From the NCBI GenBank assembly GCA_958009085.1, contig OY253669.1, positions 868,001-932,000 of the forward strand: a stretch of 64,000 nt of DNA, given 5' to 3'. The notes under the pieces are model-generated. The model made no database searches, was not told where the DNA came from, and saw nothing but the letters and a program-made list of their open reading frames with translations. A program made the position numbers and the translations under genes. The number at the start of each line of letters is the position of its first letter. Position 1 is the first letter of the stretch. Shown piece after piece: positions 1 to 64,000 of this stretch. The stretch is from Protoeuglena noctilucae. Its lineage: Eukaryota.

Positions 1-492
1 CTACTTCAGTGCCTTCGCCCTGTTGATCTCCTCCCTCGGACTGTGGTACCAATCGGAATTGTCGTCGTCGCTGTCCTTCCTGCGACGCCACCCCACGGCT
101 GCCGTGGCCATGGCGGGCTTCTCGTTGGTCTCTGCCGTCCAACAGCAGTTCGTCATGCTCACCGTCAAGCACTACGGGCCAGGTGCCGATGCTGGGCCGC
201 AGCCGTTCTTTAGCAAGCCATTGCCGTGTGCCGATGCTGTTGGCCGGCAGCTCACGCGGGTGTGACTCACTCCCGTTCCGTCCCTGCAGTGGTCTTCTCC
301 ATCGCCATGACCACGCGACAGATGCTGTCGATTATTCTCTCCTCCATCGTCTACAAGCACTACCTCACCACGCACCAGCGGCTGGCAGCGGCGGCGGTGT
401 TTGCGGCCCTGTACTCGGAAGCATGGGGCAAGGCTGCCAAGGGAGGATCGAAGAAGAAGGATGGAGCTGCTGTTGACAAGAAGGATGCGTGA
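1..492 (+). CDS. 3' part of a nucleotide-sugar/PAPS transporter (SLC35B/UAA family)
   Basis: Spliced across GT-AG intron 183-289: ...SAVQQQFVMLTVKHYGP-VVFSIAMTTRQMLSIILSSIVYKHYLT. This is the typical SLC35B C-terminal TM region with a Lys-rich tail. Truncated by the window start. Confidence 0.8.
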
Positions 493-633
493 CATGAGGT
501 GTGATTGTGTCCTAGATACTGCTCTTACTAGCTGACTTAGAGATGAGCTGCATAGGAAGACTAGCGACAGGGAGGGCACGGTGGGCTCAGCAGACCCCTG
601 CTAGGGCATAAAGTACAGTTCAATCGCAGGGGC

Positions 634-1551
634 TCACGATTGCCAGTAAGCTTCCTCAGCCTCCCAGCAGCACTTGCAGGGGCACAGACACTTCAGGATT
701 GCGGTGGCACGGCGGACACGGTCAGCTTTGCGGCGTTCGGGATCATCGACAAAAGGGTTGTTGGAACCAAACGCAGGCTGCCAAACCATCTTCTCCCTTC
801 GTGGAGCTGGAGCAGCAGCTTTGGCAGGCCCGGCGGACGTCGGAGGCGCTGGCTTGGATGACGTCGGCACTGGCTTGGCCGAGGTCGACGGCGTCGGCGC
901 TGGCCCGGTGGAGGGCAGCGCATATCTGGCCAAGGGCGGCGCAGAAGGCTGCGGTGGCTTGGGAGACGGCCTGGCAGGGGTTGGCGGCGCGACAGACTTG
1001 GCTGGGGTTGGGGATGGCGCCGGTTTGACAGGGGTCGGGGTTGCCACAGACTTGACTGGGGTTGGCGATTGGCCTGGCCTGGCAGGGGATGGGGATGGGC
1101 CTGGTCTCGCAGAGGGTGGTGGCGCCACTGGCTTGGCTGGGGATGGGTTTGGCCTGGCAGGGGCTGGGGATGGGCCTGGCCTGGCAGGGGGTGGCGATGG
1201 GCCTGGTCTGGCAGGGGATGGTGAGCCCACTGGCTTGGATGAGATCCCTGGTCCTAAAGACGGCCTCTTCTTCCTCTTCTTCCTGGCCGAGGTTGACCGC
1301 GCCTGAGGGAGTGGCCAGCTCTCAGAATCGTCACAAGCCCACCCACACAGTCGGACTGCGCGACCCCCCCCCCGCGCCCATCGGCGTGTCACCTTGTCCC
1401 TGCCCGTCTGAGGCGCCTTGTCGACCTTCTGCGGCGGCGGCGACGGCCTGCGCTCGTTGGGTGGCTCGTACACCACGATCGCGAGCCGATTGTCGTCCTC
1501 GACGGGCACAAACCGGTTCTCGTCCCAAGCCGCTCTCCAGTCATCCCCCAT
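634..1551 (-). CDS. Proline-rich repeat protein with Cys-rich C-terminus, function unknown
   Basis: 305-aa ORF with a probable in-frame intron at 1303-1392. Contains tandem ARPGPSPxP repeats, a basic RKKRKKR patch, and ends ILKCLCPCKCCWEAEEAYWQS. Confidence 0.6.
   Translation of the reverse strand: MGDDWRAAWDENRFVPVEDDNRLAIVVYEPPNERRPSPPPQKVDKAPQTGRDKVTRRWARGGGRAVRLCGWACDDSESWPLPQARSTSARKKRKKRPSLGPGISSKPVGSPSPARPGPSPPPARPGPSPAPARPNPSPAKPVAPPPSARPGPSPSPARPGQSPTPVKSVATPTPVKPAPSPTPAKSVAPPTPARPSPKPPQPSAPPLARYALPSTGPAPTPSTSAKPVPTSSKPAPPTSAGPAKAAAPAPRREKMVWQPAFGSNNPFVDDPERRKADRVRRATAILKCLCPCKCCWEAEEAYWQS
955..1235. repeat. Degenerate ~27-bp coding minisatellite
   Basis: Repeated gcctggcaggggatggggatgg-like units encode the Pro/Ser repeats on the minus strand. 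Confidence 0.7.
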
Positions 1552-2068
1552 CGTTGGACGATGGGCGGCGCTCCGAATGCCCTGTTATGAGAAACGCTTG
1601 GACGACGGCTGGCGGGCGCGCCGGTGGTGTTTCCGCTCTGCAGCCCCTCGCCATGGGGCAGAGAGCACGATGCGCTCGGGAGGCAGGAGGAGCGCTGCGG
1701 AGGGGTGCGCGGGGACGATGGTGCGTGGCAGATGCTAAAAGATCACGCAGGTGTTGAAAATTAAGATGAACTGGCTCAAGCTGGCTCACCGTACTCTAAA
1801 ACACTACGCTATGTCGCTGCGAGACTTGATGATCAGGTGCGCCCCTGAGACGCCTCCGCAGTCGTCACCAGGGCTGCTCCGTTATATGCAGCCGGGTTGC
1901 ACAGGCGGGGGTTCCGTCGCGGAGCTCTACAGACTGGCACTCAGTGACGCCGCAGGTCTCCCTTGTCATCGTCCCCCCCCCTCTGTGCAATTGGGCTAAC
2001 CAGTGGCGAGCCAATAGGCTGAGGTGCGAGTTATGGTTGTCAGCGCGTGTGAAACTGGAGCGGGACAC

Positions 2069-3284
2069 ATGCAGCGGGCTCTCTGTGGCACGCTGCGCTT
2101 TGCCGTCGCCATTTTCCAGCCTCTCGCGCCTCCCTTACGCGCCAAGGTAGTAAACAGAGACCGCTCTGCTTGGTCACGCGGTTCCTTTGCTACTGGGAGG
2201 CACGTGGCATCCGCCTCGGCCACGTTTCACAGCTTTCTGCGCGAGGCTGACGTCGAGGCCGTCGTTCTTGTCGCAAGCAGCAACCCAGCAAAAGTAGAGG
2301 CAGTCAAAGCTGCCATCGCGACCCTCAGCGGGCGCGAATTGCACGTACGCGTCGCGGCAATCGCAGTCGACTCGAACGTCCCGCCGCAGCCCTTCGGCGA
2401 CGCTGAGGTGCGGGACATAAGGGCATGATAGCATTGCGATAAAGGTGTCGATGGCGTCCTGCAATCTGCGACCCTCCCGCGCCGCAGACGTTGAGGGGAG
2501 CGCTGAGCCGGTGCAGGAACGTGGCACAGGACATCGCAGCAGCGAGGGCCTTCCCCGTCGGCACCCCCCCGGCACTTCCCAACGCCATCGTAGCCATCGA
2601 GGGTGGAGTAGGCTGGGTGCCGCGCCTGGGGAGCGACGGCCAAGTCCTGCCTACGCCACCGGTGGGTTGGTCCTTTGTGCTACGCAGCTATTGTCTGCGT
2701 AGCTGGTCCCGTCCACACTGCCGCATGTCCATCCCTGTCGCCGCTGTTGCAGAAGTCCGCGGACGCCCTGTCGGACGGCTGGCAGCTCGAATGCTTCGCT
2801 TGGGTGGCCGCTCGTGACGGCACGTCGGGGGCCGAGAGCACGGCACGTTCGGCGTCCTTCCCTCTGCCAGGCGAGGGCGCGTCTGCGCCGAGTCGCCCTT
2901 TCTGTCATGCAGCTCGGCGGCCCCAAATTCATCGCTACGGATGCGGAGTGAGAGTTGGCAACTCCCGCCTGCTCGCCTCTAGTGCAGGGGAGCTGGCGCG
3001 CCTGGTGCTGAGCGGCATGGAGCTGGGGGACGCCGACGACCAATTCTTCAAGCGACAGCAGTCCGGTCGAGGTATAGGGACGATTGGCAGGCTGAGTGAT
3101 GGGTGAGTTCTACGCGCGTGCATGGCCGGACCACAGCATCCCCTTATGTGGCTTGTGGTCTGCCTGATGCATCTGCCACCCTCGCACGGACCGCAGGAGA
3201 ATCCCAAGGTCCGACTACTACGCCCATGCATGCTCCATGGCCCTCCTTCCTTTCCTCCACCCGGAACTCTATGCATCCAATTAA
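2069..3284 (+). CDS. Inosine/xanthosine triphosphatase (YjjX / NTPase_I-T family) with N-terminal presequence
   Basis: Exons encode VASSNPAKVEAV, SNVPPQPFGDAE, GALSR, VAIEGG, ARSASFPLP, GMELGDADD and GIGTIGRLSDG. The last exon RSDYYAHACSMALLPFLHPELY (stop 3282-3284) is absent from the ORF track. Confidence 0.85.
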
Positions 3285-3312
3285 AGCTTCAAGCTTCAAT
3301 GCTTTCGCTGAG

Positions 3313-5625
3313 TCAACCCCCCGCACCACCCCCCTGTCCCCGGACGTCTCTCGCCAGCTGCTGTTCATCGCCCGCTCCCTGCCTGCCCTCAGCACCCTTT
3401 GCACCCGCCACCGGCACCGGGGCTCCCTTTTCCCTGGCCGCCCGCTCTGCGCTCGCCCGTGCCCGCACATCGCGCAGGCGATCCTCCAGCGCAGACCGCT
3501 CGGGTCCTGACCTCGCGCACGCCTCCCCGACCCCCAGCTGAGACTGCAGGCACCGCTCGTGAGCGGCGAGGAGGCGCGCCCGCATCGCCACGGCCGACCC
3601 GACCGTCTCCCCTGCGGCAGCACGAGCGTAACAAGAGTTGATCACATCACGACAAATCCAAACCACGTCGGTGCCGACACTTCGACGTGTCCCAGCCACG
3701 CCGCACGCACCGGACCATGCGATCATCTGGACGGCAACCCTGGCCTGTGTCTCGCGCTCCTCGCTCCCCGCGGGCGCCCTCACGGACTCGGCCGGCTTGC
3801 CCACCGCCTCCCGCACCGCTGCGTCGATGCTCGCCCAGGCCAGGCCCCTCGACAGCGCCGCCTCCGCCTCCGCCGCCCCGCGCCAGAAACGCGGGCAGTC
3901 CCCGCACGCCGCCGCCGCCTGCGCCAGGGTCATGTGCCCCGCGGCCGCCGCCAGGCACGCCCGGGACGCCGCCAGGGCCAACGTGAAGCGCCGGAGGTTC
4001 CCCGTCGCTTGCCACTTGTCCGCCTCTGCCTCCGCCCGGCGGCAGTCCCTCTCCAGCGGCTGCGAGTGCGACGACGGGCCCTGGGTTACCCACCGCCCCT
4101 TCATCGCCACCGGCAACCAGCTGCGCGGCATGCAGGTCAGCAGAACGTGGTATGACCATGACGGTGCGCTCTCACCTGGAGGAGCGCCTCAGCCACGCCC
4201 ACTCCCTTGGCACGTGCCTCCGGGTCGGGGTGCCGGATGTAGGCCTGTACCGACGCGGCGGCCAGCTGGCGGCACGCGGGGTCCGAGGGCCCCAGGTGCG
4301 CCTGGGTGGCGCGCAGCGCATCCTCCAGGATGGCCGCTGCGGCAGCCGGATGCCCCTTGGTGGCCAGGGCCCGGGCGAGCGCCGAGAGCGACGAGCAGGC
4401 GACGGCGTGGACGTGCAGCTCGTACTTGCCCTGGGCGGTGGCCAGGATGCGCCGGGCCAGGCCCTCCGCGGCATCCACGTCGCCCATGGCCAGGTACATC
4501 ATGCCCATGAGCTCCATCGCCCGCAGCCCGATGGGCCACACCGCCATGCCCTGGTCGTCGATGATCTCCAGCGATCGCGCGAAGTCGCGGCGGGCCTCCT
4601 CGTGCTGCCCGGCGGAGAAGCGCGCCGACGCCAGCGCAAAGAGCGTCTGGGCCGCCTCCGGGTGCGTCGCGCCCAGGGCCTTGGACTGACGGGCGAGGGC
4701 GTCCTCGTACAGCGCAATCGCATCCTGCTCAGCGCAAGACGTTTCCTAACTGGGCGACAGGTGGGGGCCCGTCTGCGCGACGTTGGGCGGGGTGTAGCGT
4801 GCTGTGACCCACCTGGTACTTGCCCTCGCGGACGGCCACCGTGGCGAGCGAGTGTCGCACCCAAGCAACGAAGGGATGGTCGTCCCCGTAAATGTCCCGC
4901 AGCAGCCCCTCCGCCCCGCTCAGCAGCGTACGTGCCTCCGCAAACCGCCCCATCAACTTGCACAGGTCGGCCAGGTTGGCCATGGCCGCCGCGGTGTGCG
5001 GGTCCTCGGGACCGTAGCCCTCCCGCGCCGTCTCGAGGGCCGCCCGCAGCGCCCGCTCCGCGTCCCCGTACTGCTTCTGCGCGGCCGACGCCGCTGCCTG
5101 GTCCGTCAACAGGCGGAAGCGCACCGAGTGGGCGCTCACGGGGTCAGGCGTCTCGCTCATCTGGACACACGGAAGGGATGTCGATCGCGATGGGACTGCG
5201 CGCGCGTCCACATTTCAGATCTCGAGGCCGCGCCTCTGGAAAGGCAGCCCGCGCACCTTGGTTGGCTCCCGCCAGACCTTGCCGTAGTACTTCACGGGCG
5301 ATGAGCCCCTGCCCGTCTGCGCATGACCTGACTCTTGGCCCCAGTAGCCCGGAGGCGCGCTGGATGCGGGCGCAGGCGAGTCGCCGGCCTCCCGGGGCCC
5401 CTCTGATGCACACGTTGCAAAGCCACCGATGCCCACGGCGCCGAGGGATCCCAGCGCGATCCCAAACGCTCTCCACGTAGACACCGTCTCGTTGTTCCCA
5501 TCGCGATAGCTGTGCGCGCAATAACCCGCGGAAGCGGCACACACGGGCCCCACCCAAACTCCGGGCCCTGCCAGGGCCAGCCGGGCACGGAGGGCCGCCC
5601 GGCAAAGCTCCCACACCCTTGACAT
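3313..5625 (-). CDS. TPR-repeat protein (kinesin-light-chain-like TPRs), probably organelle-targeted
   Basis: YGPEDPHTAAAMANLADL, YGDDHPFVAWVRHSLA and LGPSDPACRQLA are KLC-type TPR motifs. The N-terminus is Arg-rich with a hydrophobic segment. Several GT-AG introns. Confidence 0.7.
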
Positions 5626-5934
5626 CGAGGCACGGTGAGTGGGACTGCCGTTCCCGCCGAGAGAAGCAAATGTAGGCAGCGCTGACCATGTTTGCCAGTC
5701 TCACTTGCAAGTTTTCCAGCGGATGACGGCGCTGAGCGGAAATGCATTACTTCTGCGGCATTGCGTGTTGTGCTGCTGACAGGCTGAGCATCAATTATCA
5801 ACATCGGACCCTGCAGTCGGCAGCTAGCTCGTGCCATCTCTGTGAAACAGCGTTTTCCAGCCGCTCAGGGCATTGCTCTCGCTTTTGCAAGGACCTCGCA
5901 CTTGTCAGTGCCTGTGAGATACTGCGTTGGCGAC

Positions 5935-6804
5935 ATGACGCCGTTTGAGGTAAGAACGGCCCGGGAAATTCGAATGTAATGCCTGCGACAGCTGCGCCCC
6001 GCTCCTCGTGCCCGGGGCGATTTGGGCCAGAGGAAGCGCTGTGCATTTGCAACTTGTCAACGAGCGAAGCAGCTCTCCTCGCAGTCGCAGCCGCTGAGCG
6101 TGTACTGCTCCCCGACCCCCTGCGATGAGCCCCGTTACCGCTCTATCGTCCGCGCGTTGCACGACGAGAAGGAGAACATCAATCCAGGTGAGCCACGCGT
6201 GCTTGCGTGAGGACTGGACGCGAAGCTGCCCCTGCAGCCTGTCGAAGCAGTGCCTGGCCCCACTCACGCAGGCTCAGGCCTCCACGCTGAGAGGGCATGG
6301 GACCAGCGACTGCAAGAGAAGGCCGCCCTGTCTCCGCCGGGGTGCTCCTTCGGTCCGATCTCCACCCCGCCACCAAGCGCTCCTGGGAGGCCGCCACTCA
6401 CGGACGTCACGTGCACCGTGCCGGGAACCAGCAAGGCTTCGCATTCCGAGACCGTGCGGCAGCCATTGAGGACGCTCGTTTCCGGAAGCACCACGTGCTG
6501 CGGCGCCGGGGGGTGCGATGCTGCACCCGCACCCGTGCACAGCGCCGTGCACGCGACCTCAGCCGCTGCGGCTGTGCCCACTGCGCTGGGCCGCCCCCGC
6601 CAACAGCACGGGGAGGTCGGGACGCGGGCGGCACCGAGCAAGCGGGGCGCGAGCGGGGGGGTGCAAACGGGGTGAGCATCGCATCACATCGCATTCCGCA
6701 GGGGTTGTGCCGATGGGGCACAACGTAACCCACCCAGACTGCACCCCCGTGCTCCTGCCCGCAGCCTGACTGGCTCGAGCTCCATACTACGGAGCATCCG
6801 CTGA
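5935..6804 (+). CDS. Small disordered protein with KEN box, D-boxes and IR tail (candidate UVI4/OSD1-like APC/C inhibitor)
   Basis: Exons 5935-5949, 6085-6187, 6272-6671 and 6765-6804 are joined by phase-compatible GT-AG introns. Motifs: DEKENINP, GRPPLTDVT, RQPLRTL, C-terminus ILRSIR*. Confidence 0.65.
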
Positions 6805-6995
6805 GATACCATCCTCGACGCTGCGTCACTGAGCTTGCCAGCCGTGCAAGCGCCATTGAAACCGACTCGACGCCGCTGCCAAACTCCGGGACATGGCATG
6901 ACCGGACAATCAGGGCAGCTTCGCACGCGCGCAAGCCGATTGTCACAGGCGGCTACTGCCACGCGCTCTGTGGGCCTGCCTGCGTAGGCGACACC

Positions 6996-9172
6996 TCACC
7001 CCTCGGGCCGGAACAACCCGGCCGCAGGCCCTAAGCCCCCAGTGGGCTGCCCCCCTCCCTCCGCGGCCTTCGCGGCGTCCGACGCTCTTCGCAGTATGTC
7101 CCGCAGGGCGCCCAGCAGCGCGCCCTCCGCCCGCTCTGCTCGAGGATCCAAGGCATCCGCGCCCTCGCCCCTCCGCGCCCACCGGGGCCCCGGCAGGTCC
7201 GGGAGCTCGTCATCATCCTCGTCGCACCGCAGCAGCGCGTCCCCGTCGTCGGCCGCGAGCCCGGCCTCCCCGCCGCCCTCGCCCGCCTCCCCGTCAACAC
7301 CCTCGTTCCCCAGCCCTGCTGAGCTCCTGGCCTGTTCCCTCGCCATGACGTCCCGCGCGGAGGCAACCAGAGAATCGCAGACGTCCTGCAGGGTGCCCAA
7401 GGCTTTGAGCACCGCGGCCCGCACATGCAGGGCGGCTCTGAGGGCGCGGGACGAAGCGAGGCGTTACGGTGGGAGAAAAGAAGAAGAAGAAGAAGATGGG
7501 AGCAATCACAGCCGACAAGACACCCTCGCCACGCACCCGACGCCGCGGCTGGCCCCCTCCCGCCCCCGCGCAGTGCTCCCGTGGCCTGCGGGCTGCGACG
7601 CCGCGGGCGTGCTGGCCATGGGCGATTGTTGGCCGCTGTCACCCGGGGACGCAGCCGTCCGCGAGCGCTTCAGCGGCGGCGGCGTGGCCCCTCCGGGCCC
7701 GGGCAGGTCCTGCGACCAGGGCGGACGCAGAGGGCTTGGCACTCTCTCATCTTGCCAACACAGAAGTGGTGGCGAAGCACTCGACCCGCCGCCCCTCGCC
7801 TGTGCCCGCACGGCCGCCAGCGCCCCCGATCCCTCGAAGTTCTTGCAATCATTGCACTTGCAGTTCTCCGAGCAGAAGATGCCCGCCTGGAAGCACTCGC
7901 AGTACTTCTTGAGGCATCCCGACTTGCGACAGTTGCAGCCCTTGTTGTGCTTGGCGCCCTCGCCCCCCTCGGGCGTCCCCGCGATCTTGGGCCGGAACGC
8001 ATGAGGATTGCGCTCGAGGATGCCTTCCACCGCCTGTGGTGCACCGCAGAGGTGGCCAGCACGTCCTGCCACGCGCAGCGGGTGGGCCAGGCACCGCCAC
8101 AGACGCCACCGCGGCGTCTGAGAGAAGGCATCAACCCACGACTTGACAGGATGGCGCACCTGATGTCGCTTGGACTCGTTCTCCCGGTTATTCAAACAGT
8201 TGACGCAGTTGCACCACTCCGTGCAGTACCTGCCGCTCGAGAAGCACTCGCAGTAGAGTTTGAGACACTTGGAGTTCTGCGAGGACGCGGGGAGAGCACC
8301 AGACTCGGTCGCCACTCGGCCCGGCAGGGTCACATCAGCCTCACTGCGTGACGGGAGCTGCGGCCAGGGGCGGCGTATGCACAGACCTTGCAGTTGCAGC
8401 CTTTCCGGGAGGGCGGGTTCTGCCCCCCCGCGGGACTCGTGCTCGCGCGCGTGGCGCGTCGGAGGGGCGAGGCGGGCGAGGGAGGCACGATGGCCGGCCC
8501 CTGTCCTCGGCTGGTGGACGCCTCAGCCCCTCCCCCCCGCGGCACGAGGTACTGCAGTTGACGCACAGTCGATCGGCGAGGCGTCGCGAGCGCCGTGGGC
8601 GGTGCGGGGGACGGGGGCGGGCGTCCTGTCGCAGTCTGCGGGCAAGGAAGGACTTTCCATGGACCGCTCCGCGCAACGCGAGACGCTCGCGTGCGCACCG
8701 CTCCGGCAAATGATGCGCAGGGTTCCTTCGCAGCTTCCGGCGGCAGAGGCGCCCGCGCAGACCCACCCGCGGGCTCCCTGGGACGCTGGCGTCAGGGCCA
8801 ACTTGGACGTGCAGCCGCGAGCGGCCGGGGGTCGTGGACCCTGGAGCGGCGGAAGGAGGTAGGGGCTCGGAAGATATCGCGACGGGGCGCAGGCTGGGGT
8901 GGCGGGGGCGGCGGGGAAGAGAGGGGCCGCACGACGAGCATCATGCGTTGTCGCGGCGCCTCCCCCGCTTCCGCGCCACGGCGCGTCGATATAGCAGGCG
9001 CACCGCATCCTCAGGTCGCTAAACATCCACATAATGCCCTTCTCGGTCGAAATGTCATTCCAAAATACGAAATCCGCGGTCCGCATCATCCCCCACACAA
9101 CGGGAGCTCTCCCGGCCCGCCGCGGGCTCCGCCGCCGGGGTCGCGCCGCGCCGTCTTGCCTGACTTGCTCAT
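6996..9172 (-). CDS. Tesmin/TSO1-like CXC (CRC) domain protein, LIN54 family (DREAM subunit)
   Basis: Two CXC domains (KGCNCK-NSKCLKLYCECF...; KHNKGCNCRKSGCLKKYCECFQAG) linked by the RNPHAFRPKI hinge. 5' end tentative. Confidence 0.9.
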
Positions 9173-9628
9173 CGCCACACCCCACCGGGTCCATCCCAGC
9201 CGGGCCGAGAGTTTTGAGGCCCAGTTGTGACCTTCTCCCGGTCCCTCAGGCTGAGCAGTCCCGAATGCGATGCAAATCACCACCCAAAAACCAAAGCGGC
9301 GATTCGTAGGGAACTACGAGCCCGAAATGCGAACTGGGGGCCAACCCCACCTGACACCGGTCGAGTGTGCGCGTTTCAGCGACCGAGGCCTGGTGTGAAT
9401 TTATAACGGTCGTCCTCTCAACTGCTTCGCCTCACCTGCGTCCCAAATAGTCGAACCTTGGTCTCCACTTTGGTTTCCTAACAGCACGCCGACCGTGGGG
9501 CCGCATCAGCTACGTCCTGCAGCCAATCCGATCAATTCCGAAAGGCAGGCGCAACGGTAGTCGCACCCGTGTCGTCGATCGACGCCCAGGCGCTGACTAG
9601 GCGCTCGCAGCGCCACACCAGCGGCGTC

Positions 9629-11042
9629 ATGCCCGCGCATTGCGCTTGCATGGCGTTCATTCGTGGACCCTCGAGATTGCCGGGACCGGGGGCGCTCACG
9701 CAGCGCACAGGGAGCAGGGCGAGGGTGCCCCGGCGTTGGGCAGCTCGGGAGACCCGCGCGTCGCGCTGCGGGGTCTTGTCGCGATCGCAGGGGAATCACG
9801 ACAACAATCATCTCTCCTCAGGTGCGGGGGGTGCATCCGAGCAGCGAGGAGCGCGACGCCGGGGCCTGTCCGCATCGCCCCGGCCTTGCCCCGGATTTGC
9901 TGGTCCCGCTGAGCCCCGTCGCGCCTGCGTTCGCGCTCGCAGAGCACGAGAACGTCCGTGGCGACAAGCAGTTGCAGGACGCCCTCGCGGACCTGCTGAG
10001 CACCGAGGTCTCGAAAGTTCGCGTGAACGACTTTGCCGAGGAGAAGGCCAAGGAGCTCAAGGACCTCGGGGACCTGGTGAGCTGCCGGCAGCTGTTGAGT
10101 ATTCATTCCACGCGAGCGTCCGGACTCAACCGAGGACCCGGGGGCCCTCGCAGGCGAAGTTGGAGATCGACATGGCGGGGCTGGAGATGAAGTATGCAGC
10201 GGAGCAGCGTTTCGAGCGGGCACAGGAGGAGCTGCAGACGATGTGGGACGAGGCGGAGGACGAGGTTTGGCTCGGGCCTGGGCGCACGCAGCGCGACGCC
10301 GGCGCTTGTGGCTGCCCACGCGTACCGTAGCTGCCCACGTCTGCCCCCCTCAGATCCGAAGGATACGGGAGATGAATGAGCGGAGATCCCAGGACTTGCA
10401 GCAGTGGGAGAAGGACGTGGCTGACCGGAGATCTGAGGGACATTTCTTCAAGAGCCTGTACCAGGTGACCGGCATTTGCTGGACAGGCCTGGGACTGGCC
10501 ATGCATGGCAGGCGGGGGCCAACGTGAAGACGCGCTGCGTTTCCCGCCCATCACAGGCGCCCAAGTCCAGTCGGTCGGGCAAGATACTGGCCGCGAGCGT
10601 GCGCGGCCCTAGGGGCAGCCAGCCAAGGGCGTCGGAGGAGCGGGACATGTACGGGCGGCCCAGGCGTGCTGCAGCACCTGCCAGGGACCTGGTCAGTTTC
10701 AACAGGGCCCCCTTCGTCCTCTGGGGCTCTGTTATTCTCTTTCTGCTGGCCTACGAGCTCGTCGCGGCCGAGCAGCCCAACGCCTACACGCTGGGCGCGT
10801 GCGTGTTTGCGGGGTGGTACACCGTCGCGCTCTATATCCGGGCCGAGAGCGTCGCGGCGGGGGGTAACAGGCCCCCGCCGTCGCATCACCTGTACCTGGT
10901 CACGGGCGCCCTCCTGGCGCTGTGCTTTGCGTACGAGCTGCTGGCGGACGGCCAGCCCAACGCGCTCTACCTGGGCGGGCTGGGCCTCTGGGGCTTGGGG
11001 CTCGGGGCGTCCTACTACCAGCAGAGCAGGCGGGGTGGGTGA
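9629..11042 (+). CDS. Conserved green-lineage plastid coiled-coil membrane protein of unknown function
   Basis: Transit-peptide-like N-terminus, acidic coiled coil ending DRRSEGHFFKSLY, and C-terminal TM helices. From memory it resembles Arabidopsis At3g09050; unverified. Confidence 0.65.
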
Positions 11043-11106
11043 CGCTCGTTCGCACGCCGGGGTTGAACGGACGCATAGGAAAAGCGCTTTGCGCGGCGCG
11101 GCCCCC

Positions 11107-12515
11107 CTAGGCCGACGCCGCGGTAGAGACCTCGTCGGTCGGGTTGAGCATCATGAGCGGCAGCTCGGGCTTGTACTGCTTCTCCTTCTCCCACGCGATC
11201 TGCGCCATGAGCGTGATCTTGGACTTTGCGTCGCGCTCGTCCAGGGCAGGGGACGTGAAGGCCACCCGGATGCCCTGCACCGCGTCCTCGGTCGTGACCG
11301 TCAGGTAGCACCCCAGGCGGTCCACCCACATGAGCTCCGCGCCGCGGATCTGCGCGGGACGCACCGGGCAAGAGCCGCTCGCAGCCCTCCAATGTGAAAT
11401 AAGGCGTGGGCAACGGGCAGCCCGGCACCATCGCACGCACCTGCGACATGCGCACGCCCACCGCTGACGCCCCGATCCTCGTGATCTCGTCCGCCCTCGT
11501 GCGGTTGAAGTCCGCGACGATCTGCTCCGCCACGCTCTGGAGAGGGTCGGGCGTGGCGCGGACGTACTGGTCGCCAGGGATGGCCTCGGCCTCCGAGCCC
11601 TTGCCCAGGCCGCCCACGTGGAACACCTGGAGGCAGGCAGAAGCGAGCCATGTAGGTGCCTGCGCACGGTGCGCTGTTAGCTTGACGGACAAACCTCTGT
11701 GGCTGCCCTCGCCTGTTCGACCGACAGCCTCCAGAACTCGTCCTCGCTGGACACTGCGTCCACCCCGATGCCGGGACCGTGCTGCGCCATATGCAACGCC
11801 GCAAATTGCTCCGCCTCCTCCGCCTGCACGGGCTCGGCCTTCCCGATGAGCGTCACGCGGGCCAGCGCGCGTGCGGGCATGTTGGGCGGCTGGACGAAGA
11901 CCGAGCAGCGGGCGTCGTTCCGGAGGTTCGCCGTGTGGACCGCGTCCTTACTGCGGATCGCCAGCGCGGGCGCGGTGAGCCAGTCGAGGGGAGGCAGGGC
12001 CACACCATTGGGATATGGATCGCGTAAGCGGCACGGCGCTGCCACGCGAGAGCGCCGGCAGCCACCCTCACCGCAGTCGCAGCACCGGGTGCCCCTCCTT
12101 GTCCAAAACGTAGCTGACGAACGTGCCGAGCGGCGCGTTGTCTCCCTGCTTCGTGGCAAGAGTCCCGAACCCGACCAGATTCACCACCGTCCGCGCCGTC
12201 TCTGCGTGATGACAGGGCAGTGCATTGCAAGCGTCATCTTACTCGTCCACCTTAGCGTCGAACGCGACCCTTCATAGGGCCATCTATTACGGGAGCGGGC
12301 CGCACGAAACGGCCGAAGCCGTGCGCACGGGCTCGACCTCGGAGGCCCTCACCCGCTGCCGATGGGATGCTGGACGACTCCGCGGAGGCTGCCCTCACGA
12401 TCACGGTCCTCAGGATCGTCGGAGATCGCCTCGCGGGTGCCGCAGCCCTCCTGCCGCTCGTGGCGCAGGGCGCCAGCGGTAGAACCGCCCGAGCAGAGAG
12501 GTGGAGGCTCGCCAT
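11107..12515 (-). CDS. Glutamyl-tRNA reductase-binding protein (GluBP/PGR7-like, PNPOx split barrel + DUF2470)
   Basis: Transit peptide, TARTVVNLVGFGTLAT, HTANLRNDARCSVFV, ARVTLIG, MWVDRLG, DERDAKSKITLMAQIAWEKEK. Confidence 0.8.
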
Positions 12516-12947
12516 GGGAGCTTAACTATTGCTTGTAGAGAGGGGGGCTTGCTCTACTTGCACGTCTCGAAGGGTCGGGCTGGGCGTTGGACTATCGGAT
12601 CGCTGCCAGGGGATTTCGGGACTCCTGATGGTGGACCTGGTTGCCTTTGATTGCGGGCGTTGACAACTCGCGAGGAACAGCTGAAGATTCAGAAAGCCCG
12701 GGTAGGGTTTGAGGCGCAAACCCAGTCAAAGCTCAAAAGCTCCAAATCTCAAGGCGGCTCCGGGTTGAGGCACCACCCCTGACAGCGTGCGGGTCTACTG
12801 AGCTGGCAGACGGCGCACCGAATTGCTCCATATCTGCCGGCAGTACCAGCATCCACGTCAGCCCAAAGCTGAGCCCCACAGCTGCCCATCCCCACCTCCC
12901 ACCGTCTGACTGACGGCGACAGCAGCCGATGGCAGGGGCCCGCAAGA

Positions 12948-15900
12948 TCATGCGAGGTAGTTGTACACAGTCTTGTCATTCGTGTCCCGCTCGAGGAACT
13001 CCCGCTCGATCAGGGACTCGATGCGCTTTTTCAGGTCGGCAGGTTGCACCGTGAACCGGAGCTGGTCGATGAGCTCGGATATGAGCAGCTTGTGCGACTG
13101 CGGGCGCTCACGAAGAGGTCCTTTTGTGTGCATCGATCGCCCCACGCCCCCGCTTGTGACCGTTGCAGCAACCCAACTGGCTCCACTCACCAGGGTCTTG
13201 CGGGCCTTCATGATGCGCACGACGGCCGCGTCAATCTGGTACTGCCTGTCCTGCGCCACGCCCTCGTTGATCTGCTGGCTCTCCTCCTGCACCTCCTTGG
13301 GCTGCACCTGGTTCAGCCGGACGCGGAACTTGTCGCTCGTGAACCCCTCGTTGAACACAAACACGTCCGTGTCCGCCACCTCCTTGCCCTTGGGCTCCTT
13401 GAGCAGCACTTGCATGCTGGGCACGCACGTCAGGCTTTGCAGCACGCGCTTGAGCTCCCCGGCCTCGATCCCCGTCTGCTCGTCCGCAAAAGAGGTAACA
13501 GAAGGTCAGCGGCCTTGCCCCTATCGCATCATATCACATCACCCTCAAACGGCCCCATGGCGACACCGGGTGCCGCACCTGGGCCTGGATTTCCGAGCAG
13601 CTGAGGCGGTCAGCCTCCGAGAAGGCCAGGAGCACGGAGCACTGCAGCTGCGACACGACGAGCTCGCGCGCGCCCTTGCGGAACTGCGCCTTGACCGTGC
13701 AGGTGCCCTGGGACGGCACCCACGAGAGGTTGCGCCCCGAGTGCTTGCTCAGGTAGAAGGACGTGAAGGCCTCCTGGGCGCGCACGAGCTCCGCGGGGAG
13801 CGTGCACGTGGTGGAGGGGTAGCTGGGCCAGTGCCCCGCCGTCAAGACGCTGACGGAGATGTCGACGCCGCTGGGCGACGCCTCGAGGTACTGCGGTGCT
13901 CGCTTGGCCAGGCCCATGAGCTCCCGCGACAGCTCCATGTCCCGGAACATGCCCTCCAGCTTGTTCGTGAACTGCGCCCCGCACTCCTCCTGCGGGCCGG
14001 CACGCGCAGGTGGGTGGCGAGTGACGTGGGTGACGCGCTGCCTTCATCGCACCCCACCATCCCAATGTCAGCCATCTCCAGCCCAGCCCAGCCCAGCCTC
14101 GCCTTCAGCAGGGCGAGCATCTTGCGCTCGGCGTCCTCCGACGAGCTCCGCTCCAGCAGCAGCCGCCTTGCCAGGTGCCGCTTGTAGAAGGCCTCGAACA
14201 CATCCTTGCCTTGCACCAGCCGGAAGATCGACAAGGCGTCCTCCATGCTCTTCTGCGGGAGGGGAGGCTCGGAAGGTGTCCGCGTGTGTCACTCCCTCAC
14301 GCAAGCGGCAACTGCCGAATCGCAACGGGCCGTTGCAAGCATGGAAACGTGCTGTGGTGGGGTACCGCCCCTCCCCGCACCTCGAGCTCCTGGTCCGAGA
14401 TGCGCTTGACACCCGCCCGCAGCTTCTGGTCCAGGAACTTGGCCAGCAGCTCGGCCGGGCGGTTCTGGCGACTGTTGACGGCCGACTCCAGATTGTCCTT
14501 CATGGAGCGCGCGAAGGCCTCGTCGGACGCGAGGCTCTCCCGCAGCGCGGTCAGGAGCGCGGCCCGGAGCGCCAGCAGTCGGTCTACCATGTCCTTGTCG
14601 CGCCCCGTGTCCTGCACTACCTCGGTCCCTCGCTTGCGCACGTACGCGGCCCACGCGTCCCGCAGGCGCCCGACCTCTCCCACGCGCGCCAGCATGGTGT
14701 AGAGCCGCCGCAGGTCCGACACCCGGCCCTCGTCCAGCAGCTTCGCCGCCCCCGCGTCCACCAGCAAGGCCGCGTGACGCCGCACCAGCTCCTCCTCCAG
14801 CACCGAAACCATCGGGCGCCGCGTCGACGCCTCCAGGCACGCTGCGCGAAGGCCACACAACTTGCGGTCGTTTCCCTCGCCAGCGCGTGCGCAGCGACCG
14901 TAGCGGCACCGGCCCCGCACCGCCCCAGGCACGCACTCACCCGCGCACCGCTCCTCCTCCGCCGCCATCTGCGCGTCGACGGCCACGAGGTACCCCGCGA
15001 CGTCCGTGCCCGTGCCCAGCTGCGCGGCAGAGTCGCGCCGATAGTGCTCGCGAGCCCGCGTCAGCACCCGGGGCTCAAGCTCCGGGGCGTACATGCCCAG
15101 CTGCGCGAACATCTTGGTCAGCGTGCGCAGCAGCGCGCGATGGGACGCCTCGCCCTCCCGGTCCCGCTGGACCTCGTCATCCAAAGCCCGGAGGAGGCGC
15201 TCGTGCAGAGGCGCGCGCGCAAGCAGACCCTGGGCCACGAGACGCAGCGTGCGGTCGTGGATCGAATCCGAGACGCCTCCTCGAGCGACAAGAAAGCGAT
15301 CTAGCGCCAGGAAGACGTCGCGCACCAGCCGAGACTGCAGTCCAGGGCACACGAAGGGTGCTTACTTATGCGCCCCCGAGACGACGCGGCGGGCGCGTGG
15401 GGTTCGCGACGATCCGCCCTTTGTTTGCTTGGGCCACTTATTCTGCACCGTGATGGCCCGCGTGGCCCGTCGCCCGCCCGAGTGCCGCGGCCGGGACTCA
15501 CTTGCTCGCAGTGCGCCTCCCAGAGGGCCGCCACCCGCGACAGGAAGGCTCGCGGGTCCTCCGCCGCCGTCTGTTGAAGCGCGTTGAGTCGCTCGTTGAC
15601 GCACTTGTCCCAGAGCGCCATCAGCTGCGGAACGACGGGGGCCAGGTGGGGAAACTCGCGCCCAGTCTCCCCACGGGGCCGCGCCCAGGGGTGATGCGCG
15701 CCACGTTGCAACGAGTCCTCTCATCTCACCTTGGTGAGCACGGAGTCCTGCAGGTGAATCGCGCAGAGGTCCTCCACGGCCCGATAGAGCTCCTCCAGGG
15801 AATGCGACACGGGCTGCGAGTTCTGGACAGCCTCCACAGCGGTCTGCAGCATTCTCCACGTCTTCTGTGAAATCCACAGAAAGCATCCGGAGTTCCTCGC

Positions 15901-16328
15901 CAGGGACCCGAGGCGTCGCGGGGCGCGGGGGAGCGAAACAGACGAGCAACCCGTGCCACGCGAGAGAGGGTCCCGGGCTTCTTCCCGGCACGCAACGAGA
16001 TCTCGCCAAGCAGCAGGATGGAACCGCATGCGGAAAGCGTGACTTATGAAATCCTGGGCGGAGCTGCGCAGGCTGCAAAAGTCCTGGGAACCCTGACAGC
16101 CCTCCCCCCGAGGCCCTGAGGGGCCGCGCGCCGATGCCTATGACCCCGACATAAGCATGTTACCGCACACACCTCCTCGAAGTCGGTGGGGAGCTGTGGT
16201 TGGCTCTTCAGGGGCTTGATGGTCAGTTTCGCCCCGGCCTTCTTCAGCTGCAGGTGGGACGCCGCCCCGTTCATGCCTCCCCTCAGCATCCTGCTGCTGC
16301 TGCTGCCATTCGTCGGGGGGTATAGCAT
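12948..16328 (-). CDS. CUL4: Cullin-4
   Basis: KLTIKPLKSQPQLPTDFEE, SLEELYRAVEDLC, NRPAELLAKFLD, GKDVFEAFYKRHLARRLL, neddylation domain DRQYQIDAAVVRIMKARK, and terminal YNYLA*. Confidence 0.95.
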
Positions 16329-16626
16329 TGGCTGGCCCCCCGATCCCTGCAACGCCCCGAACAGCGCACTGGTGGCCAGGAGAGCGAAATCAGCACTCGA
16401 CGGATACACGCAGCCGCTTCCCGTCCAGCAGTAGGCAAATCGCGTCTCCGAGCGCCTCCGGATGTCCGGGGAGCCTCGCGTCTGGCGCTGGTGCGCCCGT
16501 GTTAGAGCAGCCTGGACCTCAAGGCGCAGCACTCGCGCTGCTCAGCATCCAGTCGCGCTCCTAGCGCCATCTCCCGTCGGCCTGGACCGCTCGCCACCGT
16601 GCGCGTCGCGGCCGCGCTGCAAAGCG

Positions 16627-19600
16627 ATGATCGTAACCAGGGATGCCAGCGTATCCTCTCGCCTCTGCGCTGGCTGCACGTGGCTAGCCCGCCGATGGTT
16701 GCACGAAAAGCCCAGCTACGCGGACAATGACGACGGCATGGCGGGGATGCCAGGTGCGCCGGATAAGCGCAGCGCAAGTCTGGCCACGCCCTCCCGAGGC
16801 CGCTCCCGCTCACCACCCGCGCTGCTGGGTGGGCGCAGGGCACCGACAGCTGCCGACGGAGCTACCTGGCGCGACGGGCCGACAACGGAAGAGGCCAGGG
16901 TCCTACTTGTCCCTCTACGGCCGCGACCTCACGTTGGAGGCGCGTGCGGGGCGCTTGACTCCCGTGGTCGGCAGGGAGCGTGAGGTGTCGCATGTCCTGC
17001 GGGTGCTGATGAAGCGCGAGAAGTCGAACCCCGTCCTGGTGGGCCCCCCTGGGTGAGCGGTGGCTCGCGGGTGCAGGTGCAAGCGCTCGTGTTGGTGTCA
17101 CCTAGCCCAGGTGGACGGTGCACCTTCAGCGTCATCCCAGGGTCGGTAAGACGGCCATCGTGGAGGGCGTCGCGCAGCGCATGGCCCAGGGTCTCCCCGG
17201 CATGGAGGCGATGCGCGTGGTGGCTCTCGATGTGGGCGGCCTGGTGGCGGGGACGCAGTACCGTGGCTCATTCGAGGACCGCGTGCAGGTGCGCTGCTGC
17301 TCGTGCTATCTGACGTGACCAGGACATGCACATTGCACATATGGACTCATCGGTATGCTTTCTGAGGAGAGCAAAGCATGGGCATTGTGCCCGTTCTTTA
17401 CCCATCATAGCAACATGCGTCTTCTACGCCCATGTGGAATCATGGGTATGCTCTCTGAGGTGACCAGGACATGCAATTACGCCTGTAAACCCATCATCCA
17501 TATTACCGCACTGCTCACCCACGCCCAGGGTGTACTGGAGGACCTCGCTGCGTCGCAGGGGGGCAGGTGGTCTTGTTCGTCGACGAGGTGCACTTGCTGC
17601 TGGGAGCCGGGAGCTCAGACGGGGGCATGAACGCAGCCAACCTGTTCAAGCCCGCCCTGTCACAGGGCGGAATGCGGTTCATCGGGGCAACGACCCCGGA
17701 GGAGTGGGCGCAGCATGTGGAGCAGGACGCGGCGTTCGCACGGCGGCTGCAGCGGGTCGCCGTGCACGAGCCCACCCCGGCGGAGGCGACGGCGTGGCTG
17801 ACGCGACTCGCGGGCGTCTACGAGGCGCACCACGGGGTCGCCATTCACCTGGACGTGCCCGCCGCGGCTGTGGAGACCGCCAGGTGTGCGTTTGACGTCG
17901 CACACCGCACACTGTGTGCCTGGCGCCAAAGGCCTTGTCCAGTCCTGCATAGCCAGTCTTATACAGACATGGTGCATCTCCGTCGCAGGCGCTACCTGAC
18001 AAGCAGGTACCTCCCCGACTCAGCGATCGACGTGCTCGACGAGGCGTGTGCCAGAGTGCGCATTCAAGAGGTCCAGGCGACGCCAGGGGCGGTCGCGATG
18101 GGCCCAAGCGTGGGAGCAACGGAGCAACACGTGCAGCCACCGTCGGCGATGCACACCCAGGGGAGCATTCCCTGCCCTGTCCCTGACGCTCGCCCTCCGC
18201 ACGGCCGGGAGGCGCGCGTGGGTGTGGCGGAGCTGCCGCGTCCCTGTCCCCACTGTGCCTTTCCCGTCCCAAGCACACCGTCCTCGCTCATCACCTGCCC
18301 GAGGCGAGGTGGCTGACACGAGCCAAGCAGCTTGGTGCAGCCTAGCACGTCCTGCACCTGACCTCCTCGCCTGCTATCGTGCTGCAAGCCAGTCTGCGCC
18401 CTTACCTCCCGTCCCCCGCAGGTGTGCATGTACCTTCCTGAACACAAACCCCCAGGACCTGGCCCTGGGTGTGTCTGTGCTCTGGAGTAAGGGCATGCGG
18501 CCGCCACAGGCAGGGGTGGCGGATGCACGGGGGCACTCTGGCAACGGGAGCACAGGGGAGGCACAGAGGCGCATGGGGCAAGTGGCACCGGGAGGATCAG
18601 GCGATGCATCGATGAGAGCGGAATGCCATGAAACTGCACGAGACGATGTCAGAGAGCCGAGCGAGGCGGATCAGAGGGCTTCGTCTTCGGGGTCTACGGT
18701 GCAGCAGGCGGCAGCTGTGTCGGGGAGGGGGCGCGTGCCGACAGTGACGGTCGGCGACGTGCTGGCAGTCGCACAGGAGATGACCGGGGTGCCCATGGAG
18801 ACTTGGGCATCAAGAGCGGGCGGTGAGATGGGTGGGGCGTGGGGCCCTGGCCTCGCGGACCAGCTCAGGAGCGCCGTTGTGGGTCAAGACGAGGCGGCGG
18901 AAGCGGTGGCCCAGGCCCTGCGTGTCGGGCAGCTCACGCAGGGCGGGGCGGGCGGCGGGGGTGCGTCGCGCCGGCCGCTAGCTGCGTTCGCGTTGGTGGG
19001 CCGCCAGGGGTGCGGGCGCACGCTCTTGTGCCAGGCGCTCGCCAGGGAGGTGTTTGGGGAAGACGCCGTGGTGCGCCTGAACCTGAGCGAGTACTCTCAG
19101 GCCTCAGCAGTCGCCAAGCTCATCGGGGCGCCTCCGGGGTACGTCGGGTACGGCCGCGGGGGTATGCTGACACAGGCGAGTGCACCCCTAGCCGCTGTCG
19201 GCCTGGCATTGCGGGCGAGCTTGCGACCCCGCTGCAGGCGAGGTGGCACAGTGCATTGCGTCCGCAGGCAATACGCGACCGGCCCCACTCGCTGGTGGTC
19301 CTGGAGAACCCCTGGCAGGCGCACCCGGACGTGCGGAGTCTCCTGGCTCAGGTTCTGCAGAGGGGAGTCCTCACGGACAGCCAGGGCCGCACGGCGGATT
19401 TCTCTCACTGCGTGATCGCGGTGCTGTGCCAGCCGCGCCCGCCACGGCAGTGGGCCTCAGCGGGCCTCGACCAAGCGAGGGGCGCCAGCGCTGGCACTGC
19501 GTCTGTGGCTCGCGTGCCGGGGCCATCCCAAGCCCCGGGGCGACCGGCGGGCATAGGCGCGGCCCCCGTCGCTGCCGACCCCGCGTCTGGGTTCCGCTTG

Positions 19601-20369
19601 GCAGAGGATGGGACATTGGAGATCCCAGGACTGGCCTCGCAAGGGGCGGGGCACTCGGAGACTCCGCCAATTCACGCCCCAATCGGCGCAGACGTCTTTG
19701 CGCCATGGGATGCGCCTGGCTCAGCGGCGGGGCGGGAAGGCGGGGTCACTGCCGGGGTCGCCACGCCGCCAGCCTGGGGCGAGGAGGGCGACTCGCTGCC
19801 GCTCGACGCCGACGCCCCTGCCGTGGCCGATGCCGAGGTGGCGCCGGGCGTGGCAGCTGCGGCAGGACCAGCACCCTGGCAAGTCTCCGAGGCGGTGCCA
19901 GAGGAGTTCGCGTGCGGTGCCTTGGATGCCGTCATCCTCATGCGCGACCTCACGGAGAGCGACATTCGAATCATCAGTGAGTGCTGCCGTCGCCAGGCGT
20001 GTGGTGCGGTTACACCGTGGCATGCCTGCCGACACTCGACCCAGCACCTCACTTCTTTTGTGCTCTGCAGCGGAGAGGGAGGTGGCGGCGACGCTGGGTG
20101 CCGTGCAGCTCGCATCGGGAGTCTCCATCTCTTTGTCGGATGAGTGCATGGGGCTCTTGACGACGGAGGCCATGCGCCGGGGGGGCCGCGGGTCAGACGC
20201 TGAAGGGGCGGTGCGGGGGCTGCTGCTCCCGGCCATTGCCGACGCCGTCGCTGAGGCGTGGCTTGGGGGCGGCGAGGGGCGCGGGGCGGGGGCTACGGGG
20301 CGCATAGAGGTGCACGTCAGAGCTGCTGACGGGGCCCGTCTCATTACGACTGCGACTGGGCGTGGCTGA
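16627..20369 (+). CDS. Divergent class-1 Clp/Hsp100 AAA+ ATPase (ClpB/ClpC-related)
   Basis: NBD1: [58 protein letters not shown]2: [32 protein letters not shown]. One frame problem near 17558-17566. Confidence 0.85.
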
Positions 20370-20584
20370 CGGGGCTCTGCGTGTCGCTCTGGGTGTGCTG
20401 GCTGTTCAAGCACGCAGCGCGGCTGGAGTGGAGATAGAGTAGGAATGCGGCATCGCAGTGAGGTGCGCCTAGAACCGCCAATGAGGGCGACTGGTGTGGA
20501 TGGCAGTGGATGCACAGAATGGAGGAACGAGCAAAGGGGTTGGCTGAACGCGACAAGAGCGCATGCATGCCACGCGGCGTCCCG

Positions 20585-23150
20585 TCATAGCGCGAGGGCC
20601 ATGCCTGGGATCTCACAGAGATGCTGCGTGAGGATGGTCACGGAGGAGTGGCAGGGACCGTGGCTCGTGACCGAGACGCTCGGCACGGCATCGGAGACCA
20701 ACTCCGACCGGCAGGCCATGTACAGGTCCGCCGACCGCTCGATGTGGGAGGGGCTGCCCTGCAAGCGAGAGGAGGATGCGAGTGGGGAAGTCAGGGAGTT
20801 AGAGGTTCATACTTAGACCGCCGGCATGCCAACCCGATCGCTCTGCCGCCCCGCAAGCACAGCAGGGCGAGCAGGCACGCCACCCCAGCCGAGCAAGCAC
20901 CACCGGCCTTGGCAAACCCCCCGAGCCCTGCGCCTCGCCTCTGGGCACTCGGATCCCCAGGTGTAGACGTGGACGATGGCCCGGTGCTTGACCGGCCAGC
21001 CCTCCCTGCCCTGGAATGGCAGCACCGTGACCTGGCGTGACGAGGCCAGGCTGGCCTGCCAGTTGAAGCGGCCCAGCAGGCGCTGTTCGACGCCGTTGTC
21101 AGGGTCGCGGCCATCGCTCGGGCGGAACTGCTTGATGCTGCGGGGGCACGTGGGGCGAGGGGGGTGAGGCGGGGGCACGAAGGGCCCGCATGGAGAGATG
21201 CCAGCCACCAAGACGATCACCCAGGCCCACTGTCACTCCAGCCAATCGTGTCAACGCGACGTTTTAGCATTGTCACGAGTGATGGCGCACCGACAGGCTG
21301 TCAAACCCCATAACAGAATGACCGCACCTGGCACCGGGGCAGACCTCGTAGACCCAGGGGCCCTGGGCGTCCACGACGCACTCCCCCGCCGTCCGGCGCT
21401 GCAGATGGCCCGTGATGGCGGCCTGGGAGGCGACAGACAGGGCGGCACGTGACATGCGTGTCCCGCGAACCCAGAAGACTTTGGGCGTCTGCGTTTGCCT
21501 GCGCTGTGCCTGTCTTTCCCACCCCGGCCTCGCCTGGTACTCCATGTGCTTCGCGGGGGCCTGCATGTCGAGCCAAAATCGCTCGCGCTGGTCGGGAGGT
21601 GGGCACAGCCCGCATGCCTTGGGGCAGTTGAGGAGCATGTAGGCGGGGTTGACGGCGCACTCGCCGTCCCTGGCCCACCCGGGGCACTTCGAGTGGCCAT
21701 CCTTGCAAGGAAGGCGGTCCTGGAGCGGAGCCGTGGCCGCCGCGCCGCTCCCGGTCCCCAGCCCCAGGGACGTCGACTCTGCTGCGGCTTGCTGCAGCCG
21801 CCACTCGCGCGCTCCTCAGGCTCCCCAGGCCCACCCCGGGGCCCTCCAGGTGTATGGCAGCGAGGCGCTTCGCCAGGTCCGCGTCGCACACCCCGGCGTC
21901 CGTCAGCACTTGCAGCACGATGTCTGTCTGCTGCTGCACGAAGTTCTCCAAAAACACCTGGGGCTCTGCGGCGCTCCCTCTCGCCTGCAACATCTCCGTG
22001 GCGACCTGCGTGGGAGCATCACGACTGCGGATCACGCCTGCTGGGAGCCGACAGGCCGTTTGCTATTAGACAGCACCGCACTGCGTGTCAAGCTGCCTGT
22101 CCCCCGCCCTGTGGCTCACCATCCGCGCCGCCACGAGCTGAGATACCATCGACACGGGCTTCTCCATCAATTCGAATGACAGCATCTCCTCGACGCTTTC
22201 CACCACCGCCCGACAGGCGAGCGCCACGGCGGAGATCTCTGCGCAACCACGACCGTGAAAGCGTGGGGTGGGTGCGATAGAAGCTACACATGGCACGCAT
22301 TCATCGTACTGTCTCGGATGCATGAACCGCTCACCGATGGACGACGGGCGAAGGCCGTTTTCACGAAACACCAGCGCCACCGGTAGGGGCTGGCCGGGGT
22401 GCGTGGCCGCGTTGGGGTCCTCCACCATTGCGTAGTCTCTGAGCACGACGTCCGCGGCTTGGGTGCTGCAGAAGGAGTGGACGGCGTCCATGACGGGGGT
22501 CATGCTGACGATGCGAGGGGAGTGCATCCTGGGAGCGCGGGGTAGGGGTGGGCGGCGGTGGGCGATGTGCTGGGGGAGGTCGGCAGGGTAAGGGCCGGGC
22601 CAGTACATGCTCCTCGTCTCACCCGTACATGGCGGAGGCCAGGTTGCAGGCCTCGACCAATGCGAAGAATCCCACGGCGCAACGCAGCTCGGTGTTCGCT
22701 GCGACGTGGAGGTCCAGGCGGGCGGCGGAGGATGACACGGGCAGGGCGCGGACCACCGCAGCGGGCGCGAGCGCGGACACGCGGGTCGCGCGGACCTCCC
22801 GTCTGGCCAAACCGTGCAGCCCTTCCAAGCTTAGCGGGCCATCCCCGCTATCGTAGACCAAGACGCTGCCGGTGGGCGCTGGGGAGCCCCGGGGGAGGCC
22901 CGCGATGAGTTCCGGGAGCAGGTTCAGCACGTAGTTTTGCAGCACGCCGTCGTAGGCCCACATACGCTCCTCGTATTCGACGAGCTGCGGGAGGGAGAGT
23001 GGCCATGCTCCAGTAAAGCTTCACGCGACGCGCTGCGAAGGCCATCCTGCGCTCGCTGGCGGCATTTACCGGAACACTTAGCTCCTGCGGGGCGACCAGC
23101 GCCAAGAGGAGCCCCAGGCCGCAGGCCCACGCCAGCGAGCGGGCCCCCAT
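20585..23150 (-). CDS. Secretory-pathway protein with ShKT domain and C-terminal MRH (OS-9/PRKCSH-like) domain
   Basis: Signal peptide MGARSLAWACGLGLLLALVA; ShKT CKDGHSKCPGWARDGECAVNPAYMLLNCPKACGLC; MRH-like CVVDAQGPWVYEVCP..IKQF..LLGRF..YTWGSEC..RSADLYMAC..PCHSSVTILTQHLC. Confidence 0.75.
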
Positions 23151-23437
23151 CGGCCGCTCACAGCCAAGACCGCAAGCCAGGAGTCGCCATGAGTGCCACG
23201 CACTCTAGAGCAGTGCGAGCGTGCAAATGACCCACTTTTCTCTGCCCCTGCTCTGCCGACGCGCAACAAGAGCGCCTGCGACAGACAGCGGCAGCGGTGT
23301 CACAGCCAGAAGACGTCCTGTGCGTCCTCCTCCGGGTTCCATCATATCAGATCGCTGCGATCGCGGCGCATCGAAGCAACCAGTGCGCCGGGCGCTCCCG
23401 TCTCTGCGCTGCGTCGAAAGCTCGGCCACGGAGCTTG

Positions 23438-25438
23438 ATGGGCAGCGAGCCGCCGCCCCCATGTCATGCTGGCGAGTCCAGACATGACGGGGATTTGGAT
23501 CGCAGCATCCGCGCCCTGCAGACGCGGGTTCTCGACGCCTCGGTTCGTACCCACACTCGCGTCGACGTCCCCGTCGGGCGACACGCCTTCTTCAAGGCGA
23601 ACATGGTTCACACGAACGAGTACATGGTCGAAATCGGTATGGACGCACCGCAGTCTCAAAGAGTGCATGCGCCGGCGCGCGCAAGCTGTCGACCTGGCAC
23701 CGCACCTGCTCGCAGGGGATGGCACGCTCGCGGAGCTTTCCGCGAGCCAAACGGTGGAGTTCTTGGAACGGAAGCTAGAAATGCATCGGGTGCGCTGCCA
23801 GGCTGCCGCTGCGCCTGACCAGCGAGCGCGTGGCGGGATCCAAATCCGGCATGGCTCCCTCTCGTCGTTGCAGGTCGCGACCGGGCAGCCCCCGCACGGC
23901 ATTGATGATCGCGCCAGTCACTCTGAACGAGCGACTAGCCGTCCAAGTCAGGAGCGCAATGTTCCGGGGCCGCAGACGCACGCAGGAGCCCCCAGCGTGC
24001 AGGAGATCGGCGAGCAGGTGGATGGGGAGATTGAGCCGCTGGCGCTGGACCGGTTGATCGCGGACGGGGCGCGCTTGACGGACGAAGAGGTAGAGCGGCG
24101 CAGAGAGCAGGCCCGGGAGCGGACCAGGGGTGCGCAGCAAGCGACCATGGCAGACGTGGACTGGCAGGCGGTCGAGGCGCGGGCGCTTCAAGCGGAGCGA
24201 GAGGCGGCGGCGGGCAAGGGCGGCGGGGCCGAGGGAGTGGGCCGGCAGGGCAGCGGCGTCAGCACGGACACGACACAGGGGTCGCTGACGGTGAAGAACG
24301 CCAGCGTCAAGGGGGGCCTGCAGCGGGGGTTCCTGGACCGCAGGAAGGCCCAGGCGGGCAAGGCGCCACCGACGCCGACCAAATCCCCTCGGGGCATTCG
24401 CGAAGAGCAGAGGGTGAGGGGCGGTTTGTGCTTCATGGCGTGGAGTGTGCTTGGGAACCGTTGGAGCCCCTGTACATGACACGCCATCCGCGCTGAACGC
24501 GTTGCCCTCGCGGGTGCGCCGATGATCACCCTTTGCAACATGCGGTGTCGCTCGCTGCCCCGCAGTCGTACCTGGACTTTGACAGCGAGGGGAGCTCGGT
24601 GGAGGGCGACGAGATGCCGCATCGGAGAGGCCACGTGGCCGGCCGGGGAGGGATGGCGGCGGCCTCGGCCGTGCACCGCCGGTCGGCCGCGGGTGGCGCG
24701 ACCGACGCGTCGTGCGCCCCGTTCCGTTCCTTCTCGGCGCTTCCTCAGAATCCGCGGCGCTTCCTCGAGCCCGATCGCAGCATTCTGAAGGGCTCGCCGT
24801 CGAATCTCGCACACATGCGCGACTCCCTCCGCTCCCGCGTCTCCTTCAACGCCCGGCAGTGCGTCGTCGAGGTAAGGCGCGCTGCCGGTGCCCGGCAGCA
24901 GCCGCTGCTTCGCGGTCAGTCATGCGCGACCGCCCCAGCGTCGCTTGGCCGCCCGCAGCCGGGCCGAGGGGCACATCTGGAGGAGAGCGCGGCGGTGCGG
25001 CTGGGACCGACCGTCAGCCGGATCGACGAAGTGGAGGAGTTCGAGGCGGAGGGGGGCGACGTGCGGGCGGAAGCGCCGGCAGATGCGGAAGGCGCGGCGG
25101 CGGACGGGCACCGGGAGGGCCCCAGGCCGCAGAGTCCACCTCCGGCATGCGCGTCCCCGACCGCCCAGCGCCTCAAGTCGGGGAAGATGTCGCTGCGGGA
25201 CCTCCTGCGCGCGGGCTGCTCCGTCGAGGAGGAGGACGCCGAGGGGCCGGAGGAGCAGGGCGCCGAGAGCGGCGGGGCCGAAGCGCAGGGCGAGCGTTGG
25301 CCTCAGGCGTTCACTGGGGTCGTCATGGAGCGGCCCGCGGCTCTCGAGGGTCCAGCGACCTCAGCCGTCATGGAGCCGCACCCCGAGAGCGCCGGCGTCC
25401 GGGTGTCCCGCTTCAAGCAGCAGCGTGCCCAAGCCTGA
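23438..25438 (+). CDS. URI1: Unconventional prefoldin RPB5 interactor (URI1/Bud27/RMP-like)
   Basis: Prefoldin-alpha VPVGRHAFFKANMVHTNEYMVEIG-DGTLAELSASQTVEFLERK; C-terminal AFTGVVMER and URI box RVSRFKQQR. Start codon tentative. Confidence 0.85.
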
Positions 25439-25482
25439 CGTGGCCGCGCTATTGGCCTCGGTCCGCTTCCTCTTGTGCACTT

Positions 25483-26734
25483 TCAGACCAGCGCTACCGC
25501 CTGCGGCTCCACTTTTCGGTCCTTGATGACCAGGCTTTTCTTGACCGCGTCGAACACCCTGCCGTAGCACTGCTCTGGGGTGATGCCCTCGACCATCAGG
25601 ACCTTGGAAGAGAGGCCCCGCAGCCCCCGCATGAGCTGAAAGTGCTTGAACTGGCGATTGAGGACCTGTGGACGAGGCAGGGGGGCCAGCACTCTTCTCA
25701 GGTTGCCCAAGGCAACAGTTGCAATCGGGGCCTGGGCGAGGCGCCTGCCCATGGTTGGACCTTTGCCCGAGTCGCCGCGCTCGGCAGACTCTCACCTTCC
25801 CAAAGAACTCGAATATTTCGTCCTTGGCCCGCAGACCGTCGAGCGTGTTGCGAATGGACATGCGGATGCCATCTGCCGTGATCTTCAGGACCTTGGTCAG
25901 CTTCTGGCGGTCCTCAAAATCCAACATCATCTGCGGCGACAGGAAGCGGCGGTTGTGAGAGGGTGAAGCAAGCCACGGGGCGGAGTAGGCGGGTTGCACC
26001 CGGGGCAGCGTGTGACGGCAATCTGGCACACAGGGCTTACCTGGACGCCGCCCTCCGCGGCGATGATACAGGGCGGAACCATGATCTCTAAACGCTCCGA
26101 CTCGTCGCTGTACGAGCTCAGGGCCCCGGGGAGGATGTACAGCAGTGGGCCGTCGACCTCGGTCCTGCAGGCGTGCGACAGAGGGGCAGCGGGGTAGCCG
26201 GCACGCCGCAGACCGCGCCGCGTGATCTGAAGGACTTGCATATGTGTGCCCAGGCATCCCATGCTCGGCTGGACGCCGTGGCTGGCGCGCGAAGCCCCGC
26301 CTGCCCTCACGTGTACGCCACGGGCAAAGGGCCCACTTGGAGGCGATACTGGCGCTCTGCGGTGGTGTCTCCCTCGTCCCTCTTGACGTACTTCACACCT
26401 CCGTCCGCCGTGTACAGCCGCACGATGTACTTGGTCCGGTCCAGCACCATGGCCCCGTCCGTGGCACGCCGTGGCAGCTTCTCGATGTCGCAGTCCGTCG
26501 TCATCGCGTGGCGGCCCGAGTATTTGCAGTAGTACACAAAGATCTTGTCCTCCTGCGTAAGAGCACCCAGAAGCCAACGTGAGAGAGGCAAGCAGGCGTT
26601 GCAGACCCACAGGGAGGGGCTTGCGAGCGCGCGGCTGCGAGAAGCGCAGCTCATACATGCCTTAGCTGTGCGCTCACCGGGAGGTCCTCGGCGGCAGCAT
26701 CGCTGCTGAAAGTGATGGTTTTCCGCGGCGGCAT
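25483..26734 (-). CDS. STEEP1/CXorf56-like domain fused to DUF167 (plant UPF0235 At5g63440-like)
   Basis: FVYYCKYSGRHAMTTDCDIEKLPRRATDGAMVLD, ERQYR, LYILPGAL, VPPCI, EDR..KITADGIR, MRG..SKVLMVEG, colinear with the plant protein as I remember it. Confidence 0.85.
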
Positions 26735-27197
26735 CGTGCCGCGCTACCCCGTCGTTGTGCCCTGATGGACGCCGCCCCTGACCAGCCACGCGCAGTCAGC
26801 GCTCTTCCGAGTAGCTAACAGCCGCACCGCTCGTGCAACGCCCTTTTGGCTACAACGGTGTCAGCTCTCCCAGGCGCAAACTACGTCTCACTGGGAAGGG
26901 GACGCCTCAGGTCTACTGCAGCATCACCAGATTGACCATGCGAATGACAGCCGGGTCGTTCCAAGCTCAGGAGTGACGGGAACTGTCAGCGACACTGCTG
27001 GTGCTTGCCCGTCCGCACAGAGGGTGGGGCGCCACAAGTTTTCCAGGCATTGTATCGAGCCGCAATACATGTGTCAGTGCGCGTATAGCCTTTCACAGGA
27101 CCCAGGGCGCCTATCTCGCGCGCAGCGCCCCTGCAAAGTCGTCGCCGCCATCTCGCTCGCGATTTGAGTCGAGGTCCCGCAGCGTGGCGTCCCATGG

Positions 27198-28407
27198 ATG
27201 GCATTGATGTCCGCCGACCTCGTGGCAAGCCTAGGGCGTCTGTTGTCCCGTGCCACCAGGGCTTCGTTCGTCCCAGCGTGCCACGCCGCGACTGCTCGGT
27301 TTCATGACGCGCCGCGGGGCATCCTGCGCCGAGCGCCGAGGCCATGGGCTCTGGGGAGCGTGAGCGCCCTGGCCCTGGCCCAGCGCAGTGAGCCGTGCGG
27401 ATGCAGGGCGCGGTGGCGACCCATGTCGTCGGGACCTCGGCAGGGAGTCACACCCCGGGGCCCCGCGCCGCTTTCGAGGGAGCTGGAGGTGGCCGGGGAC
27501 TCGACCAAGGCTGGTGCAGTCGATGCCAGAGGGCCTCCTGTCAAGATGGATGACTTGTGGACGGACGAGCAGAAGGCGGACGCGCGTGTCATCGACAAAA
27601 TCGTGGAGGAGGCGATGAAGGAAGGCCCGCCGAGGCGAGGAGCGCGCTGGTCGCAGAGGCTCTCCGCGCGACTGGTCGGTGTGCCAGCAGAAGACCGCTT
27701 GCGTGCTGTCGGGCGCAGGTGGCACAAGATCCTCTGGCACTACTTCAAGCGTTTCGCCCTCGCGGCCTTCATCCTGTACCTGGGCTGTGTCGCCATCCCG
27801 AACGAGATCCCGCTGCGCAAGATGCACCGGAAAAAGTGGACACGCCTGACTTTGGCAAGTGGGCGCCTGCCCTTGCGCCAACCCGCGTGCGAGCGTCATG
27901 AAACCGTCACCCCGCTCAGCCGCATTTCCTCCGCAGAATCACGCCATGTGCGAGCTCCACTACCACGACGAGGTCGTGCGGAGGCTAGGGCGGCCGTTGA
28001 AGCCCGAGCCCATCCCAGTGATGGTGCCGCGGCACGGGTCGGTCGTGCCCACCGTCATCGTCCCTTTGGGCCAGTACATCGACAAGGACGGCTACAGGCA
28101 CCACCAGGTCGAGTTCATCGTCGCAGGGCCTCGCGGGCAGGCGCGGGTCTGGGTCGACCGACTCTACCAATGTGAGCGCGGGGTGCGGCGCGCATCGAGC
28201 CCATGCCTTGCGGCGCAACTCTTAGCGCAACACCCACCCTCCGCCCCGCCCGCAGTCGAGCTGCCCTTGCGACGCTATCTGTTCCCAAAGTGGCACTTCT
28301 TCTTTGTGGATTTCGGGGACGAGAAACTCAACCTGGCACTGCCGCCGGGGCAAGAGGCCGCGCCTGGGATCAGTGCGCCCATCCAACGCCGCTGGTGGCA
28401 GTTTTAA
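27198..28407 (+). CDS. Mitochondrial inner-membrane Tim21-like protein
   Basis: Presequence, a single TM (FALAAFILYLGCVAIP), then EVVRRLGRPLK..YIDKDGYRHHQVEFIVAGPRGQARV. Confidence 0.7.
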
Positions 28408-28457
28408 ACGTGGCACCATCAACCTCTCGGCTGCTGTCAAACTGTGCCCACCGTTGT

Positions 28458-29732
28458 TCACCACCAGGACTGCTGGGGGCCATACACCAGGGTGGCCGTC
28501 TCGCGCGACGTGTCCACAACCACATAGCAAAAGTTGTTGACGTGGCTGGACGGAAACAGGGTATCGCTGCCCTCGAGGCGCACCACCCGGTACACGACGG
28601 AAAGCACGTCGATGCGGTCCTGGCCCTTGGGCCGAACGACGGAGACCAGGTCCTTGTACATGGCCTTGACCGTGGTCATGTATGGCTCGGCTCGGTCGTC
28701 GTACTGGTTCTGCAGGAAGGGCGCGGTGCTGCGCCTGAGCCCGGCGCGAGGGGCACGCCGCAGCGCCCAGCCGGCAGGGAGGCTCACCATGGCGCCTCCC
28801 AAGACGAGGTGTCTCAAGAGGCAGGCGATGAACTCGGAGGCCTCCCCGGGAGAGAAGAGGTCTGGGTAGTCCGTCTCGTCCCCACGCAGGAAGTACTCTT
28901 GCAAGGCATTGGCGACGGGCACGCCCTGGAACTGGTCGTCCATCACCCGCCGCAGGTGGCCCTGCGGAGGCGGGACCCTGACTTGGCACCGCAAACTGTG
29001 CGCACCGTCCCCAGCAGGGCCGCGCAGTGGGCATCACGATTCGCTTGCCGTGGATGGATGCACGATGGGGGGATCCGTCTCCTCCAGGCGGTCGAAGAAG
29101 GACATAGAGACGACCGTAGCAGGGACGCTCTCGTTGATGACGCGGTGCACGGGGCCTTCCAACGGTCCCCACTGCCCACCCTTGCGCATGACCTGTGGAG
29201 ACCGGTGCACGCACGCCGTCAAGCGCATATCCGCAATCGCAGACGACGAACCCTGATTGGCGATCGACAGCACTCGCCATTTCATCGTCGCCCCGGCAAG
29301 CCCGGGCCGCAGACGCTGTGCGCGACATGCTATCTTTGTCCGGGCGGCCCGCACGGGCGCCGAGCCAATATCAATGCGCTCCCTATGCGACGTGCACGTT
29401 TTCAGCACCGGCAGGCAAGAGGAGCGATGGAAACCACCAGGCGACGCTGAGGCATGGCGCATCACCCGGAAGTCCTGCCGGAAGCCGGGGTCGTTGAACA
29501 TGTCCAGCAGCATCTGGTCCGCGGCCGTCTTGTGATAGCTCCGGTCGTAGCGATAGCGGTGGACCTTGAGATTCGGCAGGAGGCCCCACTTGGTGAGGTT
29601 CGAGGTGACCATGCCATTTTGAAAGGCGCTCTTGCTGGGCGGCACAGGGTGGAAGTGACACGAGCTTGCATCCTTCCCCGACGTCGATGCCTCCTCCACG
29701 GCATCCGCCGCGACGCTGGCGGAATTAGCCAT
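28458..29732 (-). CDS. CFAP300: Cilia/flagella-associated protein 300 (C11orf70, dynein-arm assembly factor)
   Basis: NLTKWGL, VPATVVSMSFFDRL, SEFIACLLRHLVLGGAM-NQYDD, YKDLVSV, HVNNFCYVVVD. Confidence 0.9.
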
Positions 29733-30009
29733 GGTGCACGTGCACCCTGTCCGCACCGCTGGAGATCGAATGAAGACGCTTGGCGCTGCCCCGGGTAATC
29801 AGATGATACAGATATACTGAACGGCGACTTCCTGCATTGAATCGCGCTTAAATCGAGCAACAACATACACACACCATGTTCTGTCGGGGACCTGACGTCG
29901 GGGACCTGACGCACCCACCCCCTCAGCCCTCCGCGGGGTCCCACAGCGGGCGGGCCGCATATATGCAAAAAACTACGAGCCTGTAGCTGTCCGTTCGCCG
30001 GACGCTACA

Positions 30010-31185
30010 TCACTGCGGGCTCTGAGCCTTGGAAGGCCGCTCCCCGCTCTCCCACGTCGCGTTCCACTGCTTGTCGTAGAAAGTCGCCTCGTCCAGCAGC
30101 CCCTGCGACGCAGCCATTGTGAGCTGCCGTCACGAAGGCCCACGCAGAGCGGGCCAGCTGCCGCCAGGGCGGGCCTCCTGCGGCCCCTCACCTTCAGGTT
30201 CCCGATGTCCTTCACCTCCCGGATGAACAGGCAGCCGAAGATGGTCAGGTGGAGGAGGATCTTGCCGAGGAACGAGTCCTGCTGCTCGGCCAGGCCCACG
30301 CCCGTCGCCTGGTCCACCCACAGCGCGAGCACGTAGCCGAGCATGGCGGCCCGGCCGTTCACCTTCTCCGCGGTCGGCAGGTGGAAGCGCTTCACCCACA
30401 CCCACCAGGGGATCATGGACGTGTCTGGGGAGCAGCGAGGACTCACAGGCGTGACTCCCTCATCTCCTTTCTTGCTTTCCCGTGCCTCCCCGAGCAGGAA
30501 TCACGCCGCGGTATACTTACGCTGAAAAGGACATGCGAGCGGCGCTCACCAAAGTTGACGACGTCGTCGTCGAGGCAGGGGACGGGCGACTTCTCGAGCA
30601 GGGCCCGGCGCTGGATCTCAACATCCAGGACCGCGTCCCAGTCCGTCTCGCCGGTCACGGTCTTGAACTGGTTCAGGTCCCACGTGCCCTTGACCCACCT
30701 GCGGGGGAGCTAGCTGCGCCATAGGAGCCGGGGGCCAGCCCATGCATGGGTCCCCCACCCTACCCCGTTGCGACGCTGCGCCCCGGCCCCGCACTACGCC
30801 TAATCACGATAACGACCTATGGATCGCTAGTGCACGTACCGCCGGCATCGGAGAACGCGTCGGCGGGGAGCACGCCCCAAAACTCACCTTATCCACTGTG
30901 ACCGCCCTGCCTCCCGTCTACGCCGGGGGCCGCAGCGGGTCGCTCCCGCTCGGCAGAAACTCACCTGTCGTCCACGAACTTCCCGTTGACAATCTGCATC
31001 CGCGTCGCGCTCGCGGTGACCGTCTGAGCGGGCTCCTTCTCCGCCTTCACCGTCCCGCCCATCTCCAGGGGGGCGGGGCGACGAGCCACGGGCGCGGCCG
31101 GCGCATCAGTGGCCTGAGCACGCGACGCGACGGAGCGGCGCACTGCGCCCTGCAGGGAGGCAAGGGACGGGCGTGCCGCCAGCAT
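30010..31185 (-). CDS. LIL3: Light-harvesting-like protein LIL3
   Basis: DDR-WVKGTWDLNQF, TDWDAVLDVEIQRR, DTSMIPWWVWVKRFHLPTAEKVNGRAAMLG, LLDEATFYDKQWNATW. Confidence 0.93.
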
Positions 31186-31529
31186 CTCTGCGCCTCGGGA
31201 CCCTGGGGAGCGCGGGCCGGCTGGAATCCGTTGCGATGCTTCTCCGCGGCCGTAGAAGAAACACTCGATGCACGCTCGCGGCATGGGCGATCCTCTCCGC
31301 CCCTTGACGCGCGCGAAAAAGCCGATATCTGACCTTGTTTTCTGACACGAGGGCGATTTCGCTCTTCGACGGGGCTCGTGGGGGTCTTCCCATCGCACAA
31401 GTGTCGATTGCAGTGTCGAAATAGGGCCCCAGGCTCCCCGGGATCGAAGAGGCGTGATTTGCGGCGCTTGCGTTCCGGGACGAGTGACCCCGCAATATCT
31501 GAATCGCGCACGACTTGCTGGGCCATTCC

Positions 31530-32838
31530 ATGGCATCTTCCCTTTCTTGCTCCTGCGATGCGCACGTGCGTGCCCCGGCAAGGCAGCGGATGCCCCACAT
31601 GACCTGGGGCAGCCGGGGCAACGTCACGGCCCGGCCAGCGCCTGCGTTCCCCGACCATGCGCCGTCGACGAGCTGCGTCAGGAGCCCCGTTGCATCGCGG
31701 TCCGCCGTTCTTGCACGCTCGTCCGGTCGGCCAGTCGCTGTCGTCACGCGCGAGAAGGGGAAGAACGACAAGCTCGTTGCGCTGCTCGAGGTGCAGGGCG
31801 CCCCCCCGCCGTCAGTGCACGGGACGGAGAGCACGCCGCACCCTCTCACTGTCACAACTGTCTGGGACCGTCGCGTGCGCTCGCAGGAGGCAGGCATCGC
31901 GTCCGTTGAGCTGCCGCTGATCGAGCACTGCGATGGCGAGGACCGCGTGCGACTTCCGACCGTCCTGCGCCAGGAGAAGTTTGACTACGTGGCAGTCACT
32001 TCCCCCGAGGCCGCGCACGTCTTCCTCGGCGAGTCCTCGCGCAGTGCCGGGCCGTGCTAGCCAGGCAGGGCTCCTGCACTCAGCTGGCCTTGCCCCCCTG
32101 CGCAGATGGATGGCGAAAGGCAGGCAAACCTCGTCTGCGCGTCACGGTGGTCGGGGAGGGCACCGGCCGCGAGCTCCCTGCGGAGTTGGGAGACAACTTG
32201 CAACTGGCCTTCACCCCATCCAAGGTGAGCCCCAAAGCGTGCGGCTGCTGACCTGCGCTCGTGCTGACGCTCCGCCCCACCGTCCGCACTCCTCTACGCT
32301 CGCTCTCCGCCATCTCAGGCCAACGCGGTGACCCTGGCGGCAGAGCTCCCAGAAGCGGACGGAGGCGGGGGCCGCGTCCTGTACCCCTCGTCGTCCAAGG
32401 CGTCTTCAGACCTCCAGGAGGGTCTCGCAGCCCGGGGCTTCACCGTCGTCAGACTGAACACGTACAGGTGCGCGACGAGCACTGGGGCAGCAAGCGGCAG
32501 GGTGTCGATATGCAAGCCGTAGCCAGATTTTAGCAAGCGCCTCCGTGGCGCCCGCCCGCAGCACGCGCGCCGCGAGCACAGTGGATCCGGAGGCGCTGGC
32601 CCGGGCCAAGAGCGCCGATGTGCTCACGATCGGGTCTCCTTCCGCGGCGCGTGCTTGGCTGTCCGTGGCCGGGGCCCACCCGCCCGGCATGCCGGTGGCG
32701 TGCATCGGGAGCACGTCATTCGAGGCCTGCCTGAAACTGGGCTTCCCGAAAGACCTGCTCTTCTTCCCGGAGAGCCCCGGTCTTAAGGCATGGGCTGAGG
32801 TGGCGGCACTCGCAGTAGCCAGCAAGGCCCATGCCTGA
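31530..32838 (+). CDS. UROS: Uroporphyrinogen-III synthase, chloroplast
   Basis: VVTREKGKNDKL, ELPLIEH, VTSPEAAHVFL, VVGEGTG, VLYPSSSKAS, RLNTY, GSPSAARAW, ACIGSTS. Confidence 0.93.
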
Positions 32839-33372
32839 TTGGTTTGCAATCAGAAGTTTCACGCGATTCCTAATGACCTTTCAATAGTTGAAGAGGTCGC
32901 CGCGTTCGGGCGTCCGGGGTGGGAAAAGGCGGCGGAAGCTCGCGAAGCGCCGCGGGGGTGTGACCTAGGAGGGGCAGCGTGTGCGGGCATACAGGCGCTC
33001 GTGCTTGGCGCCAGGGGGACTGATTGCGGGGGAAAAGGCAGGCCACAGCCCCGGGCGGGGACTAGGAAGAAAGCATTGCGTCATTCTGAGTGCGCGGAGT
33101 CGAAAAGCCCGCACGAAAGGGCTGAGCGGCACGAAGTCGCGCGCATCCGCGCCCACAACACCGGCAGCACAGGCCGGACTCGGAGCCATGCCTGGGGAAA
33201 AACGCAGGCGGGCATCACGGCATGAAATCCATCAGCTGAGCAAGAAAGGTCGGTCCTGTGCTTTTGGCATAACAGCCAGGCCGCGCCGCGCCAAGCGCGC
33301 ACCCCTCACGGGTCGCGCTGGCACCGCGGCTGCGGGTGCAGGGCCGTTCGCGGTGCAGAACAGCTCCCGCGC

Positions 33373-36418
<3,046 letters not shown>

Positions 36419-36742
36419 TCTAGGCGCAAGGATGCCCGCGGGGGACACTACAGAAATAAGCGGCGCTATTTTGAAGCCGTGAGGGCCTCGTCGACCCAGC
36501 GCCTGGGCCTCAAGCTGCCGGGGGGGCCTGGCTGTCAGCTGAATGCACGCCAACTTTCTCCGTCGAAGGCACGCTACGCGCTAGAGAGCGATGACGCGGG
36601 GGGGATGGCCCGGGGCCGTTTATACAGTGCGAATTTCGGCTGGCAATGTGTCAGAAAAGGTGGTTTTCTGAAAGGATGAAATCTCTCGGCCCCTCCACGG
36701 CACCACCCATCCCTTCCTGGGACACGGGAAGAGGGGTGCGCG

Positions 36743-39700
36743 ATGGACTGGCTGCCGCTTCTCCAGGGATGCCTGTCCGCGGATGCGCAGGTGGGAGCAA
36801 CACCCCGCGTCTGGATCGCGCGAGCTTACGATGCGGCCGTCGTGAGCCGCTTCCCGATGCTTGCGAACGTCTCATCCAAGTCATCCCCTTCCGAGAGGCT
36901 GCGCCTGTCGATCGCCGCCGCCCCCCTTGCCGCTCAGGTCCGTGCTGCCGCGCAGCAGGAGGTCCAGAGCGCGCTGCGTGACCCCGGCGCCGTCGTGGCT
37001 CTGGTACGCCACATCGCATCGTCCTCGCCGGACGACACGCGCCAGCTCGCGGCCATCCTCCTCAAGAAGCGCGTGAGCAGGTGCCTCGCAGCCCGCGCCC
37101 CTCCTCCGGCGCTCGCCCGGCGCCCGCAGGCGCCCGCAGGCACCGACCCCGTCGCTCCCCTCGCAGTTCGTGGCGGAAACTACCAGAAGCGGACCGGGAA
37201 GAGGTCAAGCGCGTCCTCGTCGATCGCCTGCTGGCCGAGCACAGCGCGGATGTGCGGCGGTCCCTCATGGCAGCATCGGGCGCCCTGGCCCGGCGACTGG
37301 TGCCCCGCGGGGAGTGGCAGGAGCTCCTGGACTTCCTCGCTGCGTGCTGCGGGAGCGGGCAGGTGCGGCCGGCGCGGCGCTGCGGGCCTGGCCAGCGCCA
37401 GGCCACGACCCTTACGGTCTCTGCGGACGCCTTCGCAGGTGCGAGACCGGGAGGTCGGTATGGGTCTCTTCCAGCTCTTGGCCGAGGATACGGGGGACCA
37501 CCTCCGAGGGCACTACGCCGCCCTGGCTGCCCTCCTTGGGGCGGGTCTCCAGGACGCCCACGCCACCGTGCGTGCCCCCGCGGCCCGCGCAGTCGCAGCC
37601 ATGGCGTCTTGGGGTGCTGAGGTGACACGCTTGCTGGACTGACACGCTCCTGACGGTGTACGCGCACGCACCTGTGGTAAAGAAGGCGTGGAACGCCCTT
37701 GCCGCACAGCAGTCGCCGTGTTGTCAACGCAGGGCTCGGACGCAGGGCATCTGCGGGACCTTCTCTTGCTCGCCATCCGCGCCGGCAGGGACGCCCTCTC
37801 AGCACAGCGCATTCCCCGCGACGTGGTCAGCGCCGCGGTGGAGGCGCTGCTGGAAGCCATCCCGTGCCCTGCGCCAGAGGCGAGACGCGCTTAGGCAGAT
37901 ACGTCGAGCTGTGTTTGTGTCGGCCTTAGCTGTCTTGTGCGGCTCACGGGCGGTGGAGTCTGAGTCTCAGTTAGGGTGTGCATGCCTCGCTGCAGGTGCG
38001 GGGGATCATGCATGAGGCAGCGAACTTCGCCATGCAAGTGGTCGTGTCCCGGCAGCTCGACATGTCTGCGAGAGTGCAGGCATTGCAGGTCGTGGTGACT
38101 CTCGCGGAGTTCAAGCCCAAGGTGCAGTTGCCACCGCCACCGCCACCGTGACACCAATCATTGTCATTGCTGCCCTGTATGCGACCCGTCTGTCGCTGGG
38201 CCCTGCCGCGCAGCTCCTAGCCAAGCACGCCAACGTCCCGGACATCGTGCGGGCGCTGTGCCTCGTGGCCTGCGAGCCAGTGGAGGGCGAAGAGCCGGGG
38301 ACTGACTATGACGCTGACGAGGACGACGCAGCAGACGAAGACGACCCCGTCCACGTGGCACGCGCGGCCCTGGCGTCCCTGGCAGAGTCGCTCCCTCCCA
38401 AGCTCGTTGCTCCCACCGTGTTGGCCTTCCTCGAGTCGGCCTGCACGGCACACCAGCCGGAGCGGACGCGGCGGGCGGGACTGGCGGCCGTGGCGGCTGT
38501 GGCCGAGGTGTGACGCGGCGGGCCGGTTGTGCTGAGAGCGAGGGCGGCGTGGGCCTTGCAGCTGGCACACAGGGACTGTTGACAATCCCGTGCTGTCACA
38601 CCGTGGCTGCAGGGGTGCCACGAGTTGCTACGCAAGAAGGCGGGCGGCCTAATCACCGCGCTCCTCCCGATGTTCCGAGGTGAGATGCGACCTGCCGCTG
38701 TCCACCCCAGAAGAGTGTGAAGTCGATTGCACGGCCCCGACCCCGGCGTGCCCTCCCCATGCCCATCCCGCAGACCCGGCTCCTCGCGTGCGTGGCGACG
38801 CGGCGCTGACCCTTCATGTGCTGGCCGAGGCCCTGCACCCCGAGATCACCGACCACGCCGACGCTGCCCTGCCGGTCGTGCTGGAGCACACAGCCGACCA
38901 CTCCCCATCCGTCGTGCGCCGTGCGTGCTGGGCCCTTGACACCTTCACCGAGCGCCTAGGTGCGCCCCGCTCGCCCACCTGCTCTCGCTAGAGCGCCGAG
39001 GCACGTCTCTTCTCATCACCTCTGTGTTCGTCGCCCCAGGAGAGGACGTGCTGCCTTTCGTGCCTGCCGTCATGGAGCGTGTCCAGGCGCTGATGCACAC
39101 CGACGACCCGCATCTCCGAGAGCCCGTTTTGTCGGTGGTGGCGTCCGTGGCTGCCTCAGCCGAGGGACACTTCGCGCCCCACGCCGAGGCGCTCCTGCCC
39201 CTCATGCCCCACCTGATGGCGGCCTCGGGCCCCGGGGCCCCAGAGGTCCGCGCCCGCGCCACAGAGTGCGCAGGCCTGCTCCTCTCCTGCTTGGGCCCCG
39301 ACCGGGCCGTGACGCTCGCCCAGGAGCCGGCGCGGGTGGCGCTGCAGGCGCTGGCGTCGACCAGCAGCCACGAACTGCGTGAGTATTGCTTTGGGTTCTT
39401 TGGACAGCTCGCGGAAGCGGCCCCGGCCCTGGCTGGGGATGTCTTGGCTGCGGTGCTGCCCGCGGCACTGGCGGCGACGGAGCAAGACGACGGTGCGCCT
39501 ACGCGGGTGGGCCCGGGGGGCGGTGGCAGGGGTGGCGGGGCAGGCGAATCGTCGGGGGCTGAGGGCAGCGACAGCGACGACGAGGACGATTCAGCATTGC
39601 AGCTGGCGGCGGTGCGGACGGGCCTGGTGGAGGAGAAGTGCGCTGCGACGCAGTGCATCGGCAAGCTGGCGGGGGCGGCGGGGGCGGCATTCGGACCGTC

Positions 39701-41391
39701 GTTGCCGGCGGCGTGCCGAGCCGTGGAGGCCATGTGCGGGCATTTCCACGAGGAGGTCCGGTGAGGGCGGCGGCCCTTCGTTCACATGCAACACTGTTTG
39801 CACTAATGGCTGCTCCTTGAGCTATCACTGTGCCGTGCTCTCCATGCGAATGCATGCGACCGGTCAAGAGCACCCCAGGCAGGTCACGCATGCATGTCTG
39901 CTTAACATCGTCCCTGCAGGAGCCAGGGGTACCTGGCCCTCGCGGGCCTGGCGCGTGCCATGCTGACGTGTCGCGCACCGGCCGAGGCCGCGTCGGGCAT
40001 CGGGGAGATGCTCGGGGTCCTCGCGAGGGCCTTCCTGTCAGACACGGAACGCAGCGCAGTGGCGTGCTGCATCGAGGCGGCGCAGCTGGTCCTCAAGGAG
40101 GGTGAGTGGCCACAGGAATGGGCGTGGCTAAATCGTGTGAAGTTGCAACGGTCGACCTCCCGGAGCTCTACCGCGTTGGGGCAACAGCCGTGCGTCGCTT
40201 TGACTCGCAGTGACGGGCCGCGTGCCGCCCCCGGCGGTGGCGGGGCCGCTGCAGGGCGTCGTGGAGGGCGTCACTCGGGTGCTGGACGGGGAGGCACTGT
40301 GCCAGGAGGCCGACGACGGGGACTCGGATGGACCGGCGGAGCTGGACGACGATGAGGCGAGGGCCGGCACTTCACGGCTCAGCTCACGTATCACACCATG
40401 CCCTGCGACCCGCCCGCGCTGCGGGCACCCTGTTGTCGCCAGTGCGGGTCACGCTCCGCGGTCGCGCACCCGCATGTGGCGACGGCGACCGTCTTGTCCG
40501 TGCGCCCTCGCAGGCTTCTCCCGAGGAGGAGCTGCTGGTGGCCACGTCCGACTTCCTCCCCGCCCTCGCGCGCTTCCTCGGACCCGGCGTCTACGCCCCG
40601 ATCTTCCACGAACACCACTTCCCAGGCCTTGCGCGCTACGCGGCCCCTGCGCAGGCGGCGCCCGTCCGTGCCACCGCGGTCGGATGCATGGCGGAGGTCG
40701 TGGAGGCGCTGGGGAGCCACGCGGGTCCCGTGGCCGCGCAGGCGCTGGCGCTCGCCGCGCGAGAGCTGCGCGGGAGCGACTCGGAGTCCCGTCGTAACGC
40801 GGCCTTCCTGGCGGGCATCACGGCGGAGGCGTGTCCGGACGCGGCCGGCCCCACCGTCACCCGCCTCCTCGAGGCGCTGCAGGGCGTGCTGGTCGGCGCC
40901 ACACGAGACGAGGACCCCGGCGCCCGTGACAACGCCCTGGGCGCCATCTGCCGCATCGCCCTGGCGCCCTGCGGGGCGGGACTGCCCCTGGCACCCGTAC
41001 TGGCGGGGGTCCTGTCGCGTGAGTGGCGCGTAGCGAGGGTAGCGGCGCTTGCAGCCGGCCAAGTCGCGGCGTCTGCGATGGCGATGGCGATGGGTTCACT
41101 GCCGCAGAGCTGCCCTTGGGGGTGGACAAGGGCGAGGGGAGCCCCGTCTGTCGCTTCCTGGTGCGGGCCCTGGAGGCCCACGCGGCAGGGGAGGCGCCCG
41201 AGGTGGGTTCGCACGTCCCGGCGGCCGTGGGTGCGCTGGGGGCGCTGGCGACGGACGGGGACGTGCCGGAGGAAGCACGGCGTTGGGGGGCGGGGGCGCT
41301 GGCACGCCTCGCGCAGGGCGGGAGCGCCTGGCGCGCGCTCGTCGAGGCCCTGCCCGCCGAGCAACAGCAAGCCATCGCAGGACTGTTATAG
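36743..41391 (+). CDS. IPO4: Importin-beta family HEAT-repeat protein, importin-4/Kap123-like
   Basis: IBN_N-like TRQLAAILLKKR, RARATECAG, ELREYCFGFFG, acidic loop then VRTGLVEEKCAA, RRNAAFLAG, ARDNALGAICRI. Confidence 0.85.
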
Positions 41392-41761
41392 GAGACGGGG
41401 CCGATGTCGCAGTGGCCGTCTTTGACATGTTCAGCCCTCGCGCCCGTCCTCTGGGCCGAGTATGGTGCAAAACGCTGCGTCTCCTGTTCCCACCGAACTC
41501 TGCGGTTGTTGTGACGGCCAGGGATACCCTTGATGCTCTTGGAATCCGATGTCCTTCCCCACGCTTGCTGTTTCTGATCAGCTGCTTGAAACGACCGTGC
41601 CCCACTCCCCGCGCCCTCGATGACGGCGAGGGCACCGCAGATGGGCACAGTTTTGCTATTGCTGTGCGGAAAGGACATCGCTAGCTTCGCAGTCCGAGAC
41701 TTTTTCGCTTACCTCACGTAACTTTGGCCTTTTCGGCCAACCCACGCACGTTTTCTGCGAG

Positions 41762-43615
41762 ATGCGGGCCACCATCGGCACGAATGCCCGCACCGCTTCC
41801 ATCCGCGCCGCGAGCTCGCGCGCTAGGCCCAGCATCGTGTGCCGGTGAGGGGGACGACAGAGGCTGCGTGCCTGCGCCCAGCGGGGGGATGTTTTCGTCG
41901 CTTCAAGCCTCCATCCTATTTATTCGCTCAATAAAATTACGGAGAGCATTTTGGGTGGGTCTTTGGGGGCCCGGTCGGGCGCAGGGCTCGCGTGGAATGG
42001 ACAGAGTTTTCCTTCAAAGTTCTCCTCCCTCGTGCACCATCGGGCTCCCTTGTTGTTCTTTTTGTGTGCTTTGGCATCACGACGAGGGGAATCGCTGGGG
42101 GATCGGAGTGGAGAGCAACCCCGCCCGGCGGGCAGGGTGCAGGGGTGACTCACGTGGTCGTTGCCCGTCTTATGGCGCAGGGCGAGCCGGGACCAGCTGC
42201 TCGCCGCCCGCGAGGACGTGCGCGAGATGCTGGGGAAGACGTTCTCGCACCCCATCATGATCCGCTTCGCGTGGCACGACAGCGGCACGTACAACAAGGA
42301 CATCAAGGAGTGGCCGGCCTGCGGCGGTGCCAACGGGTCGCTGCGCTTCGACGAGGAGCTGGCGCACGGGTGAGAACCGCGCTGTGGTCGTTACACGGCG
42401 GATAGCTCCGCCAGCCAACGCCGGCATGTGAACTTGGCACCCGCCACCCTGATCCCAGGGCCAACGCCGGCCTCAACGTGGCCCTCAACCTGCTCAAGCC
42501 CATCAAGAAGAAGTACGACCAGGTGTCTTGGGCGGACCTGATGCAGCTCACGTCGGCAGAGGTGACGGCCGCAGCAGGACACCATGCTGAGCTCAGCTGA
42601 CCACTGCGGTAACTTTACCGCGGTGGCTCAGCACCCTGCGCTCCCGCATCCCCTGCCGCTGCCTCCCGCAGGCCATCCGCGGTGCCGGCGGGCCGACCAT
42701 CCCCATGATCTACGGGCGCGTGGACTCGGACCGTCCGCACCAGGGTGAGCTGAAGCAGCATGATATGGCTCCCACACAGGCGATGGGCTGCCAAGGACAG
42801 GCCGCGTCGGCCAGGCTCGGTTGGTCGGTTCCGGCGTCATCACCTGCAACATGCAGCCATCGAGACTGATCCCACGTGAATTCCCGCAGACGGCAACCTG
42901 CCTGGCGCTGCCCCGCCGTTCCCCAAGGGCGAGCGCACCCCCGCCGAGCACCTCAGGAACGTCTTCTACCGCATGGGCTTCACCGACAAGGACATCGTGG
43001 TGAGCATCTGCAAGCCTGGGCCAGGACAGCCAACCCTGCCGTATGGGTAAATGTAGTTCTAACACAGCGACGCAGTGACTCCTCGCCAACTTGCCTCCGT
43101 GACGCAGGCGCTGTCGGGCGCGCACACCATGGGGCGCGCTTACAAGGAGCGCTCGGGCATGACCGACCGCGAGTCGACCAAGTACACGGAGAAGGGGCCC
43201 GGGCGCAAGGGAGGGCAGTCGTGGACGCCGGAGTGGCTGAAGGCGAGGGTCCTTGCCTGCTGCAGGGTTCCAAACGTGTTTGACGCTTACAGAGCGCTGC
43301 GACAGCGGTGGTTGTACACAACTGAACCCATGTCTGGGCCCTGTGTGGTGGCATGCATACCAGGGTGCAAGAGAACCCCTCCCCGCCACCCGCTCCCAGT
43401 TCGACAACAGCTACTTCGTGGAGGTCAAGGCGAAGCGCGACGCCGACCTCCTCGTGATGCCGTCCGACGCGTGCCTGTTCGAGGACGACGGCTTCCGGCC
43501 CCACGCCGAGAAGTACGCTGCCTCTCAGGCGGACTTCTTTTCCGACTACGCCCAGTCGCACAAGAAGCTGTCGGAGCTGGGGGCCAAGTTCGAGGACCAG
43601 ATCAAGCTCGACTGA
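41762..43615 (+). CDS. APX: Chloroplast (stromal-type) L-ascorbate peroxidase
   Basis: Transit peptide [72 protein letters not shown]. Confidence 0.95.
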
Positions 43616-43793
43616 GACAGTCCAGACGCCGACCTTGCTGTTGACTAGCTGCATGGGCGGTTGCGGTCACGCTGCGCGGGTCACACCCCGTTGCGCCTGG
43701 CCCCTCCGCGCGCCCTGCTGCAGTGCGCCCGCCCTGCAGCCCATGCGATGATCGACTCGCAGCCGCGACGTTTCAACGACTCGCGACGTGGCT

Positions 43794-45858
43794 CTATGCG
43801 GCCGCAGCCTGCTCCCCGCGTCGCTGCTTGAGGACGTTGGTCAGATAGAACTCCCCCGCTCGGTACGACGAGCGCACGAGAGGCCCCGCGGCCACATACA
43901 GGAACCCCATGCCCTCGGCGGCGCGCTTGTACGCGTCGAATGCCTCGGGCGTCACGTACTCTGCCACGGGCATGTGGCGCTTGGTAGGGCGCATGTACTG
44001 GCCCAGCGTCACCACGTCGACGCCGGCGTCCCGCAGCTTGCGCAGGGCGCCCATGACTTGGTCCGCCGTCTCGCCGCAGCCAAGCATGAGGGACGTCTTC
44101 GTCACCGCCGCCCCTGCCTCCTTGGCCGCCCGCAGCACTGACACGCTCTGCGTCCAGTTGGCACGGCGGTCCCGCACCTGCAGGGATGCACGTGAACGTT
44201 GCAGCCCGCGCTTGCTGAGCAATGCTGTCGTCACGATGCCCCTCACACCCCACCAGTGCAGTTAGACTGTGAGTGCTACGTGTGTTACCTACCAGCGTCA
44301 CACCTGCCCCTGCAGCTAGACTATTGGTGCCATTCGCGCCACCTTCCAGCGTCACCTGCGCCTGCAGCTCCTCAACCGTTTCGACGTTGTGAGCAAAGAC
44401 GTCGAGGCCGCTCTGTGCCACCGGCTCCACCAGCTCACGCCGGCCCTGGAAGTCCGGGACGAGCGCCTCCACCAGCAGGCGCCCGACAGTCTTGTCCTTC
44501 AGCTTCCTGCGGCGGCGAGCGGCGAGCCAGCGAGATGGACAACGTCCGTGCTGGGTCTCGATGAGGCGGACGCAAGGCGCGCCAGGGTGCGTGCTACGCC
44601 GCGCTGCAACGCACCGAATCGTCTCCACGATGTGCGCGCTGCCCTGGTCCGGTAAGTCGTCCCGATCCACCGACGTCAGGACGACGTAGTCGAGCCCCCA
44701 CAACGCCACCGCCTTGGCCACATTCTGCACGGACAGGTGAGGGGTTTGTGCCGGGGGCGCCATTCCGTTCAGAGAGCAAGATCTCATAGTCAATCAAAGC
44801 ACTTGCAACGCAAGCAGCCCACCTCGGGCTCATGCGGGTCGAGCGGAGGTGGGGCCTTGGACGTCTTGACGGCGCAGAACCGGCACCCGCGGGTGCACGT
44901 GTCGCCCATGACTGCGGGTGGTGAGCGAGACGCGTGCGATCATGGCAACGCACCAAAGGAAAGACTACGTCGCAGTCCGTAACTTCACGTCCATGCGGGC
45001 GGCACTCACTCATGATGGTCGCCGTCGCCGTGTGGCCGTCTGCACCCCCCCAGCACTCCCCGATGTTCGGGCAGCGCGCCTCCTCGCACACTGCGGCAGC
45101 CGGTCATGTGAACGCCGTGCTTTGTGAGCTCTTGGACACGCCAAGGGCCGAGCACCTCGCATTGCACGACCGCACAGTTGGAGTCGCCGCCCCACCTGTG
45201 TGCAGCTTCAGCTCTCGAAGCTTGGCCTTGATCTGAGTGTACTTCTCCCCACCGGGCAGGACCTCGCGCTTCAGCCAGTCCGGCTTGCGCTTCTGCTCTT
45301 TCCAGCTCGGCGCCTCGACCGAGTAGACGGTGTCCGGGCTGAAACCCGCGCCGGTGACGAACTCGCCCAGTCCGGGACTGCGGCAAGGAGGCACATGAGT
45401 CACATGTATGGACAGCGACCGATCAGCGAAGATTCAAACCCTCGCGGCGCTGGCGCCGCTGCCCAAGTCCCGCGGACCCTGTCTCGATGGCGACAGGGCC
45501 ACAGAGCTGCCTCGAAGGCGTAGAGGCTCGCGCAGACAGCAGGCCCCGCACCAACGAAAACGTTCATGGCCTCAGAAGTGGCCAAAGCTGCCTGAAGATA
45601 TCGCATCGCCGTGCAAACTCTCGTGAACCACGCAGAGCTCTCTCACCCCGACGCGAGCCGCTGCCGCAGCTTCTGGACGGCAGATCCTCTCGCCGACGGC
45701 TGAGAGCTCGACTCCTCTTCCACGCGCTCCGGCACGGCTGCCGAGTACCGCGCCCGCTGAGAGACACTGCCCCACACCCCAGTCTCCGTCGACAGCCAAG
45801 AGGAGCCGAGCCCGCACTCCCTCATCCTCCGCACTAGGCGAGATGCCGCTAGCGACAT
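43794..45858 (-). CDS. LIP1: Lipoyl synthase (radical SAM), probably mitochondrial
   Basis: [57 protein letters not shown]. Confidence 0.95.
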
Positions 45859-46103
45859 TCTCCCCCGCGCGCCCAAGCTGGCGCCGAGGAGCCGACGAGA
45901 CTAATGAAAACGCAGTGCGCGATGGTTTGTGATCCAAAAACTTCAATGGGTGAGACATGAACCGTGCGCTTCGCAGTTTCTAAACGTCAACTCCCGCGAG
46001 CGCCTCAAAACGTGTGACGCCTGCACGAGAGATGTCAGCGTGGGCCTGACTGCGGCCCGCGTCGACCCTAGGTCCACTCCACCCCCGCTGCCCCGCAGCC
46101 CGC

Positions 46104-47193
46104 TCAGCGCTTCATGCTCTTCGCGACCTCCTTGGTGTCGCGCGGCATTCCGCTCGCAAAGCCCCGGTGCTGCGGCTGGCGGATGTGGTGCAGGCCGGCC
46201 ACCACGTCCCGGGCGGGGTCATAGTGGGCATGGCCGGGGGCGTTGTGCCGGTACTTGGCGTCCTCGTTCCGGCGGCCCTTGGCGTCACTGCTCATGCGGC
46301 GTCCCGCCTCCACGGCCTGCGCCTGCCGCTCGATGGTCTGGATGACGGCGCGCCCCGGCACGGCCGTGGGGCGCAGCTCCTGGGGCACGAGCTCGTCCAT
46401 CATGACGGCGATCTCCGCAGCCTGCACGTATAGCAGGATACATTTTGGGGGTTTGTCGGCAAGCGTGCTCCAAGCGTGCTTCATGAACCCCGGGCGTGCT
46501 ACGTCGTGCTACATCACGACCCCGCCCACCTTGTCGTCCTTCGCCGCCCTCGTCGCGCGCTTCTTCGACTGCGCCGGCTTCTTCAGGAGCTTTTGGCGAA
46601 TGCTCTTCGGCACTTCGGCCATCGCGTTCTTCTTCCCTGCGACGACGAGTCGAGCACGGCAGTTGGGCCGCCTTCGACGGCCGCCCTGGCTCCCTCGCAG
46701 CGGCCTCCGCTCGTCATACGGCAGAGGACCATCAATAGACACTGAATCGTCCAACGCAAGGCCCAGTGTGTCCGCTTCCACAAGGCCCAGTCCGTTCTCA
46801 CCTCCCGGTTGCGCGTTGCGCATCATGGCCTTTACCACGCCGGACCGGGCGTCCCCCTGCGCACGCGAAGCATACGACGAATGTCTGGGGGTGTCGAGGC
46901 GCCGGCCTGGCGCAGCCAATGCCCCCATTTCGTGGACAAGACCGTTACACGTCGAGGACGGCCGCTACGGCCCCTGGGGCAGGCCCCCACGGCCAGGTGG
47001 CAACAAATCAAGGCCTTCAACAATGTGCGAGGCCTCGCCGAGGGCTTGGGGGCCAGGGCTAGCGGGACCGCGGGAGGCTGTCCCGAAGCTGGCTCGAAAC
47101 GCGGGGCTGTCCATCCCTCCGACACACCTTCATACCCAGAGGAGAGTTTTTGTCGTCGCCGGCTGCGGCCCCCTTCGCTGCGATGCCTGGCAT
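46104..47193 (-). CDS. Hypothetical basic protein
   Basis: Protein-like exons (GKKNAMAEVPKSIRQKLLKK..DDK-AAEIAVMMDELVP..KSMKR*) joined by plausible GT-AG introns. No recognised domain; 5' end tentative. Confidence 0.45.
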
Positions 47194-47485
47194 GAGATGA
47201 AGCGGATTTCACTGTCCTGAAGATTCGATGGACCTATCGCGGGATGATTTCTGGTACTTTTGCGCATCTTGTGGCGGTGGGAAGGAATGGCTTCTTTAAA
47301 GCGGTTCCAGGTGCGAGTCAGACGTGCGTCGCTGGCACCGAAAGTTTTGTAGCAGAAACCAATCTCTTGCCACCCATCCCGACTCTCACATGCTCACTGG
47401 GAGGGCCGCTGGACTGCCACGGCGTCTGGGCCCGGCCCTTCCTTGTTGAAGCGCGCCCCGCGCTCCATCCGTTCAAAGAAACAGG

Positions 47486-50459
47486 ATGGCCGCGTTCGAG
47501 GAAGTCGGCATCATGCCTGAACTCATTCGTGCTGTGGAGGACCTCGGGTGGAACTTGCCCACGCCCATTCAGGCAGAGAGGCGAGCGCGGCGGCGTTGCT
47601 CTCTCCTCTGCGCACACCGTCGCGCTCCTGACGCCGCGCTGTGCCGGCGACTGACCGACATCGCTCCGTGCGCTTCCTGCGCGCAGTGTGCCGCTCATCC
47701 TGGGCGGGGGCGACGTCCTGGCTGCGGCCGAGACGGGTTCGGGCAAGACGGGGGCCTTTGCGCTCCCGATCCTGCAGATCGTCCACGAGACGCGCCGACG
47801 GCAACTGCGCGGCGACGGAGGGGCCGCGCGCGGGGGCGGGGCCGGCGACGCGGGGCCCTCGCAGGCCGCACGACTGTCGGCCGATGACCGGGACGCCCTC
47901 CTGGCCATCTCCCCCGACGGCTTGGTCTGCCAGGCCCGCCACGAGCGCCTCTGGGCGGGCTGCCGCGCCTCCGCGGGCGTCTTCGGGGCCCGCGTCTATT
48001 TCGAGGCGACTGTCCGCGACGAGGGCCTCTGCCGCGTGGGGTGGTCCACCAAGGCGGGCGCCCTTGACCTGGGCACGGACAAGCAGGGTTTCGGGTACGG
48101 CGGGACGGGCAAGAAGTCCCACGAGCGGCGCTTTGACGACTACGGGCAGCCGTATGGCTTGGGCGACACGGTCGGCTGCGCGCTCGACCTGGAGGCGGGG
48201 ACCGTGTCCTTTTCCAAGAACGGCACAGACCTCGGGCAGGCGTTTGAGGTGCCCAAGCATCTCCGCGGGCAGGCTTTCTACCCCGCCGTCGTCCTGAAGG
48301 TGTGGGTTGGCTTGGTTGCAGGCATTCGTGCCCACGTGGTCCTCTGGCGATGACTTCGAAGCCTGCTGTCCGCCGGCCTGGTCTTGCAGAACGCGGTGAT
48401 GGAGTTCAATTTCGGCGCCCAGCCATTCCGGTGCGGGCCGCCCCCCGGCTTCGTTGGCCTGGATGCGGCGCCGGCGGCCGTCAAGGCTTCGGAGGGCGAC
48501 GCTGCGCCTGGCACGGCCAAGGACGGCAGGACGAAGCCCCTCGCGCTCATTCTGGAGCCGACACGGGACCTGGCGGAGCAGGCGAGGGTCGCGTGTGTTA
48601 ATTGACGAGGTTCGTGCTCCCATGCCCCGCTTGTCGCCAGCGCCGTGCATGGTGGGTGCCCACCCTCGCTGCAGACGTACAAATGCATCTTAGACTTTAA
48701 GACGCACCTGACGGCCCCCAAGCTGAGCGCGGAGCTGCTCGTCGGGGGCGTGGACGCCCGAGGGCAGCTGCGGTCGCTGGCGGCGGGGGTGGACATCCTC
48801 GTGGGCACGCCCGCGCGCGTCATCGACTTTGCGGAGAGCGGCAAGCTGGCGGTGGACGGCATCAAGGTGAGCTAGCGCAGAGTGGCTGGTCCGCTGGGCG
48901 GGCGCACCGCCCTCGCCATCCCATAACAGCGAGAGCATCTCAACAGCGTGCGCCACCCGCCCTGCAGTTCTTCGTGCTCGACGAGGCCGATCGGTTGCTG
49001 GACACGGGCTCCCGGGACGAGCTCATGAAGCTCTTCCGGATGATGCCCAAGTCGGGGACGGGGCAGGACCGCCTGCAGGTCCTCCTGTTCAGCGCCACGC
49101 TGCACTCGCCCGAGATCAAGGAGCTCGCGAACGTGCTGTGCCAGAATCCCGTGTGGGTGGACCTCAAGGGGCGTGACTTCGTGCCCGAGACGGTGGACCA
49201 CGTCTGCGTGGTGGTGGACCCGCGGGAGGACCGCTCGTGGCTCCAGGCCGCCCCGCGCACGTACACGGACAACGCGCACAAGCACGATGACCCCCCCGGG
49301 CCCAACTCTTCCTCCCGCGAGGCGTGGTCCGAGGCGGTCAAGCGCCTCAAGCCTCGCGTGCTGCAGCGGCTCATCGACCAGCACAACATGCAGCAGTGCC
49401 TCATCTTTTGCCGGACCAACTTCGACTGCGACAACCTCGAGAAGTTCCTGAACGAGCTCGGCGGCGGGCGTGCTTTTAAAGGCGAGGACATACCGCTGCA
49501 GGCGCATGCTGCTGCGCCAACGCAGTGCTGCGGGCCGGGAGCCGCCGCGACCTCATCTCCGCCCACCCGCGCGCAGGCAAGATGGAGACGGGCGTGGAGA
49601 ACGCCTATTCGTGCGTGGTGCTGGGGGGCGCGCGGTCCATGGAGGAGCGTCGGCGCAACCTGCAGGCGTTCAAGGATGGCGACGTTCGCTTCCTCATCTG
49701 CACGGACGTGGCTGCGCGCGGCATCGACATCCAAGGCCTCCCTTTCGTCATCAACATGACGCTGCCGGACCAATCCGAGGACTACATCCACCGCGTGGGC
49801 CGGGTCGGGCGCGCCGACCACATGGGTTTGGCCATCTCGATCGTGTCTGGTGAGCGAAGGGACCGAGGGTCCCTTCCGGCTGTCGTGAGTTCCGGCTGTC
49901 GCGCTTGCTACAGAAACCTGCCTTGGCATGATGTTGCCGCGTTGGTGCGTTCGGGCGGCAGCTGCGGGGCACTGCAATGCGCACCATGCCGTGGCTGCAG
50001 CGGTGGAGGAGAAGGTGTGGTACTGCACCAAGAAGGGTTACAAGCCGTGGTTCGACCCGAAGCCCGCGGACGCGAAGACGCACGAGCAGGGCGGGCACAC
50101 GATATGGTACAATGAGCCGGAGCTCCTCAAGGCGTGCGAGGGTCGCGTGGGCCACCCCATCGCACGGCTGGACGAGGACATGGGGCTCCCGAAGGAGATC
50201 GCGGTCAAGATGAAGGCGCAGGTGACTCGAGATGCGCTTTGCACGGACTGCAGCAGGTTGGCGCGAGCGGAGGCGATGGTGCGCCTCCACCTCGGCGCAG
50301 GGTGGCACGTATGGCGAGGAGCGGGGCAGTGGGGCGCGTGCGGACGTGATGGAGCGGGTGGAGCGGCTACGGCCGGTGGTGAAGCGGCTGGCGGACTTAG
50401 AGGTCGAGGCGCAGCACTCCTTCCACAACATGAAGCGCCGGTTTGGCCGCGCCAAGTGA
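47486..50459 (+). CDS. DDX1: DEAD-box RNA helicase DDX1 (with SPRY insertion)
   Basis: [12 protein letters not shown] domain ([26 protein letters not shown]), [27 protein letters not shown]. Confidence 0.96.
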
Positions 50460-50600
50460 CGCACGCATGCCCCGGTCAGCGGGTCCGTGATTGAACGTCG
50501 GGCGAGGTGCTTTTCTTCTCTTGAACGCTTCACGAATCTAAGCGCCGCTGGCCGCTTCGCTGCTGCCGGCGCCGGCCTCCCCGGGCTGCCCCGCCGATCC

Positions 50601-52185
50601 TCAGAGGCTCAGCAGGGCGTCGATGAGGCGGTCCGTGTGCTCGGGCTTGCCCACCGAGATGCGCACGTAGCCGTCCAGCAGCTTCTTGTCGTAGTGGCGC
50701 ACCATGACGCCGTGCTCCGCCGCCAGCCTCCGCTTGACCTCGGCGGCGGGCATCTTGCGCGTGTCGACCTTGCAGAGCACGAAGTTGGCCTCGGAGGGGT
50801 ACGGCTCCAGCCACGGCACCTCCCGCAGGCGCTCGACGAGGCGGGCCCGCTCGGCCACGAGTGCGTCGCGTACCTTGTCGAGGTAGGCCACGTTGCTGAG
50901 CGCGGCGCACGCGGCCACCTCGGCGGCGACCGAGACGTTGTAGGGCTGCTTGGCGCGCCAGATGTACTCGATGAGGGAGGAGGGAAAGGCGCCGTACCCG
51001 ACGCGGATGCCGGCCAGCGCCGCGGACTTGGAGAACGTGCGCAGCACGACCAGGTCGTCGTGCTGCAGGACCCAGTCCATGCGGGACCGCTCGGCGGCGA
51101 ACTCGATGTATGCCTCGTCGAGGACCACGAGGACGTCCTCCGCCAGCACGCGGAGGAGGTCGGCCTCGTCGATGAGAGAGCCGTCCGGGTTGTTGGGCGA
51201 CGTGAGGAAGATGACCTTGGGGCGGTGCTGCCGGATGGCCGCCACGACGGCGTCCGTGTCGAGGCGGAAGCCCTCCTTCCGGGGCACTGCGGGACGCGGG
51301 GGCGGCGGTGCATGGCAGTCGCACGTTGCAGGCGGCCACACAGCCAGGGCTTGCGGAGGGTGGGAGGAGCGGCGACGCGCTGCTCACCGGTGATGACGCC
51401 GCCGCAGTTGACGTCCGCGTCAAAGGCGTACATAGTGAAGGTGGGGGGGCAGTCGACGATCGTGTCCCCAGGCTCCAGGACGCACCTCATGAGCAGGTCG
51501 AGCAGCTCGTCCGCCCCGCAGCCAACTGCAGGCAGGGCGCGCGATGCGGACAGGTTCACAACGCAGGCAGGAAGATCGCTTGCAAGCCGGCGCAGGGGCT
51601 TCCTCAGGGCACGCACCCAGGATGTTCTCCATCGGGACGCCCTCCCTCTCCGCGAGAGCCTTCCGGAGGGCGCGCTGCTCTGGGTCCGGGTAGATGTTGG
51701 GGAACTTCATTGAGCCCAGCGCCTGGAGGACCTCCGGAGGCGGGCCGTACGGGTTCTCGTTCGCATCCAGCTTCACGATGTCCTCCGGCTTCCGTCCGAG
51801 CTTCCTGCGGCGGTTGGGCGGGTAGAGGGCGTCGAGGCAAAACACATACAAACGAAGGCGATTGAGGGGCACGCCGACTGGCATCAGCCGAGGCAGCAGC
51901 AAGCCCAGATGTGGCGGGGCCCGCGTGCGCGAATTCCAGACCCATCGTGCGGCGAGAACCCGCAACTCACGCTGACAAGATCTCGAAGGGCTCAATGGGG
52001 GTGTACGCGGCCAGCTTGAGCAGGTGGGGACGCAGGAATCGCTGCGCGGCACTCATAGCCGTAGCGGCCTCGGATGTCCCCCGAGCAGCGCTGGCCACGG
52101 GACCCGAGCTCGTCGATGCACGCGGGGATATCGTTGATCCGATCCTCGGCGCCGTCAACCCGGACAGTGGCCCCGGCGTCACCAT
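50601..52185 (-). CDS. hisC: Histidinol-phosphate aminotransferase, plastid
   Basis: [62 protein letters not shown]. Confidence 0.96.
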
Positions 52186-52397
52186 CTTCCCAGAGATCCC
52201 CTGACAAACAGCGTGCCGCTCTGCCGCCGCTTTCTCTGTCACTTCAGGAAGAATTGTGACTGATGGGATGAGAAGGGCAGGCGGTTGTCACGAGCTGAGG
52301 CGCGAGACCGTCAAGACTGGCGACAGGCGTGCTGCACAGCCCCGCAACGACGCCTGGGGCCATGGACGGGAAATAATTGGCGCACATCATCTCCGAC

Positions 52398-54424
52398 ATG
52401 TCGCTGGGGCCCAAGATGGGCACTGCGACTCCAACACAGCCCTGGCGACTCGCCGGCGATGTGCACCGCCAGGCCGCGGAGGCCGTGGCCCAGGTGCCGC
52501 ACTGAGAGAAAGCCGCGGCCTGGCTGACTCTCCAGACGTGCTCAGCGTCACGCACGTGCTTTCCTGCCCCCGGCAGATTCTGGAGGCCGACCGCACGAAG
52601 CAACACGGCATCTCCATCAAGTCGCTGACGCTGGGGGAAGGCGTCAAGGCCAAGAAGGCCACGTACGCCGTGACAGTCAATACCTTGAAACATTTGCCCC
52701 TCCTGGACCCGGTCCTCGACTCTTCCGGCGTCCTGGCGTCCCACCCAAGGCTCTCCCGTCCCGCCGCCCTCGTCCTCACGCGAGTGCCGCCCCGCTTCTT
52801 GCCGCGAGCTCCCCTCGTCTGTCACCGTCGGCACCTCGCACCACGCTTTCCTCTCTTCCACCACCGCAGCTATGAGATACTGTTCGGGGAGGGTGTGCGA
52901 CCCATCGGCGGGGCAGAGCGTGCCTTGGTGAGTTCTTTCCAAGAGCACCGCTCTCAACAGCCCACTTCTCTCCGTCGCATGCATTTCACGGTCTCCGCGC
53001 CGGTGACTGCCCGCAGCTCCGGTCACGCCCACGCCTGGAGGAGGCATTGCGCGACGTGCTTTCGTTGGCGGGCGTCGACAGCGCCGAGTCATTCCTGGCG
53101 CGCGCCGGCGGGGCCGCTGAGCAGGGGGCGGCAAGGACGCGCACGCTGCGAGTCAACACGCTCAAGGCCAGTGTGCAGGAGGTCGTCTGCGCTCTGGAGA
53201 GCGACTTGGGGCGGGGCCGTGTTGCCGAGGACCCCTTGCTCCCCGCCCTTTTGCGACTACCACCCGGCACGGACTTGCATGACCACGAGGTCGTCGTGAG
53301 CGGGCGGGGCATTCTGCAGTCTGCCGCGAGCTGCATGCCCGCGGTGGCTCTGGGCCCAAAGGCCGGGTGGCACGTTCTCGACGCCTGCGCCGCCCCGGGC
53401 AACAAGACGACGCACCTGGCGGCGCTCGTCGGCCCCACCGGCCGCGTGTTTGCCTATGACCGGGACGAGCGACGCCTCGCCACCCTCCGCGCCAACGCGG
53501 TCCGCGCGGGGGCCGACCACATTCAGGCCACGTGCCAGGACTTCCTGAAGGTCGACGCGGGGGCACCGCACTTGAGTCAGGTATGTTGCACGCTTGAAGA
53601 TTGCCAATGCCAGTAATGGCGACCTGCTAGGTAGCTGTGCGGAATGCAGCAATTGTGGCACGTGACGCTCGCAGGTGCGTGCAATTCTCCTCGACCCGTC
53701 GTGCTCCGGGTCGGGGACCAAGGTGTCGCGGATGGATCACCTGCTGCCGAGCGAGCGCGGTGCGAGCGGGGCCAGTGCGGGCCATGAGGCAGGGCGGGAG
53801 GGTGGCGGCGCGGACGTCGCGAGAGGCAGGAAGCGGCGCCGCGGCGAGGGTTCGGATGGCGACCCGGGACGCGTGGACTCGGCCTGGTGGGATTGCCCCG
53901 AGCGGGACCGCGGCCGCGTCGACAAGCTGGCGCGCTTCCAGGAGACGGCGCTGCGGCACGCGCTGCGGTTTCCGCAGGTCCGGCGGGTTGCCTACAGCAC
54001 GTGCAGCGTGTACAGGTGCGCGTCGCAAGCCGCACGCTCGGAGTGCCATGCGCCTGGGCTGCCCAAACTAGGCAGCGTGCATGAGCCCAGCACAGGGAGG
54101 CCATTTGGACCGCGCCGCGTTGCCGCAGGCGGGAGAACGAGGAGGTGGTGGCGCTGGTGCTGGAGGAGGCGGAGCAGCTGGGGTTCCGTCTGAGTCGGGC
54201 GTTGGTGGGGCCGCCGCGCATTGCCTTGGCCCCTTGGTCCATGTCCCCGAGCCCCGCTGCAGCCCACATCATCGCCGCTTGCCACGTTGTCCCTGCAGCC
54301 CGGTTGGCCGAGGCGAGGGCTGCCAGAGTACCCGTTTGCCAGCAAGGTCGTGCGGGTGCACCAGGGCGAGGACGACACGGACGGCTTCTTCGTGGCTGTT
54401 TTTAAGGTGCGCGCGCGGAGATGA
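52398..54424 (+). CDS. NSUN5: Large-subunit rRNA cytosine-C5 methyltransferase NSUN5/Rcm1
   Basis: RVNTLK, ILQSAASCMPA, DACAAPGNKTTHLA, LLDPSCSGSG, YSTCS, ENEEVV, TDGFFVA. Confidence 0.93.
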
Positions 54425-54556
54425 TCGAACTGCTCTGTGAGGCACGCGCTTCCGTGACCAGCGCAAGTCGCTGCTGACCGCAGCGGCGCAAGGGGACCGC
54501 GGATCGGGACGGCACGTGAGAGACGGGCTGCCATGAGCAGCACCCGGTCTCGCCGG

Positions 54557-55186
54557 TCACTTGTTGCGCGTGAAGGGGAGCGCCGCTTTCAGCGCCGCCG
54601 ACATGCGCTGCACGAACTCCTGCACGCGGAAGAGCGTGTCGTCCGGCGTGTTGGCGCTGTCGGGAAAGTCTGCCTCCGGCCCCAGGACAGTGCGCAGCGC
54701 CTCCCGGGCCTGCGTGCGGAAGCGGGTGATATCGTTGAAACGTATGGGAGTCCCAGGTCGCGGAACCGCGGGCCCGGCGCGGCGCGGACCTGCTTCATAG
54801 TGATGGTCCTCCGGCGCGTCACGTCAAACATCCCAAACATCGTTTCGAGGTCCTTGGTGTTGAGCAGCGGCTCGGTCCCCATCTCTCGCGCGTGCGTGAG
54901 GAACTTCTGCGGGAAGCGGAAGCCAGCGTCGTTGGCACGCGCCTCGCGACCGGCTGCCCTGCGTGCTGGGGGCCCCACGCACCACCATGGCGTCGTAGGG
55001 GTCTTCTGGCTTGTAAAATATCAAATGCGCGGTCATGTCCTGCGGAGGAGGCGAAAGCAGATCTTAAAACGCACGCGTCGCGGAGGAGGAGGCGCACGAG
55101 CTCGGGGCAGGAGCCCGTGCCTGGAACAGCTGCCGTAGCCCGTGCTCCTCGATGTACTCCTCCGTCTGGATTTGAGGATCCGCCAT
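54557..55186 (-). CDS. EFCAB10-like small flagellar protein (RIIa/Dpy-30-type D/D domain + EF hand)
   Basis: Spliced: MADPQIQTEEYIEEHGLRQLFQ-DMTAHLIFYKPEDPY..LLNTKDLETMFGMFDVTRRRTITMKQ-AREALRTVLG. Confidence 0.8.
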
Positions 55187-55680
55187 CTCGCTCCCCTTGC
55201 GACGAGACAGGCCGCGCCGGCCCCCTGCGGCGCCCAAGCAGGTCGGGAGTGCACGACATGCCATTCCAGCCGCGCGGGTCCATGATGCAGCGCAGAGCCC
55301 GCGTCCTGCATTCACCGTGCCTCCAGTAGAAACCAAACTTGCCGGTGCAATGCGCGCGCCCTCCCAAGCAGGCGCTTCGCTTGCCATAAACGCTTTCGCA
55401 ATGCTTTGATGCTTCCTTACCCGCCTTCTGTGCGCCGATGACAGCTGCCGCTGCCAGCGCCGCGAGAATGAGGATGCCATGCCGAACACCGCATATCGTG
55501 CCACAAACGGATCCACTGGCACCTGACACCTCATTGACAAGGTCGCGCCGGCGATGTTGCCATCTAATGCGACGTGCTCATGTCTATCTGACCAGTATAT
55601 CGGACCTCCCTCATCTAACTTTCCTCCTATAGGTTTGCACAACTCATTGTGCCCCGCACTAGTGATCCTGCCCTGTCGCA

Positions 55681-56255
55681 ATGAAGGGCAAGGTTCTGTA
55701 TCGCACGTGGAACATCGTCGTCACGACGGAGGGCGTCTGGCTAAACTAGTGAGTGACCGCATGCTTGTGGTCGCATGGGAGGGTCGCTCCTGCCAGGAGG
55801 ACGCAGTTGCTGTCTTCACCGTGCCTCCCGAATGAACGCAGTTACTACTTCCCAATCCCTCTGCCCAAGTTCCTCGGCTGGAGCGCCATCAAGCGCATCG
55901 TTGTGGGGCCTCGGAGAGCCAAGACGTGGGGTCAGAGCTTGTCGCCCGTCTGGTGGCACCTCCAGGCGGGCCGCGAGTGCGCCGAGCGAACTGCCATCAT
56001 CCTCGACGTCGCCGACCAGCCGAACTACTTCCTGTCGCCATCATCGGGTGAGCGTGGGTCAGCCTACGTGCCAGCTTGCACATGACCATAGCTGTCGCTT
56101 GCAGGGCGCCTGGTTGATGCCATATCTGCGGCCTGCGTGCGCCTGCAGGCATGACGCCGCCGGAGCAGGACGTGGAGAAAATTGTCGAGATCATCGCGTC
56201 CCGGTGCTCCGCGCCCCTGGTACGCGAGGGGATCAGGACAGGTGCCTGGTCCTAG
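55681..56255 (+). CDS. Small uncharacterised PH-like beta-rich protein (~126 aa)
   Basis: Exons 55681-55748, 55842-56047 and 56149-56255 with phase-compatible GT-AG introns; motif YYYFP..K..I..KTWG..VWW..R. Confidence 0.7.
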
Positions 56256-56447
56256 AGCCCGCATGACATGCACAGCAGGGTCCCATGCGCGCTGAGAGCG
56301 CAGCAGCAGAGCAGAGTCGACCAGCCACTCCCCGCCAGGACAGATGATGTAGTAGGGCAGCCGAGCCTCCACCAGCATTCAACAGCAATTGGAACAGTTG
56401 AAGCCGCAACCACGGTGGCTGCCGTTGCGGCAGTCAAACCGCCCTGC

Positions 56448-59443
56448 TCACAGCTTGCCCTCGTCGATGTACTCCTTCACCGCGATGTCCATGATCTTGA
56501 TCTCCTCGAGCGGCCGCTCGAAGCGGTTGGTCTTGGTCCGCTCAATCACGCCCACCACGTCCATGCCCTTGACCACGCGCCCAAAGACCGTGTGCTTTTC
56601 GTCCAGCCACGGCGTCGGCACCGTCGTGATGAAGAACTGCGACCCGTTGGTGTTGGGCCCCGAGTTGGCCATCGACACCGTCCCCGCCCGGTCGTGCCGC
56701 AGCTGGGGGTGGAACTCGTCGGGGAAGGACCCGCCCCAGATCGACTCCCCGCCCGTGCCGTCCCCGAGCGGGTCGCCCGTCTGCACCATGAAGCCCTTGA
56801 TCACGCGGTGGAACACGATGCCGTTGTAGTAGCCGTTGCGCGCGTGAGTCACGAAGTTCTCCACCGTCCGCGGGCACTCCTCCGGGAACTGCGAGCGGGG
56901 TTGATTGCGGAAGCCCAATCGCGACAGAAACCGGGCAACGCTACCGATTGTTTGTCCAGTAACCACCGCTCCTTCCTGCACGTCCACCTCCCCAGCTGCC
57001 ACCCGCGCCGCTGCTCACCAGCTTGATCCACACGTCGCCGCGGTTGGTGTGCATGACGGCACCCCGGGGCAGCAGCGCCCCGGAAATTTCGTCCACGAGC
57101 CCCGGCACCGCCCCGCTTTCGATCGGCTTCTCGTTGAACACGTCGCGCGACACCAGCGGGTTGTCCAGGTCCTCTGCGGGGGGTTCCCGGCGCGTGAAGA
57201 GGTAAAAACGCTCTTTCTTGAACGCCGTGGCCACCAGGGTCGGGTCCGCCAGCTCCAGCTTGGCCTTCGTGTCCGCCGTGGCTCGCGCAATCTTCCGGCG
57301 CTTGGACGCGGCCACCTGGCCCTGCGCGCGCGGGGACAGAGGCACCGCGTCCCACGCTGATACGACAGGAATCCAAAGCTGAGAAGAATAAGCGATGCTA
57401 CCGCGACAGGTCCTCGCCAGGGACCCTGCGCGGCCATGCCTGGCCGGTCCTGTGGCTTACACACCTGGTAGAGCGCGACCTGGATGAACCGCTCGGTGTT
57501 CTCGACCTTGCCGAGGAGCCGGGACACGCGGTTGGTGACGAGGTTGACGACTTTGATGCCCACGTAGCTGCCAAAGAGGAGGAAGTGACCGGACTCATCG
57601 AACACGCACGTCGGCAGCGGCGCCTGGTCGTCGCCCCCTGCAGCCCACCGGCGGTGGACGTCCCGCTCCACGGCCATCCTGCGGGCGGCAGCTGGCAACC
57701 TCTTTCTCTACCGCCGCTCCCTCCGCCCCTGCCCCGGTGCGCACGCTGCTGCCCCACCGCAGCCGCACCTGTGCCCGAAGTCCAGCGCCCCAAGCTCGAG
57801 CATCTCGCCTCCCAGCCGCTGCAGATCGCTCGACGCCTCCAACGACTCGTTATACACGCGGCGGAGGTGGCCGGACGACACATCAAGCACGCGCACCCGC
57901 AGGTCGGCGCACACCAATGCGATGGTCTCGCCGTCCGGGGAAATGGCCATCGACCACGCGTGCGTCTTGTCCTGCAGGCGGGGGCCACAGTTGAAGAGGT
58001 CGCACAGGCGGTGGGTGGAGGGCGCGAGCGACACCGTTACGTCGTAACCATGCTGGCCTCTTCTGCCCTCCACTAGCAAGCCCAGCCGCACCTTCGCGAG
58101 GCAGAAGAGGTCCGTCTCCATCTTCAGTCGGAACGTGAAGTCCCCCCGGTCCTCTGGGAACTTGCCCATCTTGGGGTCCCATATCTCGATCATGCCCTTG
58201 GTATCTGCGATGGCCAGGCGGTGGAAGGAGCGGGGTGGATAGAGACGATTGAGAGCGAAAGGAGAGCCGCGCGTGCCAGGCCGCCCGCGCACCTGTGCTG
58301 ATGACGACGTTGAAGGCCGGGTCGTAGCGGGCGCAGGTGACGGGCGCCCGGTGCAGGCGGCACTCGGCGATGGCGTCCGGGGAGCCCGACTTGCCGTCGA
58401 TGACGTCAGCGCGTCCCGACTCGGCGTCGAACACCGCCAGGCGCGCGCGGGCCTCGTCCTTCTTGAAGCACCACTCGGCGCACCGGGGCGTGAAGGCCAG
58501 CCGTACCATCCCAATCATGTCGAACATGCCCACGTCAAAGACCTTGAGGGTGCGGTCCTTGGACCACGACACGAGACAGTCGCCGTCCGCCGACACCGCC
58601 ACGCCCAGCACGGGGCCCGGGTGCGCCTGGGGGCCCAAGGGACATGTGGTGGGTGCTTTGCCCAACGCGGCTCAGCATACGTGGGTGAAGAGCATGGCCC
58701 CTGCCCTCACCTTGTAGTCCTTGGCAAATTCAATGCCTTTGCTCTGCTTCTTCCAGAACTTGACGTGCCCGTCCACGCTGCCCGTGATGATAAACTCGTG
58801 GTGGCTGGCGATGGCCAGGCACGACACCGTGTCGCGGTGCATGTAAGAGCGCTCGTACATCTGGGCCGAGGGCAGGTTCTCCAAATACTGCGACTCGTAC
58901 TCCAGAACCCTCCGCTTCTTCCTCTGCGGCGCACGAGCGGGCAGCGAATGAATACGCATGCAGGGATCTGTCGCTCGTGGTCGGCGCGTACGTACGTCGC
59001 AGGCGGCTGCCGCACCTGGGGCTGCTGCGGGCCCTGCTCCTCCCCCTCTCCCTCGTCCCCTGGAGGTGGCATCGGGCCCACATTCTCCTCCTCGTCTTCC
59101 TTGGGTGGCAGCGCGGGCGCGATGTCCTCGGATGCCGTTCCCTGCAAACGCACGGAAAGGCGATGCGTTCCAGCTCAGCCCGTCGCTCGAAACATATTTG
59201 TATCATGCGCGCGGAAGCAGGGCCGGAGGCGCAAACAACGCGCGCGGCAGTGCCTTGGCTCCCACGCTGGGGTGCCTCGGCCTGCGCGTCCCCTCGGAGG
59301 TTCGCGGGCGAGATAAATGCGCTTGCTCGGCGCCTGATCAAGCAAGGAGCGCGCGACATGCTCGCCACCTCGCTCAGGGGCGCGGGACCGACGTCTGGCT
59401 CCTCCTGCGGCGGCGCCGGGCCGACGTCCGGCCCGTCGCTCAT
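56448..59443 (-). CDS. PPWD1: WD40-repeat cyclophilin (PPWD1/CYP71)
   Basis: [17 protein letters not shown] repeats, cyclophilin domain [40 protein letters not shown]. Confidence 0.96.
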
Positions 59444-59934
59444 CCGTCCCCGTCCAGAGACCACTCAATGACTTGGTGAGTTCAATGGAAAGCGAATGAG
59501 TCGATCCCTGTCAGAGTCGGTGACCAACGCGCACGCGGGGCGCCACGAAGACAGGCCACGCGTGATGGGCAGTTATTGGGCCGATTACTCGTTCGATCCG
59601 CCGATGGAAAGCAAGCGCGCCACGTCTGATACAAGAAGTATGCGTCCGTGAGCCGCAATGCGCGGGGAAGGGCCTTCAGCATCCGCGTTTCTGCGACACG
59701 CCAGAGGACGCGCTTGTTCTTGCTCGGTGGGCGAGGCCTTGCGCGGAGAAAACACCCAGACGCTTGTGGACGTGAAGGTTCTGTACTTAGGCATATGAAC
59801 CTTACCAAACTTACCGGCTGCCGTCGACTTCCACGGGTTTGTGCCTTGCACCGGGGCCCACGCAGAGCGCGCCGCGCCCGTGGCATAAGCATTCGTCAGG
59901 GCATTGCGCCGTCTTTGCGCTGGAGCGGGGCGGG

Positions 59935-62408
<2,474 letters not shown>

Positions 62409-62668
62409 TCCGTTGTCGATGTTGCGCAGTTCAAGGAGTCCGCGCCATTACTCGGCAGGAAGCTGGGACGATGGTGAAGAGTCGATGGGTACACACGAGG
62501 CTACACAAGACAGGCTACTTGAGCTTAGAGGCGCACATCATGCGCCGTCCAGGCCCATCCCCGGATTCGCCTGCGATGGCCGAGGGCAGGAGGGATGAGG
62601 CGGGGAGCCAGCGCGCGCGCCGGGAGCGCACGTTGCGCCGCGAGTAGCGCGTCGCCCGCGGCCGCACC

Positions 62669-63593
62669 TCAGAGGGAGAGACCGGACTCGTCCGTGGAGT
62701 CGCCCCCGAGGTCCTTCTGGGAGTTGTAGTAGAGCGCCCAGATGAGCCCAAAGACGAAGATGAACGCGAAGGCCTCGGCCGAGTTGTCCACGCCCAGGAC
62801 CTTGCCCGTCCCGTCGCCGTTAAGGCGCTCGTCCACCAGAGCAAGCGCGGGGTGCGCCTGCACGAGGGCCGTCACGGCCGCAGCGACGGCCGCGAAGTCC
62901 CGCTTGGCCACAGCCGCCACTGCGAGCACGCGAACATCTCAGATCGCGGGGCCTTCCCGCGCCCCGGCGGCCCCCGCTGTGGGCGCGAGCGCGGCAGGGA
63001 TCTCCCGCGATGCGCGAGGCCCCCGCGGCGTCGCGGCCGGATCCGCGCGCCGGGATGGATGCAATCATTGCAATCAATCCGTCCAATGACCCCCGAAGAC
63101 CCCCGAGCTCCCGCTCGGGGGCCAGGGCGCCGGCCTAGATTCGGATAGAGGACGCACCGGGGGCAGCACGGACGGTGCGGGCACCTGCGAGGGGCGGAAA
63201 GGGGGGATGCGGTGTCGGAAGCGATCGGAGAAGAGCACTGGAGGACCCGCGACGGGACGCGCGCGCGCAGGGGGGGCCCCAAAGGGGGGAGGGATTCGAG
63301 CCCGACGCCGCGACAGATCGGCGTCCGGGGGACACGACGGGGGTCGCAGGCGCTTCGAGCGGTGGGAAGATATCAAGATGTGAGGCGGCCGCAGCGGAGA
63401 AGGCTCCGCGACGCCTGGGCGCGACATCTGAGCCCCCTCTTGCTGCTGACCCGTGCCCCGGGGTTCGCCGGGGCGACGATGCCCCTCATCGCACGTGAAT
63501 GGACCGATTCGATCGGCGGGAGCATCGCTGGCCCTCACCCTTGAGGACGGAGGCCCGGACGGCCACCGAAGTCGTCGCGCACGCGGCCTGCAT
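62669..63593 (-). CDS. psbW: Photosystem II subunit PsbW precursor
   Basis: Bipartite transit peptide over three exons (MQAACATT..VLK-GARTVRAAP-VAAVAKR..HPALA), mature LVDERLNGDGTG..FGLIWALY..ESGLSL. Confidence 0.93.
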
Positions 63594-64000
63594 GGTGACT
63601 AGCACTCGAGAGGACGAGAGATACCTCCGAAGATCAAGGACTGCACACCGTGCGCCCGGCAGCGCGAGCGTGTGAGATGCGCGGGGAGGTTGGGGAATAC
63701 CCTTGTGCAAGAAAAAGCGAATCGCGTCCCGCGAGGATTTGTGGAGATCTTGCGCACGCTCTCAGCCAGTCCGAGCCAGCGGCGCTGCGTCTCAGTCCGA
63801 TCCTGCCCTCTGTTGCACACCGCGCCACGTGCGTGTCGACACCTGCCCCACCCACCTCAGCGGATTGGCGCGCCTCCACCGCCTGCCGCCTGCAAGCCCC
63901 GCAGAGCCGCTGCACGACGCCAGGCGTTCCCCGGGGATTGCGGGAAGGGTAGCGTGAACCAGAGCCGCAGAGCCGAGGCGCTGTTGCGACGGGAGGACCG

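Follow-up and report, generated by a model that had tools for sequence, protein, structure and literature searches.

A candidate small gene with KEN-box and D-box motifs in a gap between two minus-strand genes of a green alga

The sequence analysed here is a 64,000-nt stretch of DNA (the window), and all coordinates are positions within it. The Elp3 exon found in the window is nearest to those of core chlorophytes (84-87% identity with Chlamydomonas, Haematococcus, Chromochloris, Trebouxia and Coccomyxa) and shares 80-82% identity with land plants; judged by these identities, the host is a core chlorophyte. The candidate occupies a gap of 1.1 kb that is bounded by two minus-strand genes, a TPR gene on one side and a gene of TCR/CXC (LIN54/TSO1-like) type on the other, and the 185-amino acid spliced model under study lies on the plus strand (Table 1). 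In the putative promoter region that precedes it, the GC content drops to 0.55, compared with 0.65-0.73 in the surroundings. This region also carries two exact copies of GTTTTCCAGC (5711-5720 and 5852-5861), a 10-mer that is found nowhere else in the window.

Table 1. Features of the candidate locus, in window coordinates
Feature	Coordinates	Strand	Description
Putative shared promoter and 5′ UTR	5704..5934	+	Separates the candidate from the minus-strand TPR gene
Proposed exon 1	5935..5949	+	ATG plus four codons, donor GAG/GTAAGA; at five codons, too short for testing
Proposed intron 1	5950..6084	+	135 nt; other in-frame acceptors at 6072 and 6090
Exon 2	6085..6187	+	103 nt, 34 codons plus 1 nt; KEN box; edges CGCAG/ and /GTGAGC
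Proposed intron 2	6188..6271	+	84 nt; another acceptor, at 6250, adds 7 residues
Proposed exon 3	6272..6671	+	132 whole codons; both D-boxes
Competing last intron	6638..6701	+	64 nt; GC donor GCAAGC, acceptor CCGCAG
Long imperfect hairpin	6645..6760		End of exon 3 and donor paired with the C-rich tract near the intron 3 acceptor
Proposed intron 3	6672..6764	+	93 nt, a typical length; donor GGG/GTGAGC, acceptor CTGCCCGCAG
Proposed exon 4	6765..6804	+	1 nt, 12 codons and stop (6802-6804); ends ...SIR; needs splicing of intron 3

The ends of RNA contigs flank the gap at 5703, where the contig of the upstream gene stops, and at 6844. Over the candidate itself, marine metatranscriptome contigs span 6260-6429 and 6472-6637 at a depth of about 3, and no splice joint is seen in them; the intervals 5704-6259, 6430-6471 and 6638-6843 are uncovered and uninformative either way. 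The run that supplied these contigs is not the one whose contigs flank the gap; its cover is limited to 6260-6637, which corresponds to the span of exon 3 without the flanking genes. A further RNA set gave no cover. The contig that begins at 6260 reaches 12 nt into intron 2 as proposed, and would be unspliced if the acceptor is the one at 6271, or wholly exonic if the acceptor is the one at 6250. One contig terminates exactly at 6637. Because these RNAs are unstranded, unspliced and of low depth, they could represent UTR, pre-mRNA or DNA carry-over. Transcript-derived proteins are on record for both of the other two genes tested from this host.

A sequence-only reading of this DNA had proposed a hidden four-exon gene at this location. 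As letters, the proposal holds: splicing of 5935-5949, 6085-6187, 6272-6671 and 6765-6804 produces 558 nt that encode 185 amino acids followed by a stop codon. All three introns have GT..AG borders, with donors GAG/GTAAGA, CAG/GTGAGC and GGG/GTGAGC, and each acceptor reads CGCAG. These sites fit the set of eight local introns, whose lengths range from 78 to 273 nt, and in which seven of eight donors are G[TC][AG]AG or GTGCG and seven of eight acceptors are GCAG. Three of the eight are of the GC-AG type, a class described as a hallmark of E. huxleyi (PMC4028052); a haptophyte origin, considered on this ground, was rejected in view of the Elp3 identities. The frames of exons 2 and 3 are both devoid of Met codons, and an ATG further upstream is therefore required; the ATG and donor of exon 1 are common to all of the top splice models enumerated. 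Intron 1 lacks a coding signal in every frame, intron 2 has an in-frame stop codon at about 6211, and the best acceptor 3′ of exon 2 is the one at 6271 (pyrimidine-rich with GCAG), which opens the exon 3 frame of the 185-amino acid model. We infer that splicing unites the four exons in a translated message in which exon 3 is read in this frame.

The 3′ end of the model can be drawn in several ways. Provided that intron 3 is spliced, the protein ends in SIR just before the stop codon, as had been read from the sequence. The donor hexamer of this intron, GTGAGC, is also the donor of the verified intron 3 of CFAP300. If the intron is retained, a TGA within the donor stops the protein at 173 amino acids (...VQTG). 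Use of the competing intron at 6638-6701 would yield 183 amino acids with an end other than IR (...LLPAA). Its donor hexamer is the same as that of the transcript-supported CFAP300 intron 2, and its length falls below the range of the local introns. The C-terminus has at least three plausible forms, of which the IR tail is one, and that tail hangs on a single predicted intron.

A spliced frame that stays open over this length is within chance expectation. When 5704-6900 was dinucleotide-shuffled 200 times, 63 of the shuffles contained a frame from ATG to stop, joined at strong splice sites, of 558 nt or more, and the real minus strand of the same region permits a spliced frame of 696 nt. For this reason the other half of the proposal, that the four exons constitute a gene, is not established by the frame itself.

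The codon usage of exon 2 sets it apart. None of 500 nulls of its own composition reaches its score by either of two codon measures, the sliding z values are 3.3/2.9 and 3.3/2.4, and GC3 is 0.853. The yardstick for these z values is CFAP300, within whose transcript-verified exons they range from 2.0 to 5.5 and within whose introns from about 0 to 1.7. The antisense frame that has the same third codon positions as exon 2 is interrupted by a stop codon. Exon 2 is therefore as coding-like as verified exons, and is the only clearly coding-like segment of the model.

Exon 3, which carries both D-boxes, is indistinguishable from composition-matched sequence. In the frame of the 185-amino acid model, 48 of 500 and 77 of 500 own-composition nulls equal its score on the two measures, z lies between 0 and 1.4, and GC3 is 0.78; in the same codon test, four of five controls taken from neighbouring genes reach significance. 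The codon score of exon 4 is likewise at the level of its null (150 of 400). An apparent coding signal in exon 3 (4 of 400, with a null trained on non-coding DNA nearby) was discarded because it disappears under the own-composition null, which marks the signal in the first codon models as an artefact of GC content. Furthermore, a minus-strand frame at 6264-6683 has the same third codon positions as the exon 3 frame, and GC3 is consequently blind to strand here; neither an acceptor nor a homologue was found in support of minus-strand coding of that interval. There is a methodological lesson in these data. DNA with a GC content of 65-72% makes long spliced frames cheap (about one third of shuffles), and exon 2, which convinces, is told apart from exon 3, which does not, only by codon tests that respect the frame and are calibrated on verified exons of the locality.

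Searches with exon 3 uncovered no credible relative. A phmmer search with its 132 residues against 1.84 billion representatives gave two matches at E ≤ 0.001, both spurious and both to repetitive proteins, one aligned in 14 stretches and the other in 7; BLASTP against the former gave E = 2.4. In a word search, none of 163 candidates reached E ≤ 0.01, and among about 15 billion proteins none on record carries exon 3 in the frame of the model. The ESM Atlas returned bacterial hypothetical proteins (best value 0.84) at a recognition of 1342, which is under the useful range. Exons 2 and 3 have no match in Pfam, 13 ORFs from all frames of 5798-7034 gave Pfam matches at noise level only (E of 0.06 and 0.16), and two matches to miRNA precursors in an Rfam search of 5200-7400 (E of about 0.9, far below the gathering scores) are likewise noise. 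Three metagenome loci that had been considered as relatives share with the candidate only CCGAGGCD, which is itself the search pattern. This match is lost under composition-based statistics, one of the loci has a stop codon inside it, and the likeness was rejected as chance.

When the products of 10 ORFs were looked up exactly, two were on record, both antisense to the model (6410-6946 and 5908-6267, minus strand), and these apparently stem from ORF-based gene callers applied to genomic contigs and carry no information on the real gene. A strain variant corresponds to a G>A change at 6646, which would replace Gly with Ser in the frame of the model; as a single change it has no statistical power.

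Could the region be devoid of a plus-strand protein-coding gene altogether? It would then consist of the promoter of the TPR gene together with DNA of the convergent CXC gene, either its 3′ UTR or intergenic sequence. The open frame, the motifs described below and the sites that resemble splice sites would be the work of chance in DNA of 65-72% GC, picked out by a motif-seeking reader. We consider this unlikely, even though it agrees with the frequency of long frames in shuffled sequence and on the opposite strand, with exons 3 and 4 being indistinguishable from their nulls, with the unstranded, unspliced and thinly covered RNA, and with the lack of homologues and of any recorded protein in the frame of the model. 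It also agrees with the acceptor tract of intron 3 being the hairpin complement of the end of exon 3. Against it stands exon 2, whose signal equals that of verified exons by both measures and whose good splice sites lie exactly at its edges. The RNA run that spans the exon 3 region without the flanking genes is a second point against it, and the distribution of motifs in the window is a third.

These motifs are present as they had been read. The KEN box occupies residues 34-36 in the context DEKENINP (KENINP, 6169-6186), and the two D-boxes are RPPLTDVT, which begins at residue 79 (6388-6411), and RQPLRTLV, which begins at residue 102 (6457-6480). If exon 2 joins exon 3 in-frame, the KEN box lies upstream of both RPPLTDV (79-85) and RQPLRTL (102-108). 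The several SP/TP sites that had been listed amount to five S/T-P dipeptides, none of which conforms to [ST]Px[KR]. Residues A, P, G, S and T together make up 59% of exon 3. The KEN box is flanked by P at +3, E at -1 and D at -2; the consensus given in PMC3690534 has P at +3, with D or N most frequent at -1.

The extended forms of these motifs are locally rare. In a scan of all six frames of the window (127,996 residues), KEN occurs three times, [DNE]KENxxP once and RxxLx[DE][ILV]T once. The single KENxxP and the single RxxLx[DE][ILV]T both fall in the 185-amino acid model, 74 codons apart, where the extended patterns were defined post hoc, after the sequence had been seen. With the composition of the real proteins of the window, the numbers expected per 185 amino acids are 0.0004 for KENxxP and 0.013 for RxxLxD[IV]. 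The fact that one connectable frame unites the window's sole KENxxP with its sole strong D-box counts against the absence of a gene.

A second alternative grants that exon 2 belongs to a real small gene and disputes the link to the APC/C. Such a gene would encode a disordered protein, specific to the lineage and with no assigned role, either because exon 2 is joined to another downstream frame or exon, such that the D-boxes are lost, or because the motifs are non-functional. The uneven coding signal, solid in exon 2 and not in exon 3, speaks for this alternative. In addition, a different plus-strand frame (mod 0) outscores that of the 185-amino acid model on the composition measure at 6340-6500 (z of 1.7-2.9), and a CAG acceptor at 6306 would open it. 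This acceptor is purine-rich, unlike the eight local acceptors, and the synonymous-codon score of the mod 0 frame is lower (-0.161 versus -0.059 per codon). As for the motifs, about 0.3% of proteins with the composition of those in the window are expected to carry both a generic KEN box and a generic D-box by chance. The share of proteins that are true APC/C targets is of the same order. Here the KENxxP and RxxLxDV contexts are far rarer than the generic motifs, which speaks for function, and on balance we rate a gene with no APC/C connection as rather doubtful.

The explanation that we prefer, tentatively and with less than even confidence, is that the locus holds a real small gene whose product is a disordered protein recognized by the APC/C. 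The gene would be a plus-strand unit that gene callers have overlooked, with exon 2 at its core and a KEN box bearing P at +3. Its product would be a disordered protein of 173-192 amino acids, depending on minor splice variants, that also carries the two D-boxes. Most likely, the KEN box and the D-box would each engage their own receptor on the WD40 domain of CDC20/CDH1, and the protein would thereby become an APC/C client; we infer each of these binding steps. On the simplest reading, it would be a substrate, whether securin-like or of another kind, whose destruction falls in mitosis or G1. We hold it less likely to be a pseudosubstrate by which the receptors are blocked.

Such a pseudosubstrate inhibitor had been suggested from the sequence alone. 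The KEN box and D-box would fill the co-activator receptors and the C-terminal IR would dock on APC3. The order of KEN box, D-box and C-terminal [IM]R in the spliced model does match the description of OSD1, and also that of Mes1, as given in PMC3406007. The host is a green alga, only 10 of the 1981 six-frame stop codons of the window are directly preceded by [IM]R, and intron 3 has a donor of a verified type, a typical acceptor and a typical length. Nevertheless, we think this function very unlikely. The tail rests on a predicted intron whose retention, or replacement by splicing at 6638-6701, where an RNA contig ends, gives other C-termini; exon 4 has no coding signal; and every doubt about exon 3 carries over. 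Moreover, a KEN box with a D-box is equally suited to ordinary APC/C substrates such as securin.

The land-plant APC/C inhibitors UVI4 and OSD1/GIG1 have GxEN in eudicots or KEN in monocots, a D-box of the form RxxLxx[LIVM] and an MR C-terminus (PMC3406007). Binding to CDC20/CCS52 that depends on the D-box and the tail, together with inhibition of the APC/C, is a further mark of this family, and OSD1 has been assayed in mouse oocytes as a heterologous system. The candidate, if spliced as modelled, resembles them in being short and without a known fold, in its motif order, in its two-residue [M/I]R end and in belonging to the green lineage. It differs in that its tail is IR, created by a predicted intron, rather than MR, and in the absence of detectable sequence similarity. 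Its motifs are also placed nearer to the N-terminus, at 34, 79 and 185 of 185 residues, compared with 80-83, 104-110 and 242-243 in OSD1. The sequence-only reading had offered deep homology with UVI4/OSD1 as one possibility. This is unsupported, because the phmmer search with exon 3 produced only spurious repetitive matches and no similarity to any plant protein; sequence homology is a mark of the family, described as 'well conserved in all plants'.

The pseudosubstrate inhibitors of fungi and animals resemble the candidate at the level of motifs only. Emi1 and Emi2 have a zinc-binding region and an RL tail. Together with Mes1 and Acm1 they combine a D-box with KEN-type motifs and are described as having separate origins by lineage (PMC3406007, PMC3690534); Mes1 has an MR tail (PMC3406007) and Acm1 an A-motif (PMC3690534). 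We give very little credence to a lineage-specific chlorophyte pseudosubstrate inhibitor, with its three motifs ordered as in OSD1/UVI4 and Mes1 and without a detectable relative. If it were true, then either the plant family would reach back to green algae and have diverged extremely, or the design would have been invented independently for a third time.

Is the candidate a securin of the PATRONUS/RSS1 family, which would hold separase until the APC/C destroys it? Securins, among them plant PATRONUS1/2 and rice RSS1, are small, disordered and poorly conserved proteins whose N-terminal KEN and D boxes bind CDC20, and the plant family has been traced to green algae (PMC6690013). Work on Chlamydomonas still invokes a 'hypothetical securin analog' (PMC9448001). 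The candidate, if spliced as modelled, shares the small size, the disorder and the N-terminal position of the KEN and D boxes, and securins are fast-evolving proteins. What it lacks is the W-A-[KR]-[DEG]-G-[VI]-E patch, whose Glu is a candidate pseudosubstrate residue and which is reported in PMC6690013 to be extremely well conserved across Viridiplantae. A regular-expression search of all six frames of 5601-7000 did not find this patch; the nearest approach in the candidate is ...AWDQRLQE... (only W and the E at +6), and an isolated WAR occurs in another frame. An IR/MR tail, for its part, is not described for securins, and the sequence searches matched no protein. Membership in this family is therefore highly improbable.

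Among the papers searched, no APC/C inhibitor or securin is named for green algae beyond the PANS/RSS1 trace. If the preferred explanation is confirmed, a chlorophyte client with KEN and D boxes would provide a handle on the timing of anaphase and exit in multiple-fission cycles. An IR-tailed inhibitor, if true, would mean that the three-motif design recurs across kingdoms.

A hairpin lies across the last intron. Located at 6645-6760, it is an inverted repeat with 30-nt arms that are 77% complementary, and its predicted minimum free energy of -70.3 kcal/mol (z = -3.23) is matched by only one of 200 shuffles. Because the C-rich acceptor tract of intron 3 complements the G-rich end of exon 3, this tract may be no splice signal. 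If the candidate did act as an inhibitor, the same hairpin might decide whether the IR tail is produced.

The plus strand of this region was proposed by the sequence-only reading to hold a four-exon gene whose product, carrying a KEN box in exon 2, two D-boxes in exon 3 and an IR tail, would inhibit the APC/C as a pseudosubstrate. As letters, this description is accurate: the joined segments give 185 codons that include DEKENINP, RPPLTDVT, RQPLRTLV and the ...SIR end, along with five S/T-P sites. Methionine is absent from the frames of both exon 2 and exon 3, and the five-codon exon 1 is therefore required. The open frame by itself is not beyond chance. Under a splice rule set that captures 7/8 local donors and 7/8 local acceptors, 63 out of 200 dinucleotide-shuffled versions of 5704-6900 contain a spliced frame that runs from ATG to stop over 558 nt or more, and the real minus strand of the same stretch permits one of 696 nt.

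Coordinates of the candidate exons, neighbouring genes, antisense ORFs on record and local GC-AG introns
Feature	Coordinates	Strand	Observation
Exon 1	5935-5949	+	
Exon 2	6085-6187	+	nulls reaching score: synonymous-codon 0/500; full codon model 0/500
Exon 3	6272-6671	+	nulls reaching score: synonymous-codon 48/500; full codon model 77/500
Exon 4	6765-6804	+	nulls reaching score: synonymous-codon 150/400 (local non-coding null)
TPR gene	ORFs up to ~5700	-	RNA contig stops at 5703
TCR/CXC (LIN54/TSO1-like) gene	6996-8522	-	two Tesmin/TSO1-like CXC domains; Pfam TCR E = 2e-23
Antisense ORF "protein"	6410-6946	-	179 aa, 6 contigs
Antisense ORF "protein"	5908-6267	-	120 aa, 4 contigs
GC-AG intron	28962-29048	-	donor among GCAAGC, GCGAGG, GCGAGT
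GC-AG intron	13990-14102	-	donor among the same three
GC-AG intron	19176-19267	+	donor among the same three

Eight local introns served as the reference set: three from P0005, a 278-aa CFAP300 protein on record whose source contigs do not exceed 2.2 kb and whose sequence matches the window exactly across the CFAP300 exons, and five inferred from Pfam coordinate continuity in the genes for cullin, ClpB and Elp3. Their donors are GTGATG, GCAAGC, GTGAGC, GTGCGG (twice), GCGAGG, GCGAGT and GTGAGA, their lengths range from 78 to 273 nt, and 7/8 acceptors end in GCAG. The candidate sites (donors GTAAGA, GTGAGC and GTGAGC; acceptor CGCAG all three times) and intron lengths (135, 84 and 93 nt) are consistent with this set, in which GTGAGC is a verified donor. 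GC-AG boundaries occur in three of the eight, one with transcript-derived protein support and two inferred from Pfam continuity, which is an unusually large share for a green alga. In E. huxleyi, a haptophyte, GC donors are reported to be in the majority (PMC4028052).

Codon usage divides the proposed gene. A codon model trained on 1,939 codons from Pfam-aligned stretches picked the true frame in 17/17 leave-one-out tests. Against nulls that preserve each segment's own composition, exon 2 is convincing as a coding exon, whereas exon 3, with both D-boxes, is not; exon 4, compared with local non-coding DNA, also scores like its null. Exon 3 had appeared coding-like (4/400) against a null from local non-coding DNA, a GC-content effect that is gone under the own-composition null. 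Of five control segments in neighbouring genes, four are significant; CFAP300 exon 1, verified by transcript, is one of them, as are parts of the TPR and CXC genes that lie outside their domains. Sliding-window z values lie at 2.0-5.5 in verified CFAP300 exons and at about 0-1.7 in the introns of that gene, compared with 3.3/2.9 and 3.3/2.4 for exon 2 and 0-1.4 for exon 3 in the proposed frame. Another plus frame at 6340-6500 reaches 2.6-2.9 on the composition measure, but has a lower synonymous-codon score. Low-complexity coding DNA can, however, score as low as exon 3 does; the first 50 CFAP300 codons reach 0.003 per codon. We judge that a plus-strand gene containing exon 2 is probable, and that its joining to exon 3 in the proposed frame is evenly balanced. 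That the locus holds no gene at all would fit the chance-level open frame and conflicts with the exon 2 signal, and we consider it unlikely. Such gradings, here and below, are judgements, not computations.

The IR tail is present only if intron 3 (6672-6764) is removed. Its retention brings a TGA inside the donor into frame and yields a 173-aa protein, and an alternative GC-AG intron, 6638-6701, yields 183 aa with a different end. An imperfect but stable hairpin (6645-6760; MFE -70.3 kcal/mol, z = -3.23, reached by 1/200 shuffles) spans the proposed intron, whose 5′ and 3′ ends form its two arms, and the adjoining genes are convergent. Rfam returned only noise-level miRNA-precursor matches for the hairpin. 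This structure could aid splicing of intron 3; the C-rich "acceptor tract" could equally be the mere complement of a G-rich run. The hairpin may act as a splicing aid or a small-RNA precursor, or it may be due to chance. The full proposal of an APC/C inhibitor with an IR tail, which needs this splice in addition to exon 3, is in our judgement very improbable.

RNA run X1, a set of marine metatranscriptome contigs, covers 6260-6429 and 6472-6637, and its contigs give no readable joint, loose end or strand. The first includes 12 nt that the proposed model assigns to intron 2, and would be wholly exonic with an alternative acceptor at 6250. The second terminates at exactly 6637, immediately before a GCAAGC identical to a verified local GC donor; the assembly graph may have broken there at an alternative splice site, or the agreement may be coincidental. 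Two protein searches among about 15 billion sequences found no protein with exon 3 in the proposed frame. Transcript-derived proteins are on record for both of the two other genes tested in the host organism, so the lack of an exon 3 record argues mildly against a spliced mRNA that is well expressed. Among ten ORF products looked up, two are on record, both antisense; these appear to be artefacts that ORF-based gene callers produce on GC-rich eukaryotic DNA. A strain variant differs by one residue, corresponding to G>A at 6646.

Motif occurrences were counted in the 127,996 six-frame residues of the window, with expectations per 185 aa from the make-up of real proteins. KEN occurs 3 times (expected 0.009), RxxLxx[ILVM] 207 times (0.45), RxxLxD[IV] twice (0.013), and [IM]R precedes 10 of 1,981 stops (0.005 for a protein ending in [IM]R). 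Given a scan of many windows, this generic trio of KEN, D-box and [IM]R end is unremarkable. The extended contexts KENxxP (expected 0.0004) and RxxLx[DE][ILV]T each occur once, in the candidate itself, and are rare, but their definitions were set after the sequence was seen. The KEN consensus of He et al. has P at +3 and D or N at -1 (PMC3690534); the candidate agrees at +3 but has E at -1. In OSD1, according to Cromer et al., a GxEN/KEN box (80-83), a D-box RxxLxx[LIVM] (104-110) and an MR tail follow in the same order as in Mes1, and the D-box and tail matter for CCS52A1 binding and function (PMC3406007). The candidate's order agrees, as had been claimed; the comparison covers motif order. 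The PATRONUS/RSS1 securin family reaches green algae and conserves a W-A-[KR]-[DEG]-G-[VI]-E patch (PMC6690013); this patch is missing from the candidate in all six frames of 5601-7000.

The suggested deep homology to UVI4/OSD1 found no relative to build on. A word-based search gave 0/163 candidates at E <= 0.01, and Atlas and Pfam searches returned no relative or domain. Searching 1.84 billion representatives with phmmer gave two matches, neither counted as a relative: a repetitive protein (BLASTP against it, E = 2.4) and a 3,994-aa protein aligned in seven stretches. Three metagenome loci have only a search pattern in common with the candidate. Even the nearest relatives of Elp3 share only about 87% identity; the collections searched therefore lack close genomes, and an orthologue of a disordered protein would not be expected to show. 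Homology is not supported by these comparisons, and any analogy is putative. A role as APC/C client, whether substrate or inhibitor, is conceivable but somewhat doubtful.

The candidate sits in a gap flanked by two minus-strand genes. The last ORF of the convergent TCR/CXC gene ends at 6996, but an RNA contig of this gene reaches down to 6844, which leaves about 40 nt to the stop proposed for the candidate. Its CXC domains are of the DNA-binding type found in LIN54/TSO1 cell-cycle transcription complexes. In the GC-poor stretch separating the divergent TPR gene from the candidate lie the only two copies in the window of the 10-mer GTTTTCCAGC (5711-5720 and 5852-5861, spaced by 141 nt), from which the likeness extends to 20 nt at 80% (5711-5730 and 5852-5871); this repeat may be a promoter element. 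Just past the start codon, the proposed intron 1 contains AACGG (5954-5958) and TTCGAA (5969-5974), which correspond to the cores of the MSA and CHR elements of plant cell-cycle promoters.

The window has a GC content of 60-74% and contains conserved eukaryotic genes for a cullin, a ClpB-type AAA protein, Elp3, a DDX1-like SPRY-DEAD helicase, an aminotransferase, a cyclophilin and CFAP300, the last of which marks the host as a flagellate. Its Elp3 exon is closest to core chlorophytes (84-87% identity to named Chlamydomonas, Haematococcus, Chromochloris, Trebouxia and Coccomyxa proteins), compared with 80-82% for land plants. Low-depth marine metatranscriptome contigs match the window DNA at 100% identity. 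The window includes 200 N of assembly gap, the first at 34828, within a stretch bearing a protein-kinase ORF. At 56451-58671 (-), a cyclophilin-domain ORF is preceded on its own strand by a WD40 ORF, and the pair presumably represents a PPWD1-type WD40-cyclophilin gene.

Follow-up and report, generated by a model that had tools for sequence, protein, structure and literature searches.

A transcribed, frame-broken gene of an undescribed Clp/Hsp100 subfamily with a putative zinc ribbon at the M-domain position

The 64,000-nucleotide stretch of Protoeuglena noctilucae DNA analyzed here (the window) appears to carry a transcribed gene of a distinct class-I Clp/Hsp100 subfamily, of which the copy found here would be a pseudogene of recent origin that is still transcribed, or at most a remnant without ATPase activity; we put the probability of this reading at about 55%. 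Most probably the new Hsp100 variant is genuine, and the locus holds a copy of it that was inactivated recently or has lost all ATPase function. The first-pass annotation, made from the sequence, had described a distinct Clp/Hsp100 form without an N-domain, with a zinc ribbon instead of the M-domain, a non-catalytic second nucleotide-binding domain (NBD2) that retains its pore loop, and a single motor with an intact NBD1. The distinct form was borne out, with the ribbon as a putative one. The single motor with an intact NBD1 was not supported at this locus, where the frame is broken and the only in-frame transcripts seen lack the Walker B motif.

Gene model and transcription

The gene lies on the plus strand and runs from the ATG at 16627 to the TGA at 20367-20369, as read from the sequence and its translation. 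Its eight exons and seven introns were supported by RNA contigs, which matched the predicted exon-exon joints at six of the seven introns. At the third intron, the RNA contigs join 17288 to 17666, and the homologous acceptor at 17529 is unused there. Transcription and splicing were seen in three RNA runs, so the locus is expressed, at a low RNA depth of 4-8 versus 22-27 for the neighbouring genes in run X8. This evidence consists of assembled contigs, from a single study with three runs and from JGI (one contig, possibly not independent of the others), and coverage gaps of single runs were not counted as evidence. Contigs of run X11 include intron sequence (the one spanning 18825-19237 runs into intron 6), so that the X11 contig 17519-17883 is silent on the choice of acceptor.

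Exon 1 (16627..16753, 42 codons plus one base) contains the start codon and a presequence-like N terminus, and its donor is seen as the joint 16750->16836 in X8 and X10 contigs. The N terminus only looks like a presequence, from which an organellar location may be presumed. The RNA contigs start at 16588 (X11) and 16609 (X10), where a divergently transcribed gene adjoins. As the first-pass annotation had claimed, there is no Clp N-domain: Pfam Clp_N (PF02861) was absent from the seven exon translations scanned, that is, all but the first coding exon (16627-16753) with its only 42 residues. Exon 2 (16839..17052) opens NBD1 (LYGRDLT...) and holds the first half of Walker A, GPPG; it corresponds to positions 155-204 of the NCBIfam ClpB profile (E = 8.6e-13), and both flanking joints are present in RNA contigs, the one to exon 3 (17051->17140) in X8 and X10. 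Exon 3 (17141..17288) completes Walker A with VGKT, encodes pore loop 1, covers profile positions 205-254 (E = 3.4e-13), and ends in phase 0. The third intron, measured to the homologous acceptor (17289..17528), has a GC content of 0.52 and contains a 27-nt unit repeated three times; none of the three RNA runs had any depth in the bin 17310-17480 within it.

Downstream of the NBD1 core, exon 5 (17989..18303) encodes the end of the NBD1 lid (a 19-residue stretch; Pfam AAA_lid_9, E = 5.4e-11), a low-complexity linker, CPHC and the start of a second cysteine knuckle, and is flanked in X8 by the joints 17880->17986 and 18301->18420. Exon 6 (18422..19175) completes CPRC and continues through the conserved FLN..P..L.LG and the rest of the linker into the Walker A-equivalent and the GYVG of NBD2, matching Pfam AAA_2 (E = 1.6e-12) and ClpB profile positions 527-660 (E = 1.9e-27). 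Intron 6 (19176..19267) is of the GC-AG type with the donor GCGAGT, and its joint 19172->19265 was found in X8 and X10. Exon 7 (19268..19976; AAA_2, E = 2.4e-07) carries the apparently dead Walker B, LCQ, a 154-residue insert and CGALD. It is joined in X8 and X10 (19976->20071) to exon 8 (20071..20369), which holds a D2-small-like C-terminal domain, EGAV at the sensor-2 position and the stop codon. Six exon translations match the ClpB profile TIGR03346 in order over positions 155-712, and the exon order follows the ClpB, ClpA and ClpV profiles. The two AAA+ modules (AAA plus AAA_lid_9, then AAA_2) stand in the same order as in the ClpA and ClpB profiles, and the unmatched ClpB positions are 255-267, a frame-shifted helix, and 407-526, the M-domain.

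Linker, NBD2 and relatives

Splicing at 18304-18421 had been predicted to create the motif CPHC-x13-CPRC. The GC-AG intron 5 (18304..18421) is indeed spliced in the X8 contig through the joint 18301->18420, placing the motif in an mRNA, and is retained in the JGI contig behind P0274. The first knuckle, CPHC, lies at 18245-18256, and the second begins with C-P at 18296-18301 and ends as CPRC at 18425. Translated in all six frames, the window (127,996 residues) contains four CxxC-x8-25-CxxC pairs and no CPxC pair. Both CPxC knuckles occur in all three full-length relatives, with spacers of 14-23, and the first one occurs in a truncated fourth, P0275, so the proposed check for orthologues sharing the Cys motif turned out in its favour. 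Rare in the background of the window and conserved in relatives, the Cys motif is beyond chance.

We interpret this Cys4 module as a putative zinc ribbon at the position of the M-domain, through which the protein might be regulated by metal or redox state, as the first-pass annotation proposed. It sits in a 185-residue linker rich in A, P, G and S, and the replacement of the M-domain held up: no coiled-coil M-domain fills the gap at profile positions 407-526. The AlphaFold2 model of the relative P0284, in which both NBDs have pLDDT above 90, is free of helices from residue 321 to 433; the blocks of the ribbon have pLDDT of 79/53/76 with isolated beta-bridges, and their flanks fall below 50. 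P0233 is the only relative matching a ribbon family, with a weak Zn_ribbon_NUD match (E = 0.0096, 16 bits versus a cut-off of 24.8). The UVR motif (PF02151) is absent from the Pfam matches of the window exons, P0233 and P0175, and both UVR and Clp_N are absent among the 25 of 39 Pfam families listed for P0284.

The description of NBD2 as dead also stands in the alignment, where the GYVG pore loop (19137-19148) is kept and every catalytic motif is replaced. Walker A reads GRQGCGRT (K to R, 18999-19022), Walker B LVVLENPWQ instead of hhhhDE (LVVLEN at 19292-19309), the sensor-1 position LCQ instead of TSN (19418-19432), the Arg-finger position CGALD instead of NRxD (19913-19927), and the sensor-2 position EGAV instead of GAR (20202-20219). 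The NBD2 core shares 42-51% identity with six canonical Clp proteins. In the lineage of the window, even nucleotide binding by NBD2 seems doubtful, because the Walker A lysine, sensor-1, the Arg finger and sensor-2 are gone too.

A long insert with SGFRL had been placed where the ClpP-docking IGF loop would be. Its presence stood, as 154 A/P/G-rich residues after sensor-1, and the IGF-loop idea proved weak. The SGFRL-containing segment spans 16 residues (19586-19633); its G-F occurs as S-G-F in the window and as G-G-F in P0124, and no G-F is aligned in P0284, P0233 or P0175. SGFRL as the IGF loop of the family was rejected, being missing from the three full-length relatives and having a first position other than L, I or V. 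Exon 8 can be aligned with D2-small in ClpB/ClpC and in the relatives; on its own it gave no Pfam D2-small (PF10431) match at E <= 0.1. The same domain was matched in P0284 (1.3e-09), P0175 (7.9e-05) and P0233 (3.6e-04, 20.9 bits versus a cut-off of 21.9).

The full-length relatives, P0284 from the green alga Tetraselmis striata (923 aa), P0233 (908 aa) and P0175 (919 aa), are 35-37% identical to the window protein; all three lack the N-domain (Pfam found no Clp_N in P0233 and P0175) and have a complete NBD1 as well as both knuckles. The subfamily occurs in at least one green alga and in environmental eukaryotes. An E-N or D-N at the NBD2 Walker B is common to the family. Among the 150 best of 1895 matches to exon 7, 141 have D-E at this position, E-N occurs only in the window ORF, P0124, P0175 and P0233, and D-N is found in P0155 of the Tetraselmis cluster. 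The Tetraselmis NBD2 has an intact Walker A, GPPGVGKT. The closest relative is P0124, with 43% identity to exon 7 over 137 columns (E = 8e-28). The stretch of NBD2 from Walker B to sensor-1 is 67% identical to P0124 (36/54) versus 47-53% to the six canonical Clp proteins, which shows that the derived state has been under selection.

Family members stand in the databases under generic ClpA or ClpB names, and our literature search found no published description of the family; in the searched text of a 2025 survey of HSP100 proteins (PMC12283024), the word 'zinc' occurs 0 times. Loss of the N-domain, the two knuckles and the E-N/D-N Walker B are thus shared among relatives, and the gene belongs to a conserved, undescribed Clp/Hsp100 subfamily and is not a one-off. 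A metagenome scan with exon 7 gave 454 stretches and only one confirmed locus, L001, which lies on a 1-Mb contig, is 42% identical over residues 1-52 and was rejected as a canonical Clp and not an orthologue. Word-index searches returned just two weak canonical fragments for exon 7 ('near' lengths) and, for exon 6 ('longer' lengths), 476 matches, the top ones at 41-46% identity, with an intact NBD2 in all six examined. ESM Atlas look-ups of P0275 and P0124 led only to generic AAA clusters (scores 0.92 and 0.84).

The plan of the family would comprise a short presequence-like N terminus without Clp_N and an NBD1 of the ClpB/ClpC type, followed by a presumably disordered linker with the putative Cys4 ribbon (PCPHC ... 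CPxC) and a conserved FLN/D..P..L.LG strand. NBD2 would keep its fold and the GY/FVG pore loop and be unable to hydrolyse ATP, because the Walker B D-E is changed to E-N or D-N, and D2-small would close the protein.

NBD1 and its frame break

Of the NBD1 features reported as intact, Walker A (GPPGVGKT, interrupted by intron 2) and the pore loop YRG (17259-17267) were confirmed, and Walker B is out of frame. Its sequence, VVLFVDEVH, is present in the DNA at 17567-17593 in another frame than the homologous segment that precedes it (12 residues, 17529-17563), because of a run of six G at 17558-17563 that the first-pass annotation had overlooked. The frame-0 remnant of the preceding helix (17529..17566, 12 residues), which contains this run, aligns without gaps to G(I/L)LxD(I/V)xxxxG in the relatives. 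The rest of the NBD1 core (17567..17883, frame 2) comprises Walker B, sensor-1 (IGATT, 17681-17695), the Arg finger (FARR, 17735-17746) and the lid start, and matches the NCBIfam ClpV1 and ClpB profiles (E = 4.9e-33 and 6.6e-31). An assembly error as the source of the break was ruled out, since the same six G are present without an indel in the X2 DNA contig, at a depth of 292, and in the X11 RNA contig 17519-17883.

When three splice forms were translated, the one using the homologous acceptor at 17529 met a stop at codon 197. The sole in-frame mRNA seen is 17288->17666, found in two contigs, one from X10 (joint 17285->17663) and the JGI-derived P0274; it deletes Walker B and keeps 17666-17883. 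In two RNA runs out of three, contigs do include the Walker B region (X8 from 17572, X11 from 17519). Among the contig pieces listed for the three runs, we saw no joint that puts Walker B in frame, and Walker A, the pore loop and Walker B of NBD1 were not found in one continuous mRNA frame. The window copy would then be the most degenerate member of the family, with a one-base break between pore loop 1 and the NBD1 Walker B; as the homologous form stops early and the in-frame mRNA lacks Walker B and its beta-strand, there is probably no working motor.

The break is absent from all four relatives that cover the stretch (P0275, P0233, P0175 and P0284) and is the single disabling mutation in 2.9 kb; neither several independent disablements nor a loss of transcription was found at this locus. 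Apart from it, a frame of 960 codons is open, with a chance of about 3e-7 at the stop frequency of the window. The skipped Walker B segment shares 18 of 34 residues with P0275 and NBD1 overall 130 of 242. In conservation the segment equals the remainder of NBD1, which indicates that the break is either very recent or bypassed.

Alternatively, the form 17288|17666 without Walker B could be the intended product, a fully ATPase-dead scaffold or adaptor still under selection by analogy with ClpR and FtsHi, which we regard as possible yet unlikely. It is the only in-frame form observed and was seen twice, acceptor 17665 has a good pyrimidine tract, and the remaining frame is open. The Walker A lysine of NBD2 had already been lost in the lineage, suggesting a drift away from catalysis. 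However, by AAA+ topology the deletion takes out the centre of the fold (strand beta3, helix alpha3 and the greater part of helix alpha2) and is expected to unfold NBD1, not just to silence it. The deleted DNA has moreover stayed perfectly ClpB-like, and a loss this recent cannot yet show adaptation; the JGI transcript that carries the 17288|17666 junction has also kept intron 5 and runs into an in-frame stop. That transcript looks like sloppy processing, or like the survival of the sole form that escapes nonsense-mediated decay.

A functional one-motor remodeller at this locus too, with the break bypassed by an acceptor at 17566/17567 or by slippage on the G run during translation or transcription, appears somewhat less probable still. 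Such an acceptor would restore the frame at the cost of 13 residues and give the open frame of 960 codons, the Walker B segment has not decayed further than its surroundings, transcripts are made and are spliced correctly elsewhere, and G GGG GGC is formally a -1 slippery heptamer in the zero frame. Yet the joint 17288->17567 does not occur in the joint tables of the three RNA runs (depth 4-8) among the contig pieces listed, and the X8 contig ending at 17289 fits the forms using 17529 or 17666, not 17567. The sequence before 17567 is G-rich and without a pyrimidine tract, and the 13 residues that the cryptic acceptor would delete are kept in all four relatives covering the stretch. As for slippage, the RNA contig has the six G of the DNA, and programmed -1 frameshifting was rejected, since the 96 nt downstream of the G run gave no stronger fold than shuffled sequences did (z = +0.31).

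That the locus is a decaying ClpB pseudogene whose Cys motif and 'architecture' are accidents of GC-rich sequence is highly improbable: long open frames are common in the window (the longest chance runs reach 548 codons), one frame break exists and the RNA depth is low, but the accidental reading is contradicted by the three full-length relatives, which at 35-37% identity share the domain plan, the CPxC knuckles and the E-N/D-N Walker B, as well as by an NBD2 core that keeps its similarity to six canonical cores (42-51%) despite replaced catalytic residues, by the single break in 2.9 kb and by the 0 CPxC pairs in the six-frame background.

Comparison with known Clp proteins and implications

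Like the class-I disaggregases ClpB, Hsp104 and Hsp78, the protein has two AAA+ modules plus D2-small in the order of the ClpB profile, an NBD1 that is about 49% identical to the ClpB type, solved ClpB chains among its best matches by sequence and fold, and no L/I/V-G-F/L tripeptide. Unlike them, it is without Clp_N and the coiled-coil M-domain (about 120 residues in the ClpB NBD1), and has a putative zinc ribbon in the linker and an NBD2 predicted to be hydrolysis-dead. The summed exon scores reach 365 bits versus the ClpB equivalog cut-off of 1232. In a quick IQ-TREE analysis of 43 rows, a branch with a support of 100 sets the 19 long-M ClpB rows apart; the window and P0275 fall outside this clade on long branches (2.83 and 1.72) whose exact placement is unsure, and the tree excludes the window, a long branch, only from the sampled ClpB clade.

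With the ClpP-docking unfoldases ClpC, ClpD, ClpA and ClpE, the protein shares the class-I layout; ClpC chains head its Foldseek matches, and by sequence the NBD2 exon is best matched by a ClpE chain. The long loop after sensor-1 stands at the position of the ClpP-binding loop, and in the window and P0124 a G-F is followed by acidic residues as in the GF loops of the ClpC-type matches. Pfam matches to UVR and Clp_N, by contrast, are missing, and NBD2 is predicted to be inactive. The zinc modules of ClpE and ClpX are N-terminal, not between two NBDs. Assignment to ClpB or to ClpC was rejected, the two not being separable by sequence, fold or tree. According to PMC10299786 and PMC7966870, docking to ClpP is defined by a [LIV]-G-[FL] tripeptide, for which the window and P0124 have S-G-F and G-G-F, and P0284, P0233 and P0175 have none.

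The SMAX1/SMXL/D53 proteins of land plants, the 'atypical Clp ATPases', offer another parallel, as Clp class-I relatives outside the chaperone cycle whose domains are kept as a scaffold; PMC9133912 describes SMXL proteins with an M-domain, a double Clp-N and, within D2, an EAR motif. In contrast, the window protein is without Clp_N, has no LxLxL or DLNxxP motif in its 960 residues, and contains the putative zinc ribbon. As far as tested, SMXL and the window family are unrelated beyond the superfamily. A further parallel comes from the laboratory, where Walker-B variants of ClpC and ClpB bind substrate without release, according to PMC7966870. As in these 'traps' (E to A or Q), the catalytic Glu is replaced in the NBD2 of the family (E to N), in Tetraselmis next to an intact Walker A; unlike them, the state is natural and limited to NBD2.

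Members of the family could be hexameric threading machines powered by NBD1 alone, in which NBD2 would grip the substrate as a static ring, like a natural 'Walker-B trap', and the zinc ribbon might act as a regulatory or partner-binding element in place of the Hsp70-docking M-domain. A bolder version, which we consider speculative and rather unlikely, is an undescribed organellar Hsp100 class of green algae and related marine eukaryotes in which the Hsp70-docking M-domain was swapped for the ribbon, NBD2 is a permanent holding ring (ATP-bound or nucleotide-free) and NBD1 alone provides the drive, and whose window copy would yield a completely ATPase-dead subunit through 17288|17666 that poisons or regulates canonical ClpB/ClpC hexamers. 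Such an ATPase-dead subunit can be likened to ClpR acting on ClpP.

Class-I Hsp100 proteins are textbook two-motor unfoldases, which choose their partner through the M-domain (Hsp70) or the IGF loop (ClpP). A conserved natural lineage with neither partner element, but with a ribbon and a dead NBD2, would test the contribution of each ring, and would ask whether NBD1 alone can drive threading and how a metal module gates an AAA+ ring. For annotation, the locus should not be labelled an intact ClpB. The window copy itself would be a case caught in the act, with a fresh single frame break and surviving transcripts that splice around it.

Gene structure and transcription

Long open frames occupy all six frames of the window, whose GC content is 0.63-0.70 throughout, and the region therefore had to be read with introns. 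RNA contigs from the metatranscriptome runs X8, X10 and X11 and DNA contigs from run X2 (depth 292) were compared over 15600-20700. The exon joints obtained in this way, after the shifts that the table allows (16753|16839, 17052|17141, 17883|17989, 18303|18422, 19175|19268 and 19976|20071), lead to an eight-exon model of the Hsp100 gene that starts with the ATG at 16627 and ends with the TGA at 20367-20369. Of its seven introns, two have GC donors, namely the plus-strand GC-AG introns 18304-18421 (donor GCGAGG) and 19176-19267 (donor GCGAGT), both spliced in RNA. The first-pass annotation had proposed splicing at 18304-18421, and an X8 contig (17572-17880 / 17986-18301 / 18420-18809) indeed lacks this intron; CPHC-x13-CPRC is therefore present in mRNA. 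The same intron is kept in one transcript contig, that of P0274 (a protein predicted from a JGI contig of the Hsp100 gene itself), which reads through this intron 5 to a stop. Intron 3 (240 bases) has the lowest GC content in the gene (0.52) and carries three copies of a 27-nt unit within 17304-17475, two of which are 93% alike and have in common a 15-mer found nowhere else in the window.

RNA contigs start at 16588 and 16609. A divergent neighbour has its first exon only about 170-190 bases away, leaving no space for upstream exons encoding an N-domain. This neighbour is a spliced minus-strand gene at 15624-16416 (joints 15624|15730 and 15864|16173 with CT..AC ends) and is covered by RNA 3-4 times as deeply as the Hsp100 gene. 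Its N-terminal ORF has a weak Cullin match below the cut-off (E = 0.001, 18.3 bits), and the intergenic region common to the Hsp100 and cullin-like genes is at most about 190 bases. An in-frame ATG upstream of the annotated start, at 16462-16464, would lengthen the product by 55 R/S/A-rich residues and give it a more convincing transit peptide; RNA depth is very low over 16455-16625, and the contigs seen start only at the two positions mentioned. The start codon at 16627 is thus a tentative assignment. At the other end, an X10 RNA contig of 2058 bases (depth 11.8), seen over 20299-20700, covers the final 70 coding bases and continues downstream, representing either a long 3' UTR or the transcript of a convergent neighbour. 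A minus-strand ORF downstream of the gene, at 21273-21815, has a clear ShK domain (PF01549, E = 5.4e-10).

Motifs of the encoded protein and its relatives

Six of the seven scanned exon translations matched the NCBIfam ClpB, ClpA and ClpV1 profiles in order (ClpB positions 155-712), the final one having no match among NCBIfam profiles. The stretches of the ClpB profile without a match were positions 255-267 and the M-domain, 407-526. Pfam detected AAA_lid_9 and AAA_2 but no Clp_N on the scanned exon translations. When aligned with canonical ClpB and ClpC, NBD1 displays Walker A GPPGVGKT, the pore loop YRG, VVLFVDEVH, IGATT, FARR and LPDSAID. NBD2 keeps the pore loop GYVG, and in the same alignment GPTGVGKT is replaced by GRQGCGRT, hhhhDE by LVVLEN, TSN by LCQ, NRxD by CGALD and GAR by EGAV. 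The linker between the NBD1 lid and NBD2 comprises 185 A/P/G/S-rich residues, and an A/P/G-rich insert of 154 residues follows sensor-1. With the single exception of its "intact NBD1", the first-pass annotation's observations are borne out.

An HMMER search with exon 7 against 1.84 billion representatives gave 1895 matches. Among the best 150 of these, the NBD2 Walker B reads D-E in 141. The window's own ORF, P0124, P0175 and P0233 alone have E-N, and D-N is found in P0155, whose 90% cluster includes the Tetraselmis striata protein P0284. Other Clp-like matches deviating from D-E are P0129 (E-G), P0203 (D-D), P0221 (K-E) and P0268 (D-H), the last being ClpB-like and full-length (848 aa), with both N- and M-domains. 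Naturally occurring Walker B variants of NBD2 may thus be more widespread than the CPxC-knuckle family. The closest exon 7 relative among the matches listed, P0124 (250 aa, E = 8e-28), has LENP and the altered sensor-1 in common with the window, as well as GF.L.EDG.(L/I).(I/V)PGL within the otherwise unalignable insert.

The three full-length relatives, P0284 (923 aa), P0233 (908 aa) and P0175 (919 aa), are each 35-37% identical to the window product and 37-48% identical to one another. All three have a presequence-like N-terminus without an N-domain, a complete, in-frame NBD1, and a linker with PCPHC, a spacer of 14-23 residues and CPxC, followed by a conserved (F/Y)RFL(N/D)..PE.L.LG.S. The shortened P0275 (417 aa) provides a fourth intact NBD1 together with the first knuckle. 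The NBD2 Walker B is E-N or D-N in all three full-length relatives, and Walker A varies from GPPGVGKT in Tetraselmis to GPEGVGKR in P0233, GPPETGKA in P0175 and GRQGCGRT in the window. This variability suggests that loss of hydrolysis is the common state of the family NBD2, with loss of nucleotide binding being later and lineage-specific.

The AlphaFold2 model of P0284 (40 aligned sequences, mean pLDDT 71.3) has pLDDT >90 in both NBDs, and fold comparison does not favour ClpC over ClpB chains or the reverse, the match being equally good to both. The model is helix-free between residues 321 and 433 and thus lacks a coiled-coil M-domain, and its insert 731-782 is disordered. The ribbon forms a short island (pLDDT 79/53/76) with beta-bridges and disordered segments on either side, and is the sole ordered, conserved element of the linker. 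In the window's six-frame translation (127,996 residues), there are no CPxC pairs and four CxxC pairs. The family is real, and so is its Cys motif, a putative zinc ribbon.

The frame break in NBD1 and the status of the window's copy

The claim of an intact NBD1 fails, because Walker B is one base out of frame with the preceding helix, at the six-G run 17558-17563. Exon 3 ends at 17288 in phase 0, and the homology-preserving acceptor 17528|17529 yields 12 residues that align residue for residue with the pre-Walker B helix of every relative; Walker B starts at 17567, one base out of frame, and the switch lies inside the six G. Translation of this form reaches a stop at codon 197. An assembly error at the six-G run was ruled out, since neither the DNA contig (292x) nor the RNA contig over 17519-17883 has an inserted or missing letter. 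The break is present in every DNA run with this stretch, with a share of 1.00 in six runs, the source possibly being among them. Programmed frameshifting is unsupported, since the RNA 3' of the six-G run is not unusually structured (z = +0.31). Walker B would be retained, at the cost of 13 residues, if 17566|17567 served as acceptor; this site lacks a pyrimidine tract, and no RNA joint in the table uses it.

The sole joint reported across the break region is 17288|17666 (X10), also found in P0274 (279 residues), which is encoded by a JGI contig of 952 bases that is 100% identical to the Hsp100 gene. Spliced in this way, the mRNA has a continuous frame of 927 codons and lacks 46 residues found in the intact relatives, namely the greater part of helix alpha2 together with the Walker B strand and helix alpha3.

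The evidence on the function of the window's copy is mixed. Against function, its break is fixed in the DNA runs, the only in-frame mRNA seen lacks the NBD1 core, transcript processing looks untidy, and it has both the longest branch (2.83) and the most degenerate NBD2. In favour of function, the gene is transcribed, the 960-codon frame is open apart from the one break (chance about 3e-7), and the skipped Walker B segment, with 18/34 identical residues (counted by hand) against 130/242 for NBD1, has no extra divergence. We consider the break to be recent and this copy most likely to make no motor any more (probability roughly 0.55). An ATPase-dead scaffold is an unlikely alternative, and a rescued NBD1 is slightly less likely still.

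The derived Walker B-to-sensor-1 stretch of NBD2 is 67% identical (36/54) between the window and P0124, compared with 47-53% against six canonical Clp proteins. The NBD2 core retains 42-51% identity to the same six proteins with every catalytic residue replaced. NBD2 thus displays a pseudo-enzyme pattern and not the one expected from neutral decay.

Relation to known Clp/Hsp100 proteins and predicted mode of action

By membership, the Hsp100 protein is a class-I Clp/Hsp100. Unlike ClpB, it has no N-domain or M-domain and falls outside the ClpB clade; unlike ClpC/A/E, it lacks the defining tripeptide and UVR; and unlike SMXL, it lacks the double Clp-N and EAR. No description of such a form was found in the literature listings and passages searched, including passages of a review on plastid Clp systems from 2021 (PMC7966870), a survey of HSP100s in eukaryotes from 2025 (PMC12283024), the text of which never mentions "zinc", a 2023 study of Chlamydomonas CLPB3 (PMC10299786) and a 2022 SMXL review (PMC9133912). 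According to the CLPB3 study, two Chlamydomonas CLPB genes were never detected as protein. To judge from these listings and passages, the family is a previously undescribed class-I variant; the window's own copy is probably broken.

Walker B glutamate mutants of ClpC and ClpB bind substrate without releasing it (PMC7966870). The family NBD2, with its pore loop retained, would be a natural counterpart of such mutants, in which case NBD1 alone would drive the machine, with NBD2 serving as a static ring that grips the substrate. ClpB-type Hsp70 docking would be absent from the family because the M-domain is missing, as would ClpC-type ClpP docking because the ClpP-docking tripeptide, defined as [LIV]-G-[FL] (PMC10299786), is not conserved. 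The predicted zinc ribbon is the obvious candidate for an element that binds partners or regulates the machine.
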